A stretch of 64,000 nucleotides of DNA from an uncultured Acidobacteriota bacterium (GCA_963807925.1 CAWEDP010000003.1:98237-162236); one strand, 5' to 3'. Counted from the stretch's first letter, positions 1 through 64,000 are shown. Notes: generated by a model not told the origin, from the letters alone. Program-made: numbers and translations.

Positions 1-1175
1 TGGAACGGGTCGTGCGGCAGGAAGGGCAGGTGTTCGGCGAGTTTCCGGAGTACGAGCCGGGCGAATACACCTTTCTCGCCGACTACCTGCCCTACGCGAC
101 CGGCGACGGCATGGAGCACCGCAACAGCACCGTCATGACCGAGGACGGCTCCATACGGACCAACCGCCAGATGCTGCTCGGCACCGTGGCGCACGAGTTC
201 TTCCATTCGTGGAACGTCGAGCGCATCAGACCGCGGTCGCTCGAACCGTTCGATCTGGAGCGGGCGAACATGTCGGGCGAGCTGTGGCTCGCGGAGGGGT
301 TCACGCAGTACTACGGATCGCTGATGATGCAGCGGGCGGGCCTCGCGGACCTCGGTGCGACGTCGGCCGCGTTCACCGAGTTCATCGAGAGCGCGTCGGT
401 GGCGCCCGGGCACGCGGTCCGGTCCGCCGAGGACATGAGCCGCATGGCGCCGTTCACCGACGGCGGGAGGACGGTGGATCGCACCAACTGGTCGACCACC
501 TATGTCTCCTACTACCCGCTCGGCGGCGCGATTGCGCTCGCGCTCGACCTCACGCTCCGGCAGCGATCGGGAGGAGCCGTCTCGCTCGACGACTTCATGC
601 GGGCGATGTGGCGGGTCTACGGCCGGCCCGGCGGCGCGCACGAGGGCGACGTCGATCACCCGTACACGATCGAAGACGTCGAAACGCGGCTGGCGGAGGT
701 GAGCGGCGATGCGGCGTTCGCTCATGACTTCCTGGGCCGCTACGTCCGCGGGCGCGAGAGCGCCGACTACCGCGCGCTGCTCGACCGCGCGGGGTTTACC
801 GTGCGGTTACGCAGTCCCGGGCGCGCCTGGTGGGGCGACGTCCGGCTCGATGCCCGCGGCGGCCGCGTGCTGATTGCCGGGCTGACGCCCATGAACAGCC
901 CTGCGTACGCCGCAGGCCTCGAAGAGGACGATGAGCTGCGGACGATCGACGGCGTGCGGCTGCGCACCGTCGAGGAGGCGACGGCCATCCTCGATCGGGC
1001 GCGGCCGGGCGATGCGCTGCGGATCGGATACATCGACCGCACGGGCGGCGAGAAGCAGACTGTCGTGGTGCTGCGCCAGAATCCGCACGTCGAGGTGCGC
1101 GCCGTGGAGTCGGTCGGGGGAGCGCTGACGGCCGACCAGCGGGCGTTTCGGAGTCGCTGGCTGTCGGCGAAGTAG
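1..1175 (+). CDS. M61 family (glycyl aminopeptidase-like) metallopeptidase with C-terminal PDZ domain; 5' part outside window
   Basis: GMEH, HEFFHSWN zincin motif, LWLAEGFTQYY, YVSYY and a PDZ-like tail (SPAYAAGL..DDELRTIDG); frame open to the window edge. Confidence 0.9.
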   Translation, partial: ERVVRQEGQVFGEFPEYEPGEYTFLADYLPYATGDGMEHRNSTVMTEDGSIRTNRQMLLGTVAHEFFHSWNVERIRPRSLEPFDLERANMSGELWLAEGFTQYYGSLMMQRAGLADLGATSAAFTEFIESASVAPGHAVRSAEDMSRMAPFTDGGRTVDRTNWSTTYVSYYPLGGAIALALDLTLRQRSGGAVSLDDFMRAMWRVYGRPGGAHEGDVDHPYTIEDVETRLAEVSGDAAFAHDFLGRYVRGRESADYRALLDRAGFTVRLRSPGRAWWGDVRLDARGGRVLIAGLTPMNSPAYAAGLEEDDELRTIDGVRLRTVEEATAILDRARPGDALRIGYIDRTGGEKQTVVVLRQNPHVEVRAVESVGGALTADQRAFRSRWLSAK

Positions 1176-1183
1176 GAGACCGT

Positions 1184-1780
1184 ATGGCGCTGCCGTGGCT
1201 GCGGATTCTCGATGCGGTGCTCGGCGTCACCGACATCGCGATGTCCCGCCGCCCGCCGCGGCCCGGCGGCTCCGACGACCGCGCGCTCGCCGCGTCGAGC
1301 CCGCCGGCCGCCGGGGCGCTCGAAGCCCGTCTCGCCGGCGTGGTCGTTGCGGCGTTGAAGGAAGCATTCGACCGCGACACGCGGCGCCTGGATCTCGAGC
1401 GCGAACGGGCGGAGGCGGACCGTCAGCGGGCCGAACGCGCGCTCCGGCTCGAGTGGCTGCGGCAGGCGGCGGATCGCGAAATCGGCCGGCTGCGGCTCAT
1501 CGCCGGCCTGGCCGCCGCCGCGTGGCTGGGCACGCTCCTGTTCGCCTCGCGCGTCACCGGCGGGGGCGTCGCCGGACGCGCGCTGCTGGGGGCCGGATGG
1601 GCGCTCCTGCTGGCCGCGCTGGCGACGGCGCTCTCGGGACAGGCCGGCGTCATCAAGGTCGTCGAACGGGCGCAGGCCGGCCGCGACGAACCCTTCGAGG
1701 CGGGCGTCGCCGGCGCGGTCGCGTCGTGGCTCATCGTCGCGGGCCTCGGGCTGGTCGCCGTGGCGGCCCTCGTCACGTGA
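1184..1780 (+). CDS. hypothetical membrane protein (charged coiled-coil segment plus about 3 TM helices)
   Basis: AGGAG RBS before ATG 1184; hydrophobic C-terminal segments; fills the gap between two + strand genes. Confidence 0.75.
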   Translation: MALPWLRILDAVLGVTDIAMSRRPPRPGGSDDRALAASSPPAAGALEARLAGVVVAALKEAFDRDTRRLDLERERAEADRQRAERALRLEWLRQAADREIGRLRLIAGLAAAAWLGTLLFASRVTGGGVAGRALLGAGWALLLAALATALSGQAGVIKVVERAQAGRDEPFEAGVAGAVASWLIVAGLGLVAVAALVT

Positions 1781-1795
1781 GGTTCGGGCAGGTTC

Positions 1796-1801
1796 TATAC
1801 T
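1796..1801 (+). promoter_or_regulatory. -10 element (TATACT) 6 nt before the argH GTG; probable leaderless promoter
   Basis: TATACT-CTCGAC-GTG, no SD visible. Confidence 0.5.
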
Positions 1802-1807
1802 CTCGAC

Positions 1808-3262
1808 GTGAGGTTTGCCCCGGAGTACGTCGCGCAGGTGCTCAGCGAGAATTTCGAGGACGCCAAGGCGCTCTTCGCGGGCCCGCTCCTCGCCATTCAC
1901 TACGCGCACCTCGTCATGCTCGCCGAACGGCGCATCGTCGCTCCCGAGACGGCGCACGCGATTCGGGCCGCCCTCGACGAGGTGGCGACGCAGGACCTCG
2001 GCGCGGCGCGATACGACGGGAGCGTCGAAGACCTGTTCTTCTACCTGGAACGGCTGATCGTCGAGCGCTGCGGCGAGGCCGCGGCGGGCCGCCTCCACAC
2101 GGCGCGCAGCCGGAACGACATCGACATGACGATGTACCGGATGCGGCAACGCGAGCTCGTGCTCGGGCTGGCGGCGGCGTCCTTCGATCTGCGGCGCGTG
2201 CTGCTCGAGATCGCGGGGCGCCATCGCGAGACGATCTTCAACGTCCATACGCACACGCAGCGCGCGCAGCCCTCGACGGTCGCGCACTACCTGCTCGCGA
2301 TCGTGGAGCAACTGGAGCGAGACGCGGTCCGGCTGCGGGCCGCCTACGACGTCACGAACCGGTGTCCCCTCGGCGCCTGCGCCATCACCGGCACCGGCTT
2401 TCCGATCGACCGGACGCTCACGTCGGATCTGCTCGGCTTCTGCGGGCCGACCGGCAACACGTACGGGAGCATCGCGACGGTCGACTACCTGCTCGAGAGC
2501 ATGTCGGCGTCCGCCGTGCTGCTCGTCGGGCTCGGCCGCTTCGTGCAGGATCTGCTGCTCTGGTGCTCGGCCGAGTTCGGCTATCTTCGGCTCGCCGACG
2601 GCTTCGTGCAGTCGAGCAGCGTGATGCCGCAGAAGCGAAACCCGGTGGCCCTCGAGCACGTCCGCGCGATCGCCAGCAAAGCGCTCGGCCAGTCGCAGGC
2701 CGTGCTCACCGTCGTCCACAACACGCCATTCGGCGACATCGTCGACACGGAGGACGATCTGCAGCCGCTCGTCGTCGCGACGTTCCGCGACGCGAGCCGT
2801 GCGGTGAGGCTGGTGTCGGCCGCGATGGCCGCGGCCCAGTTCAATACGTCGCACCTCGACTCGTCGGCCGCTGAAGGGTGGACGACGATCACCGAGCTGG
2901 CCGACACGCTGGTGCGGGACCACGGTTTGCCGTTCAGCATCGCCCATGCGGTGTGCGCGCGGCTGGTCGACGGCAAGGCCCGTGAGCCCGCCGCGTCGCT
3001 GCCGGCGATGCTCGCCGCGGTTTCGACCGACCTGACGGGGACGCCGATTGTGTACTCCGACGCGATGCTGACGCGGATTCTCAGCCCGCGACACTTCGTC
3101 GAGGTGCGCCGCACTCCGGGCGGGCCGTCGCCGGACGAAACGGCGCGCGCGTGTCAGGCGTCGCGCGCGCGGCTCGACGGAGATACCGGCTGGTGGAGCG
3201 CGACGACCGCCGGGTTGAGAGCGGCCGAGGCGCGGTTGGCCGCCCGAAGTCGCGAGCTGTGA
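1808..3262 (+). CDS. argH: argininosuccinate lyase
   Basis: LHTARSRND, HTHTQRAQP, SSSVMPQKRNP fumarase/ASL superfamily signature, 484 aa. Confidence 0.88.
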   Translation: MRFAPEYVAQVLSENFEDAKALFAGPLLAIHYAHLVMLAERRIVAPETAHAIRAALDEVATQDLGAARYDGSVEDLFFYLERLIVERCGEAAAGRLHTARSRNDIDMTMYRMRQRELVLGLAAASFDLRRVLLEIAGRHRETIFNVHTHTQRAQPSTVAHYLLAIVEQLERDAVRLRAAYDVTNRCPLGACAITGTGFPIDRTLTSDLLGFCGPTGNTYGSIATVDYLLESMSASAVLLVGLGRFVQDLLLWCSAEFGYLRLADGFVQSSSVMPQKRNPVALEHVRAIASKALGQSQAVLTVVHNTPFGDIVDTEDDLQPLVVATFRDASRAVRLVSAAMAAAQFNTSHLDSSAAEGWTTITELADTLVRDHGLPFSIAHAVCARLVDGKAREPAASLPAMLAAVSTDLTGTPIVYSDAMLTRILSPRHFVEVRRTPGGPSPDETARACQASRARLDGDTGWWSATTAGLRAAEARLAARSREL

Positions 3263-3312
3263 GCGCCGGGCCGGCGAGGCCGGCGATGATGTCGTGAGGT
3301 GGTGGTGCGAGC

Positions 3313-3396
3313 ATGACCCGACTCTACGTTCAGGTGCTCCTGCTCGAGGCTGCGATTCTGGTCGCGCTGTATCTGTTCGGACGAGCGTTCTCGTGA
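3313..3396 (+). CDS. 27-aa single-TM small protein upstream of the solute symporter (MTRLYVQVLLLEAAILVALYLFGRAFS)
   Basis: read directly from the sequence (below the ORF-track cutoff); GAGGTGG SD upstream; one hydrophobic helix. Confidence 0.65.
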   Translation: MTRLYVQVLLLEAAILVALYLFGRAFS

Positions 3397-3410
3397 GGCG
3401 TGTCCGCCAA

Positions 3411-3445
3411 TCCCTGATTCCTGATCCCTGATCCCTGGTTCCTGA
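3411..3445. repeat. heptamer tandem repeat (TCCCTGA-like) x5
   Basis: TCCCTGA TTCCTGA TCCCTGA TCCCTGG TTCCTGA in intergenic DNA. Confidence 0.85.
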
Positions 3446-3478
3446 TCGCCAACCCGATCGCTGCTGTGGAATCGGCCG

Positions 3479-5185
3479 ATGAGACTGCTCGACTGGATTG
3501 TCGTCGTCGCTTACCTGACGTGGATTGTGTACGACGGTCTGCGTCGATCGCAGGGCACCGACAAAGTCGACGGCTATTTTCTGGCCAACCGCTCGCTGCC
3601 GTGGTGGGCCGTCGGTCTGTCGGTGATGGCGACGCAGATGAGCGCGGTGACGCTCGTCGGGACGACGGGGCAGGCGTACGCGACGGGACTGCGATTCGTG
3701 CAGCTGTACTTCGGGCTGCCGCTCGCGATGGTGATCCTGTCGCTCACCGTCGTGCCGTTCTTCACCCGGGCCCGTGTCTACACGGCGTACGAGTACCTGG
3801 AAAAGCGGTTCGACGTGCGGACGCGCTCGCTGGCGGCACTCCTGTTCCTGGTCGGCCGCGCGCTGTCGCTCGGCGTCACGCTGGCGGCACCCTCGGTCGT
3901 GATGTCGGCGATCCTCGGATGGACGCTGCCGGTCACGGTGCTCGCGATCTGCGTGCCGATGATCCTGTACACCACGATCGGCGGAGTGCAGGCCGTGGCC
4001 TGGACCGACGTCAAGCAGATGTTCGTGGTGGTCGGGGGCATGTGCGCGGCGGTCGCGATTCTGCTGTACGGGATCCTGCACAACGTCGGGCTGGGCGAGG
4101 CGCTCAGCCTGGCCGGCGCCACCGGGCGGCTGAAGGCGATCGACTTCCGCTTCGATCCGCGCGAGACCTACACGTTCTGGTCGGGCACGCTCGGGGGCCT
4201 GTTCCTGATGCTGTCGTACTTCGGGTGCGATCAGAGCCAGGTGCAGCGCTACCTCACGGCCCGATCGGTCGACGAAGCGCGCCACTCGCTGCTGATGAGC
4301 GGATACGTCAAGATTCCACTCCAGCTGCTGATTCTGCTGAGCGGCGTCCTCGTCTTCGTGTTCTACCTGTTCGAGACGCCGCCGATGCTGTTCAATCGCG
4401 CCTATGACGCGCAGGTCGCGGCCAGCCCGTCGGCCGCGGCGTACGCGAGGCTCGAACAGCAGTTCGACGCGGCTCTCGACACGCGGCGCGCCGCGGCGTC
4501 CCGGAGCGACCGCGCCGCGTTCCTGCGGGCGGACGCGCAGGTGAGCGACCTTCGCGCGCAGGCCGCCGGCGTAGTGAAAGACGTGACCGGCGATGCGCGC
4601 TACAACGACGTCAACTACGTTTTCCCGACCTTCATCACGACGCGCATGCCGGTCGGTCTCGTCGGCCTCATGATTGCGGCGATCTTCGCCGCGGCCATGT
4701 CGGCCAGCGGAGGGGAGCTGAACGCCCTCGCGACGTCGACCGTGATCGATTTCTACCGGCGCCACGTCGTGACCGAGGCCCCCGACGCGCATTACCTGCG
4801 CGCATCCAAGGCGGCGACGCTCGTCTGGGGACTGTTCGCCTGCATCGTCGCCATGTACTCGGCCAATCAGGGATCGCTCGTCGAGGTCGTCAACCGGTAC
4901 GGGTCCTTCTTCTACGGGTCGCTGCTCGGCGTCTTCATCCTCGCGATCGGCGCCAGGCGCGCCACGGCGCGCGGGGCGTTCTGGGGCATGATCGCCGGCA
5001 TGGCCGTCGTGCTGACGGTGGCGTTCTCGCCGTGGACGCGGGATATCGCGTTTCTCTGGCACAACCTGATCGGGGCGGTCGTCGTGGTTGTCGTCGGAAT
5101 GGCGATCAGCCTGACCGAGTCGGGGCAGGCGCCGCCGCTCGTCGTCCCCGCGCACCAATCTGGCGGCCGGGACTCGCTTCTGTAA
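3479..5185 (+). CDS. sodium:solute symporter (SSS) family transporter
   Basis: [43 protein letters not shown], multiple TM helices. Confidence 0.93.
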
Positions 5186-5247
5186 GAATTCGCGCCCCCG
5201 CAGCGACACAATCCCCCTGATGTGAAGGACTTGGCGGGCGCGCCGGC

Positions 5248-5262
5248 TGGAACGGCGCTTGC
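5248..5262 (+). promoter_or_regulatory. sigma54 (-24/-12) promoter of the minor pilin cluster
   Basis: TGGAAC-GGCGC-TTGC, GG-N10-GC spacing exact, 17 nt before ATG 5280. Confidence 0.6.
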
Positions 5263-5279
5263 GAGAGGTCCGGGCAGCC

Positions 5280-5846
5280 ATGACTCGCGACCTTCATCCG
5301 ACACGTGACGCCGGGCACGGCCTGATTCAGATGCTGTTCGTCCTCGGGTTCATGAGCGTGCTGTCGGGCATCGCGGTCGTGCAGATCAATGCATCGCGGC
5401 CGGTCCTCAAGGGCGACGGCGCGATGCGGGTGGTGCTGTCGCAGGTCAACCAGGCCCGCGAGCTCGCCATCACCGAGCGGCGCTTCGTCCGTGTGGCGTT
5501 TACCGCGCCGAACCTGGTCCAGGTGATTCGCGAGGACACGCCGACCACGACTACCACGCTGTCCTCGGTGCTGCTCGAAGGCGGCGTCCAGTTCACCCTC
5601 ATCAGCGGTCTGCCCGATACGCCCGATGCGTTCGGTAACAGCGCGGCCGTCTCGTTCGGTTCGGCGGTGAACGTGAAATTCACGCCGGACGGCGACATGG
5701 TGGACCAGGACGGCGCGGGCATCGACGGCTCGGTGTTCCTGGCCATTCCCGCGCAGCGGCAGTCGGCCCGCGCGGTGACGGTGCTCGGGCCGACGGGACG
5801 GGTGCGCGGATACAAGTGGAACGGGGCGCGCTGGGTTCTCGGATAG
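5280..5846 (+). CDS. FimT/FimU/GspH-like minor pilin
   Basis: short leader, G then hydrophobic helix, QARELAITERR, FTPDG; first gene of the pilin cluster. Confidence 0.75.
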   Translation: MTRDLHPTRDAGHGLIQMLFVLGFMSVLSGIAVVQINASRPVLKGDGAMRVVLSQVNQARELAITERRFVRVAFTAPNLVQVIREDTPTTTTTLSSVLLEGGVQFTLISGLPDTPDAFGNSAAVSFGSAVNVKFTPDGDMVDQDGAGIDGSVFLAIPAQRQSARAVTVLGPTGRVRGYKWNGARWVLG

Positions 5847-5850
5847 GTCG

Positions 5851-6402
5851 ATGGCTGCGCACACCTCGCCCCATCGTGGGTTCTCGCTCATCGAGACGCT
5901 CGTCGCGCTGGGGGTCCTGACGACGGGCGTGCTGGGCGCGGTGGCGGTGCTCGCCACGGGCATGCAGCACCTCAGCGCCTCGCCGTCCGAGGTCGTCGCC
6001 ACCCAGAAGGCGGCGCAGGCGGTGGAGGCGGTGTTCAGCGCGCGCGACTCGCACAAGCTGACCTGGGCGCAGATCCGCAACGTGCACGGCGCCTCCGGCA
6101 ACGACGCCGGCATCTTCCTCGACGGTCCGACTCCCCTGAAGATGCCGGGCGCGGACGGGCTCGTGAACACACCCGACGACGCCGCGGCGATCGAGACGAT
6201 GACGCTGCCGGGGCCCGACCAGCTGATCGGCACCTCCGACGACCGGACGGTCACGCTGGCCCAGTACACGCGGGAGATTTCGATCCGCGACGTGCCGGGC
6301 GAGAACGGTCAGCTTCGATCGATCGTCGTGACGATCGTGTATCAGAACGGCCCGACGCGGCGGACCTACACGTTGTCGACGTTCATCTCGGCCTACTCGT
6401 AA
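5851..6402 (+). CDS. PilV/GspI-like minor pilin
   Basis: class III signal RG|FSLIETLVAL. Confidence 0.85.
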   Translation: MAAHTSPHRGFSLIETLVALGVLTTGVLGAVAVLATGMQHLSASPSEVVATQKAAQAVEAVFSARDSHKLTWAQIRNVHGASGNDAGIFLDGPTPLKMPGADGLVNTPDDAAAIETMTLPGPDQLIGTSDDRTVTLAQYTREISIRDVPGENGQLRSIVVTIVYQNGPTRRTYTLSTFISAYS

Positions 6403-6417
6403 CGAGGAAGCGGTTCG

Positions 6418-7537
6418 ATGATCAGGATCTCGGGCAGCCGCGGTTTCACGCTGGTGGAGCTGCTCATCGCCACGACGATTGCACTGCTGCTGGCGGCGGC
6501 GGCGCTCTCGACGTTCAGGAACGGCCTGATGGTCAACGATTCGGCGGCGCAGATGAGCGACGCGAACCAGAACCTCCGGGCCGGCTCGAACAGGCTGATC
6601 CGCGATCTCATGCAGGCAGGCCGGATCATCGGGCCCGAGGGGATCCCGATGCCGGCCGGCGCCGGCGTGCAGTCGTTCATGCGGCCGGGGCCGGTCGCGA
6701 ACCTGACGTTCGACCTGGTGGTCGATGCGACGACGACGCTGAATCTTCCAAGTCTCGAGACCGGGTATCAGCTCGGGCCGACCGTGGCCGGAGCGCACAC
6801 CGACATCGTGACGATCATGACCGTGGACGAGTTCATGCCGGTGATCCAGACGCCTCCGGCGGCGCCCGCGTCCCCAACCCCGGTCGAAGGTACGATCGCG
6901 CCGAACGGCCAGTCGGTGGCCTTCCCGTCGAACTCGGTCTGGCTCGCGGGCGACCCGGTCAACGGGTCGGGCGCCATCCAGGTCGGCGACCTCGTCCTGT
7001 TCAAGAATCCGATCGGCACGGCGCTCGTGAGCGTGACGGGCAAGGACTCGACGCACATCTACTTCGGCGCGCTCGACTGGTTCCGATTCAACCAGTTCAA
7101 CGTGCCGCAGGTCCCGATCCTGCTGATGAAACAGGTGGCGGACACGACCACGGCCTGGACGCAGAAGACCACGATCTTCCGCGCGCTGATGATCACCTAC
7201 TTCGTCGACAACAGCGTGCCGGGCGCGCCGCCGCGGCTGATGCGGCAGGTGAATCACTTTTCGCCCCAGGCGCTCGCGGGCGTCGTCGAGGACCTCGATC
7301 TCGACGTACGACCTGGTCGACGGCGTCAACAATCCGACCGAGATCACCTCGCTGCCGTACACCGACGCCGCCGCGGGGGTGACCTACACGTCGAACCAGA
7401 TCCGGAAAGTGAACATCCACCTCGGCGTCCGCTCAGAGCTCATCTCCCAGCCTGCGCAAGACTATGTCCGCAACCACATCTCCACGTCTGTCGATGTCCG
7501 AAGTCTGGCGAGCGTCGATCGCTATGTCTCGCAGTAG
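6418..7537 (+). CDS. PilW/GspJ-like minor pilin, with a +1 frameshift near 7303
   Basis: RG|FTLVELLIA; removing one base near 7303 gives ..EDLDLTYDLVDG..QIRKVNIHLGVRS..VDVRSLASVDRYVSQ, stop TAG 7535-7537 overlapping the next start. Confidence 0.8.
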
Positions 7538-10532
7538 CGGACGGCGAGCGCCGGAGCGCGGGATCGCGATGATCACCACGCTGCTGGTGCTGATGCTCAT
7601 GTCGGCATTGCTCGTCGGATTCACCGCTGTCGTGATGAGCGACCAGCGGCTTCGGTTCATCGATCGCGACCGCGGCCAGGCGTTCTACGCGGCGAGCGGC
7701 GCCGTGGAGAAGCTGACAGCGGACCTCGGCAATCTCTTCTTCGCCAATCTCGCGCCGACGCGCGCCCAGATCGGCACGGTGACGGCGAGCCCTCCGGGCA
7801 TCACGGGCGTGACCTACAGCGCGTCGGCCGCGCCGGCCCCGCTGCCCGCCAGCTCGCTCTCCTCCTATTACTGCGCCTCGCCGAACACCACCACGGTGGT
7901 CGGAACCAACGGCTACACCATCACGTTCTGCGCCAATGCGGCCGGCAATCCGACGACGACCTCGTCGAATCCGATCAAGAGCGGACCGTACGAAGGCCTG
8001 ATTGCCGCCCAGACGCCCTTTCAGGTGGACGTGACCGCCCGCACGGCGACAGGGGGCGAAGTGCACCTGATCCGGACCATGGAGGCGGTGGCGATTCCGG
8101 TGTTCCAGTTCGGGATGTTCTCCGACGTCGATCTGTCGTTCTTCGCGGGCCCGAACTTCGACTTCGGCGGCCGCGTGCACACCAACGGCAGCCTGTTCCT
8201 CTCCGAAGGAGGCGGGTCGACGCTCACGCTGCGGGACAAGGTGACTGCGGTCAAGGAAGTGGTCCGGCAGAAGATGCAGAACGGCGCGTCGATCGACGCG
8301 GCGCCGGCGCACACCGGCACGGTCAGCATGGCCGCGTCGACGACGACGTTCCGCAACCTTGCCCGCACCGAGGGGAGCGTCGTCGACGACGCCGACACCG
8401 CGGCGAACGAGCCGATCTGGCACAGCGTCTCGTTGAGCGCGTACAACAGCTGGATCCGGAACGGCAGAACGGGCGCCAAGGCGCTGAACCTGCCGCTCAT
8501 CACCGTCGGCGGCACCAACCCCGATCTGATCCGGCGCGCGCCGCCGGGCGAGAACGCCGCCAACCCGATCCTCTTCAGCGAACGGCTGTTCGCGAAGGCC
8601 AGCCTGCGGATTCTCCTGTCGGACACCTCCGCGGACATCACCAACCTGCCGTCGGTGACCCCGACGCCGCCGGTCCGCCTGGACGGCGACTGGAAGACGA
8701 CGCCGCCCGACAACGGCGTGGCGTACGGCCCGGTGGACGGCACGCATCCGCCGATCGCGCGATCGATGGGCGTCCTCTCGAGCAATACCTCGGCGAACAC
8801 CGCCGCCGGCGATGCGACGATCAGCGTGGGGGCGATTCCCGCGATCTACCTGACGCCGCAGGTGACCGTCACCAACAGCGGCACCGGCGCCACCATCGGT
8901 CCCTTCACGTGCACCGGCCGCACAGCGACCTCGTTCACCGGTTGCGCCGTGCCGTCGGCGCTCACCAGCGGGTGGCCGATCCGGGCGACCTCGACGATGG
9001 GGACCGGCATCGTGACGCTGACGCTGAACGGCAACGTCGGCGCTGGGGCCAGCAGGACCTTGAACCTCGCTGCCGGACAGACCACGTGGGCGGTTGCCGC
9101 CAACACGTTCTGGCTGGGCGGGACCTCCGTCACCTGTGGCGGCCACACCGGGACGACCCAGTTCACCGGATGCACCGGCACGCCGGCAACCACGTCGCCG
9201 TCCGTCGTGACGTCCGGCTACCTGTCGTCGGTCAACACCGGCACCATCGGCGGCTACCTGAAGATCGAAAAGCAGGATGTCAACGGCGTCTGGACCGACG
9301 TGACGATGGAAATCCTGAACTACGGGATCGGCGCGCCGAATATCGGGGGCACCGCGTGCGCCGATCCGACGCCGAGGGCGATTCTCCGGATGCAGCGTCT
9401 TCGCGACAACGGCAATGCCGCGTCCTGCACGTATGCGGGGAGCCAGAGCTCGTACGACTGGTGGCCGAACGTCCTCTTCGACACGCGCGAGGCGCTGCTG
9501 CGCGACACCGCCGCGGCCAATCTGCTTCTCGGCGGCGTGATGCAGTACATGACGATTGACACGGCGAATCTCGCCAAGTGGTTCAAGGCGGCCGCGCCGT
9601 ACAACGCCGGAAGCGGCGCGAATGCGATCATCGACAATACCGGCTACACGGTGTACTTCTCCGACCGTCGGAACAACCGCAACGCGGCGAACGTCGAGAC
9701 CGGCGAGTACGGCTTCGAGGACTTCGTGAATCCGGCCGCCGCCGACGGATCGCCGAACGGGCTCCTCGATGCCGGCGAGGACGTGAACGGCAATGCCGCG
9801 CTGGACACGTATGGGCGGAACCCGAGCTACGACGGCGTGTCGGGCGCCGTGCCGCCGGGCGCCGCCGCGCCCCTCAACGCCGCCGCGCGTCCCACGACGA
9901 TGGTGACCATCGAACAGGCCAAGGTGAACCGCGCCCTCCTGTTCCGGCGCGCGCTGAAAGTGATCAACGGCGCCAACATCGCCGGCCTCGGCGTCAACGG
10001 CCTCACGGTCGTGGCCGAGAATCCGGTGTACATCCAGGGCGACTGGAACGCGGCCGGCGGCAACTTCAACGGCGCCCACGCCGCGACCGCCGTGATCGCC
10101 GACGCCGTCACGCTCTTGTCGAACGGATGGAGCGACCAGACATCCTTCACGCAGCCGTACGCGCCGGGCAACCGCAACCGCGGCACCCAGTCGTGGTATC
10201 GGGTGGCGATCATCGGGGGAAAGGGCGCCGCGTTCCCGCAGCCGGCGGGCACGGCGGCCGACTTCGGGACCGATGGCGGCGCGCACAACTTCCTGCGGTA
10301 CCTCGAGAACGGTGACCAGGCGGTCAACTACCGGGGCTCCATCGCCACGTTCTTCTACAACCGTCAGGCGGTCGGGACGTTCAAGTGCTGCACGACGGTC
10401 TATGGCGCGCCGACGCGCAACTACGCCTTCGACGTCGATTTCCTCGACCCATCGAAGCTTCCGCCGAACACGCCGGTCTTCCGCGATCTGAACGCGGTCG
10501 GGTTCTCACAGGAGCTGCGACCGGGGCGCTGA
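7524..10532 (+). CDS. giant (1002 aa) PilX/GspK-like minor pilin with large extracellular domain
   Basis: ERG|IAMITTLLVLMLM (no Glu+5, typical of PilX/GspK), QAFYAASGAVE, PVFQFGMFS, GRVHTNG, C-terminal GGAHNFLRYLE. Confidence 0.82.
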   Translation: MSRSSGRRAPERGIAMITTLLVLMLMSALLVGFTAVVMSDQRLRFIDRDRGQAFYAASGAVEKLTADLGNLFFANLAPTRAQIGTVTASPPGITGVTYSASAAPAPLPASSLSSYYCASPNTTTVVGTNGYTITFCANAAGNPTTTSSNPIKSGPYEGLIAAQTPFQVDVTARTATGGEVHLIRTMEAVAIPVFQFGMFSDVDLSFFAGPNFDFGGRVHTNGSLFLSEGGGSTLTLRDKVTAVKEVVRQKMQNGASIDAAPAHTGTVSMAASTTTFRNLARTEGSVVDDADTAANEPIWHSVSLSAYNSWIRNGRTGAKALNLPLITVGGTNPDLIRRAPPGENAANPILFSERLFAKASLRILLSDTSADITNLPSVTPTPPVRLDGDWKTTPPDNGVAYGPVDGTHPPIARSMGVLSSNTSANTAAGDATISVGAIPAIYLTPQVTVTNSGTGATIGPFTCTGRTATSFTGCAVPSALTSGWPIRATSTMGTGIVTLTLNGNVGAGASRTLNLAAGQTTWAVAANTFWLGGTSVTCGGHTGTTQFTGCTGTPATTSPSVVTSGYLSSVNTGTIGGYLKIEKQDVNGVWTDVTMEILNYGIGAPNIGGTACADPTPRAILRMQRLRDNGNAASCTYAGSQSSYDWWPNVLFDTREALLRDTAAANLLLGGVMQYMTIDTANLAKWFKAAAPYNAGSGANAIIDNTGYTVYFSDRRNNRNAANVETGEYGFEDFVNPAAADGSPNGLLDAGEDVNGNAALDTYGRNPSYDGVSGAVPPGAAAPLNAAARPTTMVTIEQAKVNRALLFRRALKVINGANIAGLGVNGLTVVAENPVYIQGDWNAAGGNFNGAHAATAVIADAVTLLSNGWSDQTSFTQPYAPGNRNRGTQSWYRVAIIGGKGAAFPQPAGTAADFGTDGGAHNFLRYLENGDQAVNYRGSIATFFYNRQAVGTFKCCTTVYGAPTRNYAFDVDFLDPSKLPPNTPVFRDLNAVGFSQELRPGR

Positions 10533-10654
10533 CGGGAGAGCGTCAGTGCCCGATGCCGATTCCTGCTCGCGCGCGAGACCGGTGGACCTGGGACGCGAGG
10601 GCTGATTCGACGACGCGTCCTGTGACACCATAGGGGCGGACACGCGATCGCCCG

Positions 10655-11062
10655 ATGGTCGAACGGATGCTCGAAACCGCGCTCTACGTCGACGACCTCG
10701 ACGCCGTCGCGGCGTTCTATCAGGACGTGCTCGACCTTCACGTGCTCGACCGGAGCGCCCGGCTCGTCGCGATGGACGCCGGCCAGGGCACCCTGCTGCT
10801 GCTCTTTCGTCGGGGGGCGACGACGTCGGGGCTGGCCACGCCTGGCGGCTGGATCCCGCCGCACGATGGCCACGGTCCGGTGCACCTGGCGTTTGCCGTG
10901 GCGGCGGACGCCCTGGACAGATGCGAGCGGCGCCTCGAAGAACACGGCGTTGCCATCGAGAGTCGCGTTCGCTGGACCGGCGGCGGCCGCAGCATCTACT
11001 TCCGCGATCCGGCCGGCCACTCGGTCGAACTGGCCACGCCGGGCACGTGGGCGACCTACTGA
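10655..11062 (+). CDS. VOC/glyoxalase family protein
   Basis: LETALYVDDL, HLAFAV, SIYFRDPAGHSVEL. Confidence 0.9.
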   Translation: MVERMLETALYVDDLDAVAAFYQDVLDLHVLDRSARLVAMDAGQGTLLLLFRRGATTSGLATPGGWIPPHDGHGPVHLAFAVAADALDRCERRLEEHGVAIESRVRWTGGGRSIYFRDPAGHSVELATPGTWATY

Positions 11063-11065
11063 CCG

Positions 11066-11539
11066 TTACTTCTTCGGCGCCGCCGGCGTGGTTTCCTGAT
11101 GGAAGGCGGCTCTCCAGGTGCCGCCCCGGTTGACCCACACCGTTGTCGCGTAGACGAGCGGCGGAACCGGCTGGCCCTGATAGGTTCCCTTCTGATTCAG
11201 CTTGTAGGTCAGGATCGAGACGGTCGGTGACACCGGCAGGACCTTGACGTCCTCCAGCCTGGCGTTCTCCAGCTTCAGGTCGGGGATCGATTTCACGAAG
11301 TCGGCGACTTTCATGTAGCCGGTTTCGTCGACGGCCCAGCCGTCCGCCTCGACGAGGCGGTTGAACGCGGCGACGTCCTTCTTCATCAGCGCGTCCTGCA
11401 CCTTCTGCTCGTTCGCCGTCAGGCGGCTCGCCAGCGAGTCACGGCCTGCCGCCGGTTTGCCGGTGGCGCCCTGTGCGAGGGCGGGACCGGCCCACAGAAC
11501 TGCGGCGATCCCGAATCCAACGAGTCTGGCTTGCCTCAT
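11066..11539 (-). CDS. secreted NTF2-like (DUF4440-type) protein
   Basis: signal peptide ending ALA, TTVWVNRGGTWRAAFHQET terminus. Confidence 0.8.
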   Translation of the reverse strand: MRQARLVGFGIAAVLWAGPALAQGATGKPAAGRDSLASRLTANEQKVQDALMKKDVAAFNRLVEADGWAVDETGYMKVADFVKSIPDLKLENARLEDVKVLPVSPTVSILTYKLNQKGTYQGQPVPPLVYATTVWVNRGGTWRAAFHQETTPAAPKK

Positions 11540-11605
11540 GTCTAGATTCCTCCAGTGGGAGATACGGGCCGCCGGGACGGCTGGATGGGAGGCGCGGCCA
11601 CCGGA

Positions 11606-13069
11606 TCAACGGCCTGGAGCCGGGGCCGGGCCGAACACCTCGTCGATGGTCACGTTCTTGATCGGCCCGAGGTTCAGCGCACGAATGCCGGGCTCGATCA
11701 CCTTCTGGTCACCGACGACGACGACGGCGACGCGCGACGGCTGGACGTAGAGGCGGGCGACGCGCTGCACGTCGGCGGCGGTCACAGCTTCGATGGTCGG
11801 AATGTACTTCGAGAAATAGTCGGCCGGCAGCTTGTAGACAATGGCGTCCTCCAGCCGCCGCGAGATGTCGGTCGTCGCCTCGAACCCGGACGGGAACCGC
11901 AGCGACACGTAGTTCTTCGCACGCGACAGCTCGTCGGCCGGCACCGGCTGGACGATGCCGTTCAGCTCGATGAAGAACTCCTTCAGCGATTCGGAGGTCT
12001 TGTCGGTCTGGACGCCCGAGGTCGCGAAGAACGGGCCGGCCGCCTTGCGCATGTCGAACCCCGACGCCGCGCCGTAGGTGTATCCGTGTTTCTCGCGCAG
12101 GTTCATGTTGAGGCGCGAAGTGAAGGATCCGCCGAGGATCGTGTTCATGACCTGAATCGGAAAGTAATCCGGCGTGGATCGGGCGACGCCGACGCCGCCG
12201 ATCCGGATCTGCGTTTGCGGAGCGCCCGGCTTGTCGACGATGTAGACCTGACGGGCGGCGGGAGGCGCGATGGTCGGGAGCGGCGGCGACGGCGACGGGC
12301 CGCCGGAGCGCCAGCTGCCGAAGGCGGTTTCGAGGAGCGGCATCACCTTGTCGGGAGAGACGTCGCCGACCACGACGAGCGTGCAGTTGGCCGGCCGGAA
12401 CACCGACGCGTACTGCGCGCGCAGATCGCCGACCGTGAAGCTCTTGATGGTCTCCGCCGTCCCGCCGACGGCGGTGCCGTAGCGGTGCGTGGCGCCGTAG
12501 ATGACGTGTGGAAACGCCTGCGCGACGATCGCCGCCGGGTCGTCGCGCGCCTGGAGGAGCGCGGTCAGCCGCTGCTGGCGCAGGCGCTCGAGCTCCTCGG
12601 CCGGAAACGTGGGGCGGAGCGCGACGTCGGCCATGATCGCGAGCGCCTCGCCGAGTCGGGCGACCGGGACATGCAGTCGAACCGCCGACGCATCGTACGA
12701 GCTGCCGGCGCCAAGGTCCGCGCCGAGGAAATCGACCTCGTCGGCGATCGCGAGCGCGCCGCGGGCCCCCGCCCCTTCCTCAAGCATCGAAGTCATCAGG
12801 CTCGTGACGCCGAACTTGCCGGGCGGATCGTCCGCCGCGCCGATCGATGCGACGAGATTGACCTGCGCGACCGGCACTTCGTGCTGCTCGACGATCCAGA
12901 CAGGCACGCCATTGGAGAGCTGCCGCTTCTGGATCGCGGGGAGCTTGAGCGCCGGTGGCGGCCCGAGTCGCGGCGGCCGGCTGCGGTCCGGCGCCTGCGC
13001 CGAGACGATGACGGCGGCCGCGCACGCGCCAAGCGCCAGTGCGGCCCTCGAGCGGAAGAGTAGTCTCAT
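11606..13069 (-). CDS. M16B (pitrilysin/insulinase) peptidase, non-catalytic subunit
   Basis: LSNGVPV, no HxxEH, SRLNMNLREKHGYTYG motif, signal peptide. Confidence 0.88.
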   Translation of the reverse strand: MRLLFRSRAALALGACAAAVIVSAQAPDRSRPPRLGPPPALKLPAIQKRQLSNGVPVWIVEQHEVPVAQVNLVASIGAADDPPGKFGVTSLMTSMLEEGAGARGALAIADEVDFLGADLGAGSSYDASAVRLHVPVARLGEALAIMADVALRPTFPAEELERLRQQRLTALLQARDDPAAIVAQAFPHVIYGATHRYGTAVGGTAETIKSFTVGDLRAQYASVFRPANCTLVVVGDVSPDKVMPLLETAFGSWRSGGPSPSPPLPTIAPPAARQVYIVDKPGAPQTQIRIGGVGVARSTPDYFPIQVMNTILGGSFTSRLNMNLREKHGYTYGAASGFDMRKAAGPFFATSGVQTDKTSESLKEFFIELNGIVQPVPADELSRAKNYVSLRFPSGFEATTDISRRLEDAIVYKLPADYFSKYIPTIEAVTAADVQRVARLYVQPSRVAVVVVGDQKVIEPGIRALNLGPIKNVTIDEVFGPAPAPGR

Positions 13070-13111
13070 GGCTGATCGGCCCTCGACTGATTGATCGCGC
13101 GACCGCGCCCC

Positions 13112-14461
13112 TTACGGCGCACTCGCGGGCACGACGGTCAGCTCCACGCGTCGGTCGCGCGGCAGGAAGCTCGCGGCGGCCGCCCGAACATCCGACACCG
13201 ACAGCGCGCGATAGCGGCCGAGATCCTCGTTGAACCAGTCCGCGTCGCCCGTCTCGGTGTAGTAGCCGTTGAGTTGATCCGCCTTCCCGCCGAAGCCCCC
13301 GACGCGCTCCATGCGGTTGTAGAACGAGGATTCGATCTGGTTGATCGACCGCTCGAGCTCGTGCGCCGTCGGCGGCTCGGTCTGCAGCTTCGCGAGCTCC
13401 TCGTCCACGATCTTCTGCATCTCGGCGGCCGTGTGGCCCGGCCGTGGCGTGACGGTGATCTGGAAGTACGACGCGACCTGCCCGGACGCCTGCAGCGCCG
13501 AGACGCTCTGCGCGATCTGCAGGTCGTACACCAGCCGCTTGTACAGCCGTGAATTCTTGCTCCCGGCCAGGATGTCCGCGACGACGTCGAGCGTCGCGTC
13601 GCCGGGCGCGAAATGACGCGGCGTGATCCAGGCGAGATACAGGCGCGGCAGTTGCACGCGATCGGTGATCGTCTTCTTCTGCACGCCCGTCAGCGCGACG
13701 CCCGGAATGGCCTGCGGCTCGGGCGCGGGCGCCGCCTTCACGTCGCCGAACCACTTCTCGATCAGACGCTCCGCGTCAGCCGTGTTCACGTCGCCGGCGA
13801 CGACGAGGCTGGCGTTCGCCGGCGAGTAGTACGTCTTGAAGAACCTGACGACGTCCTCGTAGCTCGCCGCTGTGAGATCCGGCATGTAGCCGATGACCGG
13901 CCAGTGATACGGGTGCCCCTCTGGAAACAGCATTTCCGTGAGCGTGATCTCCGCCATGCCGTACGGACGGTTCTCGTAGCTCTGCCGCCGCTCGTTCTTC
14001 ACCACGTCTCGCTGCGCGTCCACGGTTTGCGGCGTCATCGAGTCGAGCAGGTAGCCCATGCGATCCGACTCGAGGAAGAGCGCCAGCTCGAGCGCGTTCG
14101 ACGGCACGTTGATCCAGTAATTGGTGCGGTCGGTTTCCGTCGATCCGTTGTTGGTGCCGCCGGCAGCCTCGAGGAGATCGTCGAACTCGCCCGGCTTGAC
14201 GTGGCCCGATCCCATGAACATCAGGTGCTCGAACAGATGGGCGAAGCCGGTACGGCCGGGGCGCTCGCGGCTCGAGCCGACGTGGTACCACATGTTCACC
14301 GTGACGACGGGAACGCGATGGTCCTCGTGCACGATCGCGTGCAGCCCGTTCGGCAGCGTGAACAGCGTGTACGGCACCTCGATCTTCGTCTGCGCGGCCG
14401 TGCGGCCGGCGCCCGCCACGGCGACCAGCACCGCGAGTGCGAACGAAGCGGCGTATTTCAT
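13112..14461 (-). CDS. M16B peptidase, catalytic subunit
   Basis: GFAHLFEHLMF (HxxEH), LESDRM, VKNERRQ; signal peptide. Confidence 0.93.
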   Translation of the reverse strand: MKYAASFALAVLVAVAGAGRTAAQTKIEVPYTLFTLPNGLHAIVHEDHRVPVVTVNMWYHVGSSRERPGRTGFAHLFEHLMFMGSGHVKPGEFDDLLEAAGGTNNGSTETDRTNYWINVPSNALELALFLESDRMGYLLDSMTPQTVDAQRDVVKNERRQSYENRPYGMAEITLTEMLFPEGHPYHWPVIGYMPDLTAASYEDVVRFFKTYYSPANASLVVAGDVNTADAERLIEKWFGDVKAAPAPEPQAIPGVALTGVQKKTITDRVQLPRLYLAWITPRHFAPGDATLDVVADILAGSKNSRLYKRLVYDLQIAQSVSALQASGQVASYFQITVTPRPGHTAAEMQKIVDEELAKLQTEPPTAHELERSINQIESSFYNRMERVGGFGGKADQLNGYYTETGDADWFNEDLGRYRALSVSDVRAAAASFLPRDRRVELTVVPASAP

Positions 14462-14520
14462 AGGGCGATTCTACTCCCGCGCCTTGGTGCCGATGCTCTT
14501 CTGTGATGAAATGACGCGCG

Positions 14521-15012
14521 ATGAGTGACAACCGACCGCTGGTGGGGATCATCATGGGCTCGACCTCCGATTGGGACACCATGAAGCACGCCGACGAGAT
14601 GCTGACCTGGTTCGAGATTGCGCACGAATCGCGCGTGCTGTCGGCGCACAGGACCCCGGCGTTGACAGCCGCATACGCGTCGGATGCCGAGCACCGCGGC
14701 CTCGAGGTCATCATCGCGGGCGCGGGGGGCGCGGCGCACCTGCCGGGCGTCGTCGCCGCCTATACGCTGCTGCCGGTCATCGGCGTCCCCGTGAAGAGCG
14801 CGGCGCTCAACGGACTCGATTCGCTGCTCTCCATCGTCCAGATGCCGAAGGGCATCCCGGTCGCGACCGTCGCGATTGGCGCATCGGGTGCGGCCAACGC
14901 CGCGCTGCTCGCCGTCGCGATTCTGGCCACTTCGCGCCCGGCCCTGCGGGGCCGGCTGCAGGCGTATCGCGACGGAATCGCCGCCGAAGTCCGCAGCGCC
15001 ACTGTCGGCTGA
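14521..15012 (+). CDS. purE: N5-carboxyaminoimidazole ribonucleotide mutase
   Basis: [39 protein letters not shown]. Confidence 0.96.
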
Positions 15013-15019
15013 CGGAACC

Positions 15020-15068
15020 CCCGGCAAAATCCGACGCCGCTCCCGGCGGTCGCCCCCTGCCGGGCTTT
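15020..15068 (+). terminator. GC-rich stem-loop after purE
   Basis: CCCGGCA...TGCCGGG outer stem with an inner hairpin, followed by only a short CTTT. Confidence 0.35.
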
Positions 15069-15096
15069 CCGGCGTGAAGATTGCTTTCGACTCGGC

Positions 15097-15834
15097 GTGC
15101 GAAGCTGCCTCATCCGTGCTCTGGTCACGTTGACGGCTGGTTCGACCGTTGCCGCCACCTATGCGCCCGACCCGGGATCCGCCGGCGGTTCGCCCGTCTT
15201 CGCCGTCGTGCTCGAGCGCTTCCTGGCCGACAATCGCAGCGACGGCCCGGTGCCCTATCGCGCTCTGCGCCGCCTCGATGCCCGAGCCGAACGCTTCGTG
15301 TCCGCCGCCGCGATGGAAGTGTGGACCGAAGTCGATGAGCAAGGCGGCATGCGCTACCGCATCGTCAGCGAGACCGGATCGGATTACATCCGATCGAAGG
15401 TCTTTCGAGGCGTGCTCGAGGCCGAGCAGGAGGCCCTCAAGTCGGGCGCCGCGGACAAAGCGGGGATCACGCCGGAAAATTACGCCTTCGATCAGCGCGG
15501 CAGCGCCGGCGGCCTCGTGACCGTCGGCCTCAAGCCGCGCCGCAAGGACATGCTCCTGGTCGACGGATGGCTGCTGGTCCGCCCCGACGATGGCGCGCTC
15601 TTCCGGCTCGAGGGACGGCTCACCAGGACGCCATCGTTTCTGGTCCGGCGGGTCCAGATCGTGCGCAACTACAGGCGGCTCGCCGGCGTCAGCATGCCGG
15701 TGGCGCTCGATTCGGTCGCTCGACTGCTGTTCGCCGGCCGATCGACGTTTCACATGACGTACGACTACGAAACCGTCAACGGTCATCGCGTGGGCAACCC
15801 GGCCCCTGGAACGCTCGCGTCGGCGGAGCAGTAA
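15097..15834 (+). CDS. exported hypothetical protein, paralog of the next gene
   Basis: shares YRALR, KDxLLVDG, EGRLxxTPSF, GRSTFxMTYxYETVNG with 15896..16615; start uncertain. Confidence 0.75.
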   Translation: MRSCLIRALVTLTAGSTVAATYAPDPGSAGGSPVFAVVLERFLADNRSDGPVPYRALRRLDARAERFVSAAAMEVWTEVDEQGGMRYRIVSETGSDYIRSKVFRGVLEAEQEALKSGAADKAGITPENYAFDQRGSAGGLVTVGLKPRRKDMLLVDGWLLVRPDDGALFRLEGRLTRTPSFLVRRVQIVRNYRRLAGVSMPVALDSVARLLFAGRSTFHMTYDYETVNGHRVGNPAPGTLASAEQ

Positions 15835-15895
15835 CCGACGCGGAAACGCGAACAAGGCGTCGCACCTCACCCACGGACGGGCTAGAATAGTCAGG

Positions 15896-16615
15896 TTGAG
15901 CCGGCGCCTTTCCCATTTGTCCCTCCTGCTCACGGCTGCATTTGTCGTCGCCGGGACAGCCGCGTCCGCCGGGCAGCACGCTTCCACGGTTCTCGAACGG
16001 TTTCTCATGCACGTCGACGAAGGGCCCTTCGCCTATCGAGCCCTTCGACACATGGACGCGAGCAACCGGCGCTTCGGCGCGAGTGCCTGGATGGACGTAT
16101 GGACTGACGCCGATCGCGCGACCGGGTTCCGCTATGACGTCGCGGCGGAGGGAGGCTCCGGCCCCATTCGGCGCCGTGTCTTCCGGGCGGCCCTCGATGC
16201 CGAACAGAAGATGTGGCGGGAGGGCGAGCCGGCGCGTGCCGGGGTCGATCACACCAACTACTCCTTCGCGGACAACGGCGACGAGGACGGAGGGCTTGCC
16301 TCGCTCGCCATCACACCCAAGCGGAAGGACGTGCTCCTCGTGGACGGCTCGATCTTCGTCACACGTGACGACGGCGATCTGGTGCGCATTGAAGGGCGGC
16401 TGTCGAAGACCCCGTCGTTCTGGACGCGGCGTGTGGAAATCGTCCGGCGCTACGGGCGCATCGGCGGCGCGCACGTGCCGGTCGAAACCGAATCTGTCGC
16501 GCAGGTGCTCGTCGCCGGCCGCTCGACGTTTCGAATGACGTACGAATATGAAACGGTCAACGGCACACGCGTCGGCACGCCCCACGTGAGGACGTCGTCC
16601 TCATCCGACCAATGA
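15896..16615 (+). CDS. exported hypothetical protein, paralog of the previous gene
   Basis: signal peptide (ASA), TAGAAT -10 at 15883-15888, shared motifs. Confidence 0.8.
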   Translation: MSRRLSHLSLLLTAAFVVAGTAASAGQHASTVLERFLMHVDEGPFAYRALRHMDASNRRFGASAWMDVWTDADRATGFRYDVAAEGGSGPIRRRVFRAALDAEQKMWREGEPARAGVDHTNYSFADNGDEDGGLASLAITPKRKDVLLVDGSIFVTRDDGDLVRIEGRLSKTPSFWTRRVEIVRRYGRIGGAHVPVETESVAQVLVAGRSTFRMTYEYETVNGTRVGTPHVRTSSSSDQ

Positions 16616-16680
16616 CTCGCGCCATCGAGGCGGGCCGCCGAGCGGCGCCGCCGAACGGCATTCACTCAGGGAGCTGAACG

Positions 16681-17097
16681 ATGACACGTCGACGAACGAT
16701 CATGGCGGCCGGCGTGCTGGCGCTCGGCGTCTCGCTGTTCGCACAGGGGCCGCGGCTCGACGGCCGTTGGGAAGTGAAGATGGACATGCAGATGGGCAAC
16801 ATGACGATGCCCACCCAGACGATCACGCAGTGCGTCACGCCGCAGCAGGCGGCCGACCCGCAGAAGGCGCTCCCGCCCGCCGGGCGCGGCGGACGCGGCG
16901 GGGACGACTGCAAGGTGAGCGACTACAAGATCGAGGGCAACAAGGTGAGCTGGGTCATGACCTGTTCGCAGATGAGCGGCACCGGCGAATTCGTCTATGC
17001 GGGCGACACCTATACGGGCGCCATGAAGATGAGCATGCTGGGGCAGGAAATGACGATGAAGTATACGGGCAAGCGACTCGGGGACTGCACGCAGTAA
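16681..17097 (+). CDS. DUF3617-like secreted protein
   Basis: signal peptide, GRWEV, TQCVT, DCKVSD, terminal GKRLGDC. Confidence 0.8.
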   Translation: MTRRRTIMAAGVLALGVSLFAQGPRLDGRWEVKMDMQMGNMTMPTQTITQCVTPQQAADPQKALPPAGRGGRGGDDCKVSDYKIEGNKVSWVMTCSQMSGTGEFVYAGDTYTGAMKMSMLGQEMTMKYTGKRLGDCTQ

Positions 17098-17125
17098 GCT
17101 CCTGCCCGGGCTCCGGAGCGGGCGG

Positions 17126-18373
17126 CTACTCCCCGCTCCCGAGGAACGCGACGGTCTTCTCGACCAGCCGCAGGTACGCGCGGATCGTCGCCTCGAGGTG
17201 CTCGCGGGGCGTGTCCTCCTCCTTGCAGTGCGACAGGCCGTTGGCTGAATACGCGAACATCATGACGACCGGCATGTGCGGCACCATTTCCGCGGCGTCA
17301 TGCAGCGGTCCGGACGGCAGGAGCGGTGCGCTTCCGGTTTCCTCGCGCACGGCCTGCTCGCACATCTCGATGAGGTCACGGTCGAAGGGGCGCGGATCGA
17401 TCCGCCACAGCGGCCTCCACTCGACGCTGACGCGGTTGGCGGCGGCAGCGCGTTCCGACGCGTCGCGCGCCTCACGGACCATCGCGGCGAGGACGGCGGC
17501 GTCGAGCGCCCGCTGATCGAGCGAGATCTCGCAGACCCCCGGCACCGCCGTCACGATCTTCGGCTCCACGTTCACGACGCCGACGGTGCAGACGACGCGC
17601 GCGTCCGCGGTGGAGTGGCGCAGTCCGATGTCGCGGCAGGCCAGCGCCGTCTCCGCTGCGGCGAGGAACGCGTCCCGCCGCATCGGAATCGGCGTGGATC
17701 CGGAGTGCGCGGCCTGCCCGGTGAATCGCAGCATGTGCCGCTCCACGCCGAAGGTACCGACCACGACCCCGGTCGGCTGCCGGAGCGACTCGAGGACGGG
17801 CCCCTGCTCGATGTGCAGTTCGAGGTAGGCGCGCGCGTCAATCGTCTTCAGCTCGTCGTGCGCCGCCAGCATGCGATCGATGGCCACGCCGTTCTCGGCG
17901 AGCGCATCGGTGAGCCGCGTGCCCTCGCGGTCGGTCAGGTCTCGGATGTCGGCGACCTGCAGGGTGCCCGATGCCGCCGACGATCCCAGAAGGCTGCGGC
18001 CGAACCGCGCGCCCTCCTCATCCGCCCAATCGACGAGCCGCATCGTGATCGGCCGCTCGGATGCGGCGTACAGACGAAGCGCCTCCAGGGCGGCGAGCAC
18101 GCCCAGGCAGCCGTCCAGCCAGCCGCCGTTCGGCACCGAGTCGAGATGGCTGCCCACGATCACGGTCTTGCGCGACCGGCCGGGCAGCGTCACCCAGTTG
18201 TTGCCCGCCGAATCGGTGGAGACGGCGAGGCCCAGTTCGGCGACCTTTCCCTTGAACCAGCCGCGCGCCTCGCGCCACACCGGTCCCCAGGCAAGCCGCT
18301 GCGCGCCGGCGGGGGTGGACGTCCGTCCGGCGAGCTCTCCGAGATCGCCGATCACGCGTTCCGCGCTCGTCAT
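17126..18373 (-). CDS. Zn-dependent amidohydrolase (M20; allantoate/N-carbamoyl-amino acid hydrolase family)
   Basis: GSHLDSVPNGGWLDG, DEEGARFG, ELHIEQGPVL, HSG, SGPLHDA, SHCKEE; start at MTSAERV. Confidence 0.9.
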   Translation of the reverse strand: MTSAERVIGDLGELAGRTSTPAGAQRLAWGPVWREARGWFKGKVAELGLAVSTDSAGNNWVTLPGRSRKTVIVGSHLDSVPNGGWLDGCLGVLAALEALRLYAASERPITMRLVDWADEEGARFGRSLLGSSAASGTLQVADIRDLTDREGTRLTDALAENGVAIDRMLAAHDELKTIDARAYLELHIEQGPVLESLRQPTGVVVGTFGVERHMLRFTGQAAHSGSTPIPMRRDAFLAAAETALACRDIGLRHSTADARVVCTVGVVNVEPKIVTAVPGVCEISLDQRALDAAVLAAMVREARDASERAAAANRVSVEWRPLWRIDPRPFDRDLIEMCEQAVREETGSAPLLPSGPLHDAAEMVPHMPVVMMFAYSANGLSHCKEEDTPREHLEATIRAYLRLVEKTVAFLGSGE

Positions 18374-18397
18374 ATGAGGCCTCCGGCTGCCGCTGTC

Positions 18398-18426
18398 TTG
18401 ACTTGCCAGGCTCGTGCGCCTAGACT
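18398..18426 (+). promoter_or_regulatory. sigma70-type promoter
   Basis: TTGACT-17 nt-TAGACT, 6 nt before GTG 18433. Confidence 0.65.
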
Positions 18427-18432
18427 CGTTTT

Positions 18433-18732
18433 GTGGCATCAGATCAGAAGGGGAAGCAGATCGATGGCCCTGCGGCACTAGAGCAAGCGCGCAAGGCGGT
18501 CAAGCGTCTGCTCTTGCTTGGCGTTGCCATGTTGTTCTTGGCTGGATACGCTCTCTACGCAATTTTCAACGCCACGAACCCCTTGGTGTTGCTTGCCGTT
18601 GCGGCCGGCTTAACTGCAGGAGCCGTGGCGTGGACGTTTAGCGCAGCGAGGGCGATGCGAGCCGTTGCTCGTTCCCCGGAGCCGGAAAGCGCGCACTCCC
18701 GCATTTCGGTCTTCGTCACCAAGACTGCTTGA
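18433..18732 (+). CDS. small 2-TM hypothetical membrane protein
   Basis: two hydrophobic helices, directly behind a good promoter, stop overlaps the next start (TTGA). Confidence 0.6.
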   Translation: MASDQKGKQIDGPAALEQARKAVKRLLLLGVAMLFLAGYALYAIFNATNPLVLLAVAAGLTAGAVAWTFSAARAMRAVARSPEPESAHSRISVFVTKTA

Positions 18733-19130
18733 ACAGACCACTGGCCCTGCTTTCAGTGGCCGGGCTCATAGTGTTGTCGTTCCTCACGGCGCTGATCGCC
18801 GCTCGGGTCTATCAAGTTATCATGTACGACGGAGTCGTAAGCGAAGCGAGCTTGATAGAATCAGCCAATTTCGCGGTCCAAACCATCACGACTGTGGGCT
18901 ATGGCAATTGGGAGACCCCTTACAGGCCGCCAGAAACAAATCCCGCCACTGAGCCGTCGGATCCCGCCGCCAAGGCACAATTCATCGCCGCCAGGCGTGC
19001 TGCCGAAGATGAGGCCGCCCGCACGCGGCTGAGAATGCGCAAGTATTCCATTGCCTTCATGCTGGCCGGATCGACCTTCTTCACGCTGTTGATCGGAATG
19101 GTGGTGGCGGTGCTCACCATTAGTGAATAG
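18729..19130 (+). CDS. minimal potassium-channel pore protein (TM-pore-TM)
   Basis: FAVQTITTVGYGN selectivity-filter signature between two hydrophobic helices. Confidence 0.75.
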   Translation: MNRPLALLSVAGLIVLSFLTALIAARVYQVIMYDGVVSEASLIESANFAVQTITTVGYGNWETPYRPPETNPATEPSDPAAKAQFIAARRAAEDEAARTRLRMRKYSIAFMLAGSTFFTLLIGMVVAVLTISE

Positions 19131-19259
19131 GCCCCAGCTTCCACACAGGGTGCATCACTCAGAGACGGTCTCGATCGAAATCTGAGCCTGCTACGGTCAA
19201 GGCGAAACAAGACACGACCCGTGTGCGGACCGCCGAGACAGGGATGCTACCATTCGGTG

Positions 19260-20438
19260 GTGCGTACGATCACGACCACATGCCGCGTGGCGGTGATTGC
19301 CAGCTCGGTCACCATTGCCGTTGCCGCCCAGCAGCCGGTTCCACCGCCGACCCTCGTTGCCGTCCGCCCGATTGAGCCGCCTGCGACGAGGTTGCCGCCC
19401 GAATCGGCCTCTCGGGGCGAGACGCGGTTCTCGTTCATCTCGTACGGCGATACGCGGAGCCAGGTGGACGGTCAGGCGCTGCAACCGGATCACAGCGCCG
19501 TCGTCAGCGCGATGCTGGCGAAGATCGCGACGCTCGCGTCGACGAGGTTCCCGGTGCGGTTCGTGGTGCATTCCGGCGACGCGGTCATGAACGGCGTGAA
19601 CGGCGCCGCCTGGAACACGAGCTTCATTCCGCTCGTCGAGCGCATCACACGAGAGGCGAACGTGCCGTTCTTTTTCGCCGCCGGCAACCACGACGTGGCG
19701 TACTCCGGCGCCAGCTCGCGCGCGGAGGGCCTTCACGCCCTGCTGTCGGCCAACGGCCGGCTGATTCCGCCTGAAGGGTCGCCGCGGCGGCTTGCGGGGT
19801 ACGCGACGTACGCGTTCGGGTACGGCAGCGTGTTCGTTGTCGTGATCGATTCCAACGTGGCTGCCGATCCGCTGCAGCTGGCGTGGATTACCGACGAGCT
19901 CCAGCACCTCGACCGGGGCCGCTACCGGCACGTGGTCGCTGTCTTCCATCATCCGCTCGTGTCGTCCGGCCCGCACGGCGGGGCGGCGCCGGGCGGCGCG
20001 GCGCCGGCCGCCGATCAGGCGCCGGGCGCCGACAACGTCGAGCGCCCGATTGCCGAGATGCGGAGGGTGTACGCGCCGCTGTTCCGGCGGTTTCATGTCC
20101 GGCTGACCCTGTCCGGCCACGAGCATCTGTACGAGCACTGGGTCGAGCGGTACACCGATGGCGGCGTCGCCTACCGAAGGGACGATGTCGTGAGCGGGGG
20201 CGGCGGGGCGCCAATCTATACCTATCGCGGCGAACCGGAGGTCCGGCAGTACCTCGCCGCCGGCGCAGACGAGAACCTGCAGCTCGAGCATGTCGTGAAG
20301 CCGGGGATCACCGCCGCGGAGAACCCGCACCACTTCGTCGTGATCCAGGTCGATGGCGACCATCTGTCGCTCGAGATCGTGAGCGTTGGCGCGCCGCTCG
20401 CGCCGTACGGCGGCACGGCGCGGACTTCGCTCAATTGA
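19260..20438 (+). CDS. secreted calcineurin-like metallophosphoesterase
   Basis: YGD, HSGD, GNHD, FHHP, SGHEH motifs; start put at GTG 19260, 6 nt after TACCAT. Confidence 0.88.
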   Translation: MRTITTTCRVAVIASSVTIAVAAQQPVPPPTLVAVRPIEPPATRLPPESASRGETRFSFISYGDTRSQVDGQALQPDHSAVVSAMLAKIATLASTRFPVRFVVHSGDAVMNGVNGAAWNTSFIPLVERITREANVPFFFAAGNHDVAYSGASSRAEGLHALLSANGRLIPPEGSPRRLAGYATYAFGYGSVFVVVIDSNVAADPLQLAWITDELQHLDRGRYRHVVAVFHHPLVSSGPHGGAAPGGAAPAADQAPGADNVERPIAEMRRVYAPLFRRFHVRLTLSGHEHLYEHWVERYTDGGVAYRRDDVVSGGGGAPIYTYRGEPEVRQYLAAGADENLQLEHVVKPGITAAENPHHFVVIQVDGDHLSLEIVSVGAPLAPYGGTARTSLN

Positions 20439-20472
20439 CGGTTCACGGGTCGATCGAGTCACGGATCGGCTG

Positions 20473-21795
20473 CTACACAGCGCTCGACGTGTGGCGCGGC
20501 ACGGTGTGCGCGCGGGGTGAGGGTGGCGAATCGCCCATCGTCCGGGTAGGGTCTACCGCCAGCCACGCGACGGCGCCGACGGCGTAGACGACCGCCGTGA
20601 CGAGAAACGGAATCGTCCACGAGTGCAGGCGCTCCACGGACCAGCCGGCGACCCACGGCGCGACGAGGCCCCCCAGGTTGCCGAACGTGTTCATCAGGCC
20701 GGTGATGACGCCGGCGTGCGAGGCCGCGAGATCGAGCGGCGCGGCCCACGCCGCGCTGAGCGCCAGGTCGGCCGATCCGAGCGCCATCGCCAGCAGCGCG
20801 GCCTTGGCGGCAGCGACGGGCGTCGCCGTCGAAGCCAGCAGCAGCGCGGCGCTGGCCAGGAACGCCGCGCAGCCGAGGCCGCCGCGGGCGGCACCCAGTC
20901 CGCGCGTTCGCGCAAGACGGTCGGTGAGCCAGCCGCCGACCACGTCCGCGATCCCGGCGAGCAGAAAGGGAAGCGACGCGAAGAAGCCGCCGCCGAGCGC
21001 GGAAAACCCGAGCTCGGTGATGAGATACGTCGGCAGCCACGTCAGGTAGAAGTACAGCCCGTAGCCGTACGCGCTGTACATGACGCAGACGGCCCAGACG
21101 CTGCGGCTGGCGGCGATGGCGTGCCACGGCGTGGGGCCGGCCTGCGCCGCCTGTGGACCGTCCTGCTGAATCCAGGCGAGCTCCGCGGCATTCACGCCCG
21201 GGTGGTCGGCCGGACGATCGCGGTACCACCACGCCCACGCCAGCGCCCAGACGAGCCCGATGGCGCCGAAGGCGACGAAGCTGAGCCGCCATCCCGCGCG
21301 GGCGATCAGCAGAAGCGCGATCGGCGCCGACAACATGCCGCCCAGCCGGGAGCCGAGAAACATGACCCCGCTGGCGCGGCCGCGCTCGCGCTCGGGGAAC
21401 CATCGCGCGAAGCTCCTGATGATGTTCGGGAACGCGCCGGCCTCGCCGGCGCCAAAGAGGAACCGGATGGCCAGCAGCGATCGCAGGCCCTGGGCGGCGC
21501 CCGTCAGCATCGTGAAGGCCGACCACCAGACGACGATTCGCGTCAGCACGCGCCGCGGACCGCGTACGTCGCCAAGCCACCCCGACGGAATCTCGAACAG
21601 CGAGTACGCCAGGATGAAGGCGCTGAAGACAGCGCTCATCTGCAGAACGGAGATGTGGAGCTCCGCCATGATCGCCGGCGCCGCCGCCGAGATGCAGACG
21701 CGATCGAGATAAGTGACGACGGTCAGCAGAAACGCCAGGACGAGGACCCGGATCCGGACGCGAGTGGGCGCAGCCATCGAGGTGCCCGACATCAT
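20473..21795 (-). CDS. MFS transporter (anion:cation symporter-like)
   Basis: YLDRVCIS, FEIPSGWLGD, GAGEAGAFP, WFPERERG. Confidence 0.92.
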   Translation of the reverse strand: MMSGTSMAAPTRVRIRVLVLAFLLTVVTYLDRVCISAAAPAIMAELHISVLQMSAVFSAFILAYSLFEIPSGWLGDVRGPRRVLTRIVVWWSAFTMLTGAAQGLRSLLAIRFLFGAGEAGAFPNIIRSFARWFPERERGRASGVMFLGSRLGGMLSAPIALLLIARAGWRLSFVAFGAIGLVWALAWAWWYRDRPADHPGVNAAELAWIQQDGPQAAQAGPTPWHAIAASRSVWAVCVMYSAYGYGLYFYLTWLPTYLITELGFSALGGGFFASLPFLLAGIADVVGGWLTDRLARTRGLGAARGGLGCAAFLASAALLLASTATPVAAAKAALLAMALGSADLALSAAWAAPLDLAASHAGVITGLMNTFGNLGGLVAPWVAGWSVERLHSWTIPFLVTAVVYAVGAVAWLAVDPTRTMGDSPPSPRAHTVPRHTSSAV

Positions 21796-21845
21796 GCCAT
21801 CGCCGTCAATTCCTCTTCGTCATTCCCAATTCATAATCCGTCACA

Positions 21846-23171
21846 ATGCCCACCATGCCGGCCACCTCCGATCTCGCGACCGCCGTTCTCAAAGCGCGGC
21901 GGCGCCTCGTGCCCTTCCTCTTCCTGCTGTACATCGTCGCCTATCTCGACCGCGTGAACGTCGGGTTCGCCGCGCTGCAGATGAACGCCGCGCTCGGCTT
22001 GTCGGCCACGTCGTTCGCGATCGGCGCCGGCGTCTTCTTCGTCGGCTACACCGTGTTCGAGATTCCCAGCAACGTGGTGCTGGCGCGCGTGGGCGCCCGG
22101 GTGTGGATTGCACGGATCATGATCACGTGGGGCCTCGTCTCGGCCGGGATGATGTTCGTCGCGACCGCGTCGGCGTTCCACGTCATGCGTTTCGTGCTCG
22201 GGGTGGCCGAAGCGGGATTTTTTCCAGGAATCATCTTCTTTCTGACGCGCTGGTTCCCCGAGCGCGAACGAGCGCGTACCGTTGCGGCGTTCATGACGGC
22301 GGTGCTCGCCGCCGGCATCGTCGGCGGTCCGCTGTCGGGAGCGCTCCTGTCGCTGGACGGCGTCGGCGGGCTCGCCGGCTGGAAGTGGCTGTTCCTGCTC
22401 GAAGGCCTGCCGGCCGTGGCGCTCGGCGGCGTCGTGCTCCGCGTGCTCGTCGAGACGCCGGACGCCGCGCCCTGGCTCAGCGCGGTCGAACGGCAGGCGC
22501 TGGCGGCGCGGCTCGCGGAGGAGTCGCGTGCGCGGGCCGACATCCCGCAGAGCCTCGCCGCGGCGCTCACGAGCGGACCCGTCTGGCTCCTGGCGACGGT
22601 GTACTTCGCCGTGCCGGTCGCGCTCTATGCGATGGGCTTCTGGCTGCCGCAGATCGTCAAGCAGGCGTCGCACGGCAGCAATTTCACGATCGGAGTGCTG
22701 AGCGCGATTCCCTACACGGTCGGCGCCGTGGGGATGATCGTCGCGGGCCGGCACTCGGATCGCACCGGTGAACGGCGCTGGCACGTGGCGGTCGCGGCTG
22801 CCGTCGGCGGCGCCGCGTTCGCGGCGAGCGCGTTGGTCGGCTCGCTCGCCTGGTCGATTGCGCTGCTGTCGGTCGCGATGCTCGGGCTCGCGTCGATGTT
22901 CGGGCCGTTCTGGACGCTGGCCACGCAGGCCGTCCGCGGCCTGGGGGCCGCCGCGGGCATCGCGCTCATCAACTCGGTCGGGAACGTCGGCGGGTTCGTC
23001 GGACCGTACATCATCGGCTACCTCCGCGACGCGACCGGCAGTTTCGCAGCCGGCCTCGTGGCCGTCGGCGCCATCCTCGCCACCGGAGGCCTCCTCGTGC
23101 TGCTGGTCCGCGACGGCCCTCTGCCGTTGCCTACCGGTTCGGGTTCACCCGCGGCTTCAGGACGGTCGTGA
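21846..23171 (+). CDS. MFS transporter (TtuB/HpaX-like organic acid permease)
   Basis: YLDRVNVGFAAL, FEIPSN, WIARIMITWG, AEAGFFPG, WLFLLEGLP. Confidence 0.92.
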   Translation: MPTMPATSDLATAVLKARRRLVPFLFLLYIVAYLDRVNVGFAALQMNAALGLSATSFAIGAGVFFVGYTVFEIPSNVVLARVGARVWIARIMITWGLVSAGMMFVATASAFHVMRFVLGVAEAGFFPGIIFFLTRWFPERERARTVAAFMTAVLAAGIVGGPLSGALLSLDGVGGLAGWKWLFLLEGLPAVALGGVVLRVLVETPDAAPWLSAVERQALAARLAEESRARADIPQSLAAALTSGPVWLLATVYFAVPVALYAMGFWLPQIVKQASHGSNFTIGVLSAIPYTVGAVGMIVAGRHSDRTGERRWHVAVAAAVGGAAFAASALVGSLAWSIALLSVAMLGLASMFGPFWTLATQAVRGLGAAAGIALINSVGNVGGFVGPYIIGYLRDATGSFAAGLVAVGAILATGGLLVLLVRDGPLPLPTGSGSPAASGRS

Positions 23172-24048
23172 TGAATCGGTGCGTCGGCGTGGGTACGCCG
23201 AGCTCGCGGCCGATCCGCACGACCGCCCCGCTCAGCCACGGGAGCTCGAGTGGCCGCCCGCGCTCGAGATCTTCGAGCATCGACGACTTCGCGCCCGCCG
23301 GCAACGCATGAAGGCTCGGCACGATGTCGTCCAGCGTGCCGGTCGGCAGGTGGATCCCTTTCGCGTGCGCGACGGCCAGGCCCTCGAGGGCCGCCGCCAG
23401 ACAGAGCGCGACCAGATCGGGATCGTCGCGGATCTCGCCGATCGGGGAGCGCGTCACGGCCGTCACGCCGCTGAACATCGACAGCCAGACGAATTTCGTC
23501 CAGATGTCGGCCTCGATGCGATCGCTGAGGTGTGCGTCGATGCCGGACGAGCGGCACACTTCGAGCAGGTGACCCAGCCGCGCCGACCGTGCGCCGTCGA
23601 GCTCGCCGAAGGTCAGCCGCTGGTTGGCTGTATGGCGGATGACGCCCGGCTCCGCGATCACCGCCGCGACGTACGCCGTGCCGCCGACCGTGTGTGCCGG
23701 CCCCACCGTCCCGACGAGCCGCTCCACCGTCTCGACGCCGTTCTGGAACGGCACGACCGCCGTGTCGGATCCGACGAGCGGCGACAGCAGACCGAGCGCC
23801 TGATCGGTGTCGTACAGCTTGACCGTGAAGAACACGAAGTCCACCGGTCCGATGTCGGCCGGGTTGTCGGTCGCGGCGACGTGAGGAATGTGGGCGTCGC
23901 CGGCCGGACTCAGGATGTGGAGCCCCCCCGTTCTGAGCGCCTGGAGATGCGCCCCCCGCGCGATGAACGCGACGTCCCAGCCGGACGCGGCGAGCCGTCC
24001 GCCGAAGTAGCCGCCTACACCGCCGCTGCCGAGGACCGCGATGCGCAC
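23131..24048 (-). CDS. panE: 2-dehydropantoate 2-reductase
   Basis: RIAVLGSGGVGGYFGG, VKLYD, QNGV, WTKF, SSMLEDLERGRPLE; GTG 24048 is 6 nt after TACAAT. Confidence 0.9.
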   Translation of the reverse strand: MRIAVLGSGGVGGYFGGRLAASGWDVAFIARGAHLQALRTGGLHILSPAGDAHIPHVAATDNPADIGPVDFVFFTVKLYDTDQALGLLSPLVGSDTAVVPFQNGVETVERLVGTVGPAHTVGGTAYVAAVIAEPGVIRHTANQRLTFGELDGARSARLGHLLEVCRSSGIDAHLSDRIEADIWTKFVWLSMFSGVTAVTRSPIGEIRDDPDLVALCLAAALEGLAVAHAKGIHLPTGTLDDIVPSLHALPAGAKSSMLEDLERGRPLELPWLSGAVVRIGRELGVPTPTHRFITTVLKPRVNPNR

Positions 24049-24168
24049 CCCGACATTGTAGATGGCTCCCGCTCGACGAAGCACGTGGACCTCGGGCGTT
24101 CGAGCGCTCCGGCTTTGACTGCAAGAAACGGATAGCGTCGGTTCGGCCGAACGCGGGATAGTGGATCC

Positions 24169-25200
24169 GTGAACGCGAAGTGGCGCGCCGTACTGGCGCG
24201 GGACCGCCGGGCGGATGGGACGTTCGTCTATGCCGTGCGGTCGACCGGCATCTACTGCAAACCATCGTGCGCCAGCCGCAAACCGCGGCGGGATCGGGTG
24301 GCGTTCTATCGCACCCCGGCCGCCGCCGAGCGGCAGGGGTTCCGCCCGTGCCGCCGCTGCCGTCCTGCATCGCCGCCAACGATCGACCGCTGGCTCGAGC
24401 GAATCCGACGCGCGTGCGCGTACCTCGACGACCTCGACCACTCTGCCCGACTGGCGACGCTCGCCGCGCATGTGGGCGGCAGCCCGTACCAAGTGCAGCG
24501 ACACTTCAAGCGGCTCGTCGGGATCACGCCGAGAGCGTACGTCGAGGCGCGACGGCTCGGCGCGATCAGACGCGACTTGCGGAACGGCGGCCGGGTGACG
24601 GACGCCATCTTCGACGCGGGATTCGGATCGAGCAGCCGGTTCTACGAGCGATCGGCGGCGATGCTGGGCATGGCGCCGGCGACGTACCGGCGCGGAGGCG
24701 GGGGCATGGATATCCGGTACACCATCGTGGACTCGAGCCTGGGGAACGTGCTCGTCGCGGCAACAGTGCGGGGCGTCTGCGCAATCGCGATGGGCGAGTC
24801 CGAGGCCGCACTCGCGGGCGAGCTGGCCCGTCAGTACCCGTCGGCGACCATCGAGCGCGACGCGGGCCCGCTCGCCGAGTGGGCCGGCGAAGTCGTGGCG
24901 CGAGTCAACGGCAGCAGGCCCCGGATCCAGCTCCCGCTGGATGTCCAGGCCACGGCGTTTCAATGGCAGGTCTGGCAGGCGCTTGCGGCCATTCCATTCG
25001 GGCAGACGCGAACCTACGGCGAGATTGCCGGTCTCGTCGGCCGCCCGCGGGCCGTCCGGGCCGTGGCGCGCGCCTGCGGCGCGAACCCGGCCGCCGTGGC
25101 GATTCCGTGTCATCGGGCTCTCGGCGCATCGGGGGCGCTGACGGGCTACCGGTGGGGCCTGCACCGAAAACGAGCGCTGCTGCGCCACGAACGCGGGTGA
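24169..25200 (+). CDS. ada: bifunctional transcriptional activator / O6-methylguanine-DNA methyltransferase
   Basis: N-terminal GIYCKPSC..FRPCRRC Zn site, AraC HTH, C-terminal IPCHR. Confidence 0.93.
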   Translation: MNAKWRAVLARDRRADGTFVYAVRSTGIYCKPSCASRKPRRDRVAFYRTPAAAERQGFRPCRRCRPASPPTIDRWLERIRRACAYLDDLDHSARLATLAAHVGGSPYQVQRHFKRLVGITPRAYVEARRLGAIRRDLRNGGRVTDAIFDAGFGSSSRFYERSAAMLGMAPATYRRGGGGMDIRYTIVDSSLGNVLVAATVRGVCAIAMGESEAALAGELARQYPSATIERDAGPLAEWAGEVVARVNGSRPRIQLPLDVQATAFQWQVWQALAAIPFGQTRTYGEIAGLVGRPRAVRAVARACGANPAAVAIPCHRALGASGALTGYRWGLHRKRALLRHERG

Positions 25201-25259
25201 TGCCCACCAAGGTCCGGGCCGGCAGGCCGCCGGCTGTTCGAATGTAGAATGTTGGCCAG

Positions 25260-26480
25260 GTGACGACTTACGGCCGTTCCCCCTGGGTCGGCAGCTTCCC
25301 CAGGTCGCGGATTCCTACGTACCCCAAACAGCGCGGCACCCTCGACCACGACGCCGTCATCATCGGCGGCGGCCTGACCGGATGCGCAACGGCGTACGCG
25401 TTCGCGGCGGCCGGCGTCAACGTCCTGCTTCTCGAGGCGGATCGCATCGGGCGCGGATCGAGCGGGGCGGGCGTGGGCTGGATCGGCGGCGAGCCCGGCG
25501 TCCGCTTCGGCGCGCTGGCGCAGGCCATCGGCCTCCGCGCGGCGAGACGGGCGTGGCAGGCGTGGCATCGGGCCGGCCTCGACTTCGCCGCGCTGCTGCG
25601 CCGCCTGAATATCAAGTGCGCCCTGGAGCCGCGCGAATCGTTGACCATCGCGGTCACTCCGGAGCAGGCGGCGGCGCTCTCGCGCGATCGCAAGGCGCGG
25701 CAACAGGCCGGTCTCCATGCGCCACTGCTGACCGCACGTGCGATTGCCGCCGACGTCGGATTGTCGGCGACCTCCGGGCTGCGCGCGCACGACGGCGCCA
25801 CGCTCGATCCGTACCGGGCGACGCTCGGCCTCGCCGCCGCCGCGTCCGAGCGGGGGGCGCGGCTGTTCGAGCGATCGGCCGTCGTCAAGATCACGTTCAC
25901 CCGCCGGGTCGCCGACGTGCGGACGACGGGCGGGACCATCCGCACGCGCCGTGTGATTGTCGCCACCGGCTTTCCGAGTGCGCTCTTCAAGGGCCTGCAG
26001 CGCCATTTCTGGTTTCGCCATGTGTACTTCGCCCGGACGGCGCCGATTCCCGCGAAGGTGCGCAGGGCGCTCGGGCCGGGCGCGGCGGTCATCCGGGATG
26101 CCGCCGATCCACCGCACATCGTGCGGTGGGTGGACGGCCAGCGCCTGCTCGTGTGCGGGGCGGATCGCGCGGCGACGCCGGACCGCCAGCGCCAGAAGGT
26201 GATCGTCCAGCGCACCGGTCAGCTGATGTACGAGCTGTCCACGCTCTATCCGGAGGTCTCCGGCGTGCCGCCGGAGCACGGCTGGGACGCGCCGTACGCG
26301 CGAACGGCGGAAGGGCTGCCGTTCATCGGGCCGCATCGCAACTATCCGCATCATCTGTTCGCGTTCGGCGACTCGAGTCATACCGCCACCGGCGCGTATC
26401 TCGCGAGCCGCGTGCTGCTGCGGCACCACCTCGGGCAGCTCGAGCCGGCGGACGAGGCGTTCCGACTCCGGCTGGAGTAG
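25260..26480 (+). CDS. FAD-dependent oxidoreductase (DAO/PuuB-like)
   Basis: IIGGGLTG Rossmann motif, LLEADRIGRGSSG, VIVATG, GLPFIG. Confidence 0.85.
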   Translation: MTTYGRSPWVGSFPRSRIPTYPKQRGTLDHDAVIIGGGLTGCATAYAFAAAGVNVLLLEADRIGRGSSGAGVGWIGGEPGVRFGALAQAIGLRAARRAWQAWHRAGLDFAALLRRLNIKCALEPRESLTIAVTPEQAAALSRDRKARQQAGLHAPLLTARAIAADVGLSATSGLRAHDGATLDPYRATLGLAAAASERGARLFERSAVVKITFTRRVADVRTTGGTIRTRRVIVATGFPSALFKGLQRHFWFRHVYFARTAPIPAKVRRALGPGAAVIRDAADPPHIVRWVDGQRLLVCGADRAATPDRQRQKVIVQRTGQLMYELSTLYPEVSGVPPEHGWDAPYARTAEGLPFIGPHRNYPHHLFAFGDSSHTATGAYLASRVLLRHHLGQLEPADEAFRLRLE

Positions 26481-26537
26481 GACGAACCCTGCCGCGGTCC
26501 TCCTGCGTCCAAGCACGAGGTATTCTTCGAGCGCCGC

Positions 26538-27242
26538 ATGGCTGTCGATCTGCTGGTCTTTGGGCCGCATCCTGACGATCTGGAAATTGGTCTCGGCGGC
26601 ACGATTGCGCGCCACGTCGCGGCCGGGCTGACGGTGGGGCTGTGCGATCTGACCGGCGGCGAGATGGGCAGCAACGGCAACGTGCCGGAGCGCCTGGCCG
26701 AGAGCGAGGCGGCGCGCGCGGTGCTGGGCGCCGCGTGGCGCGACAACCTCCGGTGGCCCGACCGCCGCATCGGTCGCGATCCCGGCCACCTCGAACAGGC
26801 CGTCGCCTTCATCCGACAGCACCGGCCGCGCACGATTGCCGCGCCGTACTGGTCGGATCGCCATCCCGATCACGTGGCCGCGAGCCAGGTGATCACCGAG
26901 GCCGCGTTCAATGCCGGCCTGCGCCGCTACCCCTCGGAGGGCGAGGCCTGGAAGGCAGACTGGATCTGCTACTACTTCATCAACGACTCGGCGCCGCCGT
27001 CGTTCCTCGTCGACGTCTCGGCGCACTACGACCGCAAGCGACAGGCGCTCGACTGTCACGCGAGCCAGTTCCAGGCCGCGCTGCCCGGGGCGGCGGCCAC
27101 GCGGTTGAACACGCCGCTGTTCCGGCAGCTCATCGAGAGCCGCGACGCGCAGTTCGGCGCGCTGGCCGGCGTGGCGTGGGCCGAGGGCCTCGTCGTGCGC
27201 GAGCCGCTGCTTCGATCCAGCCTCCTGAGACCCATCGCATGA
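26538..27242 (+). CDS. bshB1: bacillithiol biosynthesis deacetylase
   Basis: PHPDDLE, DLTGGEMGSNG, DRHPDH, HASQF; ATGA overlap with bshA. Confidence 0.88.
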   Translation: MAVDLLVFGPHPDDLEIGLGGTIARHVAAGLTVGLCDLTGGEMGSNGNVPERLAESEAARAVLGAAWRDNLRWPDRRIGRDPGHLEQAVAFIRQHRPRTIAAPYWSDRHPDHVAASQVITEAAFNAGLRRYPSEGEAWKADWICYYFINDSAPPSFLVDVSAHYDRKRQALDCHASQFQAALPGAAATRLNTPLFRQLIESRDAQFGALAGVAWAEGLVVREPLLRSSLLRPIA

Positions 27243-28375
27243 ACGTCGGCATCATCTGCTACGCGTCGGTCGGCGGGAGCGGCGTGATTGCCACCGAGCT
27301 GGGGAAGACGCTCGCGTCGCGCGGCCATCGCGTTCACATTCTGAGCAGCGATACGCCGTTCCGGCTGAGCGACTATCAGCCCGGGTTGTCGTTTCACCGT
27401 GTGGAGGCGCCGACCTATCCGCTGTTCCGCGAGCCGCAGTATCTGCTGTCGCTCGCGAACAAGACGGTGCAGGTCGCGCGCGACGAGCGGCTGGACGTCA
27501 TCCACGCGCACTACGCGATCCCTCACGCGACGGCCGCGTACCTCGCGAGGCAAATCCTGGCGGCGTCGCACGATCGCGTGCCGCCGAAGGTCATCACGAC
27601 GCTGCACGGGACCGACATCACGCTCCTCGGCAGCGATCCCTCCTATTCGGAAACCGTCGCGTTCTGCATCGACCAATCCGACGGTGTGACGGCGGTGTCG
27701 GAAAGCCTCAAGGCCGACACGCAGCGGGCGCTCGGCGTGGGGCGCGACATCCGCGTCATCCCGAATTTCCTCGACTGCTCGGTCCACCATCGGCTGAACG
27801 TGCCGGCGCTGCGCCGGCGCTTCGCGAGCGACGACGAGAAGATCGTCATCCACGTCTCGAACTTCCGTCCCGTGAAGCGGGTGTCGGCGGCGGTCGAGAT
27901 CTTCGCGGCGCTCGCCCGCGACGTTCCTTCGCGGCTGCTGATGGTCGGCGACGGTCCCGATCTGGGGGAGGCCGTCCAGCGGGCGCGCGCGCTCGGCGTC
28001 GCCGATCACGTCCATTTCCTCGGCGAGCAGGATCAGGTGACGTCGCTGTTGTCGATCTCCGACGTCTTTTTGCTGCCCTCCGCGCAGGAGAGCTTCGGCC
28101 TCGCGGCGCTCGAGGCGATGGCGTGCGAAGTGCCGGTCGTCGCGTCGCGCGTCGGCGGACTTCCTGAAGTCATCGAGCACGAGGTCACCGGCTTTCTCCA
28201 TGCCCCCGAGGATCTCGCGGCGATGGTCCGCTCGGCGATGGCGGTCCTGACCGACTGCCCGCTCCACGACCGTGTCGCGGCGGCCGCCCGCGTCGTGGTC
28301 CACGAGCAGTTCTGCGACGAGAAGATCGTCCCGGTGTACGAGGCGTATTACGAGGAAATCCTGGCTTCCAGCTGA
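27239..28375 (+). CDS. bshA: N-acetyl-alpha-D-glucosaminyl L-malate synthase (GT4)
   Basis: GIICYASVGGSGVIATELG, HAHYAIPHA, TTLHGTDIT, HVSNFRPVKR, ESFGLAALEAM. Confidence 0.94.
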   Translation: MNVGIICYASVGGSGVIATELGKTLASRGHRVHILSSDTPFRLSDYQPGLSFHRVEAPTYPLFREPQYLLSLANKTVQVARDERLDVIHAHYAIPHATAAYLARQILAASHDRVPPKVITTLHGTDITLLGSDPSYSETVAFCIDQSDGVTAVSESLKADTQRALGVGRDIRVIPNFLDCSVHHRLNVPALRRRFASDDEKIVIHVSNFRPVKRVSAAVEIFAALARDVPSRLLMVGDGPDLGEAVQRARALGVADHVHFLGEQDQVTSLLSISDVFLLPSAQESFGLAALEAMACEVPVVASRVGGLPEVIEHEVTGFLHAPEDLAAMVRSAMAVLTDCPLHDRVAAAARVVVHEQFCDEKIVPVYEAYYEEILASS

Positions 28376-28455
28376 CGCGGCCGGCAGCGGCCGGCCCGTC
28401 CGATCGGTGAGGAGTCCTTGTCACTCCCGGCCGGCCGGGCTTTAATATGGACCCC

Positions 28456-31239
28456 ATGGTGCGCAAGCTGGTCATCGTCGCTGCCCTGGTCGGAGCCGTC
28501 GGGCTCGGGCTTCGCGCGCAGATGCGCGTGGTCCCAATCGACGAAGAGCAGGGGCACGTGGCCCTGGGCCTTGCCCTGCGGCATCTCGCCAACACCGGCA
28601 TTGCCATGCAGGCCACCGCGCATCCCGACGACGAGGACAACGGGTTGCTCGTGATGCTGAACCGCGGCATGGGCGTGCGGACGGCGCTCGCGACGGCGAC
28701 GCGCGGCAACGGCGGACAGAACGAAATCGGCCCCGAGATCTTCGAGGCCCTGGGCGTGCTGCGAACCGAGGAGCTCCACGCCCTGCATCGCTTCGACGGC
28801 GCGGAGCAGTACTTCACGCGCGCCGTCGATTTCGGGTTCTCGTTCAGCCTGGAAGAGACGTACGAAAAATGGGGCAAGGACGAGACGACGAGCGACTTCG
28901 TCCGCCTCATTCGCACGGTCCGGCCCGATGTCGTGTTCTCGGCGTTTCCGCCGACCGGCACCGGCGGCGGCCAGCACCACCAGGCGTCGGCGGTTCTGTC
29001 CCACGCCGCCTACACGCTGGCCGGCGACGCCACCAAGTACCCGGACCAGCTGAAGGACGGCCTCCGGCCGTGGCAGCCGAAGAAGTTCTACTACGCCGGC
29101 GGCTTCGGGCCCCCGGCCGACGCGCAGCCGCGCGCCCGCACGCTGCGCGTCAATACCGCCGTGTACGATCCGCTCTTCGGCAAGACCTACGCGGAAATCG
29201 GCACCGAGGCGCGAAGCATGCACAAGTGCCAGGGCATGGCGCAGCTGCTCGCGCTGCCCGGGCCCTCCGCGCGGACCTATCAGCTCGCCGAAACGGTCAT
29301 TCCGGGTCAGTTGGAACGCGAGGAGTCGTCGATGTTCGACGGCATCGACACCACCATTCCCGGTCTCGCCCGGTTCGCGGGGCCGCAGCCGCCCAGCGAG
29401 CTCGTGGACGGCCTTGGCGCCATCGCCGCTGCCGTGCAGGAGGCGCAGAAGATGTTCGACGGCGTCCGCGCCGACGCCATTCTGCAGCCGCTCCTGGCCG
29501 GTCTGCACCTGACCCGCACCCTGCGCAACCAGCTTCGCGCGATGGGCCTCGCCCAGGACGGCGGCTACGACATCGATCTCCGTCTCGAGCAGAAGGAGCG
29601 CGAGTTCCAGCAGGCCATCCTGGTGGCCGGTGCGGTCCGCGTCGAGGCGCTGGCCGACGACGGCGTCGTGGTGCCCGGGCAGGCGGTGAAGGTCGCGGTG
29701 CTCGTCGCCAACAACGGCGCGGCGGACGTGACGGTGAAGCAGGTGTCGTTCGCCGGCTTCGACGGCGCCGGGCAGTGCAGCCTGACGGCGGTGACGGCGG
29801 GCGGCGGCCGGGGCGGCGGGCGCGGCGGTCGCGGCGGTGCGGCGGCCGCGCCGCCTCCACAAGTGATTTCGACGGTCAGGAAAGACGTCGTCGCGCGCTG
29901 CGAGGCCGGTCTGAAGATTCCTGCCGACGCCCGCGTCACCGAGCCGTACTGGCACCGCCAGGGCGAGGCCGGACGGTACACCTTCGACGCTGACGCGCCG
30001 TTCGGCCTGCCGTATCGGCCCACCCCGTTCACGATGCAGGTGCGGCTGGCGCTCGAAGGCGGCGGCGCCGACGAGATCGTCGAGACGCTGCCGGTGCAGT
30101 ACCGCTACGAAGGCAACATCTTCAGTGGCGAGAAGCGGACCGAGCTGCTCGTCGTGCCGGCGTTCTCGGTGCGCGTGTCGCCGGAGGTGGCCATCATTCC
30201 GACGCGCTCCATCGGGGCGCCCGGTCCCACCGCGCCGCGCAGCGCGGCGAACACCGGCCGCGAGCTCCGGGTCACGGTCGTCAACGACACGGCGGGCGCG
30301 GCCGAGAACCTCGTCAGGCTGCAGCTGCCGGCAGGGTGGTCCGCCACGCCGTCCGCCCAGGCGTTGAAGTTCTCGCGGCCGGACGAGGCGCAGACGGTCC
30401 GCTTCGTGCTGAAGCCGGCGGCGACGACCGTTCCCGGCGAGTACCACGTGCGTGCGTCGGTGTCCACGCCGACCCAGACGTTCGACCGCGGCTACCAGAT
30501 CATCGAGTACCCGCACATCCGCCGGCAGCACATCTACCACGACGCCGACGTCGCGCTGAAAGTGCTCAGTGTGAAGACCGCCCCGAACCTCACCATCGGC
30601 TACATCGTCGGAGTGGGCGACGAAGTGCCGGCGGCCATCGAGCAGCTGGGCGCGAAGCTGGAGTACATCACGCCTGACGAGCTGGCGTGGGGCAACCTGT
30701 CGCGGTTCGACGCGATCGTGACGGGCGTGCGCGCGTACGAGCGCCGATCCGATCTGCGCGCCAACAACAGCCGGCTGCTCGACTACGTGAACGCGGGCGG
30801 CACGCTCGTCGTGCAGTACAACAAGTTCGAGTTCAACGACGCGCAATACGGCCCCTATCCCGCGCAGGTGGGCAACAACCGCGTGACCGACGAGTTCGCG
30901 CCGGTGAACGTCCTGGCGCCGGGCGATCCGGTCCTGACCTACCCGAACGAAATCACCGACTCCACGTGGAAGAACTGGGTCCAGGAGCGGGGGCTGTACT
31001 TCCTCGGCCAGAAGGATCCCCGATACCAGGATCTCGTCTCGCTGGCGGATCCGTTTCCGTACAACACAGGCGAGAAGCGCGGGGCGCTCGTCGAAACGAC
31101 CTACGGCAAGGGCCACTGGGTGTACGTCGGTCTCGGCTTGTGGCGGCAGCTCCCGGCCGGCACGGACGGATCGTACCAGCTGCTCGCGAACCTGATCAGC
31201 CTCGGGAAGGCGCCGGCGGCGCGGAAGCCCGGTCGGTAG
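28456..31239 (+). CDS. large exported PIG-L/LmbE-family deacetylase with Ig-like domains and a C-terminal GATase-like domain
   Basis: signal peptide, AHPDDED, TRGNGGQNEIG, RSMHKCQG, WVQERGLYF; start at ATG 28456 (7 nt after TAATAT) or 28447. Confidence 0.85.
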   Translation: MVRKLVIVAALVGAVGLGLRAQMRVVPIDEEQGHVALGLALRHLANTGIAMQATAHPDDEDNGLLVMLNRGMGVRTALATATRGNGGQNEIGPEIFEALGVLRTEELHALHRFDGAEQYFTRAVDFGFSFSLEETYEKWGKDETTSDFVRLIRTVRPDVVFSAFPPTGTGGGQHHQASAVLSHAAYTLAGDATKYPDQLKDGLRPWQPKKFYYAGGFGPPADAQPRARTLRVNTAVYDPLFGKTYAEIGTEARSMHKCQGMAQLLALPGPSARTYQLAETVIPGQLEREESSMFDGIDTTIPGLARFAGPQPPSELVDGLGAIAAAVQEAQKMFDGVRADAILQPLLAGLHLTRTLRNQLRAMGLAQDGGYDIDLRLEQKEREFQQAILVAGAVRVEALADDGVVVPGQAVKVAVLVANNGAADVTVKQVSFAGFDGAGQCSLTAVTAGGGRGGGRGGRGGAAAAPPPQVISTVRKDVVARCEAGLKIPADARVTEPYWHRQGEAGRYTFDADAPFGLPYRPTPFTMQVRLALEGGGADEIVETLPVQYRYEGNIFSGEKRTELLVVPAFSVRVSPEVAIIPTRSIGAPGPTAPRSAANTGRELRVTVVNDTAGAAENLVRLQLPAGWSATPSAQALKFSRPDEAQTVRFVLKPAATTVPGEYHVRASVSTPTQTFDRGYQIIEYPHIRRQHIYHDADVALKVLSVKTAPNLTIGYIVGVGDEVPAAIEQLGAKLEYITPDELAWGNLSRFDAIVTGVRAYERRSDLRANNSRLLDYVNAGGTLVVQYNKFEFNDAQYGPYPAQVGNNRVTDEFAPVNVLAPGDPVLTYPNEITDSTWKNWVQERGLYFLGQKDPRYQDLVSLADPFPYNTGEKRGALVETTYGKGHWVYVGLGLWRQLPAGTDGSYQLLANLISLGKAPAARKPGR

Positions 31240-31244
31240 GCGCG

Positions 31245-31766
31245 TCAGTCCGATTTTCCGGGCGACCGTGCCAGCCAGCGGAAGAACAGAATCACGATCG
31301 CGGCCGGGATGAACGGCCCCCACCACGCCGTCAGCCCGATTGCCCCCAGCGTCGTCGAGGCCCAGCTGACGAAGATCATGATCGCGCCCGCCCAGGCCAG
31401 CGCGCTCACCAGGTTCAGCACGCTGAACTTCAGCGCGTGCATGCCGGCGTACGCGCACGCGATCGGGATCGCCGTCCGCAGTCCGGGCAGGAAGCGGCTG
31501 GCCAGCACGAGGCCGGTCTCGTGCGCGTGCACGTGCACGATCACGCGGTCGCGGTACCTGGCGAGGCGCGGGAACCGGTCGAGCCAGTGAATGCGGCCGC
31601 GGAGCAGGTAGAACCAGATCTGATCCCCGGTGGCGCCGCCGAGCGCGCCGCACGCGAGAACCGCCGGCCACATGAGCTCACCGCGCACGGCGCGCGCGCA
31701 CATCGCGCTGTAGTACGCCTCGCCTTCGAGGATGGCGGCGATGTAGATCGGAAGATAGGTGAACAC
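31245..31766 (-). CDS. DedA/VTT family membrane protein
   Basis: LEGE, GDQIWFYL, SRFLPGLR, FSVLNLVSALAW. Confidence 0.88.
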   Translation of the reverse strand: MFTYLPIYIAAILEGEAYYSAMCARAVRGELMWPAVLACGALGGATGDQIWFYLLRGRIHWLDRFPRLARYRDRVIVHVHAHETGLVLASRFLPGLRTAIPIACAYAGMHALKFSVLNLVSALAWAGAIMIFVSWASTTLGAIGLTAWWGPFIPAAIVILFFRWLARSPGKSD

Positions 31767-31826
31767 GGGCGCGAATCGAAGGGCCCCCGCTCACGCGAGC
31801 AGTCGAGTCCTCCGGGGGGCGGCCAG

Positions 31827-33108
31827 TCAGGACGAGGTGGTGGCGGTCTGCCGTCGCGGAATCGCCTGCGCCAGGACGTCGCGGACCGTGGCGCCGACGC
31901 GCTCGATCTGCTCGCGTGTCAGGCCGGCGTAGATGGGTATCTGCATCGCCTGGGCGGCGCGCCGCGCACCCTCGGCTTCCGCGGTCGCGCCCGCAAACAG
32001 CTCCATGTCCGGCGGCACGTCGACGTGAAGCGTTTCGATGTCGATGCCGCGCCGGACAGAGCGTACCACGAGCGCGTCGCGCGCGGGTCCGTCAGGCCCG
32101 TACAGACAGGTACTGATAGTAGACGTGCGTGCGATCCGGCGGCACGTACGGGACCTGGATGCCCGGCAGGCGGCCGAGCACCCCATCCATGTAGAGGGCA
32201 TTCGCCTGCACCTGCGCGGTCCACCCGTCGAGGTGCCTCATCGCCTGGAGGCCGATCGCGGCCTGCACGTTGGGAAAGCGCTCCGTGTAGGCCTCCGGCA
32301 GCGGGGTGAGGGACCGAATCTTCTCCCAGAGGAACACGTCGGGGTTGGCGTCGACAAGCGACGACGCCCAGAGCACCGGGAACAGCGAGATCGAGAAGAC
32401 CCACGGCTTGACGAAGATTCGCTGCAGGCGGCCCATGAGCAGGCGATTGCGCACACGTTTTTCGCTCGGCCACGGCAGCCCGTCGACGATCGCGCGCACA
32501 CGCGATGCCACGGCGGGATCCTGCACGAGCGCCATGCCGCCGCCGTAGCAGTTCAGCGGCTTGAGCGTCTGAAAACTGAACAACGCGCCGGTGCCGAACG
32601 TGCCGACCGACCGCCCCCTGTAGGTGGCGCCGAGCGCGTGCGCACAGTCCTCGAGGACGATCAGGTCGTGCCGTCCGGCGATGTCGAGCAGCCGATCCAT
32701 GTCGCACGGCAGGCCGTACAGGTGAGTGGGGACGATCGCCCGCGTCTTCTCGGTGACGAGCCGTTCGACCGAGGCCGGATCGATATTGAACGTTCGCGGA
32801 TCGACGTCGGCGAAGACGACGGTCAGTCCCGCCGCCCGCGCCAGCTCGGGCACGACCCAGAAGGTCAGGGCGGGGAAGATGATCTCGGAGCCCGGCGGAA
32901 GGTCGAGCGCCTCGAGGATGTGATAGAAGGCCATCCGGCCGTACGCCGTGGAAACCGCCGTCCCGCCGCCGACCCGCTGCTCGAACACGCGCTCGAACTC
33001 CGCGATGAGCGGACCCTGGACGAATTCACCGCGCACCTTGCAGGCGGCGACGACGTCCTCGGTTTCGGAGAAGACGCGCGCTCCGTAGCGCGAGATGGCT
33101 GCACGCAT
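31827..33108 (-). CDS. DegT/DnrJ/EryC1/StrS PLP aminotransferase, with a +1 frameshift near 32110
   Basis: PTHLYGLPCD, EDCAHALGA, FSFQTLKP; C-terminus (QIPIYAGLTREQI) lies in another frame (31827..32201), restored by deleting one base at 32109-32110. Confidence 0.85.
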
Positions 33109-33247
33109 TGAATCACCTGGGGGCGGCCGGAACGACCCTTATTGAACCACGAAGCACGTAAAGGCGCTACAAACGGCGCTTGCGCGATGCCTTTGTGCTC
33201 GCAGTGCGTCAACCGGGAACGCCGGGAGGCGTCCGCCGGTTCATCGT

Positions 33248-34642
33248 TCAGCAGGTGACGGGGCGCGAGATGTCGGCGATCTCCTCGCGGGCGTGGCGAT
33301 CGTTCACGCGCTCGTCCATGCGGCTGACCCAGTCGAGGACGCTGCCGTTCTGGATCTTCAGGAAGTTCGCCAGATACGACGGGCGCATGTAGAAGCGCTT
33401 GTACGCGGCGCCGAGCAGGAAGCGCAGCTCCCGGTCCGTCAGATTCGGATGGCGGAAGGTGGGCGTGTAGCCGTCGAAGCGCTCCCAGTCGGTCTCGGTC
33501 AGGAGCGGCTCGATCTGCTTGAACATCGGCGTGCCCGGATACGGCGTCAGGATCTTGAACTGGGCGAAGGTCGACCCGATGTCGGTGGCGTAGTCGATCG
33601 TCGCCGCAATGGAATTCCAGTCGTCCTGCAGAAAGCCGAGCACGTAGAACGCCGCGGTCACGATGCCGCGCTTTCGGCAGTGATCGATGATCTCGCGCTG
33701 GTGCGCCTCAGGGATGGGGCGGCGTCCCGATTTCTTCAGCGTGGCGGGCGACAGCGATTCGACGCCGAAGCTCATCGCGCGAAACCCGGCGGCATGCAGT
33801 CGATCCAGCAGATCGACGTCGAGCCGATCGAGCCGGGTCTCGGCTTCGAAGGTCAGCACCAGTCCGCGCGCCTCGATGCCGTCGCACAGCTCGATCATGC
33901 GCTCGCGCCGCTCGGTGAACAGCGGATCCCGGAAGATCATGTACGGCCGGCGATACTGGTCGCACAGCCGTTCCATCTCGTCGAGGATGTTGGCGATGGA
34001 GCGCGCCCGATACCCCGCGAGAATCCGGTGCGGGCAGTAGGTGCAGAACTCAGGGCATCCGCGGCTCGCCAGCAGCGGAAAGCCGCCGCCCACCGGACGC
34101 GACGACCACCGGACGCCGAGCTTCCGCCCCGCGTCGGTCACGAGATCCCACCGCGGGAACGGCAGGGAATCGAGGTCGTTGATCTGCTCGCTCACGACGA
34201 CCCCGCGCGGAATGTCGCCCTGTGCGATGCGCATCACGCCGCCCTCGGGCTCGCCGTTCAGGATGAAATCGCAGTGATCCTGGAAGAGATGCGGCATTTT
34301 GGACGCCGTGATGCCGACGAATCCGACCTTGACGCCGCGGGCGCGCATCCGCTCGGCCCAGGCGGTCTCGTTCCGGTAGTCCACGAGCGACGACAGGATC
34401 AGCGCGACCTCTCCGTCCACCTGCTCTCCGCGGCTCCAGGCCACCTCGTGGCCGGCGCGCGCGAGGATGGCGGCCATGTACGCCATGTGCACGCTCGGCA
34501 CGTCGTGAAACTGATGTTTCAGCCACGCGATCACGGTCGTCACGCGCGAGAACGGATCCAGCCGCGATCCGTAGCCGCCCACCACCGTATCCTTGCTGAC
34601 AAAGCCGCGATTCGACTGCACGTCTGCGAGAATCACCCGCAT
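33248..34642 (-). CDS. B12-binding (class B-like) radical SAM protein
   Basis: GEPE, DLDSLPFPRWD, SRGCPEFCTYC (CxxxCxxC), FGVES, TPYPGT. Confidence 0.9.
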   Translation of the reverse strand: MRVILADVQSNRGFVSKDTVVGGYGSRLDPFSRVTTVIAWLKHQFHDVPSVHMAYMAAILARAGHEVAWSRGEQVDGEVALILSSLVDYRNETAWAERMRARGVKVGFVGITASKMPHLFQDHCDFILNGEPEGGVMRIAQGDIPRGVVVSEQINDLDSLPFPRWDLVTDAGRKLGVRWSSRPVGGGFPLLASRGCPEFCTYCPHRILAGYRARSIANILDEMERLCDQYRRPYMIFRDPLFTERRERMIELCDGIEARGLVLTFEAETRLDRLDVDLLDRLHAAGFRAMSFGVESLSPATLKKSGRRPIPEAHQREIIDHCRKRGIVTAAFYVLGFLQDDWNSIAATIDYATDIGSTFAQFKILTPYPGTPMFKQIEPLLTETDWERFDGYTPTFRHPNLTDRELRFLLGAAYKRFYMRPSYLANFLKIQNGSVLDWVSRMDERVNDRHAREEIADISRPVTC

Positions 34643-34743
34643 CGGTCACCTCATGGTTGACGAACCTGACACCGCTCAGCCGTGCGCGCCGTACGCGCGG
34701 GCCGCGATGGCCGTGCGTCGATTCGACTGGCTGATACACCAGG

Positions 34744-35190
34744 CTACGCGGGTGACGAAGGAGGACCTCGGGGTGAACGGGGAGACGCGACGCTAACGAA
34801 GGTCGGGTGCAGCGTCGGGGGTGAGAGCACGCCGAGCGGCCTGAGGCCGGCCGGGAGCAGGTCGTCGCCGCCGACCGCCGCGCTCGTCTGCAGCGCGGCC
34901 GTGTCGTGACCGGCGAGCGGCATCGTCTGGCCGCGCCCGAGGTAGTCGGGGACGCTGCGATGGACCAGCCGTTCGCTCCGCAACAGATACTTCGCGACAT
35001 GACGGCCCGAGCGTTGCACGCCGTTCCGCGCGCGGACCCGACGGAGCGCCGGCCGTTCATCGGCCGCGCGACTGACGCGGGAGTGGCGCCGCGCCGGCTG
35101 CGCCGCTTCGGCGCTGGGGACGCTCAGCAACCAGACCGCGAGCGTTCCGCACAGCGCGAAGCCCAGTCGCACGCCGGACGAGAGTCGCAT
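34744..35190 (-). CDS. putative exported leader/arrest peptide (signal peptide + Arg-rich linker + C-terminal RGPP)
   Basis: MRLSSGVRLGFALCGTLAVWLLSVPSAEA signal; ends SPRSPRGPPSSPA, 101 nt before the radical SAM start. Confidence 0.65.
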   Translation of the reverse strand: MRLSSGVRLGFALCGTLAVWLLSVPSAEAAQPARRHSRVSRAADERPALRRVRARNGVQRSGRHVAKYLLRSERLVHRSVPDYLGRGQTMPLAGHDTAALQTSAAVGGDDLLPAGLRPLGVLSPPTLHPTFVSVASPRSPRGPPSSPA

Positions 35191-35291
35191 AGAAGGGCTG
35201 TAGAATTCCTGTTGGAGCCAAACGTAACTATCCCACACCACAGCGGTAGATTCAAGAACTCGCCGCTTCAGCCGCCTACGCGCGTTCGTCC

Positions 35292-36578
35292 ATGAATCTG
35301 CGCCGCTTTTCCTCCGTCATCGTCGTCGGCGCGGGGCCTGCCGGCGCCACGGCGGCCCGTGTCCTGGCGCTCGCGGGCGTCCGGGTCGTTCTCCTCGACC
35401 GATCGGCCTTTCCGCGCAACAAACCGTGCGGAGGCGGCATCAGCGGCCGCGTGCTCCGCCGCTTTCCGTTCCTCCAATCCGAGCTCTGCCGCATCCCGAT
35501 GCACGCGGTGAGCCGTCTACGACTCGAAGGACCCGACGGCGAGGCAGCAGTCGTCGAGTCGCCCGAGACCGGTGCGGTGATGGTTCGGCGCGTCGAGTTC
35601 GACGCGCTCCTGGTGTCGCTCGCGCAAGACGCCGGTGCCGAGCTCGTCTCCGACGTCGATATCGTCGGTGCGACGGCCGGTTGCGACGCCGTCTCGCTGG
35701 TCTCGCGCGACGGCCGCCGTTTCAGCGCCCCGGCGGTCGTCGCCGCCGACGGCGTCCACAGCGTCGTCGGTCGTCGGCTGGGCATCAACCCGGGCTGGCC
35801 GTCACACGCGCTGGCGCTCGACATGATGGAAGAAACGCCTCGCGTCGAGCTCCGCGATGTGGATCCCTCGACCCTGTGGGTGGCCTACGGGTACGACCCC
35901 CAACGGCCAGGAGGCGCAGGGCGGAGGAACGGAAGCCACGTGAAGGTGGCGGAAGGCTATGCCTATATCTTTCCCAAGCGGGATCACGTGAACGTCGGGA
36001 TTGGCTACGTGCTCTCGTACTACCGCCGGGCGGTGGGTACGCCGCCCTACGAGCTCCAGCGCGGGCTGGTCGAGGAGCTGTGCGCGCGCGGCATCGTCCG
36101 CGGGCAGTCGGTGCGCCGATTCTTCACTCCGTTTCTGATCCCGGTCGGCGGGCCGCTCCGGCAACCGGGTCGCGGACGCGTGCTGCTGGCGGGGGACGCC
36201 GGCGGGTTCGTCAACGCGTTCACCGCCGAGGGCATCTACTACGCGATGGTCACCGGCGAGCTGGCGGCGCGCGCCATCCTCGACGCTGCGGGCAATCCCG
36301 GCGCCCTCGTGCCGCGGTACCGCCGGGCGTGCGAGCGCGAGATCGGCCCGGAGCTTCGGGATTCCGTGAGCATTCAGAAGTATCTGTTCGCCGATCGCGG
36401 ACGCATCGCGCGCGTCATCCGGAACGCGAACCGCTATCCCGCGACGACGCGGGCCCTCCTGGAGTATGCGACGGGACGGCGATCGTACCGATCCGTCCGG
36501 CGTCACCTGCTCGCACGGTTCCCGCCGCTTGCCCTCCGGATGGCCTGGGACCGGGCGGCGGCCTTCTGGGGCGGCTGA
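35292..36578 (+). CDS. geranylgeranyl reductase family flavoprotein
   Basis: VGAGPAG, FPRNKPCGGGI, RRVEFDALL, YIFPK, GDAGGFVNAFTAEGIYYA. Confidence 0.88.
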   Translation: MNLRRFSSVIVVGAGPAGATAARVLALAGVRVVLLDRSAFPRNKPCGGGISGRVLRRFPFLQSELCRIPMHAVSRLRLEGPDGEAAVVESPETGAVMVRRVEFDALLVSLAQDAGAELVSDVDIVGATAGCDAVSLVSRDGRRFSAPAVVAADGVHSVVGRRLGINPGWPSHALALDMMEETPRVELRDVDPSTLWVAYGYDPQRPGGAGRRNGSHVKVAEGYAYIFPKRDHVNVGIGYVLSYYRRAVGTPPYELQRGLVEELCARGIVRGQSVRRFFTPFLIPVGGPLRQPGRGRVLLAGDAGGFVNAFTAEGIYYAMVTGELAARAILDAAGNPGALVPRYRRACEREIGPELRDSVSIQKYLFADRGRIARVIRNANRYPATTRALLEYATGRRSYRSVRRHLLARFPPLALRMAWDRAAAFWGG

Positions 36579-36627
36579 CGCCCCATACTACCGGCGCTCG
36601 CGAAACCGGTTGTAGACTCTGTCGGTC

Positions 36628-37611
36628 ATGCCGCCCATCAAGCGGACCAAATTCAAACTCACCGCGGAGCAGTTGCTGGAGATGTTCTACTGGCTGAAGC
36701 TCATGCGGGCCTTCGACGAGCGGTTGAGCATTCTGGTCCGGCAGGGGAAGGTCCGCAGCGGCGTGTACACCGGCATCGGCCAGGAAGCGATTGTCGTCGG
36801 CACCTGCTTCGGGCTGCGGCGGGAGGACTTCATCTGCCCGCTGCACCGCGATCTCGGCTCGTTCCTGATGAAGGGCGTCGAGCCGCGGGTCATGATGGCG
36901 CAGATGTTCGGCAAATCGACCGGCCTCTCGAAGGGACGCGACTCCGCCCTGCACAGCGGTGTCAGCGAACTGGGGATTTTCGGCAACACGAGCATGCTGG
37001 GGGCCAATCTCCCGGTGGCGGCCGGACTGGCCCTCACCTACAAGATGGAGCGCACCGACAACGTGGTGGTCGCGTACTTCGGCGAGGGCGCCAGCAACGT
37101 CGGCGATTTCCACGAGGCGCTCAACTTCGCGGGGGTTCACCGTCTGCCCATCCTGTTCGTGTGCGAGAACAACCAGTACGCTTATTCGGTGCCCATCGAG
37201 AAGAGCATGGCGATCGACGACGTGGCGGATCGCGCGCACAGCTACGGCTTCGATGGGGTGGCGATCAACGGCAATGACGTGCTGGCCGTCTATCAGTCGA
37301 CGCAGGGGGCGCTCGCGCGGGCGCGCAGCGGAGACGGTCCGACGCTGATCGAGTGCAAGACGTATCGATGGCACGGCCACTCCGAGCACGACAAGGCCTT
37401 CTACCGGACCGACGAGGAGCTCGCGATGTGGAAGAGCCGGGATCCGATCCCGACCTTCACGACCTACCTGGGGGCACGACACGTGCTCACCGACGAGAAG
37501 CAGCACGAAATCGAAGCTCGGATCGCTGCGACGATTGACGAGGCGGTCGATTTCGCGACCGGCTCGCCAGACCCGGCACCCGAAGACGCCGTCACCGATC
37601 TCTATGCATGA
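36628..37611 (+). CDS. TPP-dependent 2-oxoacid dehydrogenase E1 alpha subunit
   Basis: GQEA, FGEGASNVGDFHEALN, CENNQYAYS, TYRWHGHSEHD. Confidence 0.93.
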   Translation: MPPIKRTKFKLTAEQLLEMFYWLKLMRAFDERLSILVRQGKVRSGVYTGIGQEAIVVGTCFGLRREDFICPLHRDLGSFLMKGVEPRVMMAQMFGKSTGLSKGRDSALHSGVSELGIFGNTSMLGANLPVAAGLALTYKMERTDNVVVAYFGEGASNVGDFHEALNFAGVHRLPILFVCENNQYAYSVPIEKSMAIDDVADRAHSYGFDGVAINGNDVLAVYQSTQGALARARSGDGPTLIECKTYRWHGHSEHDKAFYRTDEELAMWKSRDPIPTFTTYLGARHVLTDEKQHEIEARIAATIDEAVDFATGSPDPAPEDAVTDLYA

Positions 37612-37649
37612 CATCGTGGCTTCGCGCCTGCTGAACGAGAGACGGGCGA

Positions 37650-38633
37650 ATGGGTAAGGAGCTCTCGTATCTCGACGCGATCCGCGAGGGCCTCGCGGAG
37701 GAGATGCGCCGCGATCCGAAGGTGTTCGTGCTCGGCGAGGACGTCGGGGCGTACGGCGGCGCGTTCGGTGTGACGCACGGACTGCACGAGGAGTTCGGCG
37801 ACGACCGCGTCGTCGACACGCCGATCTCCGAGTCGGCCATTGTCGGCATCAGCATCGGCGCGGCGCTGCGCGGCTACCGGCCGGTCGCCGAGATGCAGTT
37901 CGCCGACTTCATTTCGTGCGCCTTCGACCAGATCGTGAATCAGGCGGCGACGCTCCGCTACCGTTACGGGGGGCGCGCGTCGGTCCCGATGGTCGTTCGC
38001 GCGCCGAGCGGCGGGAACGTCGGCGGCGGTCTCTACCACTCACAGAATCCGGAAGCGTGGTTCGTCCATCGGCCAGGGCTCAAGGTCGTTGCGCCCTCGA
38101 CCGCGTACGACGCGAAAGGCCTGATCAAGGCGTCCATCCGCGACGAGAACCCCGTCATCTACCTGGAGCACAAGTACCTGTACCGGCGCGTCAAGGGACC
38201 GGTGCCCGAGGAGGACGAGGTCGTCGCGATTGGCGCGGCCGCGACGCGACGCGAGGGCCGCGACATCACCCTGATCTCCTACGGCGCGATGGTGGCGCCG
38301 TCGCTCGACGCCGCGGGCCGGCTGGCCGGCGAGGGCGTCGAGGTCGACGTGATCGACCTCCGGACGCTCCAGCCGTTCGACAAGGAGGCGATCTTCGCGT
38401 CACTCGAGAAGACGAACCGCGTGCTGATCGTGCACGAGGACGTGAAGACGCTCGGGATCGGCGCCGAGCTGTCGGCCGTGATCGCGGAAGAGCGATTCGA
38501 CCGGCTGGACGCGCCGGTGATGCGCGTGACCTGCCCCGACACGCATTGTCCGTTCTCGCAGGTGCTCGAACACGCGAACCTGCCGAACGCGGAGACCATC
38601 GTCGCCGCGCTCCGACGCCTTGCCGAATACTGA
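37650..38633 (+). CDS. 2-oxoacid dehydrogenase E1 beta subunit
   Basis: GEDVG, DTPISE, AEMQFADF, YHSQ, IDLRTL. Confidence 0.93.
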   Translation: MGKELSYLDAIREGLAEEMRRDPKVFVLGEDVGAYGGAFGVTHGLHEEFGDDRVVDTPISESAIVGISIGAALRGYRPVAEMQFADFISCAFDQIVNQAATLRYRYGGRASVPMVVRAPSGGNVGGGLYHSQNPEAWFVHRPGLKVVAPSTAYDAKGLIKASIRDENPVIYLEHKYLYRRVKGPVPEEDEVVAIGAAATRREGRDITLISYGAMVAPSLDAAGRLAGEGVEVDVIDLRTLQPFDKEAIFASLEKTNRVLIVHEDVKTLGIGAELSAVIAEERFDRLDAPVMRVTCPDTHCPFSQVLEHANLPNAETIVAALRRLAEY

Positions 38634-39217
38634 TGATCAGCAGTGCTGACGGCGCCTCGCTCGACGTGACGCTGATCGAGCGCGTCGTGGCCCGGGACCC
38701 GAGCGCCATCGGCGAGCTGTACGATCGGCACAGCCGGCTGTTGTACGGCCTGATCCTTCGCATCGTCCGCGACCGGAGCGAGGCCGAGGAGATTCTGCAG
38801 GAGGTCTTCGTCCAGGTCTGGACGCGGGGCGAGACTTACGACGTCGCCATCGGCCCCCCGGTTGCATGGCTCGTGCGCATCGCGCGCAACCGGGCGATCG
38901 ATCGCCTGCGGGCCAGCCAGGTCCGGTCGCGCACGGCCGAGGCGGCGCCACGCCCGCCGGCCGTGGAGAACCCGGAGACGAGCGCGGAGGCGACCGAACG
39001 CCAGCGCGTGGTGAAGCGTGCGCTCGACGCGCTGCCCGGCGACCAGCGGCTCCTCATCGAGAGCGCGTATTTTCTCGGAATGACACACTCCGAGCTGGCG
39101 GTACACTTCGGTCTGCCGCTCGGCACCGTGAAAACGCGCGTCCGGACCGGAATGATGGCGCTGCGGCGCGAGCTCCGGCCGATAATGGATGGAACCGCCG
39201 CGAAACAGACGCGATGA
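38633..39217 (+). CDS. ECF RNA polymerase sigma factor (SigK/RpoE-like)
   Basis: LYDRHS, AEEILQEVF, WLVRIARNRAIDRLR, LPLGTVKTRVR; TGATG overlap with E1 beta. Confidence 0.92.
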   Translation: MISSADGASLDVTLIERVVARDPSAIGELYDRHSRLLYGLILRIVRDRSEAEEILQEVFVQVWTRGETYDVAIGPPVAWLVRIARNRAIDRLRASQVRSRTAEAAPRPPAVENPETSAEATERQRVVKRALDALPGDQRLLIESAYFLGMTHSELAVHFGLPLGTVKTRVRTGMMALRRELRPIMDGTAAKQTR

Positions 39218-39690
39218 GCATCGACTTCGACAAGCTCGAGTGGCCATTGGCCGAACTGGCAGGAGACGACCCGCCCGCCTCCACCGTGCGGGACCGCCTC
39301 ATTGCGCGCATCCAGGCGGACGTGCCGGCGATTCCGAACGGCTTTGCGTTCCGCTTCGCGCGGACCGACGAGTGGGTGGCGCACCCGGTGCCCGGAATCA
39401 GGATGCGCGTGCTGTCGCTCAATCGCGACAGCGGCTACGCGACGCTGCTGCTCGACGTCGATCCGGGGACACGCTTTCCTGCCCACCATCACAGCGGCGC
39501 CGAGGAGTGTTACGTCATCTCGGGGAGCGTCTACAGCTGGGGCCGTCGCATGGGCCCGGGCGACTTCCTCCACGCCGACGGCGGCACCGACCACAGCGAG
39601 CTCTGGACCGACGAGGGGGCCCAGGTGCTGCTGGTGATCCCGCCGGAAGACTACATGCCCGATCCGGCTTCAGGCCGCACCGCCACGTAG
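39214..39690 (+). CDS. ChrR-like cupin domain protein (anti-sigma C-terminal part)
   Basis: PGTRFPAHHHSGAEECYVISG, GDFLHA..H; ATGA overlap with the sigma gene. Confidence 0.85.
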   Translation: MSIDFDKLEWPLAELAGDDPPASTVRDRLIARIQADVPAIPNGFAFRFARTDEWVAHPVPGIRMRVLSLNRDSGYATLLLDVDPGTRFPAHHHSGAEECYVISGSVYSWGRRMGPGDFLHADGGTDHSELWTDEGAQVLLVIPPEDYMPDPASGRTAT

Positions 39691-39735
39691 CTCCCAGCCC
39701 CATCCCTTCGGCGTCGAGGGCCGTAAGGTAAGGAT

Positions 39736-39963
39736 GTGGATGCGCAGCGCGAGGCGACGGCGCTCTATGCGCTGGGCGCACTCTCAGGCCCTCAGGCCGA
39801 CGGCTTCGCGGCTCACCTGCGCGAATGCCCGGTCTGCGCCGCCGAGGTGCGGACTTTCGTGGGAGTTGCCGCCGCGCTGGCGCTCTCGGCCGAGCTCCCA
39901 CCGACCGAGAGGATTGCGCCGCACGTCCGCGAGCGGATCCTGCGCGTCGCCCAGCAGCGCTGA
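39736..39963 (+). CDS. stand-alone zinc-binding anti-sigma (zf-HC2/ZAS) domain protein
   Basis: YALGALS, HLRECPVC (HxxxCxxC), VRERIL. Confidence 0.75.
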   Translation: MDAQREATALYALGALSGPQADGFAAHLRECPVCAAEVRTFVGVAAALALSAELPPTERIAPHVRERILRVAQQR

Positions 39964-40009
39964 GGCAGTCCGCGGAACCTCTTCGCGGAGTCCTGTCAGG
40001 CCGGACCGA

Positions 40010-40928
40010 TCACGCCGACGCGAAAATCGCCTGCAGCGCCACCTCGACATCGGTATACCGAAAGGCGAATCCCAGGCGCAGGGCTTTCGCCGGAACGGCG
40101 CGCTGGCCCGCCAGGAGCAGGGCGTCGGCCATCTCGCCGAGCGCCAGCCGCAATGCGAACGCCGGCGCGGGCAGAAACGCCGGCCGCCGGAGTGCCCGCC
40201 CCAGCGCTTTCGAGAACTCCGCGTTGGTGACCGGTGCGGGCGCGGTGGCGTTGATTGCACCGGCCGCGGCCGGCGTATCGACGACCCACCGGACGAGCGC
40301 CACCCAGTCGGCGCGATGGATCCAGGGCCAGTACCTGTCTGCCCGACCCCAGGGGTCCGCCGACCCCGAGCCGGAACGGCGGCAGCATGCGCGGCAGCGC
40401 GCCGCCGTCTCTGGCGAGCACGATCCCGGTACGGATACAGGCCACGCGTGTGCGGCTGTCCGGCCCGTTGACGGCGGCCGCCTCGGCTTCCCACTGCTCG
40501 CAGACGCGGGCGAGGAAATCGGCGCCTGGCGGGTGGTCTTCGCTGACGATCTCGTCGCCGAGCGGGCCGTAGTATCCGACGGCCGAGGCGCTCACGAACA
40601 CGCGGGGCGGCGTGGCTGCGGCCCGGACGGCCCGCGCGAGGCTGCGGGTCGCGAGCCGGCGGCTTTCAAGGATGCGGTCCTTCCGGGCGCGAGACCATCG
40701 GCGTTCCCCGATCGACTCCCCGGCGAGGTTCACGACAGCCGCGGCGCCGTCGAGCTCCTGCTCCCAGGCGCCGGGTGGTCCATCCGGATTCCAGGCGACG
40801 CCCCGGCCCTCCGTGCCCGGCATCGCGCCGCGTCTCGACAGCACGACGACTTCGTGACGATCGGCCAAGAGACTGCGGGCCAACGGGCGGCCCAGAAACC
40901 CTGTGCCACCGGCAAGTACGACCTTCAT
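40010..40928 (-). CDS. TIGR01777 family NAD-dependent epimerase/oxidoreductase, with a +1 frameshift near 40335
   Basis: GGTGFLG, NLAGESI, SASAVGYYG, RTGIVL, GSGRQ then YWPWIH..NATAPAP in the frame of 40010..40303. Confidence 0.87.
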
Positions 40929-41036
40929 GCGTCACCTCGCCCTCCGAGCTCCAGCGTCTGGCTGGAAACAACACTTGTACAACCTCTTTTCTTCCCGCAG
41001 CGACTCATCTGATCGGGCGCTCTACGCCCCACCGGC

Positions 41037-41042
41037 TATAAT
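41037..41042 (+). promoter_or_regulatory. -10 element TATAAT upstream of the TonB receptor gene
   Basis: perfect TATAAT in an otherwise GC-rich intergenic region. Confidence 0.5.
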
Positions 41043-41063
41043 CAGGCGGTCCCGGAAGCGAAA

Positions 41064-43478
41064 TTGAGATCAGATATCTGCGGGTGGTTGCGTGTCGCCG
41101 GCGTCGCGCTGTTCCTGCTGCTTGCATCGGCGATGGGTGCTGCAGCTCAAGAGGTTCGCGGGGTGGTCGTCGATCAGACGGGGCTTCCGCTGCCGGGCGC
41201 CACGGTCGAACTGCTGGCCGGATCGACCGTCACGTCGACGATCACCGCCCGTTCGGATGGCAGCTTCGAATTTCCCGCCCGCCTGCGCGGCTCCCGCGTC
41301 GTCGTGAGACTGCAGGGGTTCACGACCGTCTCGGTTCCCCGCGCGGACGCCTCGCGAATCGTTCTGCCGCTGGCGCGCACGGAAGAGACAATCGAGGTGC
41401 GGGGCAGCGCGCTGTCGGAGTCCTCGCCGGTTGCTCCTCTGCTGGGCAATGCGCTGACGGCCACCGAGATCGCGCGGCTGCCCAACACGCGTCTCCAGGC
41501 GCGCGAATCGCTGCCGCTCCTCCCGTCGGTGATTCGCGGACCAGACGGTCTGATGCGGCTCGGCGGCGCGCGGCCCTCCGAATCGCCGATGCTGCTCGAC
41601 GGCTTCGACGTCACCGATCCGGCGACCGGCCTCACGTCCATCTCGCTGGCGTACGAAGCGGTGAACGGCGTGGAAGTGCTGCGCGATCCGATGACCGCGA
41701 CCTACGGCGGCCTGATGGGGGCGCTCTTCAAGGTCGAGACGCGCGCCGGCAGTGAAAAGCAGATGGGCGTCCAGGGGTTCGTTCCGCGGCCGCGCTTCCA
41801 GAGTCCCGGCTTCGGGCGGATCGAGGGCATTTTTCCGCGTTTCTTCATCGGCGGCAGCAGCAAGACCGGCCGCGTGCGCTACTTCTCGGCCGTCGAGTAC
41901 AACTTCGAGCGGATCGTCGTCCCCGACGTGACGCGCGGAAGCGGGCCGAACATCGTCGAGAAGACCGGCAGCCTGTTCACGCGGCTGGACATCGCGACGT
42001 CGCCCCACCATCAGCTGACGCTTCACGGGCTCATCTTTCCGAGTGCGACCGATCTCCAGGGGCTGAGCGTGCGCAGAGACGAGGCGGCCGCGCCCGACGT
42101 CAGCGCCGTGGATTTGTTCGGCGGCATCACCAGCCGGCGCACCTTCGAGAATTCGACGGTGCTGACCGTCCGGGTGGGGGCGCTGGCGCACAACTCCAGG
42201 ATCCGGCAGAACGGCAGCGGGCCGTCGCTGCTCTCGGCGCTCGGGTGGCGGCAGAACTGGTTCTCGCACGTCACGCGCGACGCCGTGCGCTACAGCGCGG
42301 CGGTCACGCTCGACAGGGCCCTGCAGACCTCGAAAGGCTCCCACGACCTCACCGTCGCCGCCTCGCTCCGCGCCAGGCGGCTGCGCGGCTCGGTGAGCGA
42401 GGATCAGGTATCGGTCGAGGACGAGGACGGCTCGCTCGTCCGCGCCGTCGAGTTCGGCGCGCCCTCGTCGATCAGCGCGCACGACTGGCCGTACGACGTG
42501 GCGGTCCGGGATCTCTGGCGTCCGAACGATCGCGTCCAGCTCGACGCCGGGTTCCGCGTCGACGGGATCTCGCAGTACGGCGCCCTGCCGTCCGCGCGCG
42601 GCGGCATTCGATACGCGCTCGACGAGTCGGGCGCGACGGTTTTCAAGGGCGGCGTCGGAAACTTCGTCGGCAAGATTCCGCTGGCCGCGTCCGCGTTCGG
42701 CGGATACCCGGTCCGGATTGAGTCGCTGATCGATCCGGCGTCCGGCCAGGAGCGATCCTCCGTGTTCCAGCCGACCGTCGAGCAGCTCCGCCTGCCGAAC
42801 GCGTTCGCGGTCACCCTCCAGCTCGAGCGGCAGCTTCGCCCCGGTCTGGACGCGCAGGTCGGGTTCACCCGCCGCAGCTCCTCGGGCCTCGCGACGCTCG
42901 ACGTGCCGCGGCAGGGTGGCCCCCTCGCCGTGTCGAGCAACGGCCGGAGCACCTACAAAGAGGTTCAGGTGTCGGTCCGCCAGACATGGGGCCGGTCGCA
43001 GCAGCTGTTCGTCAGTTACGTGCGCTCGTCGGCGCGGGGCGAGTTGAACGACTTCATGGCGCTCTTCACCGGGTTCGATCAGCCGCTGCTGCAGCCCGGC
43101 GGCATCTCGCGCCTGAGCGCCGACGCGCCGCATCGCTGGCTGGCATGGGGCACGCTGAACACGCCGTTCTGGGGAATCGTCATGTCGCCGGTGATGGAGT
43201 GGCACTCCGGGTTCCCGTACTCCGTGGTCGATCCGCAGTACTTCTACCTCGGGGAGCCGAACGGCGGCGAGTACCCGGCCTTCTTCGGGGTCGACATGAT
43301 CGCCTACAAGACCGTGTCGTACAAGAACCGGGCCGCCGACCTCGGCGTGCAGCTGTTCAACCTCACGAACCACGACAACCCTCGAGCCGTGTACCCGGTC
43401 TTCGCCAGTTCGCAGTTCGGCACCTTCGCCAACAGCGTCGGACCGATCGTTCGCGGCTTCATGATGATCAAGTGGTGA
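41064..43478 (+). CDS. TonB-dependent receptor-like outer membrane protein with N-terminal carboxypeptidase-regulatory-like domain
   Basis: signal peptide, GVVVDQTGLPLPGATV, plug-like LLDGFDVTDP, FNLTNHDN, C-terminal W. Confidence 0.85.
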   Translation: MRSDICGWLRVAGVALFLLLASAMGAAAQEVRGVVVDQTGLPLPGATVELLAGSTVTSTITARSDGSFEFPARLRGSRVVVRLQGFTTVSVPRADASRIVLPLARTEETIEVRGSALSESSPVAPLLGNALTATEIARLPNTRLQARESLPLLPSVIRGPDGLMRLGGARPSESPMLLDGFDVTDPATGLTSISLAYEAVNGVEVLRDPMTATYGGLMGALFKVETRAGSEKQMGVQGFVPRPRFQSPGFGRIEGIFPRFFIGGSSKTGRVRYFSAVEYNFERIVVPDVTRGSGPNIVEKTGSLFTRLDIATSPHHQLTLHGLIFPSATDLQGLSVRRDEAAAPDVSAVDLFGGITSRRTFENSTVLTVRVGALAHNSRIRQNGSGPSLLSALGWRQNWFSHVTRDAVRYSAAVTLDRALQTSKGSHDLTVAASLRARRLRGSVSEDQVSVEDEDGSLVRAVEFGAPSSISAHDWPYDVAVRDLWRPNDRVQLDAGFRVDGISQYGALPSARGGIRYALDESGATVFKGGVGNFVGKIPLAASAFGGYPVRIESLIDPASGQERSSVFQPTVEQLRLPNAFAVTLQLERQLRPGLDAQVGFTRRSSSGLATLDVPRQGGPLAVSSNGRSTYKEVQVSVRQTWGRSQQLFVSYVRSSARGELNDFMALFTGFDQPLLQPGGISRLSADAPHRWLAWGTLNTPFWGIVMSPVMEWHSGFPYSVVDPQYFYLGEPNGGEYPAFFGVDMIAYKTVSYKNRAADLGVQLFNLTNHDNPRAVYPVFASSQFGTFANSVGPIVRGFMMIKW

Positions 43479-43571
43479 CCCCGGAGCGCCCGGCGGTCGC
43501 GACGCGGAAGATCCTCCGGACCACCGCCACTGGTTGCCGATGCGCCGATGTCGGCGGTCGGAATGCGCGCC

Positions 43572-44720
43572 TCAGAACGTCTGGCGCGCGACCCACTCCC
43601 GCAGCAGCGAGTCGACGACGAGGTACCTGGCGCCTTCCCGGCTGACGACATCGTCGCGCAAGAGCGCCGCGAGCGACGCCTGCGCTGTCGAGGCTCCGCC
43701 GAGACGATGGCGCACCCGCACGTCCGCCGACAGGACTTCGCGGCCATCTTCCAGCACGACGGCGCGCAGCGCCGCGCGCTGCGCCAGCGTCAGCCGCTGC
43801 CACAGCGCTTCGAACATGACGTGCTGTTCCGCCAGCAGACGCCGGAGCGCGCCGTGCAGGTCGTCGAGCGTGGCGCGCCGCCTTCGGGCCGTGCGCGCCT
43901 GATCCCATGTTTCATGGGCCAGTCGCTGGACGTCGTAGGGCAGATTCCCGGCCACGTCGACGACCGCGGCGCCCAGGCCCGGCTCCGGGTCGATGCCCGA
44001 TCGTCTGAACCGATCGTCGACGAACGCGGCGAACTCGTCGGCTGGAATCTTCTCCAGTCGCAGGACCGGACCGGCCTTGTAGAACGGCCGTCTCGCTCCG
44101 AGCATCCGTTCCATGAGACTCGGCTCGGATCCGGCGAACACGTACCCGACCCGACGCTGGTGCTGGACGGCGGCGCGCATGGCGTGCTCGACCAATCCGC
44201 CGTCGAACCCGCCGACGGCCTGGAACTCATCGAGCGCGACGACGACCGGGCGCCGCCGCGCCTCGGCGAGCCGCGCGGGCAGCGCGAACACTTCGTCCGC
44301 CAGCCTGGAGACGTCGCGATCGGTGCGCACCGCGGGAAACGCGACGCCAAAGGGGCCCCGTCCGGACCCGGCCGGTGCCTGGCGGATCTCGGGCCGGGCC
44401 GATCGAATCGCGTCGAGGATCGCCGGGCGCGTCCGCCGGCCTTCGGTCTCGGCGACGGCCAGCGTGCGGGCGTACGCCTCGAGGAAGGCGACGTACGAGC
44501 TGCAACTGCTGACCGTCAGCTCGACGGTCACCGACCCGCGGCGCGCCAGCGTCGCGAGGGCCCGGCCGATGAGCGACGACTTGCCGTAGCGGCGGGGCGA
44601 GATGAGAAAGACCTTCTGGCCGTCCGACAGGTCGCCGACGAGGCGCCGCAGCTCGTCGACGCGATCCGCGAAGGCCTCCGGCGGGACGACCTCGCCGTAC
44701 ACGAACGGGTTGCCCGTCAT
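43572..44720 (-). CDS. P-loop ATPase (archaeal-ATPase/AAA-like) with probable C-terminal winged helix
   Basis: NPFVYG, FADR..E, SPRRYGKSSL Walker A, VALDEFQ Walker B; alternative GTG start 44729. Confidence 0.85.
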   Translation of the reverse strand: MTGNPFVYGEVVPPEAFADRVDELRRLVGDLSDGQKVFLISPRRYGKSSLIGRALATLARRGSVTVELTVSSCSSYVAFLEAYARTLAVAETEGRRTRPAILDAIRSARPEIRQAPAGSGRGPFGVAFPAVRTDRDVSRLADEVFALPARLAEARRRPVVVALDEFQAVGGFDGGLVEHAMRAAVQHQRRVGYVFAGSEPSLMERMLGARRPFYKAGPVLRLEKIPADEFAAFVDDRFRRSGIDPEPGLGAAVVDVAGNLPYDVQRLAHETWDQARTARRRRATLDDLHGALRRLLAEQHVMFEALWQRLTLAQRAALRAVVLEDGREVLSADVRVRHRLGGASTAQASLAALLRDDVVSREGARYLVVDSLLREWVARQTF

Positions 44721-44737
44721 GCGAAACACCGTACTCG

Positions 44738-44755
44738 TTACGCAGTATAACGTAA
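44738..44755 (-). promoter_or_regulatory. inverted repeat TTACG-N8-CGTAA enclosing the -10 (TATACT) of the ATPase gene
   Basis: AT-rich palindrome; minus-strand TATACT at 44744-44749. Confidence 0.55.
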
Positions 44756-44813
44756 TGCGTGAGCCGATCGAGCGGGTGCGGGGCGCGGTCGGGGGATCTC
44801 CCGGCCGGTCCGG

Positions 44814-46058
44814 TCAGTGGTACTGCCGCGGAAGATCGACGAGCACCCTGCGCCGCTTGAGCTGCGCCAGCTCCGGCGGCGCCGGCCCCCCCGCCAGCGC
44901 GGCGAGCGAGCCCCGGGCAATCTCGAGCGTCTCCGGCAGGTACTCGCGGCAGGCGCCGTACTCGTCCTCGTAATCGGCTGAGGGGAAGCGCAGCCGGAGG
45001 CGCACGCGGTCCCCGCGGTCCTCGACGGCGTACAGCGGGTTCACGCGCACCTCGCCCACAACGGGCGCTTCGGCAATCGGGTGTTCGCGGAAGACCCGGT
45101 CGTTCCGCGTGGCGACGAGCGTCAGCGCGGCCTCGCGGTTCAGCGACTCGTCGGGATCGCGCCGGCTCAGATCGAGCGGCCCGCCGTTGACGACGTCGGC
45201 GAAGAGGGCCGACTCGCCGAACAGCCGCGGCTCGATCGTCTCGAAGAGGTCGCGATAGCCGGCCGGCGACAGCGGCTGCCCGTGCGAGGGGCACCAGACC
45301 AGCTCGTTGTGCGTGTGTCCGATCAGCGCCGCCCGGTTCGCGTCCGCGCCGTCGACGAGGCGCAGCAGCTCGCCGACGAACTGCCGCTTCGTCCAGATGT
45401 ACATGAACGCGTCGATGCACATCGCCAGCCGAAAAGCGCCGCGCGCGAACGGCATCGGCGCGTTGCCGTCGCAGCAGACAGCCTCGCAACCGGGTGCGGT
45501 GAACCGGCGGCCCAGCCACACTTTCGGGAAGTACAGGTCGGCCAGCACCGGCGGCGCCGATCCGAGGCCGACGAGCGATCGCGTCAGATGGCCCGACCCG
45601 CCGCAGACGTCGACGGCGCGCCCCCCGCCGGCCAGCACGGTGCCGGCCACGGCGCGCACGACGGCGTCCGCCACCACGTAGGTCGGGTCGGAAAACCGGT
45701 AGAGAAAGTAGCCGCCCTCGAAATTCGGCCCGAGCGCCTCGACGAGCCCGCGATAGGTTGACGCGTCGGACCGCGCCGCCGCTTCGAAGCGCTCGGCCTG
45801 GGCGTCGTCCTCGAGACCGAACATGGCGCGCCGGGCGCGATCCGGTTCACCGGCCTGGAGATGATCGCGCGCGGCGGTTGCCGGCGGATGCAGGTGCAGC
45901 ACGGGGATGCCTGCGACGACGGGGAAGATGCAGCAATGGCAGCCGAGCACGCCGTCGATGATGTCGTCGCCCTCGGTGCGATGGAAGATCGACGGCACCA
46001 GCGCAAGACGGCCGCCGCAGTACGGGCAGCGCAGGATGTCGAGAGTATCGGCACGCAT
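44814..46058 (-). CDS. Trm112-like Zn-ribbon + class I SAM methyltransferase-like protein
   Basis: LRCPYCGGRL..LGCHCCIFPVVAGIPVL; VDVCGGSGH motif I; PMPFARGAF. Confidence 0.75.
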   Translation of the reverse strand: MRADTLDILRCPYCGGRLALVPSIFHRTEGDDIIDGVLGCHCCIFPVVAGIPVLHLHPPATAARDHLQAGEPDRARRAMFGLEDDAQAERFEAAARSDASTYRGLVEALGPNFEGGYFLYRFSDPTYVVADAVVRAVAGTVLAGGGRAVDVCGGSGHLTRSLVGLGSAPPVLADLYFPKVWLGRRFTAPGCEAVCCDGNAPMPFARGAFRLAMCIDAFMYIWTKRQFVGELLRLVDGADANRAALIGHTHNELVWCPSHGQPLSPAGYRDLFETIEPRLFGESALFADVVNGGPLDLSRRDPDESLNREAALTLVATRNDRVFREHPIAEAPVVGEVRVNPLYAVEDRGDRVRLRLRFPSADYEDEYGACREYLPETLEIARGSLAALAGGPAPPELAQLKRRRVLVDLPRQYH

Positions 46059-46094
46059 GTCACCTCTTTCGACGCACCGAACCGGTGCGACCGC

Positions 46095-46907
46095 TCACAG
46101 AGCCGGAAGGCCTTCCCCGATCCGCTCGAGCATCGAGCCGTTGGTCGTCAGCGGCGAGCGTCGAAAGTACTCGGTGCCGAGCCAGCGCTCGGCGTCGGCT
46201 TCGCCGATCCACGCGAACGGGTTGGTCGGTCCGATCTGCGTCCGGTGGCAGCGCAGCGCCGCCAGCTTGGTTTGAACCCAGTCCCGAACGTCGACGCTCA
46301 CCGTTGCCGGCTGGGCGGCGAGCCCGAAGGCCTCCGGAACGATTCCCCACACCCGCGACCCGGCGGGAATACGGCCGCTGGCAACCGCCGTCTGCACGAC
46401 GTCCCGCATCATGCCGTGCGGGATCGTGACGTAGTACAGCGGCGGGGCGGCCGCCCCCAGCGACTGAACGGCATCGGACGTGCGCTCGTGAACGCCGATG
46501 TGATCGAGATGCCAGTACAGCCCGTCCGCGTCGAAGGTGATGACCAGGTCGGGCGCGTACCGTTCGATGGCGCCCACGATGTCCGCGAAGAGCTCGGGAA
46601 CGTGGTTCCACCGCAGATCGCCGTCCGGGTGGTTGAGGACGATCACCTCGGCGAGGCCCAGGACGCGGGCGGCCTCCCGAACCTCGCGCGTTCGCACGGT
46701 CGGCAGATCGCTGCCCAAAAGCAGCGCGTCGTCCGACGTGGACCCGCGTTCCCCGCGCGACGCGCACAGGAGAATCACCCGGGCGCCGAGATCGGCCAGA
46801 CGCGCCAGCGTCCCGCCGCACGCCAGCGATTCATCGTCCGGGTGGGCGAACACGGCGAGGACGGTGGAACCGGCGAAACCGGCGGCCGCCTCAGGCGCGG
46901 GATCCAC
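46095..46907 (-). CDS. PIG-L/LmbE family deacetylase (MshB-like)
   Basis: FAHPDDESL, ASRGERG, GLYWHLDH, CHRTQ. Confidence 0.88.
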   Translation of the reverse strand: MDPAPEAAAGFAGSTVLAVFAHPDDESLACGGTLARLADLGARVILLCASRGERGSTSDDALLLGSDLPTVRTREVREAARVLGLAEVIVLNHPDGDLRWNHVPELFADIVGAIERYAPDLVITFDADGLYWHLDHIGVHERTSDAVQSLGAAAPPLYYVTIPHGMMRDVVQTAVASGRIPAGSRVWGIVPEAFGLAAQPATVSVDVRDWVQTKLAALRCHRTQIGPTNPFAWIGEADAERWLGTEYFRRSPLTTNGSMLERIGEGLPAL

Positions 46908-47934
46908 GGTGCGTCTCCACGACGCGGTGATACACGGCGATGTACTCGTCCGCCATCCGGTCGACGCCGAACCTGGCGACGGCGCGCTGCCGCACGAGCC
47001 GCCGATCCAGTGAGATGACCTGGCGCACGCCGCGCGTCATCTCGTCGAGATCCCTGAACACGCCGCCGGTCACGCCGTCGTCGACGACCTCGCGCACGGC
47101 GCCGCGATCGAGCGCGGCGACCGGCGTGCCGCACGCCATCGCCTCGGCCAGCACCAGACCGAACGGCTCGGACGCCTGAACAGGATACAGCAGCGCCCGT
47201 GCGCCGCCGTACAGCTTCACCTTCATGGCGTGATCGGCCTCTCCGCAGTACACGATCCAGGTGCCGTCGACGAGCGGCGCCACCCGATCCCGATAGTACG
47301 CGTCTTCGGCCCCGGCGAGGAGCAACCGCATTCCCGCCCGCTTCGCCACGTCGATCGCCTGCAGCACGCCCTTGCCTTCGGTGAAGCGGCCGAGAAAGAG
47401 CAGGTAGTCGTCGGGCGTTTCGTGAAACGCGAACGATTGCGTGTCGATGCCGTGGAGCACCGTTCCGACGACGTTGAGGCCCGCCAGCAGGCGCGCCTGT
47501 TCCATCGAGATCGCGACGAACGGCGCCTCCGGGTATCGCGACCAGAGCCGCACTTCCGCCCCGGTCGGCGAATGATGCAGCGTCTGGACGATCGGCGTCG
47601 CCGCCAGGCGCGTGAACGCGAGCGACATCGGGTAGTACATCGCCTCGTAGTGGATGACGTCGAACTGCCCGGCGCGCTCGACGGCGGCCGCCAGGTTGAA
47701 CATCTCGTAGAGCTCCCACGGCCACATCGCCGGATCGCACCAGTAACCGCGCTCGAAGGTCGCGTGCAGCCGCGCCGCGGTCCTCGACTGGGCGGTCGCG
47801 AAGAGGGTGACGTCCTGCCCCTTGCGGACGAGCGCTTCGGTGAGCAGCGACGTCATCAGCTCGACCGAACTCGATTTCGGCGGGGGAATCGACGAGGCGA
47901 CCGGCGCGACGTGGGCGATGCGGAGGCGGAGCAT
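46891..47934 (-). CDS. GT4 family glycosyltransferase
   Basis: HVAPVASSIPP, LFLGRF, EPFGLVLAEAMACGTPV. Confidence 0.92.
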   Translation of the reverse strand: MLRLRIAHVAPVASSIPPPKSSSVELMTSLLTEALVRKGQDVTLFATAQSRTAARLHATFERGYWCDPAMWPWELYEMFNLAAAVERAGQFDVIHYEAMYYPMSLAFTRLAATPIVQTLHHSPTGAEVRLWSRYPEAPFVAISMEQARLLAGLNVVGTVLHGIDTQSFAFHETPDDYLLFLGRFTEGKGVLQAIDVAKRAGMRLLLAGAEDAYYRDRVAPLVDGTWIVYCGEADHAMKVKLYGGARALLYPVQASEPFGLVLAEAMACGTPVAALDRGAVREVVDDGVTGGVFRDLDEMTRGVRQVISLDRRLVRQRAVARFGVDRMADEYIAVYHRVVETHRGSRA

Positions 47935-47944
47935 GCGCGTCAGG

Positions 47945-49063
47945 TCACGAGCAGGCGACGTCGAGGAAGCGCTGCAGCACGCGGCGCGCGTCGAAGTGTT
48001 CGCGCGCGATCTCCGCTGCCGCGCGGGCGTGGCGGGGGTAATCGGCATTGATGCGATCGACGCCGTCGATGGCCTGGTCGGCCGTCGCGAAGGCGAGCAG
48101 GCCGTCGCCGTGCGGCAGATGCGCGGTCCACCCGGTGTCCTGGACCAGCGCCGGGCGTCCCGACGCGAGATAGCACTCGGTCCGATCGCTGAACCAGCCC
48201 GAGTGCGAGGCGACGTAGGTGTGTTTCGCCACCCCGAACTCGGCCCGCGAATGGTGGATGAAGTCGCGGTACTCGCCCGGCGTGCGCGAGACGCGCATCG
48301 CGTCGAAGGTGTGCCAGCCGTGCTCGCGCAGCAGCCGCTGGGGACCGTTGACCGCCAGCTCGAACCGCTGCGGCGTGCGGGCGGGCAGATCGATGAACTT
48401 GACGAACTCCACGTCCTTGTTGCCGCCGACGTCGGTGAAGCTCTCGATCTGCCACGTCATCACGGTCGAGAAGGCCGGGCCCGGCGCCGCTGGCGCCGTC
48501 CAGTCGTCGAGGGTCACCGGCTGCCACGTGTGGTGCCACGTGAAATCGCCCGTCGGCACCGCCGAGGCCGGGGTGCCGATGTTCGCGCCGAAGGTGAAGA
48601 GGCGGTCGAAGCGCCGGAAGAACGCCACGTACCACGGTTCGGCCTTGGCGATGGCGAGCTGGGTGAAGGCGGGGTCGGAGTCGACGAAGACCTTTCGCGG
48701 GATGCGGACGTACTCGTCGCGCCAGAACCACGAGCCGCCCGAGAGGTTGATGAACAGGTCGGCGTCCGCGGCGTAGCGCCGGATCTCGGCGGCATCCCGC
48801 CCGTGGTACGTGCCGTCGTAGTTCACGAACGTCCACCGATCCCCGAGGCCGAACGGCTCGAGGGCGGCGTGGATGTAAGAGGTGCCGTAGGACGGATCGA
48901 CGTTCCGCGTGTTCTGCACCGGGTCGTAGACGCACTCGCCGGTGTCCTCGACGTAGAACACCTCGTGGCCGAGCGCGCGCAACCCGAGCAGGTACATCAA
49001 CGAACACCACGTGACGCCGCCGAACGGATATCGCGCCATGATACCCGCGAACAGGACGCGCAT
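47945..49063 (-). CDS. GT-B fold glycosyltransferase-like protein (uncharacterised family)
   Basis: GLRALGHEVFYVED, GWFSDRTECYLASGRPALVQDTG, EIAREHFD. Confidence 0.7.
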   Translation of the reverse strand: MRVLFAGIMARYPFGGVTWCSLMYLLGLRALGHEVFYVEDTGECVYDPVQNTRNVDPSYGTSYIHAALEPFGLGDRWTFVNYDGTYHGRDAAEIRRYAADADLFINLSGGSWFWRDEYVRIPRKVFVDSDPAFTQLAIAKAEPWYVAFFRRFDRLFTFGANIGTPASAVPTGDFTWHHTWQPVTLDDWTAPAAPGPAFSTVMTWQIESFTDVGGNKDVEFVKFIDLPARTPQRFELAVNGPQRLLREHGWHTFDAMRVSRTPGEYRDFIHHSRAEFGVAKHTYVASHSGWFSDRTECYLASGRPALVQDTGWTAHLPHGDGLLAFATADQAIDGVDRINADYPRHARAAAEIAREHFDARRVLQRFLDVACS

Positions 49064-49065
49064 CG

Positions 49066-50925
49066 CTAGCGTTTCGCCGCTTCGATGAGCTCGTCCACCG
49101 TCTCGGGTTCGTCGAGCGATCGGCCGACCGAGAGCCGCGCGCACATCCGTCGATACAGCGTGCTGCTCCGGAGCAGTTCCTCGTGGCGCCCCTGCGCGGC
49201 GATCCGGCCGCCGTCGAGCACGAGAATCCGGTCGGCGTCGCGCACCGTCGACAGGCGATGGGCGATGACGATGGTCGTCCGCCCCGCGCGCAGACGGCGG
49301 AGCGCCGTGAAGACGATCTCCTCCGAGATGGCGTCGAGCGACGAGGTCGGTTCGTCGAGGATGAGGATCGGCGCGTTCTTGAGAATCGCGCGCGCGACGC
49401 TCAGCCGCTGGCGCTCGCCACCCGACAGGCCGCCGCCGGCTTCCGCGATCTCCGTCTGATAGCCCCTCGGGAGCCGCGACACGAACTCGTGGGCATGCGC
49501 CGCGCGTGCCGCCTGCTCGACCTCAGCGTCGGTGGCATCGAGGCGGCCGTAGCGCACGTTGTCGGAGATGGTCCCGGAGAAGAGCACCGGATCCTGCAGC
49601 ACGATGGCGATCTTCTCGCGCAGCTCGCGTAGAGGGAAGCGGCGCAGGTCGATCCCGTCGACGAGCACGCGTCCGGCGGTCGGATCGTAGAACCGCGGAA
49701 GGAGGCTGACGAGTGTGGTCTTGCCCGCGCCGGTGAGCCCCACGAGCGCCACCATCTCGCCGGGCCTCGCCACGAAGGTGATGTCCTGGAGCACGGCGGT
49801 GCCGTCGGGATAGCTGAAGGCCACATCCTCGAACCGGACGTCGCCGCGGATGGCGCCGGCGCCGACCGGTTCCGGCGGGTCGAGCGTTTCGGGCGTCATG
49901 GCGAACATGGCCCGGACGCGGCGCGCGCCCGCCACGGCCCCCTGGAGCTGGCCCGTCGTGTGGGCGATCGCGGCGAGCGGACCGTACACCGCGCCCAGAT
50001 AGCTGATGACGACCATCAGCCGGCCGACCGTCAGCTCGCCGCGGATCACGTGCAGGCCGCCGACGATCAGGACGAGCGCCGTGCCGAGGATCGTGATCAC
50101 GGTGACGATGACCGAGAAGAGCGACTGCTGCCACGTCAGCGCGATCCGGCTCTGCATCGTCGAGGTGCCCGCTGTCGCGTACCGCGCGCTCTCGTACGGC
50201 TCGCGCGCGAAGCTCTTCACCAGTCGGACCGCCGAGAAGATCTCGTACAGGTGGCTGATGAGCCGCGATTCCTGTTCCTTGACGTCTTCCTCGCGGGTGA
50301 CGAGCGTGGTGGCATAGTACCGGAGGCACACGTACAGGAACGGCACCACGCAGAGCGACAGCAGCGCCACGGTCACGTCGTAGTACAGCAGCACGCCGAA
50401 CATCACGACCAGCGTCGTCACGGAGGTGGCGAGCGGAAAGAGGCCGCCGATGATCAGGTTCTCGATCGCGTACGAGTCGACGTCCACGCGGTACACTGCG
50501 TCGCCCGTGGTCGTGGTGACGTGGTGGTGCAGGCCGAGCGCCTGGATCTGCTCGAACAGACGCCGCCGGAGGTCGTACACCATCCGCTGACCGGTCTCGA
50601 CCTGCACCTGCGTCGCGTACGCCGAGACCACCTCCTTGGCGACCTGCAGCACGATCAGGACGACGACGAGCAGGATGAGCAGCACGAACGGATCCCCGCC
50701 GTCCAGCACCCGCACCCACGTCGCGTACGACGCGGGGATGGGATGCCGCTCGAGGACGTAGTCGATGATCACCGCCAGCGGCCACGGCTGCAGCGCGCCG
50801 AGGACGACCTGCGACAGGAGCAGGATCGAGAGCAGCCAGACGCGGCGGCGGTGCGGCCGCAGAAACGGCAGCATCCAGCGGAGCAGCGACGGTTCAGCGG
50901 CCGCGACGGTCGGCGCGGCGCTCAT
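49066..50925 (-). CDS. ABC exporter, fused permease/ATP-binding (MsbA-like)
   Basis: GLTGAGKT, LSGGERQR, ILILDEPT; N-terminal TMD; start MSAAPT overlaps the upstream stop. Confidence 0.93.
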   Translation of the reverse strand: MSAAPTVAAAEPSLLRWMLPFLRPHRRRVWLLSILLLSQVVLGALQPWPLAVIIDYVLERHPIPASYATWVRVLDGGDPFVLLILLVVVLIVLQVAKEVVSAYATQVQVETGQRMVYDLRRRLFEQIQALGLHHHVTTTTGDAVYRVDVDSYAIENLIIGGLFPLATSVTTLVVMFGVLLYYDVTVALLSLCVVPFLYVCLRYYATTLVTREEDVKEQESRLISHLYEIFSAVRLVKSFAREPYESARYATAGTSTMQSRIALTWQQSLFSVIVTVITILGTALVLIVGGLHVIRGELTVGRLMVVISYLGAVYGPLAAIAHTTGQLQGAVAGARRVRAMFAMTPETLDPPEPVGAGAIRGDVRFEDVAFSYPDGTAVLQDITFVARPGEMVALVGLTGAGKTTLVSLLPRFYDPTAGRVLVDGIDLRRFPLRELREKIAIVLQDPVLFSGTISDNVRYGRLDATDAEVEQAARAAHAHEFVSRLPRGYQTEIAEAGGGLSGGERQRLSVARAILKNAPILILDEPTSSLDAISEEIVFTALRRLRAGRTTIVIAHRLSTVRDADRILVLDGGRIAAQGRHEELLRSSTLYRRMCARLSVGRSLDEPETVDELIEAAKR

Positions 50926-53900
50926 GCGCCGCCTCGAGCCCGCGCGGGGGGCGCCCCGAACCGGCGCGGCACGAGCTGCGGCCGCAGCGTGGCCTTGGGG
51001 ATGTCCACGAAGATGATCCGGTTGTTGTTGGCGTCGGCGATGTACAGCCGGCTGCGGCCCGAATCGAACGCGACGCGCGAGGGGGCGCCGAGCACCAGGC
51101 GTCCTTCGTCGCTCAGATTCCTGATGATGCCGTCGCTGTCGACGACGCGGACGAGCGCGTTGTAGTAGTCGGCGATGAAGATCATCGCGACGTTGCCGCG
51201 CGCGTCCTCGCCGAGCGCGATGCCCGAGGGGCCCGCCAGCCCGGCCTGCGTCGCGGGGCCGTCGTCGCCCGTCGCGGTGAACGAGCCGTTCCCGGCCACC
51301 GTGGCGATGATGCCGGTCTTGCCGTCCACCCGACGTATGCGGTTGTGGTGCATGTCGGCGATGTAGATGTCGCCGTTTCGGGCGACCGCGACGTCGCTCG
51401 GCATGAACAGGTGCGCCCTGGTCGCGGGCCCGCCGTCGCCGGTGGCGTCCCCGCCGGTCTCGCCGTCGCCGGCGACCGTGCGAATGAAGCCGGTGGCGTG
51501 GTCGATCACGCGGATGCGGTTGTTCAGCGTGTCCGCGATGTAGATGTCGCCGTTGGGCGTCGCGAAGACGGCGTTGGGCGTGTTGAGCGCCGCCTGGATC
51601 GCGGGCTTCTCGTCGCCGTCGTACCCGTTCTCGCCGGATCCGGCGACCGTCGTGATGATCCGCGTCGGCCGGTCCACCCGCCGGATGCGGTCGTTGTGCG
51701 AGTCGGCCACGATGAGGTCGCCGTCGGGCGCGATCGTCACGCCGTCCGGCGTGTCGAGCTTCGCCTTGGTCGCCGCTCCGCCGTCGCCGGCAAATCCGGT
51801 GGTGCCGTCGCCGATCCAGCGCGTGACCACCAGCCGGCGGTCGAACAGGTCGATGACGTCGTCGTTCGAATCGGCGAAGAAGATGTCGCCGTTGGGGGCA
51901 ATCGCGATGCCGCCCGGCGTGTCCAGCCAGGCCGCGATCGTCGGCGCCCTGCCCGAACCGGTATTGGGTCCGATGACCAGCGCCACGCGCGCCGCCTCGC
52001 GCAGCATGAACGTGCTCGCCCCGACGCCCACGATCATGAACAGGAAGATGAACGCGCTGCGCAGCCCGTACCGGCGCACCAGCGACGGCGCGATCAGCGG
52101 GACGCGCGCCGGCCCTGATTGCATCGACACCATCTGCTGCGACCCGGCGACCCGATCGACGGCGCGCCGCGCGATCGCGGTGGTCTGCGCCGTCCTCCAG
52201 ATGCCGAACATCACGGCCGCCAGCGTCAACCCCGCCGCGGCGGCGCCGGCGCTCGGCGAACGGAGCGCCACGCCCGATACGGCCGCCCCCAGCAGCGCCA
52301 GCGCCATCCCGATGGCCACGACGATGCCGAAAGTGGTCGGGCGCAGGTGGGTGCTCACGCGCAGCAGCGTCCGGCCGGCGGTGTGCTCCTCGACGAGCGC
52401 ACGCAGATCGAGCCAGGCCCAGCGGCCGATCAGGACGCTGATGTCCCGATCGTTCGACCACCCTTCGTCGACCTCGACCGTGCGGACGGCGCGCGATTGC
52501 CGCAGCCAGTCGGTGAGTTGCGACAGCACGCGTGCGGTCGACGTCCACGTCTCGGACCAGTAGCGATCCTCGGTCACGGTCCCCGAGAGCAGCAGCAGCG
52601 CCCGCCGCGCCTCGGCCAGCGAGGGCCGCGGGCCGCGGCTGGTCTGCCGCTCGAGGGGGAACGCGATCTCGGGCGGCGACAGCATCCCCCGGATCTGCCC
52701 CCGCAGCCGCGCGAACGGCTGAAGGAAGTGCAGGTAGGCCACCAGCACGCGGTACCACAGATGGGAACCCGGCAACGACGCCACGTCGGACCTGAGCGCG
52801 TACGCCACGTTCTTGCCGAGCGTGAAGGCGATCCCGCTGAGGCCGGGCGCCAGCAGCAGGGCGGCGGCCCACCAGTGCTGCGTCACCCCGGCGACGACGC
52901 CGACGATCGTGGCGGCAAACGACAGCACCTGCCACTTGATGGAATGGGGCAGGAACGCGAAGGGATGCACGTCGGTGCGATACACCGACGGAAACGCCGC
53001 CGTGCCCCAGACGCCGGAGTTGATGCGCGTGCTCCAGAGCGAGCGCACAAACGGCAGCGGACTGTAGATGCGCCCGCGCCAGAGCATGCGGCCGTCCAGG
53101 AACTTCTCCGGATGGTGCGCCATCAGCCACGTTTCGCCTTCGCCGTAGCCGACCTGCTGACGCCAGTACGCCCTGATCGACGCCCGATGGTGGTGCCACA
53201 CCAGTGCCGACGCGGCAAAGCCGATCTTCCAGCCGCGCGCCTGCAGACGCCAGCACACGTCCACGTCGTCGCCTGCGCGAAGGTAGATCGCGTTGAACCC
53301 GCCGACCGCGACGAGCGCATCACGGCGGAACGCCATGTTGCAGCCCGGCACGTGCTCGGCGACGCGATCGTCGAGCAGCACGTGCGTCGGCCCCCCCGGC
53401 GCCCGCGCGATCGATTGCGCGACGGGCGGATCGTCCGGCGGCACGACGTTCGGGCCTCCGGATCCCACAACGTCTGACGTGAGGAACGGCTGGACCAGAT
53501 AGGTCAGCCAGTCCCGGTCCGTCCGCACGTCGGCGTCGGTGTACGCGACGATCTCCCCGGTCGCGGCCGCAAGGCCCACGTTGCGCGCCGCGCTGAGACC
53601 GCCGTTCGCCGTGTCGATCACGCGAACGCGGGGATGGCTGTGGGCGATTTCGCTCGTGCGATCGCGCGATCCGTCGTTGACGAGGATGATCTCGTAATCA
53701 GGATAGGTGAGCCGTTCGAGCGAGGTCAGGCAGTCCTCGAGCGTGTCGGCCGCGTTGTAGGCGCAGACCACCACCGACACGCGCGGCCAGGTCGCGCGGA
53801 CCTCGGCCGGGAAGGGCGACCGGCTGAATGCGGCGGACACGGCGTGCGCCGCCGGCTTGAGACGGCGCCGCCGGTCGACCAGACCGAACTTCCAGTCGTC

Positions 53901-54734
53901 CACGTCGCTTCCGCCACGCCACCATTCGTCGGTCCAGGCGAACGCGATGGCGCCGCACGCCCCTTCCTCGAAGGCCGCCCGCACGTGCATCGCCGTGATC
54001 TCGGCCTGTCCGTCCTCGCCCTCGCGCAACGAGTCGGCGCCCGCTTCGGCCAGCAGCAGCGGCTTGTACCCGGCGATGTGCTGCAGTCGCGCCAGATACG
54101 CGCGCAGGTTGGCCTCGCGGTGCAGGTAGACGTTGAACGCGTAGAGATCGAAAAACGAAAGGTCGAGGAACTCGGTCGGCGGGAAGTTGACGTAGGTGAA
54201 GAGCGTGTCGGGCGCCGCGCTCTTGGCGTCCTGGTAGAGGCCGCGGAGGAACCGTTCGATTCGCAGGCGGCCATGCCACCGAACGACCGCCGGCGGAATC
54301 TCGTTGCCGAGCGCCACGAGCGCCAGCGCCGGGTGCCCGCTGAGCTCGCGCACCTGCGCCACGGTTTCCCGGCGGATCGCCTGCTTCAGCCGCCGGTCGT
54401 CGAGGAATGCGACATGCTGGGACCATGGCAGCCCGACCATGACTCGAAGGCCGTTTCGAGCTGCCTCGTGAAGCAGATCGCGACGGGGCGGCGTGTAGGT
54501 GCGCACCGTGTTGATGCCGAGCTCGGCCATCAACGCGAAGTCGGCAGCTACCTGCTCGATCGGCGGGAACTGATAGCCGTCCTCATCGGGCGCGAATGTG
54601 CCATAGGTGACGCCTTTGATGAAGAAGCGATCGTCGCCGGCTCGCAGAAACTTCCCGTCGGCGGCGAGGCGTGCCGCCGGGAGAGACACGCGCTCCTCGC
54701 GGAGCGCCACGCGGGGCTCGAGAGCAGTGCTCAC
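50922..54734 (-). CDS. multidomain glycoside hydrolase (clan GH-A) + GT2 glycosyltransferase + TM region + six NHL repeats
   Basis: GNE and LAE putative catalytic Glu motifs; VCAYN, NDGS, TDAD, GDDVD, RQQVGYG; GDGG..L..P.G...D.YIAD..N.RIR repeats. Confidence 0.88.
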   Translation of the reverse strand: MSTALEPRVALREERVSLPAARLAADGKFLRAGDDRFFIKGVTYGTFAPDEDGYQFPPIEQVAADFALMAELGINTVRTYTPPRRDLLHEAARNGLRVMVGLPWSQHVAFLDDRRLKQAIRRETVAQVRELSGHPALALVALGNEIPPAVVRWHGRLRIERFLRGLYQDAKSAAPDTLFTYVNFPPTEFLDLSFFDLYAFNVYLHREANLRAYLARLQHIAGYKPLLLAEAGADSLREGEDGQAEITAMHVRAAFEEGACGAIAFAWTDEWWRGGSDVDDWKFGLVDRRRRLKPAAHAVSAAFSRSPFPAEVRATWPRVSVVVCAYNAADTLEDCLTSLERLTYPDYEIILVNDGSRDRTSEIAHSHPRVRVIDTANGGLSAARNVGLAAATGEIVAYTDADVRTDRDWLTYLVQPFLTSDVVGSGGPNVVPPDDPPVAQSIARAPGGPTHVLLDDRVAEHVPGCNMAFRRDALVAVGGFNAIYLRAGDDVDVCWRLQARGWKIGFAASALVWHHHRASIRAYWRQQVGYGEGETWLMAHHPEKFLDGRMLWRGRIYSPLPFVRSLWSTRINSGVWGTAAFPSVYRTDVHPFAFLPHSIKWQVLSFAATIVGVVAGVTQHWWAAALLLAPGLSGIAFTLGKNVAYALRSDVASLPGSHLWYRVLVAYLHFLQPFARLRGQIRGMLSPPEIAFPLERQTSRGPRPSLAEARRALLLLSGTVTEDRYWSETWTSTARVLSQLTDWLRQSRAVRTVEVDEGWSNDRDISVLIGRWAWLDLRALVEEHTAGRTLLRVSTHLRPTTFGIVVAIGMALALLGAAVSGVALRSPSAGAAAAGLTLAAVMFGIWRTAQTTAIARRAVDRVAGSQQMVSMQSGPARVPLIAPSLVRRYGLRSAFIFLFMIVGVGASTFMLREAARVALVIGPNTGSGRAPTIAAWLDTPGGIAIAPNGDIFFADSNDDVIDLFDRRLVVTRWIGDGTTGFAGDGGAATKAKLDTPDGVTIAPDGDLIVADSHNDRIRRVDRPTRIITTVAGSGENGYDGDEKPAIQAALNTPNAVFATPNGDIYIADTLNNRIRVIDHATGFIRTVAGDGETGGDATGDGGPATRAHLFMPSDVAVARNGDIYIADMHHNRIRRVDGKTGIIATVAGNGSFTATGDDGPATQAGLAGPSGIALGEDARGNVAMIFIADYYNALVRVVDSDGIIRNLSDEGRLVLGAPSRVAFDSGRSRLYIADANNNRIIFVDIPKATLRPQLVPRRFGAPPARARGGA
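51000..51935 (-). repeat. six NHL repeats (beta-propeller) inside the GH/GT2 gene
   Basis: e.g. LDTPDGVTIAPDGDLIVADSHNDRIRRVD, LNTPNAVFATPNGDIYIADTLNNRIRVID, LFMPSDVAVARNGDIYIADMHHNRIRRVD; ends approximate. Confidence 0.85.
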
Positions 54735-54869
54735 AGAACGAGATCGAACTTCAGGGTCATCGAGCGCGCCAAGCGCGCTAACCTATCATACTATCAGTAG
54801 TTTGCGCTCATCGCCGGTGTTCTGGCGGGCGGCCTCGCTCCGGCGGCTGGTGCGACTGCCACGGCCCGA

Positions 54870-55450
54870 ACCGACGAGCTGGTCGCGCGCGCGGCCGACT
54901 ACCTCGACACCTTCATCGAGCGGTTTTCGACCACGTCGCGCAGGAGCGGTTCGTCCGGGACAGCCGGGCGGCCGCCCCCACGCCCGGCTCGAAGGGCGGA
55001 GCGGCCGGTGTCCCCTTGGTGGCGGTCCATCGCGAACTGGTCAGCGATTTCTTGCCGGTGCAATTGTCCGGCCGCTCGGGCTGGCCAACCTTTCGTGATG
55101 TCTTCGAGGTCGACGAGCATCCTGTTTCTGGCCCCCTCCGGCGGGTCGCTCGAGCGCGCAGACGCCATCGAGCGTGAGAGCGTCAGGTACCGAGCAGGCG
55201 CGTCCGACGTGCTGCGCCGGGTGCCCGACGCGGACCTGCCCGCGCGCGGGCGCGTGTGGATCGACGAGACGGGCGGCCGCGTGCTCCAGACCGAGCTGGT
55301 GCTGAGCGACTCGGACATTGTCGTGACGTCTTTTCGCGTTGACGATCGGTTTCAGATCGCGGTGCCCGTCGAGTTGCGCGAGAGCTACTGGTTCGCGGGC
55401 CAGGATGTGACCGGCGTCGCCCGGTACGATGGCTTCCGGCGGTTCACGGG
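54870..55450 (+). pseudogene. degraded remnant of an exported hypothetical protein
   Basis: protein-like fragments in different frames: ELVARAADYLDTFIERFS, WPTFRDVFEVDEHPV, GRVWIDETGGRVLQTEL..VPVELRESY..ARYDGFRRF. Confidence 0.5.
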
Positions 55451-55537
55451 TGCAGACCGAAGAGCGCTTACGGCAGTAGCGCCGGTGTCCGAACCGGTGT
55501 CCTCCGGCGACGCCGACTCCGCCGGCACGACGCGCGG

Positions 55538-56227
55538 TCACGGCGACCCGGCCGGCAGGCGGAGGGTGCCCGTGTAGATCGCCATGCCCACGACCGCGTC
55601 GACGCCCGCCGCGTGGAGGTCGTCGATCTCTTCCTGCGTCGTGATCCCTCCGGCGGCGGTGACGCGCCTGGTGGTGGCGTGCCGGACGGCGAGGATCGCG
55701 TCCATGTTCGTCCCCCTCATCAGGCCTTCCGTGTCGACGTGCGTGTACAGAAACTCGCCGCAGAACGGCTCGAGGGCGCGCGCCGCCTCGACGGCGGTCA
55801 GCGGGAGGGGTGTCGTCCAGCCGTGAATCACGACCTGTCCGTCCCGACTGTCGACCGCCGCGATGACGCGGTCGGCGCCGATCGCGGCAGCCAGGTCTTC
55901 GGCGAAGGCGAGGTCGGGCCTGCCGTCCCTGAACAGCGCCGAACCGGCGATGATCGCGTTCGCGCCGGCCGCCAGCAGATCGCGCGCGCGGCCGACGCTG
56001 CGGACGCCGCCGCCGACACGGCACGACAAGCGGCCGGCAATCGCGCGGACAATCGGCAGGTTGTCGCCCGATCCCATGGCCGCATCGAGATCGATGACCT
56101 GCACCTTCTGGAACGAGGCGAACCGACGGACCCACCGATCCACGTCCTCGTCGCGGATGGCGAGCCGCTCGCCCTGAACGAGTTGAACCACCTCGCCGTT
56201 CTTGAGATCGATGGAGGGAATCAGCAT
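55538..56227 (-). CDS. hisA: ProFAR isomerase
   Basis: IPSIDL, IDLDAA, VGGGVRS, THVDTEG, AAGGI; his operon. Confidence 0.88.
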
Positions 56228-57021
56228 CCTGGCACGACGGCTTCGCGTCCACGTCGCGTCGTGGACGACAGACGGACGGGAATACCGCGCCCGTGGAGGT
56301 GGAGCTTCAGCGATTGCACGCTCGTCTCCGCGTAATGGAAGATCGACGCCGCCAGCGCGGCGTCCGCCCGCCCGATGGTGAACACGTCGACGAAGTGATC
56401 CAGCGTGCCGGCGCCGCCCGATGCGATGACGGGAATCGACACGGCTGCCGACACCTCCGCGTTCATGACGCAGTCGAACCCGATCTTCGTCCCGTCACGG
56501 TCGATCGACGTCAGCAGGATTTCGCCGGCGCCACGGTCCTCGGCCTCGCGCGCCCATTCCACCGCGTCGCGGCCGGCGGCCGCCGATCCGCTGCGGGAGT
56601 ACACCGCAAGCCGATCGGCTTCGCGCTTCGCGTCGATCGCGACGATCACGGCCTGACTGCCGTAGCGTCCGGCCAGCGTGGTGATGAGCGACGGGTGTGC
56701 GAGCGCCGCCGTGTTGAGGCTGACCTTGTCGGCGCCCGCCTCGACGACCGCCGCCGCATCGTCCTCGGTGCGGATGCCGCCGCCGACCGCCAGCGGGATG
56801 AAGAGCTCGCGGGCCACGCGGCGGATCGTGTCGGCGAGGGCGCGGCGCTTCTCGAGGGTCGCGGTGATGTCGAGGATGACGAGCTCGTCGACGCCCTCGA
56901 CGTTGTAGCGTCGCGCGAGCTCGGCCGGGTCGCCGGCCGAGCGCAGGCCTTCGAAGTTGATGCCCTTGACGACCTGACCGTCGCGAACGTCGAGACACGC
57001 GATGATGCGCTTGGAGAGCAT
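56221..57021 (-). CDS. hisF: imidazole glycerol phosphate synthase cyclase subunit
   Basis: [44 protein letters not shown]. Confidence 0.96.
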
Positions 57022-57047
57022 AAGCGTCGGAACGCGGCGCTCGCGGA

Positions 57048-57665
57048 CTATCGGTCCGCCAGCGCCAGGAAGTTCTTCAGGATCCTCAGACCGACGTCTC
57101 CGGACTTTTCCGGATGGAACTGCACGCCGGCGACCCGCCCCCGCTGCACGATCGCGGCGAAGGGCTGTCCGTGTTCGGTCGTCGCCACTGTATCGAGTGT
57201 CAGCGGCCCCGCGTAGCTGTGCGTGAAGTACACCTGCGATCCCGTCGCGACGCCGTCGACGATCGAATCCGGCCGGCAGATGTCGAGCGCGTTCCATCCG
57301 ACGTGCGGGATCTTGATCGACGTGCCGTTGACGCTGGCCGGCAGCCTGTGGCAGCGGCCCTGCAGCACGCCCAGGCCGTCGCAGTCGGGCGATTCCTCGC
57401 TGCCTTCGAACAGCCACTGCATGCCGAGGCAGATGCCGAGCAGCGGCCGTCCGCCCTCGACATGCCGGCGGATGACCGCCATCCACTCACCGGCCAGCGT
57501 CTGGGTGGCGTCGAAGTGGCCGACGCCGGGCACGACGATGGCGGCGGCGGCGCGCAGGTCGGCCGGCGCGGCCGGCACGAAGAGCTCCGTATCGAGCGCC
57601 GCGAACGCCTTCTTGACCGACGTCAGATTGCCGGCCCGGTAGTCGATCAGGGCGACGTCGGTCAC
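57048..57665 (-). CDS. hisH: imidazole glycerol phosphate synthase glutaminase subunit
   Basis: PGVGHF, GICLGMQ, YFTHSY, QFHPEKS. Confidence 0.96.
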
Positions 57666-58249
57666 AACAGCCCCTTGGTCGACGGCAGCATCCGCGCGAG
57701 CCGGCGATCCCTGGCGCAGGCGACGCGCAGGGCGCGGGCGAACGCCTTGAAGACGGCCTCGACGTGGTGGTGGGTCGAGCGGCCGTAGAGCACCTTCACA
57801 TGGACGTTGGCCCGCGCCCCGAGGCCGAACCCCTCGAAGAAATCGTGCACGAGCTCGGTCTGCAGGTCGCCGACGCGCGCCACCTTCGTCTTCAGGTCGA
57901 CGACCGTGTGCGGTCGCCCGCCGAGGTCGACCGCGACCACCGCAAGGGTTTCGTCCATCGGCATCACGAAGTACCCCGCGCGATTGATCCCCCGCCGGTT
58001 GCCGAGCGCCTTCGAGACCGCCTCGCCGAGCGCGATGCCGAGATCCTCCACGGTGTGGTGCTGGTCGACGTCCAGATCGCCGGCCGCCTCGACCCTCAGA
58101 TTGAAGCCGCCGTGCCGCGCGAAGAGCTCGAGCATGTGATCGAGGAACCGGATGCCCGTCCGCACCTGGTACTTCCCCTGACCATCGAGCGCGAGCGACA
58201 GCGAGATCCGCGTTTCGCTGGTGCGACGGTCGATTACCGCGCGGCGCAC
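57662..58249 (-). CDS. hisB: imidazoleglycerol-phosphate dehydratase (monofunctional)
   Basis: [28 protein letters not shown]. Confidence 0.96.
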
Positions 58250-59277
58250 AGCACCTCTTCCATCACGGAGATGCACCGGCGTGTGTGTTCGACAATGCCG
58301 GTGCCGATGCGAAGGCATCCGGCGCAGCCCGGTTCCCGCGAGCGATCGCGCAGGTAGACGCCTCGCTGCTGAGCGCCCGCGACCAGCCTGTCCACGAGAC
58401 CTCCGGCGCGGACGAGCACGAAGTTGGCGGCGCTCGTCCAGTATGCCAGTCCGAGCCGATCGCACGCCGCATAGAGCAGCATCTTCGACTCGGCGACCTG
58501 TCGAAGGTAGTCGTGCACGTACGCCAGGTCCTGGAGCGCGGCGCGAACGGCCACCACGGCCGCGATGTTCACGCTGTACACCGGTACCGCCAGCCGAATC
58601 GGATCGAGCCGGTCGGCCGCGCCCACGAGGCAGCCGATGCGCAGCCCCGCCAGCCCGAACGCCTTCGAAAACGTGCGGCCGACGATGACGTTGGCGAACG
58701 AGGCCAGTTCGGGGATGAAGCTGGTGCCCGAGAATTCCGCATAGGCCTCGTCCACGAACACGATGGCCTCGGGAGGAACCTCCCGCGCCAGCGTGCGGAT
58801 GGCCTCGAGCGGCGCCGGCACCCCGGTCGGGTTGTTCGGGTTGGTGACGAAGACGACGCGCGTCCGCGGCGTGATCGCTGCGAGCACCTCCTCGAGCGGA
58901 AAGGTGAAATCCGCCTTCGGCATCACGCGCACGGGTCGTCCGCCGACCACCGCGGTGTCGAAGGCGAAGATCTCGAAGGCGGGCTCCGGGATGACGGCTT
59001 CCGGGACGAACCCTCCCTCCGACGATCGCAGGTACGCGATCGCGATGCCGGTGATGCCCTCGTCCAGACCGTTGACGAGGGCGACCGCCTCGGGCGGCGC
59101 TCCGAAGTAACGCGCGCAATCCTGGATGGCCGCCTCGTAGGGCGGATAGAAGCCGACCTGCTCCCTCTCGAGCGCCCGCAGGGCGTCGAGCACGCGCGGG
59201 GAGCAGCCCCGGGTGTTCTCGTTCTGGTGCAGGCGCAGGCCGTCGTACAGCTCGGCCGGCTTCTCGTAGCGCATCAT
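58234..59277 (-). CDS. hisC: histidinol-phosphate aminotransferase
   Basis: [42 protein letters not shown]. Confidence 0.93.
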
Positions 59278-60512
59278 GACAGGCGCACCTCGATCGATTC
59301 GGCGTGCGCCACGAGTCCCTCGGCGCGCGCGAGCGGCACGATCACCGGCGCCAGCGAGGCGAGGCCGGCCCGCGTGACGCGCTGCACAGACATCACGCGC
59401 ACGAAATCGGCCGCGCTCAACCCGCCTCTGAAGCGTGACGCCCCGGAGGTGGGAAGCACGTGATTGGACCCGGTCGCGTAGTCGCCGGCTGCCTGCGCGG
59501 CGAACGGCCCCACGAACACCGCGCCGGCAATCAGCGTGCGTGTCGCGATGGCCTCCCGATCCACGACCAGATGCTCGGGGGCGATGCGGTTGGCCAGCGC
59601 GACGGCGGCGTCCAGCGTCGGCGCGACGATTGCGGCGCCGTTGGCGGCGAGCGAGGCCTGCGCGATCGGGCGGCCGGTGGCGGCGTGCGCCAGTGCCGTG
59701 CGCACGCGTTCGGCGAGCGGCCGCTTCCACGTGATGAAGATGGCGCGCGCCTCCGGATCGTGCTCCGCCTGCGCCATCAGGTCGGCCGCGATCCATTCCG
59801 GGCGGCCCTCGCCCGCGACGATGACGATTTCGGTCGGGCCGGCATAGAAGTCGATCGCGCAATCGGCGGCGACGTACGCCTTGGCGGCGGCGACGTAGCG
59901 GTTGCCCGGCCCGACGATCTTGTCGACGCGCGGAACGGTCGCGGTGCCGTACGCGAGGGCGGCGACCGCGTGCGCGCCGCCAACGCGGAACAGGCGGCTC
60001 ACGCCGGCTTCGAGGGCCGCCGCCATGACCGCCGGCTCGGGCCGCGGGCAGGCCACGAGAATCTGCGTCACGCCGGCGACGCGAGCCGGGATGGCCGTCA
60101 TGAGCAGCGAGGAGGGCAGCGGGAAGCGGCCGCCCGGGACGTAGCATCCCACGCGCACGAGCGGCACGACCCGCTGCTCGACCGTCACGCCACGCGAGAC
60201 GGCGACCCGCGTCGTCCTGGGCAGCTGGCGCCGCGCCACGCGGGCAATCTGGCGGGCGGCGCGACCGAGGGCGCGGCGCACGTCGGCGGGCACGCGCGAG
60301 GCGAGCGCACTCATCTCGTCGCGGCCGACCTCGAGGAGGCCGGTGACCCCGTCGAACCGGCGGGCGAAGCGGGTCAGCGCCCGGTCGCCCTCGTCGCGCA
60401 CCTGGTCGACGATTCGACGGACCCGCCGCTCGACGGTCCGATCGCGGCGCGGTCCCCTCGCGACGAGCCGATCGATCGCTGCAGTGTCGCTCGCATCGAT
60501 GAGTTTGAGCAT
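59274..60512 (-). CDS. hisD: histidinol dehydrogenase
   Basis: [37 protein letters not shown]. Confidence 0.95.
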
Positions 60513-60541
60513 GACGGCCGAATCCCCAGCGCCTGATCCCT

Positions 60542-61429
60542 CTAGATGACAATCTTGTTGAGCGGATACTCGACAATCCCCTGCGCGCCGGCGCCCTTCA
60601 ACCGCGGAATCAGGTCGCGCACGGTCCGCTCCTCGATGATCGTGTTCACCGCCACCCACGCCTCGTCGCTCAACGCCGAAATGGTCGGGCGCTGGAGCGC
60701 GGGCAGGAGGTCCAGAATCGCCGGCAGGTCGGGACGTCGAACGTTCAGCATCAGGCCGACGCGGCCCTGCGCGGCGATGGCCGCCTTGAGCAGGAGCGCG
60801 AGGTTCTCGAGCTTCGTCCGCTTCCATGAATCGGCCATCACGGTGCGACTGGCGACGAGCTGCGTGTTCGATTCCATGACAGTGTCGAGGATGCGCAGCC
60901 GGTTGGCGCGCAGCGTCGATCCGGTTTCCGTGGCCTCGACGATGGCGTCGCACAGGACCGGCGGCTTCACCTCGGTGGCGCCCCACGAGAATTCGACGTG
61001 GACCGGCACCCGGTGCCGCTCGAAATACGCGCGTGTGACCCGGACCAGTTCGGTCGCCACGGTGCGGCCGTCCAGATCCTGCGCCGATGCGATGGGCGAA
61101 TCCTCCGGCGCCGCCAGCACCCACCGCACCTTCCCGAAGCTCTGTTTCGCGTAGATGAGATCGGCGATCGGCGTCAGCACGCCGGTCGTCCCGTCGCCGA
61201 GTTCGTGCTCGGCGATCCAGTCCTGGCCGGTGAGCCCCGCGTCGAGGACGCCGTCGGCCACGTAGCGGGCCATCTCCTGGGCGCGGATGAGCATGCACTC
61301 GAGCTCCGGGTCGTCGACCGTGGGGAAATACGATCGCGCATTGACGTACAGGTTGAATCCGGCGCGCGCGAACAGCTGGACGGTGGCGTCCTGCAGCGAT
61401 CCCTTCGGAATCCCCAGCTTCAGTTTCAT
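60542..61429 (-). CDS. hisG: ATP phosphoribosyltransferase (long form)
   Basis: [32 protein letters not shown]-terminal regulatory domain. Confidence 0.96.
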
Positions 61430-61764
61430 CGTTGACCGTCTCCAGCCGTCACGGCGTCGAGCGTCCGGAAGAAGCATGTCCGCTCGCCGGTGTGGCACAC
61501 GTTGCCCTGGCCGAGCCGCATCACCTTCACCAGCACCGTGTCATCGTCGCAATCGACGAGGATCTCGGTGACCTGGAGGCGATTGCCCGAGGTCTCGCCC
61601 TTGGTCCACAGCTGGCCGCGCGAGCGGCTGAAGAAGGTCGCAAATCCGGTCCGCCGCGTTTCGGCGAGCGCCCGCTCGTTCATGAATCCCACCATCAGGA
61701 CCTCGGCGCTTTCCGCGTCCTGGATGACGGCCGGGATCAACCCATCGAGTTTCGAGTAGTCCAT
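61426..61764 (-). CDS. hisI: phosphoribosyl-AMP cyclohydrolase (monofunctional, 112 aa)
   Basis: [32 protein letters not shown]. Confidence 0.95.
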
Positions 61765-61794
61765 AAAACAAAAAACCCCGCCGGTCGGGCGGGG
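61765..61794 (-). terminator. intrinsic terminator of the his attenuator
   Basis: minus strand CCCCGCC-CGACC-GGCGGGG-TTTTTTGTTTT directly before the hisI ATG. Confidence 0.9.
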
Positions 61795-61828
61795 ATCCGT
61801 GTCGTCGGGTTCGTTCGTCCACCCTAGA

Positions 61829-61891
61829 TCACACGTCACCCCGCCGGCCGAAGCCGTGATGATGCAGAGACGCGTGGTGATGACGATCCAT
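61829..61891 (-). CDS. hisL: his operon leader peptide MDRHHHASLHHHGFGRRGDV
   Basis: 20 aa with six His in two triplets, between the promoter and the terminator. Confidence 0.88.
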   Translation of the reverse strand: MDRHHHASLHHHGFGRRGDV

Positions 61892-61927
61892 GGCTGGCTG
61901 AGTGCCGGCGCTGCCGGCCCGTGCAAC

Positions 61928-61957
61928 AGCGTATCCGCATCGGTTCGCGGCTGTCAA
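61928..61957 (-). promoter_or_regulatory. sigma70-type promoter of the his leader/operon
   Basis: minus strand TTGACA-18 nt-TACGCT. Confidence 0.65.
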
Positions 61958-62055
61958 TGCGGCCGCGGCCGTCCACGGCCGCGCCGGGGCCGGAGCGGCG
62001 TTCGGCGTATAGTGGGCAGATCTTTCTGGCCGAGGCGAAACCACAGGAGGGCACC

Positions 62056-62355
62056 ATGCGAATGATGTTGAAGGTCTCCATCCCCGTCGAGGGCGGCAAC
62101 GCCGCGATTCAGAATGGATCGCTGCAGAAGATCATGCTCGAGTCGCTCGAGCGTTTGAAGCCCGAAGCGGCCTACTTCACGGCGGACAACGGACAGCGTA
62201 CCGCGTTCTTCGTCATCGACATGGTCGACGTGTCGGACATGCCCCGGATCGCGGAGCCGTTCTTCATCGGCCTCAACGCCAGTATCACCACGATGCCGGT
62301 GATGAACGCCGAGGATCTGAAGAAGGGCCTCGCCAAGATCGCTCAGTCGGTCTAG
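62056..62355 (+). CDS. small conserved hypothetical protein (DUF3303-like)
   Basis: AGGAGG RBS, TATAGT -10 at 62008-62013, LKPEAAYF..RTAFFV..EPFF..PVMNAEDL. Confidence 0.75.
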   Translation: MRMMLKVSIPVEGGNAAIQNGSLQKIMLESLERLKPEAAYFTADNGQRTAFFVIDMVDVSDMPRIAEPFFIGLNASITTMPVMNAEDLKKGLAKIAQSV

Positions 62356-62367
62356 CCGGCGGCAGCG

Positions 62368-62395
62368 AGCCCCGGCGCGGCCGGGGCTTCTTCTT
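62368..62395 (+). terminator. probable intrinsic terminator
   Basis: AGCCCCGG-CGCGG-CCGGGGCT followed by TCTTCTT. Confidence 0.6.
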
Positions 62396-62425
62396 GACAC
62401 GATTGTATTAATGAACTAGTACAAT
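62394..62425 (+). promoter_or_regulatory. promoter (TTGACA) overlapped by a YtrA-type operator ATTGTATTA-N6-TAGTACAAT
   Basis: inverted repeat 62402-62425 directly upstream of a YtrA-like GntR gene. Confidence 0.75.
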
Positions 62426-62432
62426 AGTTCAA

Positions 62433-62825
62433 GTGGCTGTCGTCTCCCTTGATCCGCACGACCCGACGCCAATCTACGCGCAGCTCGAGCGCGGCTTTCG
62501 GGCCGGCATCGCCGCCGGCCGGCTGCGCCCGGGCGACCAGCTGCCGACCGTCCGGCAGCTCGCGGTCGACCTGCGCGTGAACGCCAACACCGTGGGCCGC
62601 GTGTACGGCGAGCTCGAACGGGCCGGCGTCCTCGAGACCCGGCGCGGCGTCGGCACGTTCATCCGCGCGGCGGTCCGATCGGACGCGCGGTCCTCGACCG
62701 ACAAGGCGCGGCGGCTGCGCGGGTTCGTCACCAAGGTGCTGGCCGACGCCGAGGCCGCGGGGTTCACGCGCGACGAGCTCGTGGCGGAGCTGGAAACGCA
62801 CCGGTCACCAAGGAGCGCCCGATGA
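62433..62825 (+). CDS. GntR family transcriptional regulator, YtrA subfamily
   Basis: PIYAQL, GDQLPTVRQLA, NANTVGRVYGELE, RRGVGTFI; 130 aa. Confidence 0.92.
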   Translation: MAVVSLDPHDPTPIYAQLERGFRAGIAAGRLRPGDQLPTVRQLAVDLRVNANTVGRVYGELERAGVLETRRGVGTFIRAAVRSDARSSTDKARRLRGFVTKVLADAEAAGFTRDELVAELETHRSPRSAR

Positions 62826-63733
62826 TTTCGATCGTCACGCCGAAGGATCTCTCCGTCCCCCGCGTCAACGTCGTCTCGGCGGCGCTGCTCGTCGCCGCGC
62901 TGGCCATGGGCGTGCTGCTGGCCGTCGCGATGCGCAGCGTCGTTCCGGCGCTGGTGTTCGCGGCGATCGGCCTGATTGCCATGCAGGCGCCCCGCGTCGC
63001 GCAGCAGTGGGAGCGCGTCGTGGTGCTGCGCCTCGGCCGGTTCCACCTCATGCAGGGCCCCGGGCTGTTCTGGGTGGTGCCGTTGGTCGACCGCGTGTCG
63101 GCGTGGATCGACCAGCGGACCATCACGACGAGCTTCGCGGCGGAACAGACGCTGACCTCCGACACGGTGCCGGTCAACGTGGACGCCGTGCTCTTCTGGA
63201 TGGTGCACGACGCGCAGAAGGCCGCGCTCGAGGTGCAGGACTACGAACAGGCCGTGAGCTGGGCGGCGCAGACGGCGCTGCGGGACATCATCGGCCGGAC
63301 CGCGCTGACCGATCTGCTGCGCGGGCGCGAGCGGATCGAGAGCGAGCTGCAGCAGCTCATCGACGCGCGGTCGAATCCCTGGGGAATCACGGTGCAGTCG
63401 GTCGAGATGCGCGACGTCGTCATTCCGAGCGCGCTGCAGGACGCGATGTCGCGCGAAGCGCAGGCGGCGCGCGAGAAGCAGGCGCGGATCATTCTCGGCC
63501 AGGCCGAAGTCGAAATCGCGCACTCCTTCGAGGAGGCGGCGCGGTCGTACCGCGAGAACCCGACGGCGCTCCACCTGCGCGCGATGAACATGCTGTACGA
63601 GGGCCTCAAGGAGAAGGGCGCGTTGATGCTGATTCCGAGCAGCGCCGTCGAATCGATGGGCATGGGCGGCCTGATGGGCGCCGCGGCGCTCAGGCAGGAG
63701 CGACTGACCAGGGGGAGCGACGGGATCGAGTAG
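62822..63733 (+). CDS. SPFH/band 7 (slipin, stomatin-like) protein
   Basis: WERVVVLRLG, VNVDAVLFW, AQTALRDIIG, AMSREAQAAREKQAR. Confidence 0.92.
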   Translation: MISIVTPKDLSVPRVNVVSAALLVAALAMGVLLAVAMRSVVPALVFAAIGLIAMQAPRVAQQWERVVVLRLGRFHLMQGPGLFWVVPLVDRVSAWIDQRTITTSFAAEQTLTSDTVPVNVDAVLFWMVHDAQKAALEVQDYEQAVSWAAQTALRDIIGRTALTDLLRGRERIESELQQLIDARSNPWGITVQSVEMRDVVIPSALQDAMSREAQAAREKQARIILGQAEVEIAHSFEEAARSYRENPTALHLRAMNMLYEGLKEKGALMLIPSSAVESMGMGGLMGAAALRQERLTRGSDGIE

Positions 63734-63747
63734 CCAGGAGGTGCGGC

Positions 63748-63855
63748 ATGCCGGAGCCACGAAGCGTCGATCGTCAGGAGCAGCTCGTGTGGCTGCTCCT
63801 CGTCGTCCTCGGGGCGTTTCTCGCGATCGTCGGGTGGTACCGCTGGATCACCTGA
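63748..63855 (+). CDS. 35-aa single-TM small protein
   Basis: AGGAGG RBS; MPEPRSVDRQEQLVWLLLVVLGAFLAIVGWYRWIT. Confidence 0.65.
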   Translation: MPEPRSVDRQEQLVWLLLVVLGAFLAIVGWYRWIT

Positions 63856-63883
63856 GCGTACGCCCCGCGACCCGGCGGGCAGG

Positions 63884-63912
63884 CTGACGCGCTCCGCCAA
63901 TCCGCATACAAT
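63884..63912 (+). promoter_or_regulatory. sigma70-type promoter
   Basis: CTGACG-17 nt-TACAAT. Confidence 0.5.
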
Positions 63913-63938
63913 CCCGGACAGGGGGGATGCGGCCCGGG

Positions 63939-64000
63939 ATGAAGCTGCTCTACGGCTATCTGCGGAAGTACTGGCGGCTCGTGGTGCTGGCGCTCACGCT
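63939..64000 (+). CDS. start of a membrane protein, possibly an ABC exporter (truncated by the window)
   Basis: MKLLYGYLRKYWRLVVLALT resembles ABC exporter N-termini; only 20 codons visible. Confidence 0.45.
   Translation, partial: MKLLYGYLRKYWRLVVLALT

Follow-up and report, generated by a model that had tools for sequence, protein, structure and literature searches.

Arrest peptides of the RAPP/RGPP class, as defined by Fujiwara et al. (EMBO J 2025, PMC12992588), are proteins of fewer than 300 aa with a localisation signal, a C-terminal motif and a downstream gene in the same direction. The same paper reports that RGPP gives the strongest arrest in several contexts, that seven of seven Streptomyces proteins with a C-terminal RAPP or RGPP arrested, and that bacterial proteomes avoid these motifs. 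SecM, ApdA/ApdP and the RQH family combine a signal peptide, a disordered linker and a C-terminal motif with a Shine-Dalgarno (SD) stem that is opened by the stall (PMC10987492). CruR, a protein of about 145 aa, has an export signal, RAPP three residues from its end and a CXXC element 45 residues before RAPP (PMC9426467), and its stall was toeprinted with two prolines in the P and A sites (PMC12992588). CutF-like genes often precede CusC/CzcC-CusA/CzcA operons (PMC9973294). The ligand lengthens the stall in CutF but relieves it in CruR (PMC9973294; bioRxiv 2025.02.05.636593), so the response of a related peptide could have either sign.

Here we describe an upstream open reading frame (uORF) from an uncultured Acidobacteriota bacterium, found in a 64,000-nt stretch of DNA (the window) on contig C3 of a 4.78 Mb assembly that is 96% complete. 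The uORF is followed by genes for a radical SAM enzyme (rSAM), a sugar aminotransferase (DegT) and a DedA membrane protein. With its 148 aa, predicted signal, C-terminal RGPP and downstream operon on the same strand it resembles the published class, and it shares with SecM, ApdA/ApdP and the RQH family a predicted signal, a linker predicted to be disordered, the C-terminal motif and, as a prediction, pairing that sequesters the SD. The likeness to CruR includes the size, the signal, the motif near the end, a conserved element ≈45 residues upstream and a non-sec operon in cis. Unlike SecM, ApdA/ApdP, VemP and MifM, which are linked to SecA, SecDF or YidC, the uORF precedes rSAM, DegT and DedA; since these are not Sec or YidC components, there would be no direct feedback loop. 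It differs from CruR and CutF (DUF2946) in its candidate sensor, which is an acidic patch or, in distant counterparts, an FG-GAP domain, without CXXC. DUF2946 (PF11162) had no match in this genome or in 40 near-family members (uORFs of the type found here), whose alignment contains no CXXC, and none of the 40 matched SecM in Pfam. SecM clusters were returned at 0.92 by the ESM Atlas, a weak lead with 133 shared features and recognition below threshold.

The sequence-only reading had named sec and yidC genes as the classic targets of such peptides. Sec targets are indeed known, but non-sec targets have already been published as a class: PMC12992588 names TonB receptors, YcnI, PCu(A)C, PepSY, DsbA/thioredoxin and ECF sigma factors beside the sec genes, whereas the targets here are rSAM, DegT and DedA. 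The main text of that paper does not mention radical SAM, aminotransferase, TolC, efflux, VCBS or calcium, and the supplements covered do not mention radical SAM, B12-binding, DegT or Vicinamibacter; its Appendix and Fig. 4 gene lists could name the pairing. Among the matches listed, the literature searched, which included few subscription journals, contained no description of the uORF family, of its operon or of an FG-GAP arrest domain. Within the published RAPP/RGPP class, whose basic arrest mechanism is known, the uORF probably belongs to a family of its own, for which both the target genes and the candidate sensor domain are new.

The uORF and its conservation

The uORF runs from 35190 to 34744 on the minus strand (34744..35190), with RGPP at 34770-34759, four residues before the stop, and a gap of 101 nt to the rSAM ATG at 34642, all as the sequence-only reading had it. 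No well-spaced SD was found in its own 5' leader, and the protein has no Pfam or NCBIfam match. Residues 1–29 (35104..35190, minus strand) form a predicted Sec signal peptide, in agreement with the earlier assignment, with recognisable n, h and c regions: two Arg, a hydrophobic 12-mer with a mean of 2.19 and the cleavage motif AEA|A. The hydrophobic 12-mer scores ≥1.9 in 63 of 69 uORFs, and the Ala29 column is ≥90% conserved in the 40 aligned near-family uORFs. In an AlphaFold model made with 40 homologs, the sole confident element was a helix at residues 5–22; the remainder was of low confidence and no folded domain was predicted.

The signal is followed by a basic linker, predicted to be disordered (pLDDT 52–59), which lies 56–110 residues from the P-site Pro (34930..35094, minus strand). 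The Arg-rich character noticed previously is borne out by a net charge of +12 in this copy; the median is +8, and the charge is never negative in the 40 near-family uORFs. Next comes an acidic D..AIQ segment, 30–55 residues from the P-site Pro (34852..34929, minus strand), recognised by its charge and conserved spacing: an AIQ-like motif is located 44–45 residues before the Arg of the arrest motif in 34 of 38 near-family rows. In this copy the segment is weak, with D96, D109 and D110 only. An LxPLGxL segment (34825..34845, minus strand), whose predicted position is inside the exit tunnel, keeps a fixed distance from the motif, with LxPLG 24–25 residues before the Arg in 33 of the 35 near-family rows with a pattern match. 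The sequence SPRSPRGPP (34759..34785, minus strand) includes the RGPP core, and R, P and P are the only invariant residues in all 40 aligned near-family uORFs.

Conservation was assessed upstream of the best 80 of 183 rSAM relatives, of which two have less than 260 nt of upstream sequence, leaving 78 scorable loci. In 65 of these 78, the 260 nt preceding the rSAM start contain a sense-strand R[AG]PP motif, compared to a background of about 5% in control windows (147/3329 sense, 167/3329 antisense); a search for such uORFs upstream of orthologs had been put forward in the sequence-only reading. The fraction was 46/52 at rSAM identities of at least 74% (one truncated locus being scored as a miss) and 19/26 below 74%, where it rises to 22 if RPPP is added. 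(These counts overstate independence, because the loci are kin.) The resulting set of 69 uORFs, including the one described here, consists of 47 with RGPP, 19 with RAPP and three with RPPP; in 67 of them 2–8 residues separate the end of the motif from the stop, the number being exactly three in 45. The dN/dS ratio, pooled over 18 pairs, was 0.33, indicating purifying selection on the frame, and over the last 54 codons it was 0.27 in frame versus 1.23 and 1.97 in the other frames. The near-family profile matched 61 of 118 family genomes at essentially one locus per genome, while in a 301-genome sample of the phylum near-full-length matches came from the same order only. The uORF is a genuine conserved gene tied to the rSAM operon.

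In the likely genes of this genome the motif is scarce, with six RGPP and 12 RAPP versus 40 AGPP and 97 AAPP. The idea that RGPP/RAPP uORFs are a genome-wide habit was discarded: a crude filter returned two here and 1–4 for each of the control motifs.

We consider it about three-to-one likely that the uORF is a RAPP/RGPP arrest peptide that controls the operon through arrest. By analogy with ApdA/ApdP, CruR and the seven Streptomyces peptides, the ribosome would stall at RGPP, its P and A sites occupied by the two prolines, and would then either prevent the rSAM start from closing or deny Rho access to the transcript. Force exerted on the nascent chain at the membrane, or export, would release the stall, such that a weak pull would lead to a long stall and turn the rSAM-DegT-DedA operon on.

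The radical SAM operon

The rSAM gene (33248..34642, minus strand) encodes an uncharacterised radical SAM enzyme of 464 aa (PF04055), whose closest relatives, among the matches listed, are mostly labelled Vicinamibacterales/Acidobacteriota; labels of Bifidobacterium or Betaproteobacteria among the relatives were not taken to indicate gene transfer. A Pfam search found no B12-binding domain. The protein falls below all NCBIfam cut-offs. Its nearest solved relative, by profile, is AprD4 (PDB 6fd2, E 9e-32), although the match is restricted to the radical SAM core and the score of 88 bits is far under the family cut-off of 500. AprD4 is a radical SAM diol dehydratase that acts in the C3 deoxygenation of paromamine (PMC5461906). 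The score against HpnJ (TIGR03471) is likewise far under the cut-off (98.6 versus 577.6 bits), and an HpnJ-type hopanoid role was rejected; hopene cyclase was not found in this genome (96% complete) and is present in only three of 61 genomes searched, which makes such a role unlikely.

The second gene (31827..33108, minus strand) encodes a DegT/DnrJ/EryC1/StrS sugar aminotransferase (PF01041). Among solved structures the protein is closest to perosamine synthase, a likeness to the ArnB/perosamine-synthase type of aminotransferase. In this assembly the gene has a frame change near 32105-32110, across which the orthologs align continuously. The third gene (31245..31766, minus strand) encodes a DedA/VTT-domain membrane protein (PF09335). 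In the fetched loci (best 80 of 183), DegT is found downstream of the rSAM orthologs in 74/80 and DedA in 69/80. A divergent geranylgeranyl reductase was dismissed as an operon partner, as it is beside rSAM in only 25 of these 80. Clustering of the rSAM neighbourhoods gave no recurring glycosyltransferase family, which is weak evidence since the clusters were over-merged.

An AprD4-like rSAM, a sugar aminotransferase and DedA together suggest that the likely product is an envelope sugar of the amino or deoxy-amino kind. The envelope part of this assignment comes, by analogy, from DedA: a Burkholderia DedA is linked to membrane potential and aminoarabinose modification (PMC7835334).

Predicted promoter and RNA pairing, and possible coupling to the operon

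A predicted sigma-70-type promoter precedes the uORF (35227..35255, minus strand), with a −35 element TTGAAT (35255-35250), a 17-nt spacer and an extended −10 element TG-n-GATAGT (35232-35227). It was recognised as a conserved motif: a −35/extended −10 element lies about 40–80 nt before the uORF start, and its strict −10 motif occurs in 24 of 48 near-family loci, compared to 0/48 control windows and 0/21 other loci. Between RGPP and the rSAM start, where a separate promoter would have spoken against the sequence-only reading, the strict motif was found in none of the 48. In a promoter/terminator scan there was no promoter at threshold, the element before the uORF itself scoring below it, and no minus-strand terminator. 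The uORF and rSAM-DegT-DedA look like one transcript. Two loci that have no uORF retain the promoter element, 51 and 146 nt before rSAM, which fits the uORF being a regulatory element that was inserted between the promoter and the genes it drives and can be lost.

The SD of the rSAM gene is GAGGUG (34647..34652, minus strand). The sequence-only reading proposed that it is masked by the sequence a stalled ribosome would cover, through three complementarities: GUCACC/GGUGAC (34756-34751/34650-34645), enclosing CCUG/CAGG and UCAGCC/GGCUGA. All three are present, but they are predicted to be used unequally. The two inner helices, which close an intergenic hairpin (34665..34743, minus strand), have pair probabilities of 0.43–0.94 in four folding windows, whereas GUCACC:GGUGAC, proposed as the main anti-SD helix, has a probability ≤0.01 in all four. 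The masking itself was recovered in the predictions. The SD is predicted to be paired in every window tried, with G34650 and G34649 unpaired at ≤0.01 in the four windows; it pairs either with the RGPP codons or within a local hairpin. The stretch 34759..34785, which encodes SPRSPRGPP, takes 0.76 of the predicted SD pairing, making these codons the main candidate anti-SD. The 181-nt region is no more stable than its shuffles (z −0.85), and no known RNA family matched at threshold in Rfam; one match far below the gathering score was taken as chance. In one relative (L046), the tail segment that contains GUCACC here carries 0.98 of the predicted SD pairing.

In 32 short-spacer RGPP loci, the Ser-Pro-Arg codons before and at the motif were likewise the predicted partner of the SD region. 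Pro directly before the Arg is encoded by CCT in 27/46 RGPP loci, compared to 56/699 in uORF bodies and 4.8% genome-wide, and this choice gives an 8-bp anti-SD helix. In 29 short-spacer loci the helix is 88.8% paired versus 31–55% when slid. Since there is hardly any variation on the SD side, covariation was not seen in these 29 (153 of 500 shuffles scored as high), and the helix was not returned by RNAalifold unaided. We also compared the cost of opening the start with natural codons to the mean of 20 synonymous shuffles. Natural codons made the start harder to open in 29/32 short-spacer loci and in 16/21 RAPP/RPPP loci; the long-spacer loci showed no group excess (7/15), and the natural codons of this genome were at the 20th percentile of their shuffles.

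Folding with and without a mask over the ribosome footprint, a check the sequence-only reading had put forward, gave clear unmasking in most relatives and a small or inconsistent effect here. In 57 of 68 loci the footprint mask made opening cheaper than a control mask did, by >1 kcal/mol, a count that omits one locus with a longer spacer and in which the control is lenient, because it is shorter and covers less sequence. In this genome, opening the SD cost 7.7 kcal/mol free and 6.1 or 4.9 kcal/mol with the footprint masked, while opening SD and start together cost about 11 kcal/mol free and 8.3–12.2 kcal/mol masked. Taken together, the opening energies and codon tests make SD unmasking a good model for the family and an uncertain one for this copy; we lean slightly towards it as the means of coupling in the family, and hold it only tentatively here.

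The long spacer and weak SD unmasking in this genome would suit a different form of coupling, in the style of CruR, for which the mechanism has been demonstrated (PMC9426467). The stalled ribosome would then shield a C-rich Rho site at the 3' end of the uORF, and release would lead to Rho termination before rSAM. The C-over-G skew around the motif is 0.36 here, with a median of 0.26 in 67 loci versus 0.07 in the uORF body. Two rho genes are present in the genome. The skew is, however, a consequence of the Pro and Ser codons, and the intergenic region has none (−0.02 here, median 0.0). Furthermore, the codon choice of the short-spacer relatives favours SD pairing. Coupling through Rho is a serious, though less likely, alternative.

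Two N-terminal designs and the candidate signals

The more distant positional counterparts of the uORF have a different N-terminal part. FG-GAP_3 (Pfam) was found in 18 of 19 of them; the domain is absent from the operon uORF of this genome and its clade. A model of the FG-GAP type has an eight-strand, two-blade domain at residues 31–113 (pLDDT 91–96) followed by a disordered tether, and the aspartates of its DxDxDG loops are invariant or nearly so. A Foldseek search with this model gave weak propeller matches only, the best with an E-value of 2.6e-3. The tether between the last strand and the P-site Pro is 64–79 residues long in 19 uORFs, and 71–75 in eight members that do not precede this rSAM. 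An alignment search for the FG-GAP type had matches in 34 of 301 order-level genomes. Most of 30 fetched loci precede the same rSAM, and in two the uORF is directly before DegT or DedA. Seven FG-GAP-type uORFs precede a TolC-like gene, in this genome (contig C2:1859341-1860087) and six others. They head TolC-MFP-CusA/CzcA operons, with CusA/CzcA over the cut-off in both loci tested, which recalls the position of CutF-like genes.

The motif is retained though the N-terminal domains differ completely, and it also heads other operons. This bears on the view that the uORF product is simply a small protein that is secreted and encoded on the operon transcript, and that its RGPP brings about neither a stall nor regulation. 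Such a view would account for the operon persisting without the uORF in 11 of 80 tree rows (best 80 of 183) and for the weak switch energetics in this genome. It is hard to reconcile with R, P and P being the only invariant residues, with the motif being kept across unrelated N-terminal domains and operons, and with the avoidance of RAPP/RGPP by proteomes (PMC12992588). Short FG-GAP matches, moreover, end in the motif in 37 of 40 cases versus 0/80 of the long ones (the query profile included the tail). We regard an ordinary protein as improbable, and retain the arrest peptide as the preferred reading.

Published force measurements would place both designs near the membrane. The far end of SecYEG is reached by about 50 residues, and a periplasmic domain pulls at about 70 residues from the PTC (bioRxiv 2021.02.06.430026); with a segment of five Asp, the force peaks at about 50 residues and depends on the potential (bioRxiv 310698). 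The spacings in the uORFs (≈73 and ≈50) match these distances, which suggests that both designs would read their signal at or beyond the membrane. Impaired export, the trigger named by the sequence-only reading, becomes one of three candidate signals. General Sec function is our tentative first choice.

FG-GAP loops can bind cations, and what the arrest peptide senses might be a divalent cation on the outer side of the membrane, not export itself. Folding of the two-blade domain would be induced by Ca2+ or some other cation and would alter the pull; in the present clade, the acidic D..AIQND patch would serve as a pared-down binding site. The confident eight-strand domain, its conserved aspartates and its presence at the head of TolC-MFP-CusA/CzcA operons speak for such sensing, as do the tether lengths close to the ≈70 residues of periplasmic pulling (bioRxiv 2021.02.06.430026) and the location of the acidic patch at the position of the CruR CXXC, with 45 intervening residues (PMC9426467). 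Against it, cation binding by the loops is putative here and the propeller matches are weak; the uORF of this genome has neither an FG-GAP domain nor a predicted fold, and a single Asp in the patch; and the two uORF types share no homology beyond the tail. We consider a cation signal possible, though somewhat unlikely.

In the near family, the membrane potential could also be read through the acidic cluster, which would be in the SecY channel at the stall. The potential would pull the cluster outward, and depolarisation would prolong the arrest and induce the DedA-containing operon. The D/E fraction in the near family peaks at 0.40–0.65 at 48–51 residues from the P-site, where the five-Asp peak was measured (bioRxiv 310698), and the segment at 30–55 residues is net negative in 38 of 40 uORFs and the sequence beyond it net positive; the link of Burkholderia DedA to potential and aminoarabinose points in the same direction (PMC7835334). 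The near-family median at 44–53 residues is, however, only 2.5 acidic residues, with one in this copy, whereas the published five-Asp segment has five consecutive ones. Charge by itself would not require the conservation seen at the AIQ residues, and the acidic bias is weaker in the FG type (net negative in 12/19 and 4/8). Membrane potential is an unlikely signal, and some other signal more unlikely still; the cation and potential readings are both sub-cases of the arrest-peptide reading.

A broader scheme, which we consider rather doubtful, is that a single arrest-peptide chassis of Vicinamibacteria senses across the inner membrane, for cations through FG-GAP and a ≈73-residue tether and here through the acidic patch. 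If so, the FG-GAP chassis would control CusA/CzcA efflux pumps as well as an envelope operon for an amino sugar, and this lineage would have swapped the domain for a patch at ≈50 residues, which would respond to membrane potential or cations while inside the translocon. Aminoarabinose modification is under two-component control, of which the uORF would be a translational counterpart. Under the arrest-peptide reading itself, force-released arrest peptides would extend from translocon and copper genes to an operon of envelope-chemistry enzymes. The loci offer a natural comparison, with one operon, two N-terminal modules and the same stall motif at spacings of about 73 and about 50 residues, and a test case for the source of the releasing force in non-Sec arrest peptides, posed as a question in PMC12992588.

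Homology between the two types was rejected, as only the tail aligned in a profile comparison. In a quick rSAM tree of 80 rows (L078 and L084 were left out), a single clade (SH-aLRT 100) comprises all 47 near-type rows and five rows that have no uORF, while the FG-type rows form three lineages at an open node. The root is unreliable, and an ancestral FG-GAP type, considered as an order of origin, finds no support in the tree. In a single FG-type uORF (L191), TIQNDAPA occurs in the same register as the near-type AIQ, a one-sequence hint of common origin.

Loci lacking the uORF or its stop codon

At two of the rSAM ortholog loci (L032 and L049), no uORF is found 5' of the radical SAM gene; the promoter-like element, comprising a -35 and an extended -10, is retained there, 51 and 146 nt ahead of the rSAM start, respectively. 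A locus resembling the latter, L006, has a short open frame that ends 3 nt 5' of the rSAM start. At L047 and L091, the usual stop codon 3' of RGPP is absent, and the frame reaches or passes the rSAM start. These two loci constitute a natural test of the importance of a stop after RGPP.

FG-GAP-type uORFs

The genome carrying the window (G000) contains a second uORF on its contig C2 (C2:1859341-1860087, plus strand; L188:542-1285), whose product has a predicted signal, a pair of FG-GAP repeats and the RAPP motif; directly downstream come a TolC-like gene and an RND pump (CusA/CzcA). A comparable arrangement was seen in six other genomes (G070, G024, G029, G018, G034 and G014), and an MntR/DtxR-like gene lies near this type of uORF in G024 and G070. 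The FG-GAP-type uORF that precedes TolC at L191:4133-4690 (minus strand) has TIQNDAPA 45 residues ahead of the R, in the same register as the AIQND motif of the near family. Judging from this sequence, TIQNDAPA is a possible link between the FG-GAP-type and near-family uORFs.

FG-GAP-type uORFs also precede other genes: one with RSPP lies ahead of a radical SAM gene other than that of the operon (region L195:225-2531, minus strand), and one with RGPP ahead of a membrane protein and oxidoreductase pair (region L194:1507-5496, plus strand).

Other genes in the window and genome

Divergent from the window uORF is a geranylgeranyl-reductase-family gene (35292-36578, plus strand), located ≈40 nt past the predicted -35; of 80 loci, 25 have such a gene next to the operon. 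Within the operon, the DegT aminotransferase gene as assembled changes frame at 32105-32110 (minus strand), which may reflect either an assembly error or a genuine break; the gene is continuous in orthologs. Elsewhere in the window, a bacillithiol deacetylase gene, BshB1, scoring above the NCBIfam cut-off, is followed by a glycosyltransferase-like frame (26538-28375, plus strand); the host genome is acidobacterial. Two full-length rho genes are present in G000 (C2:1225604-1226845 and C2:2697922-2699157).
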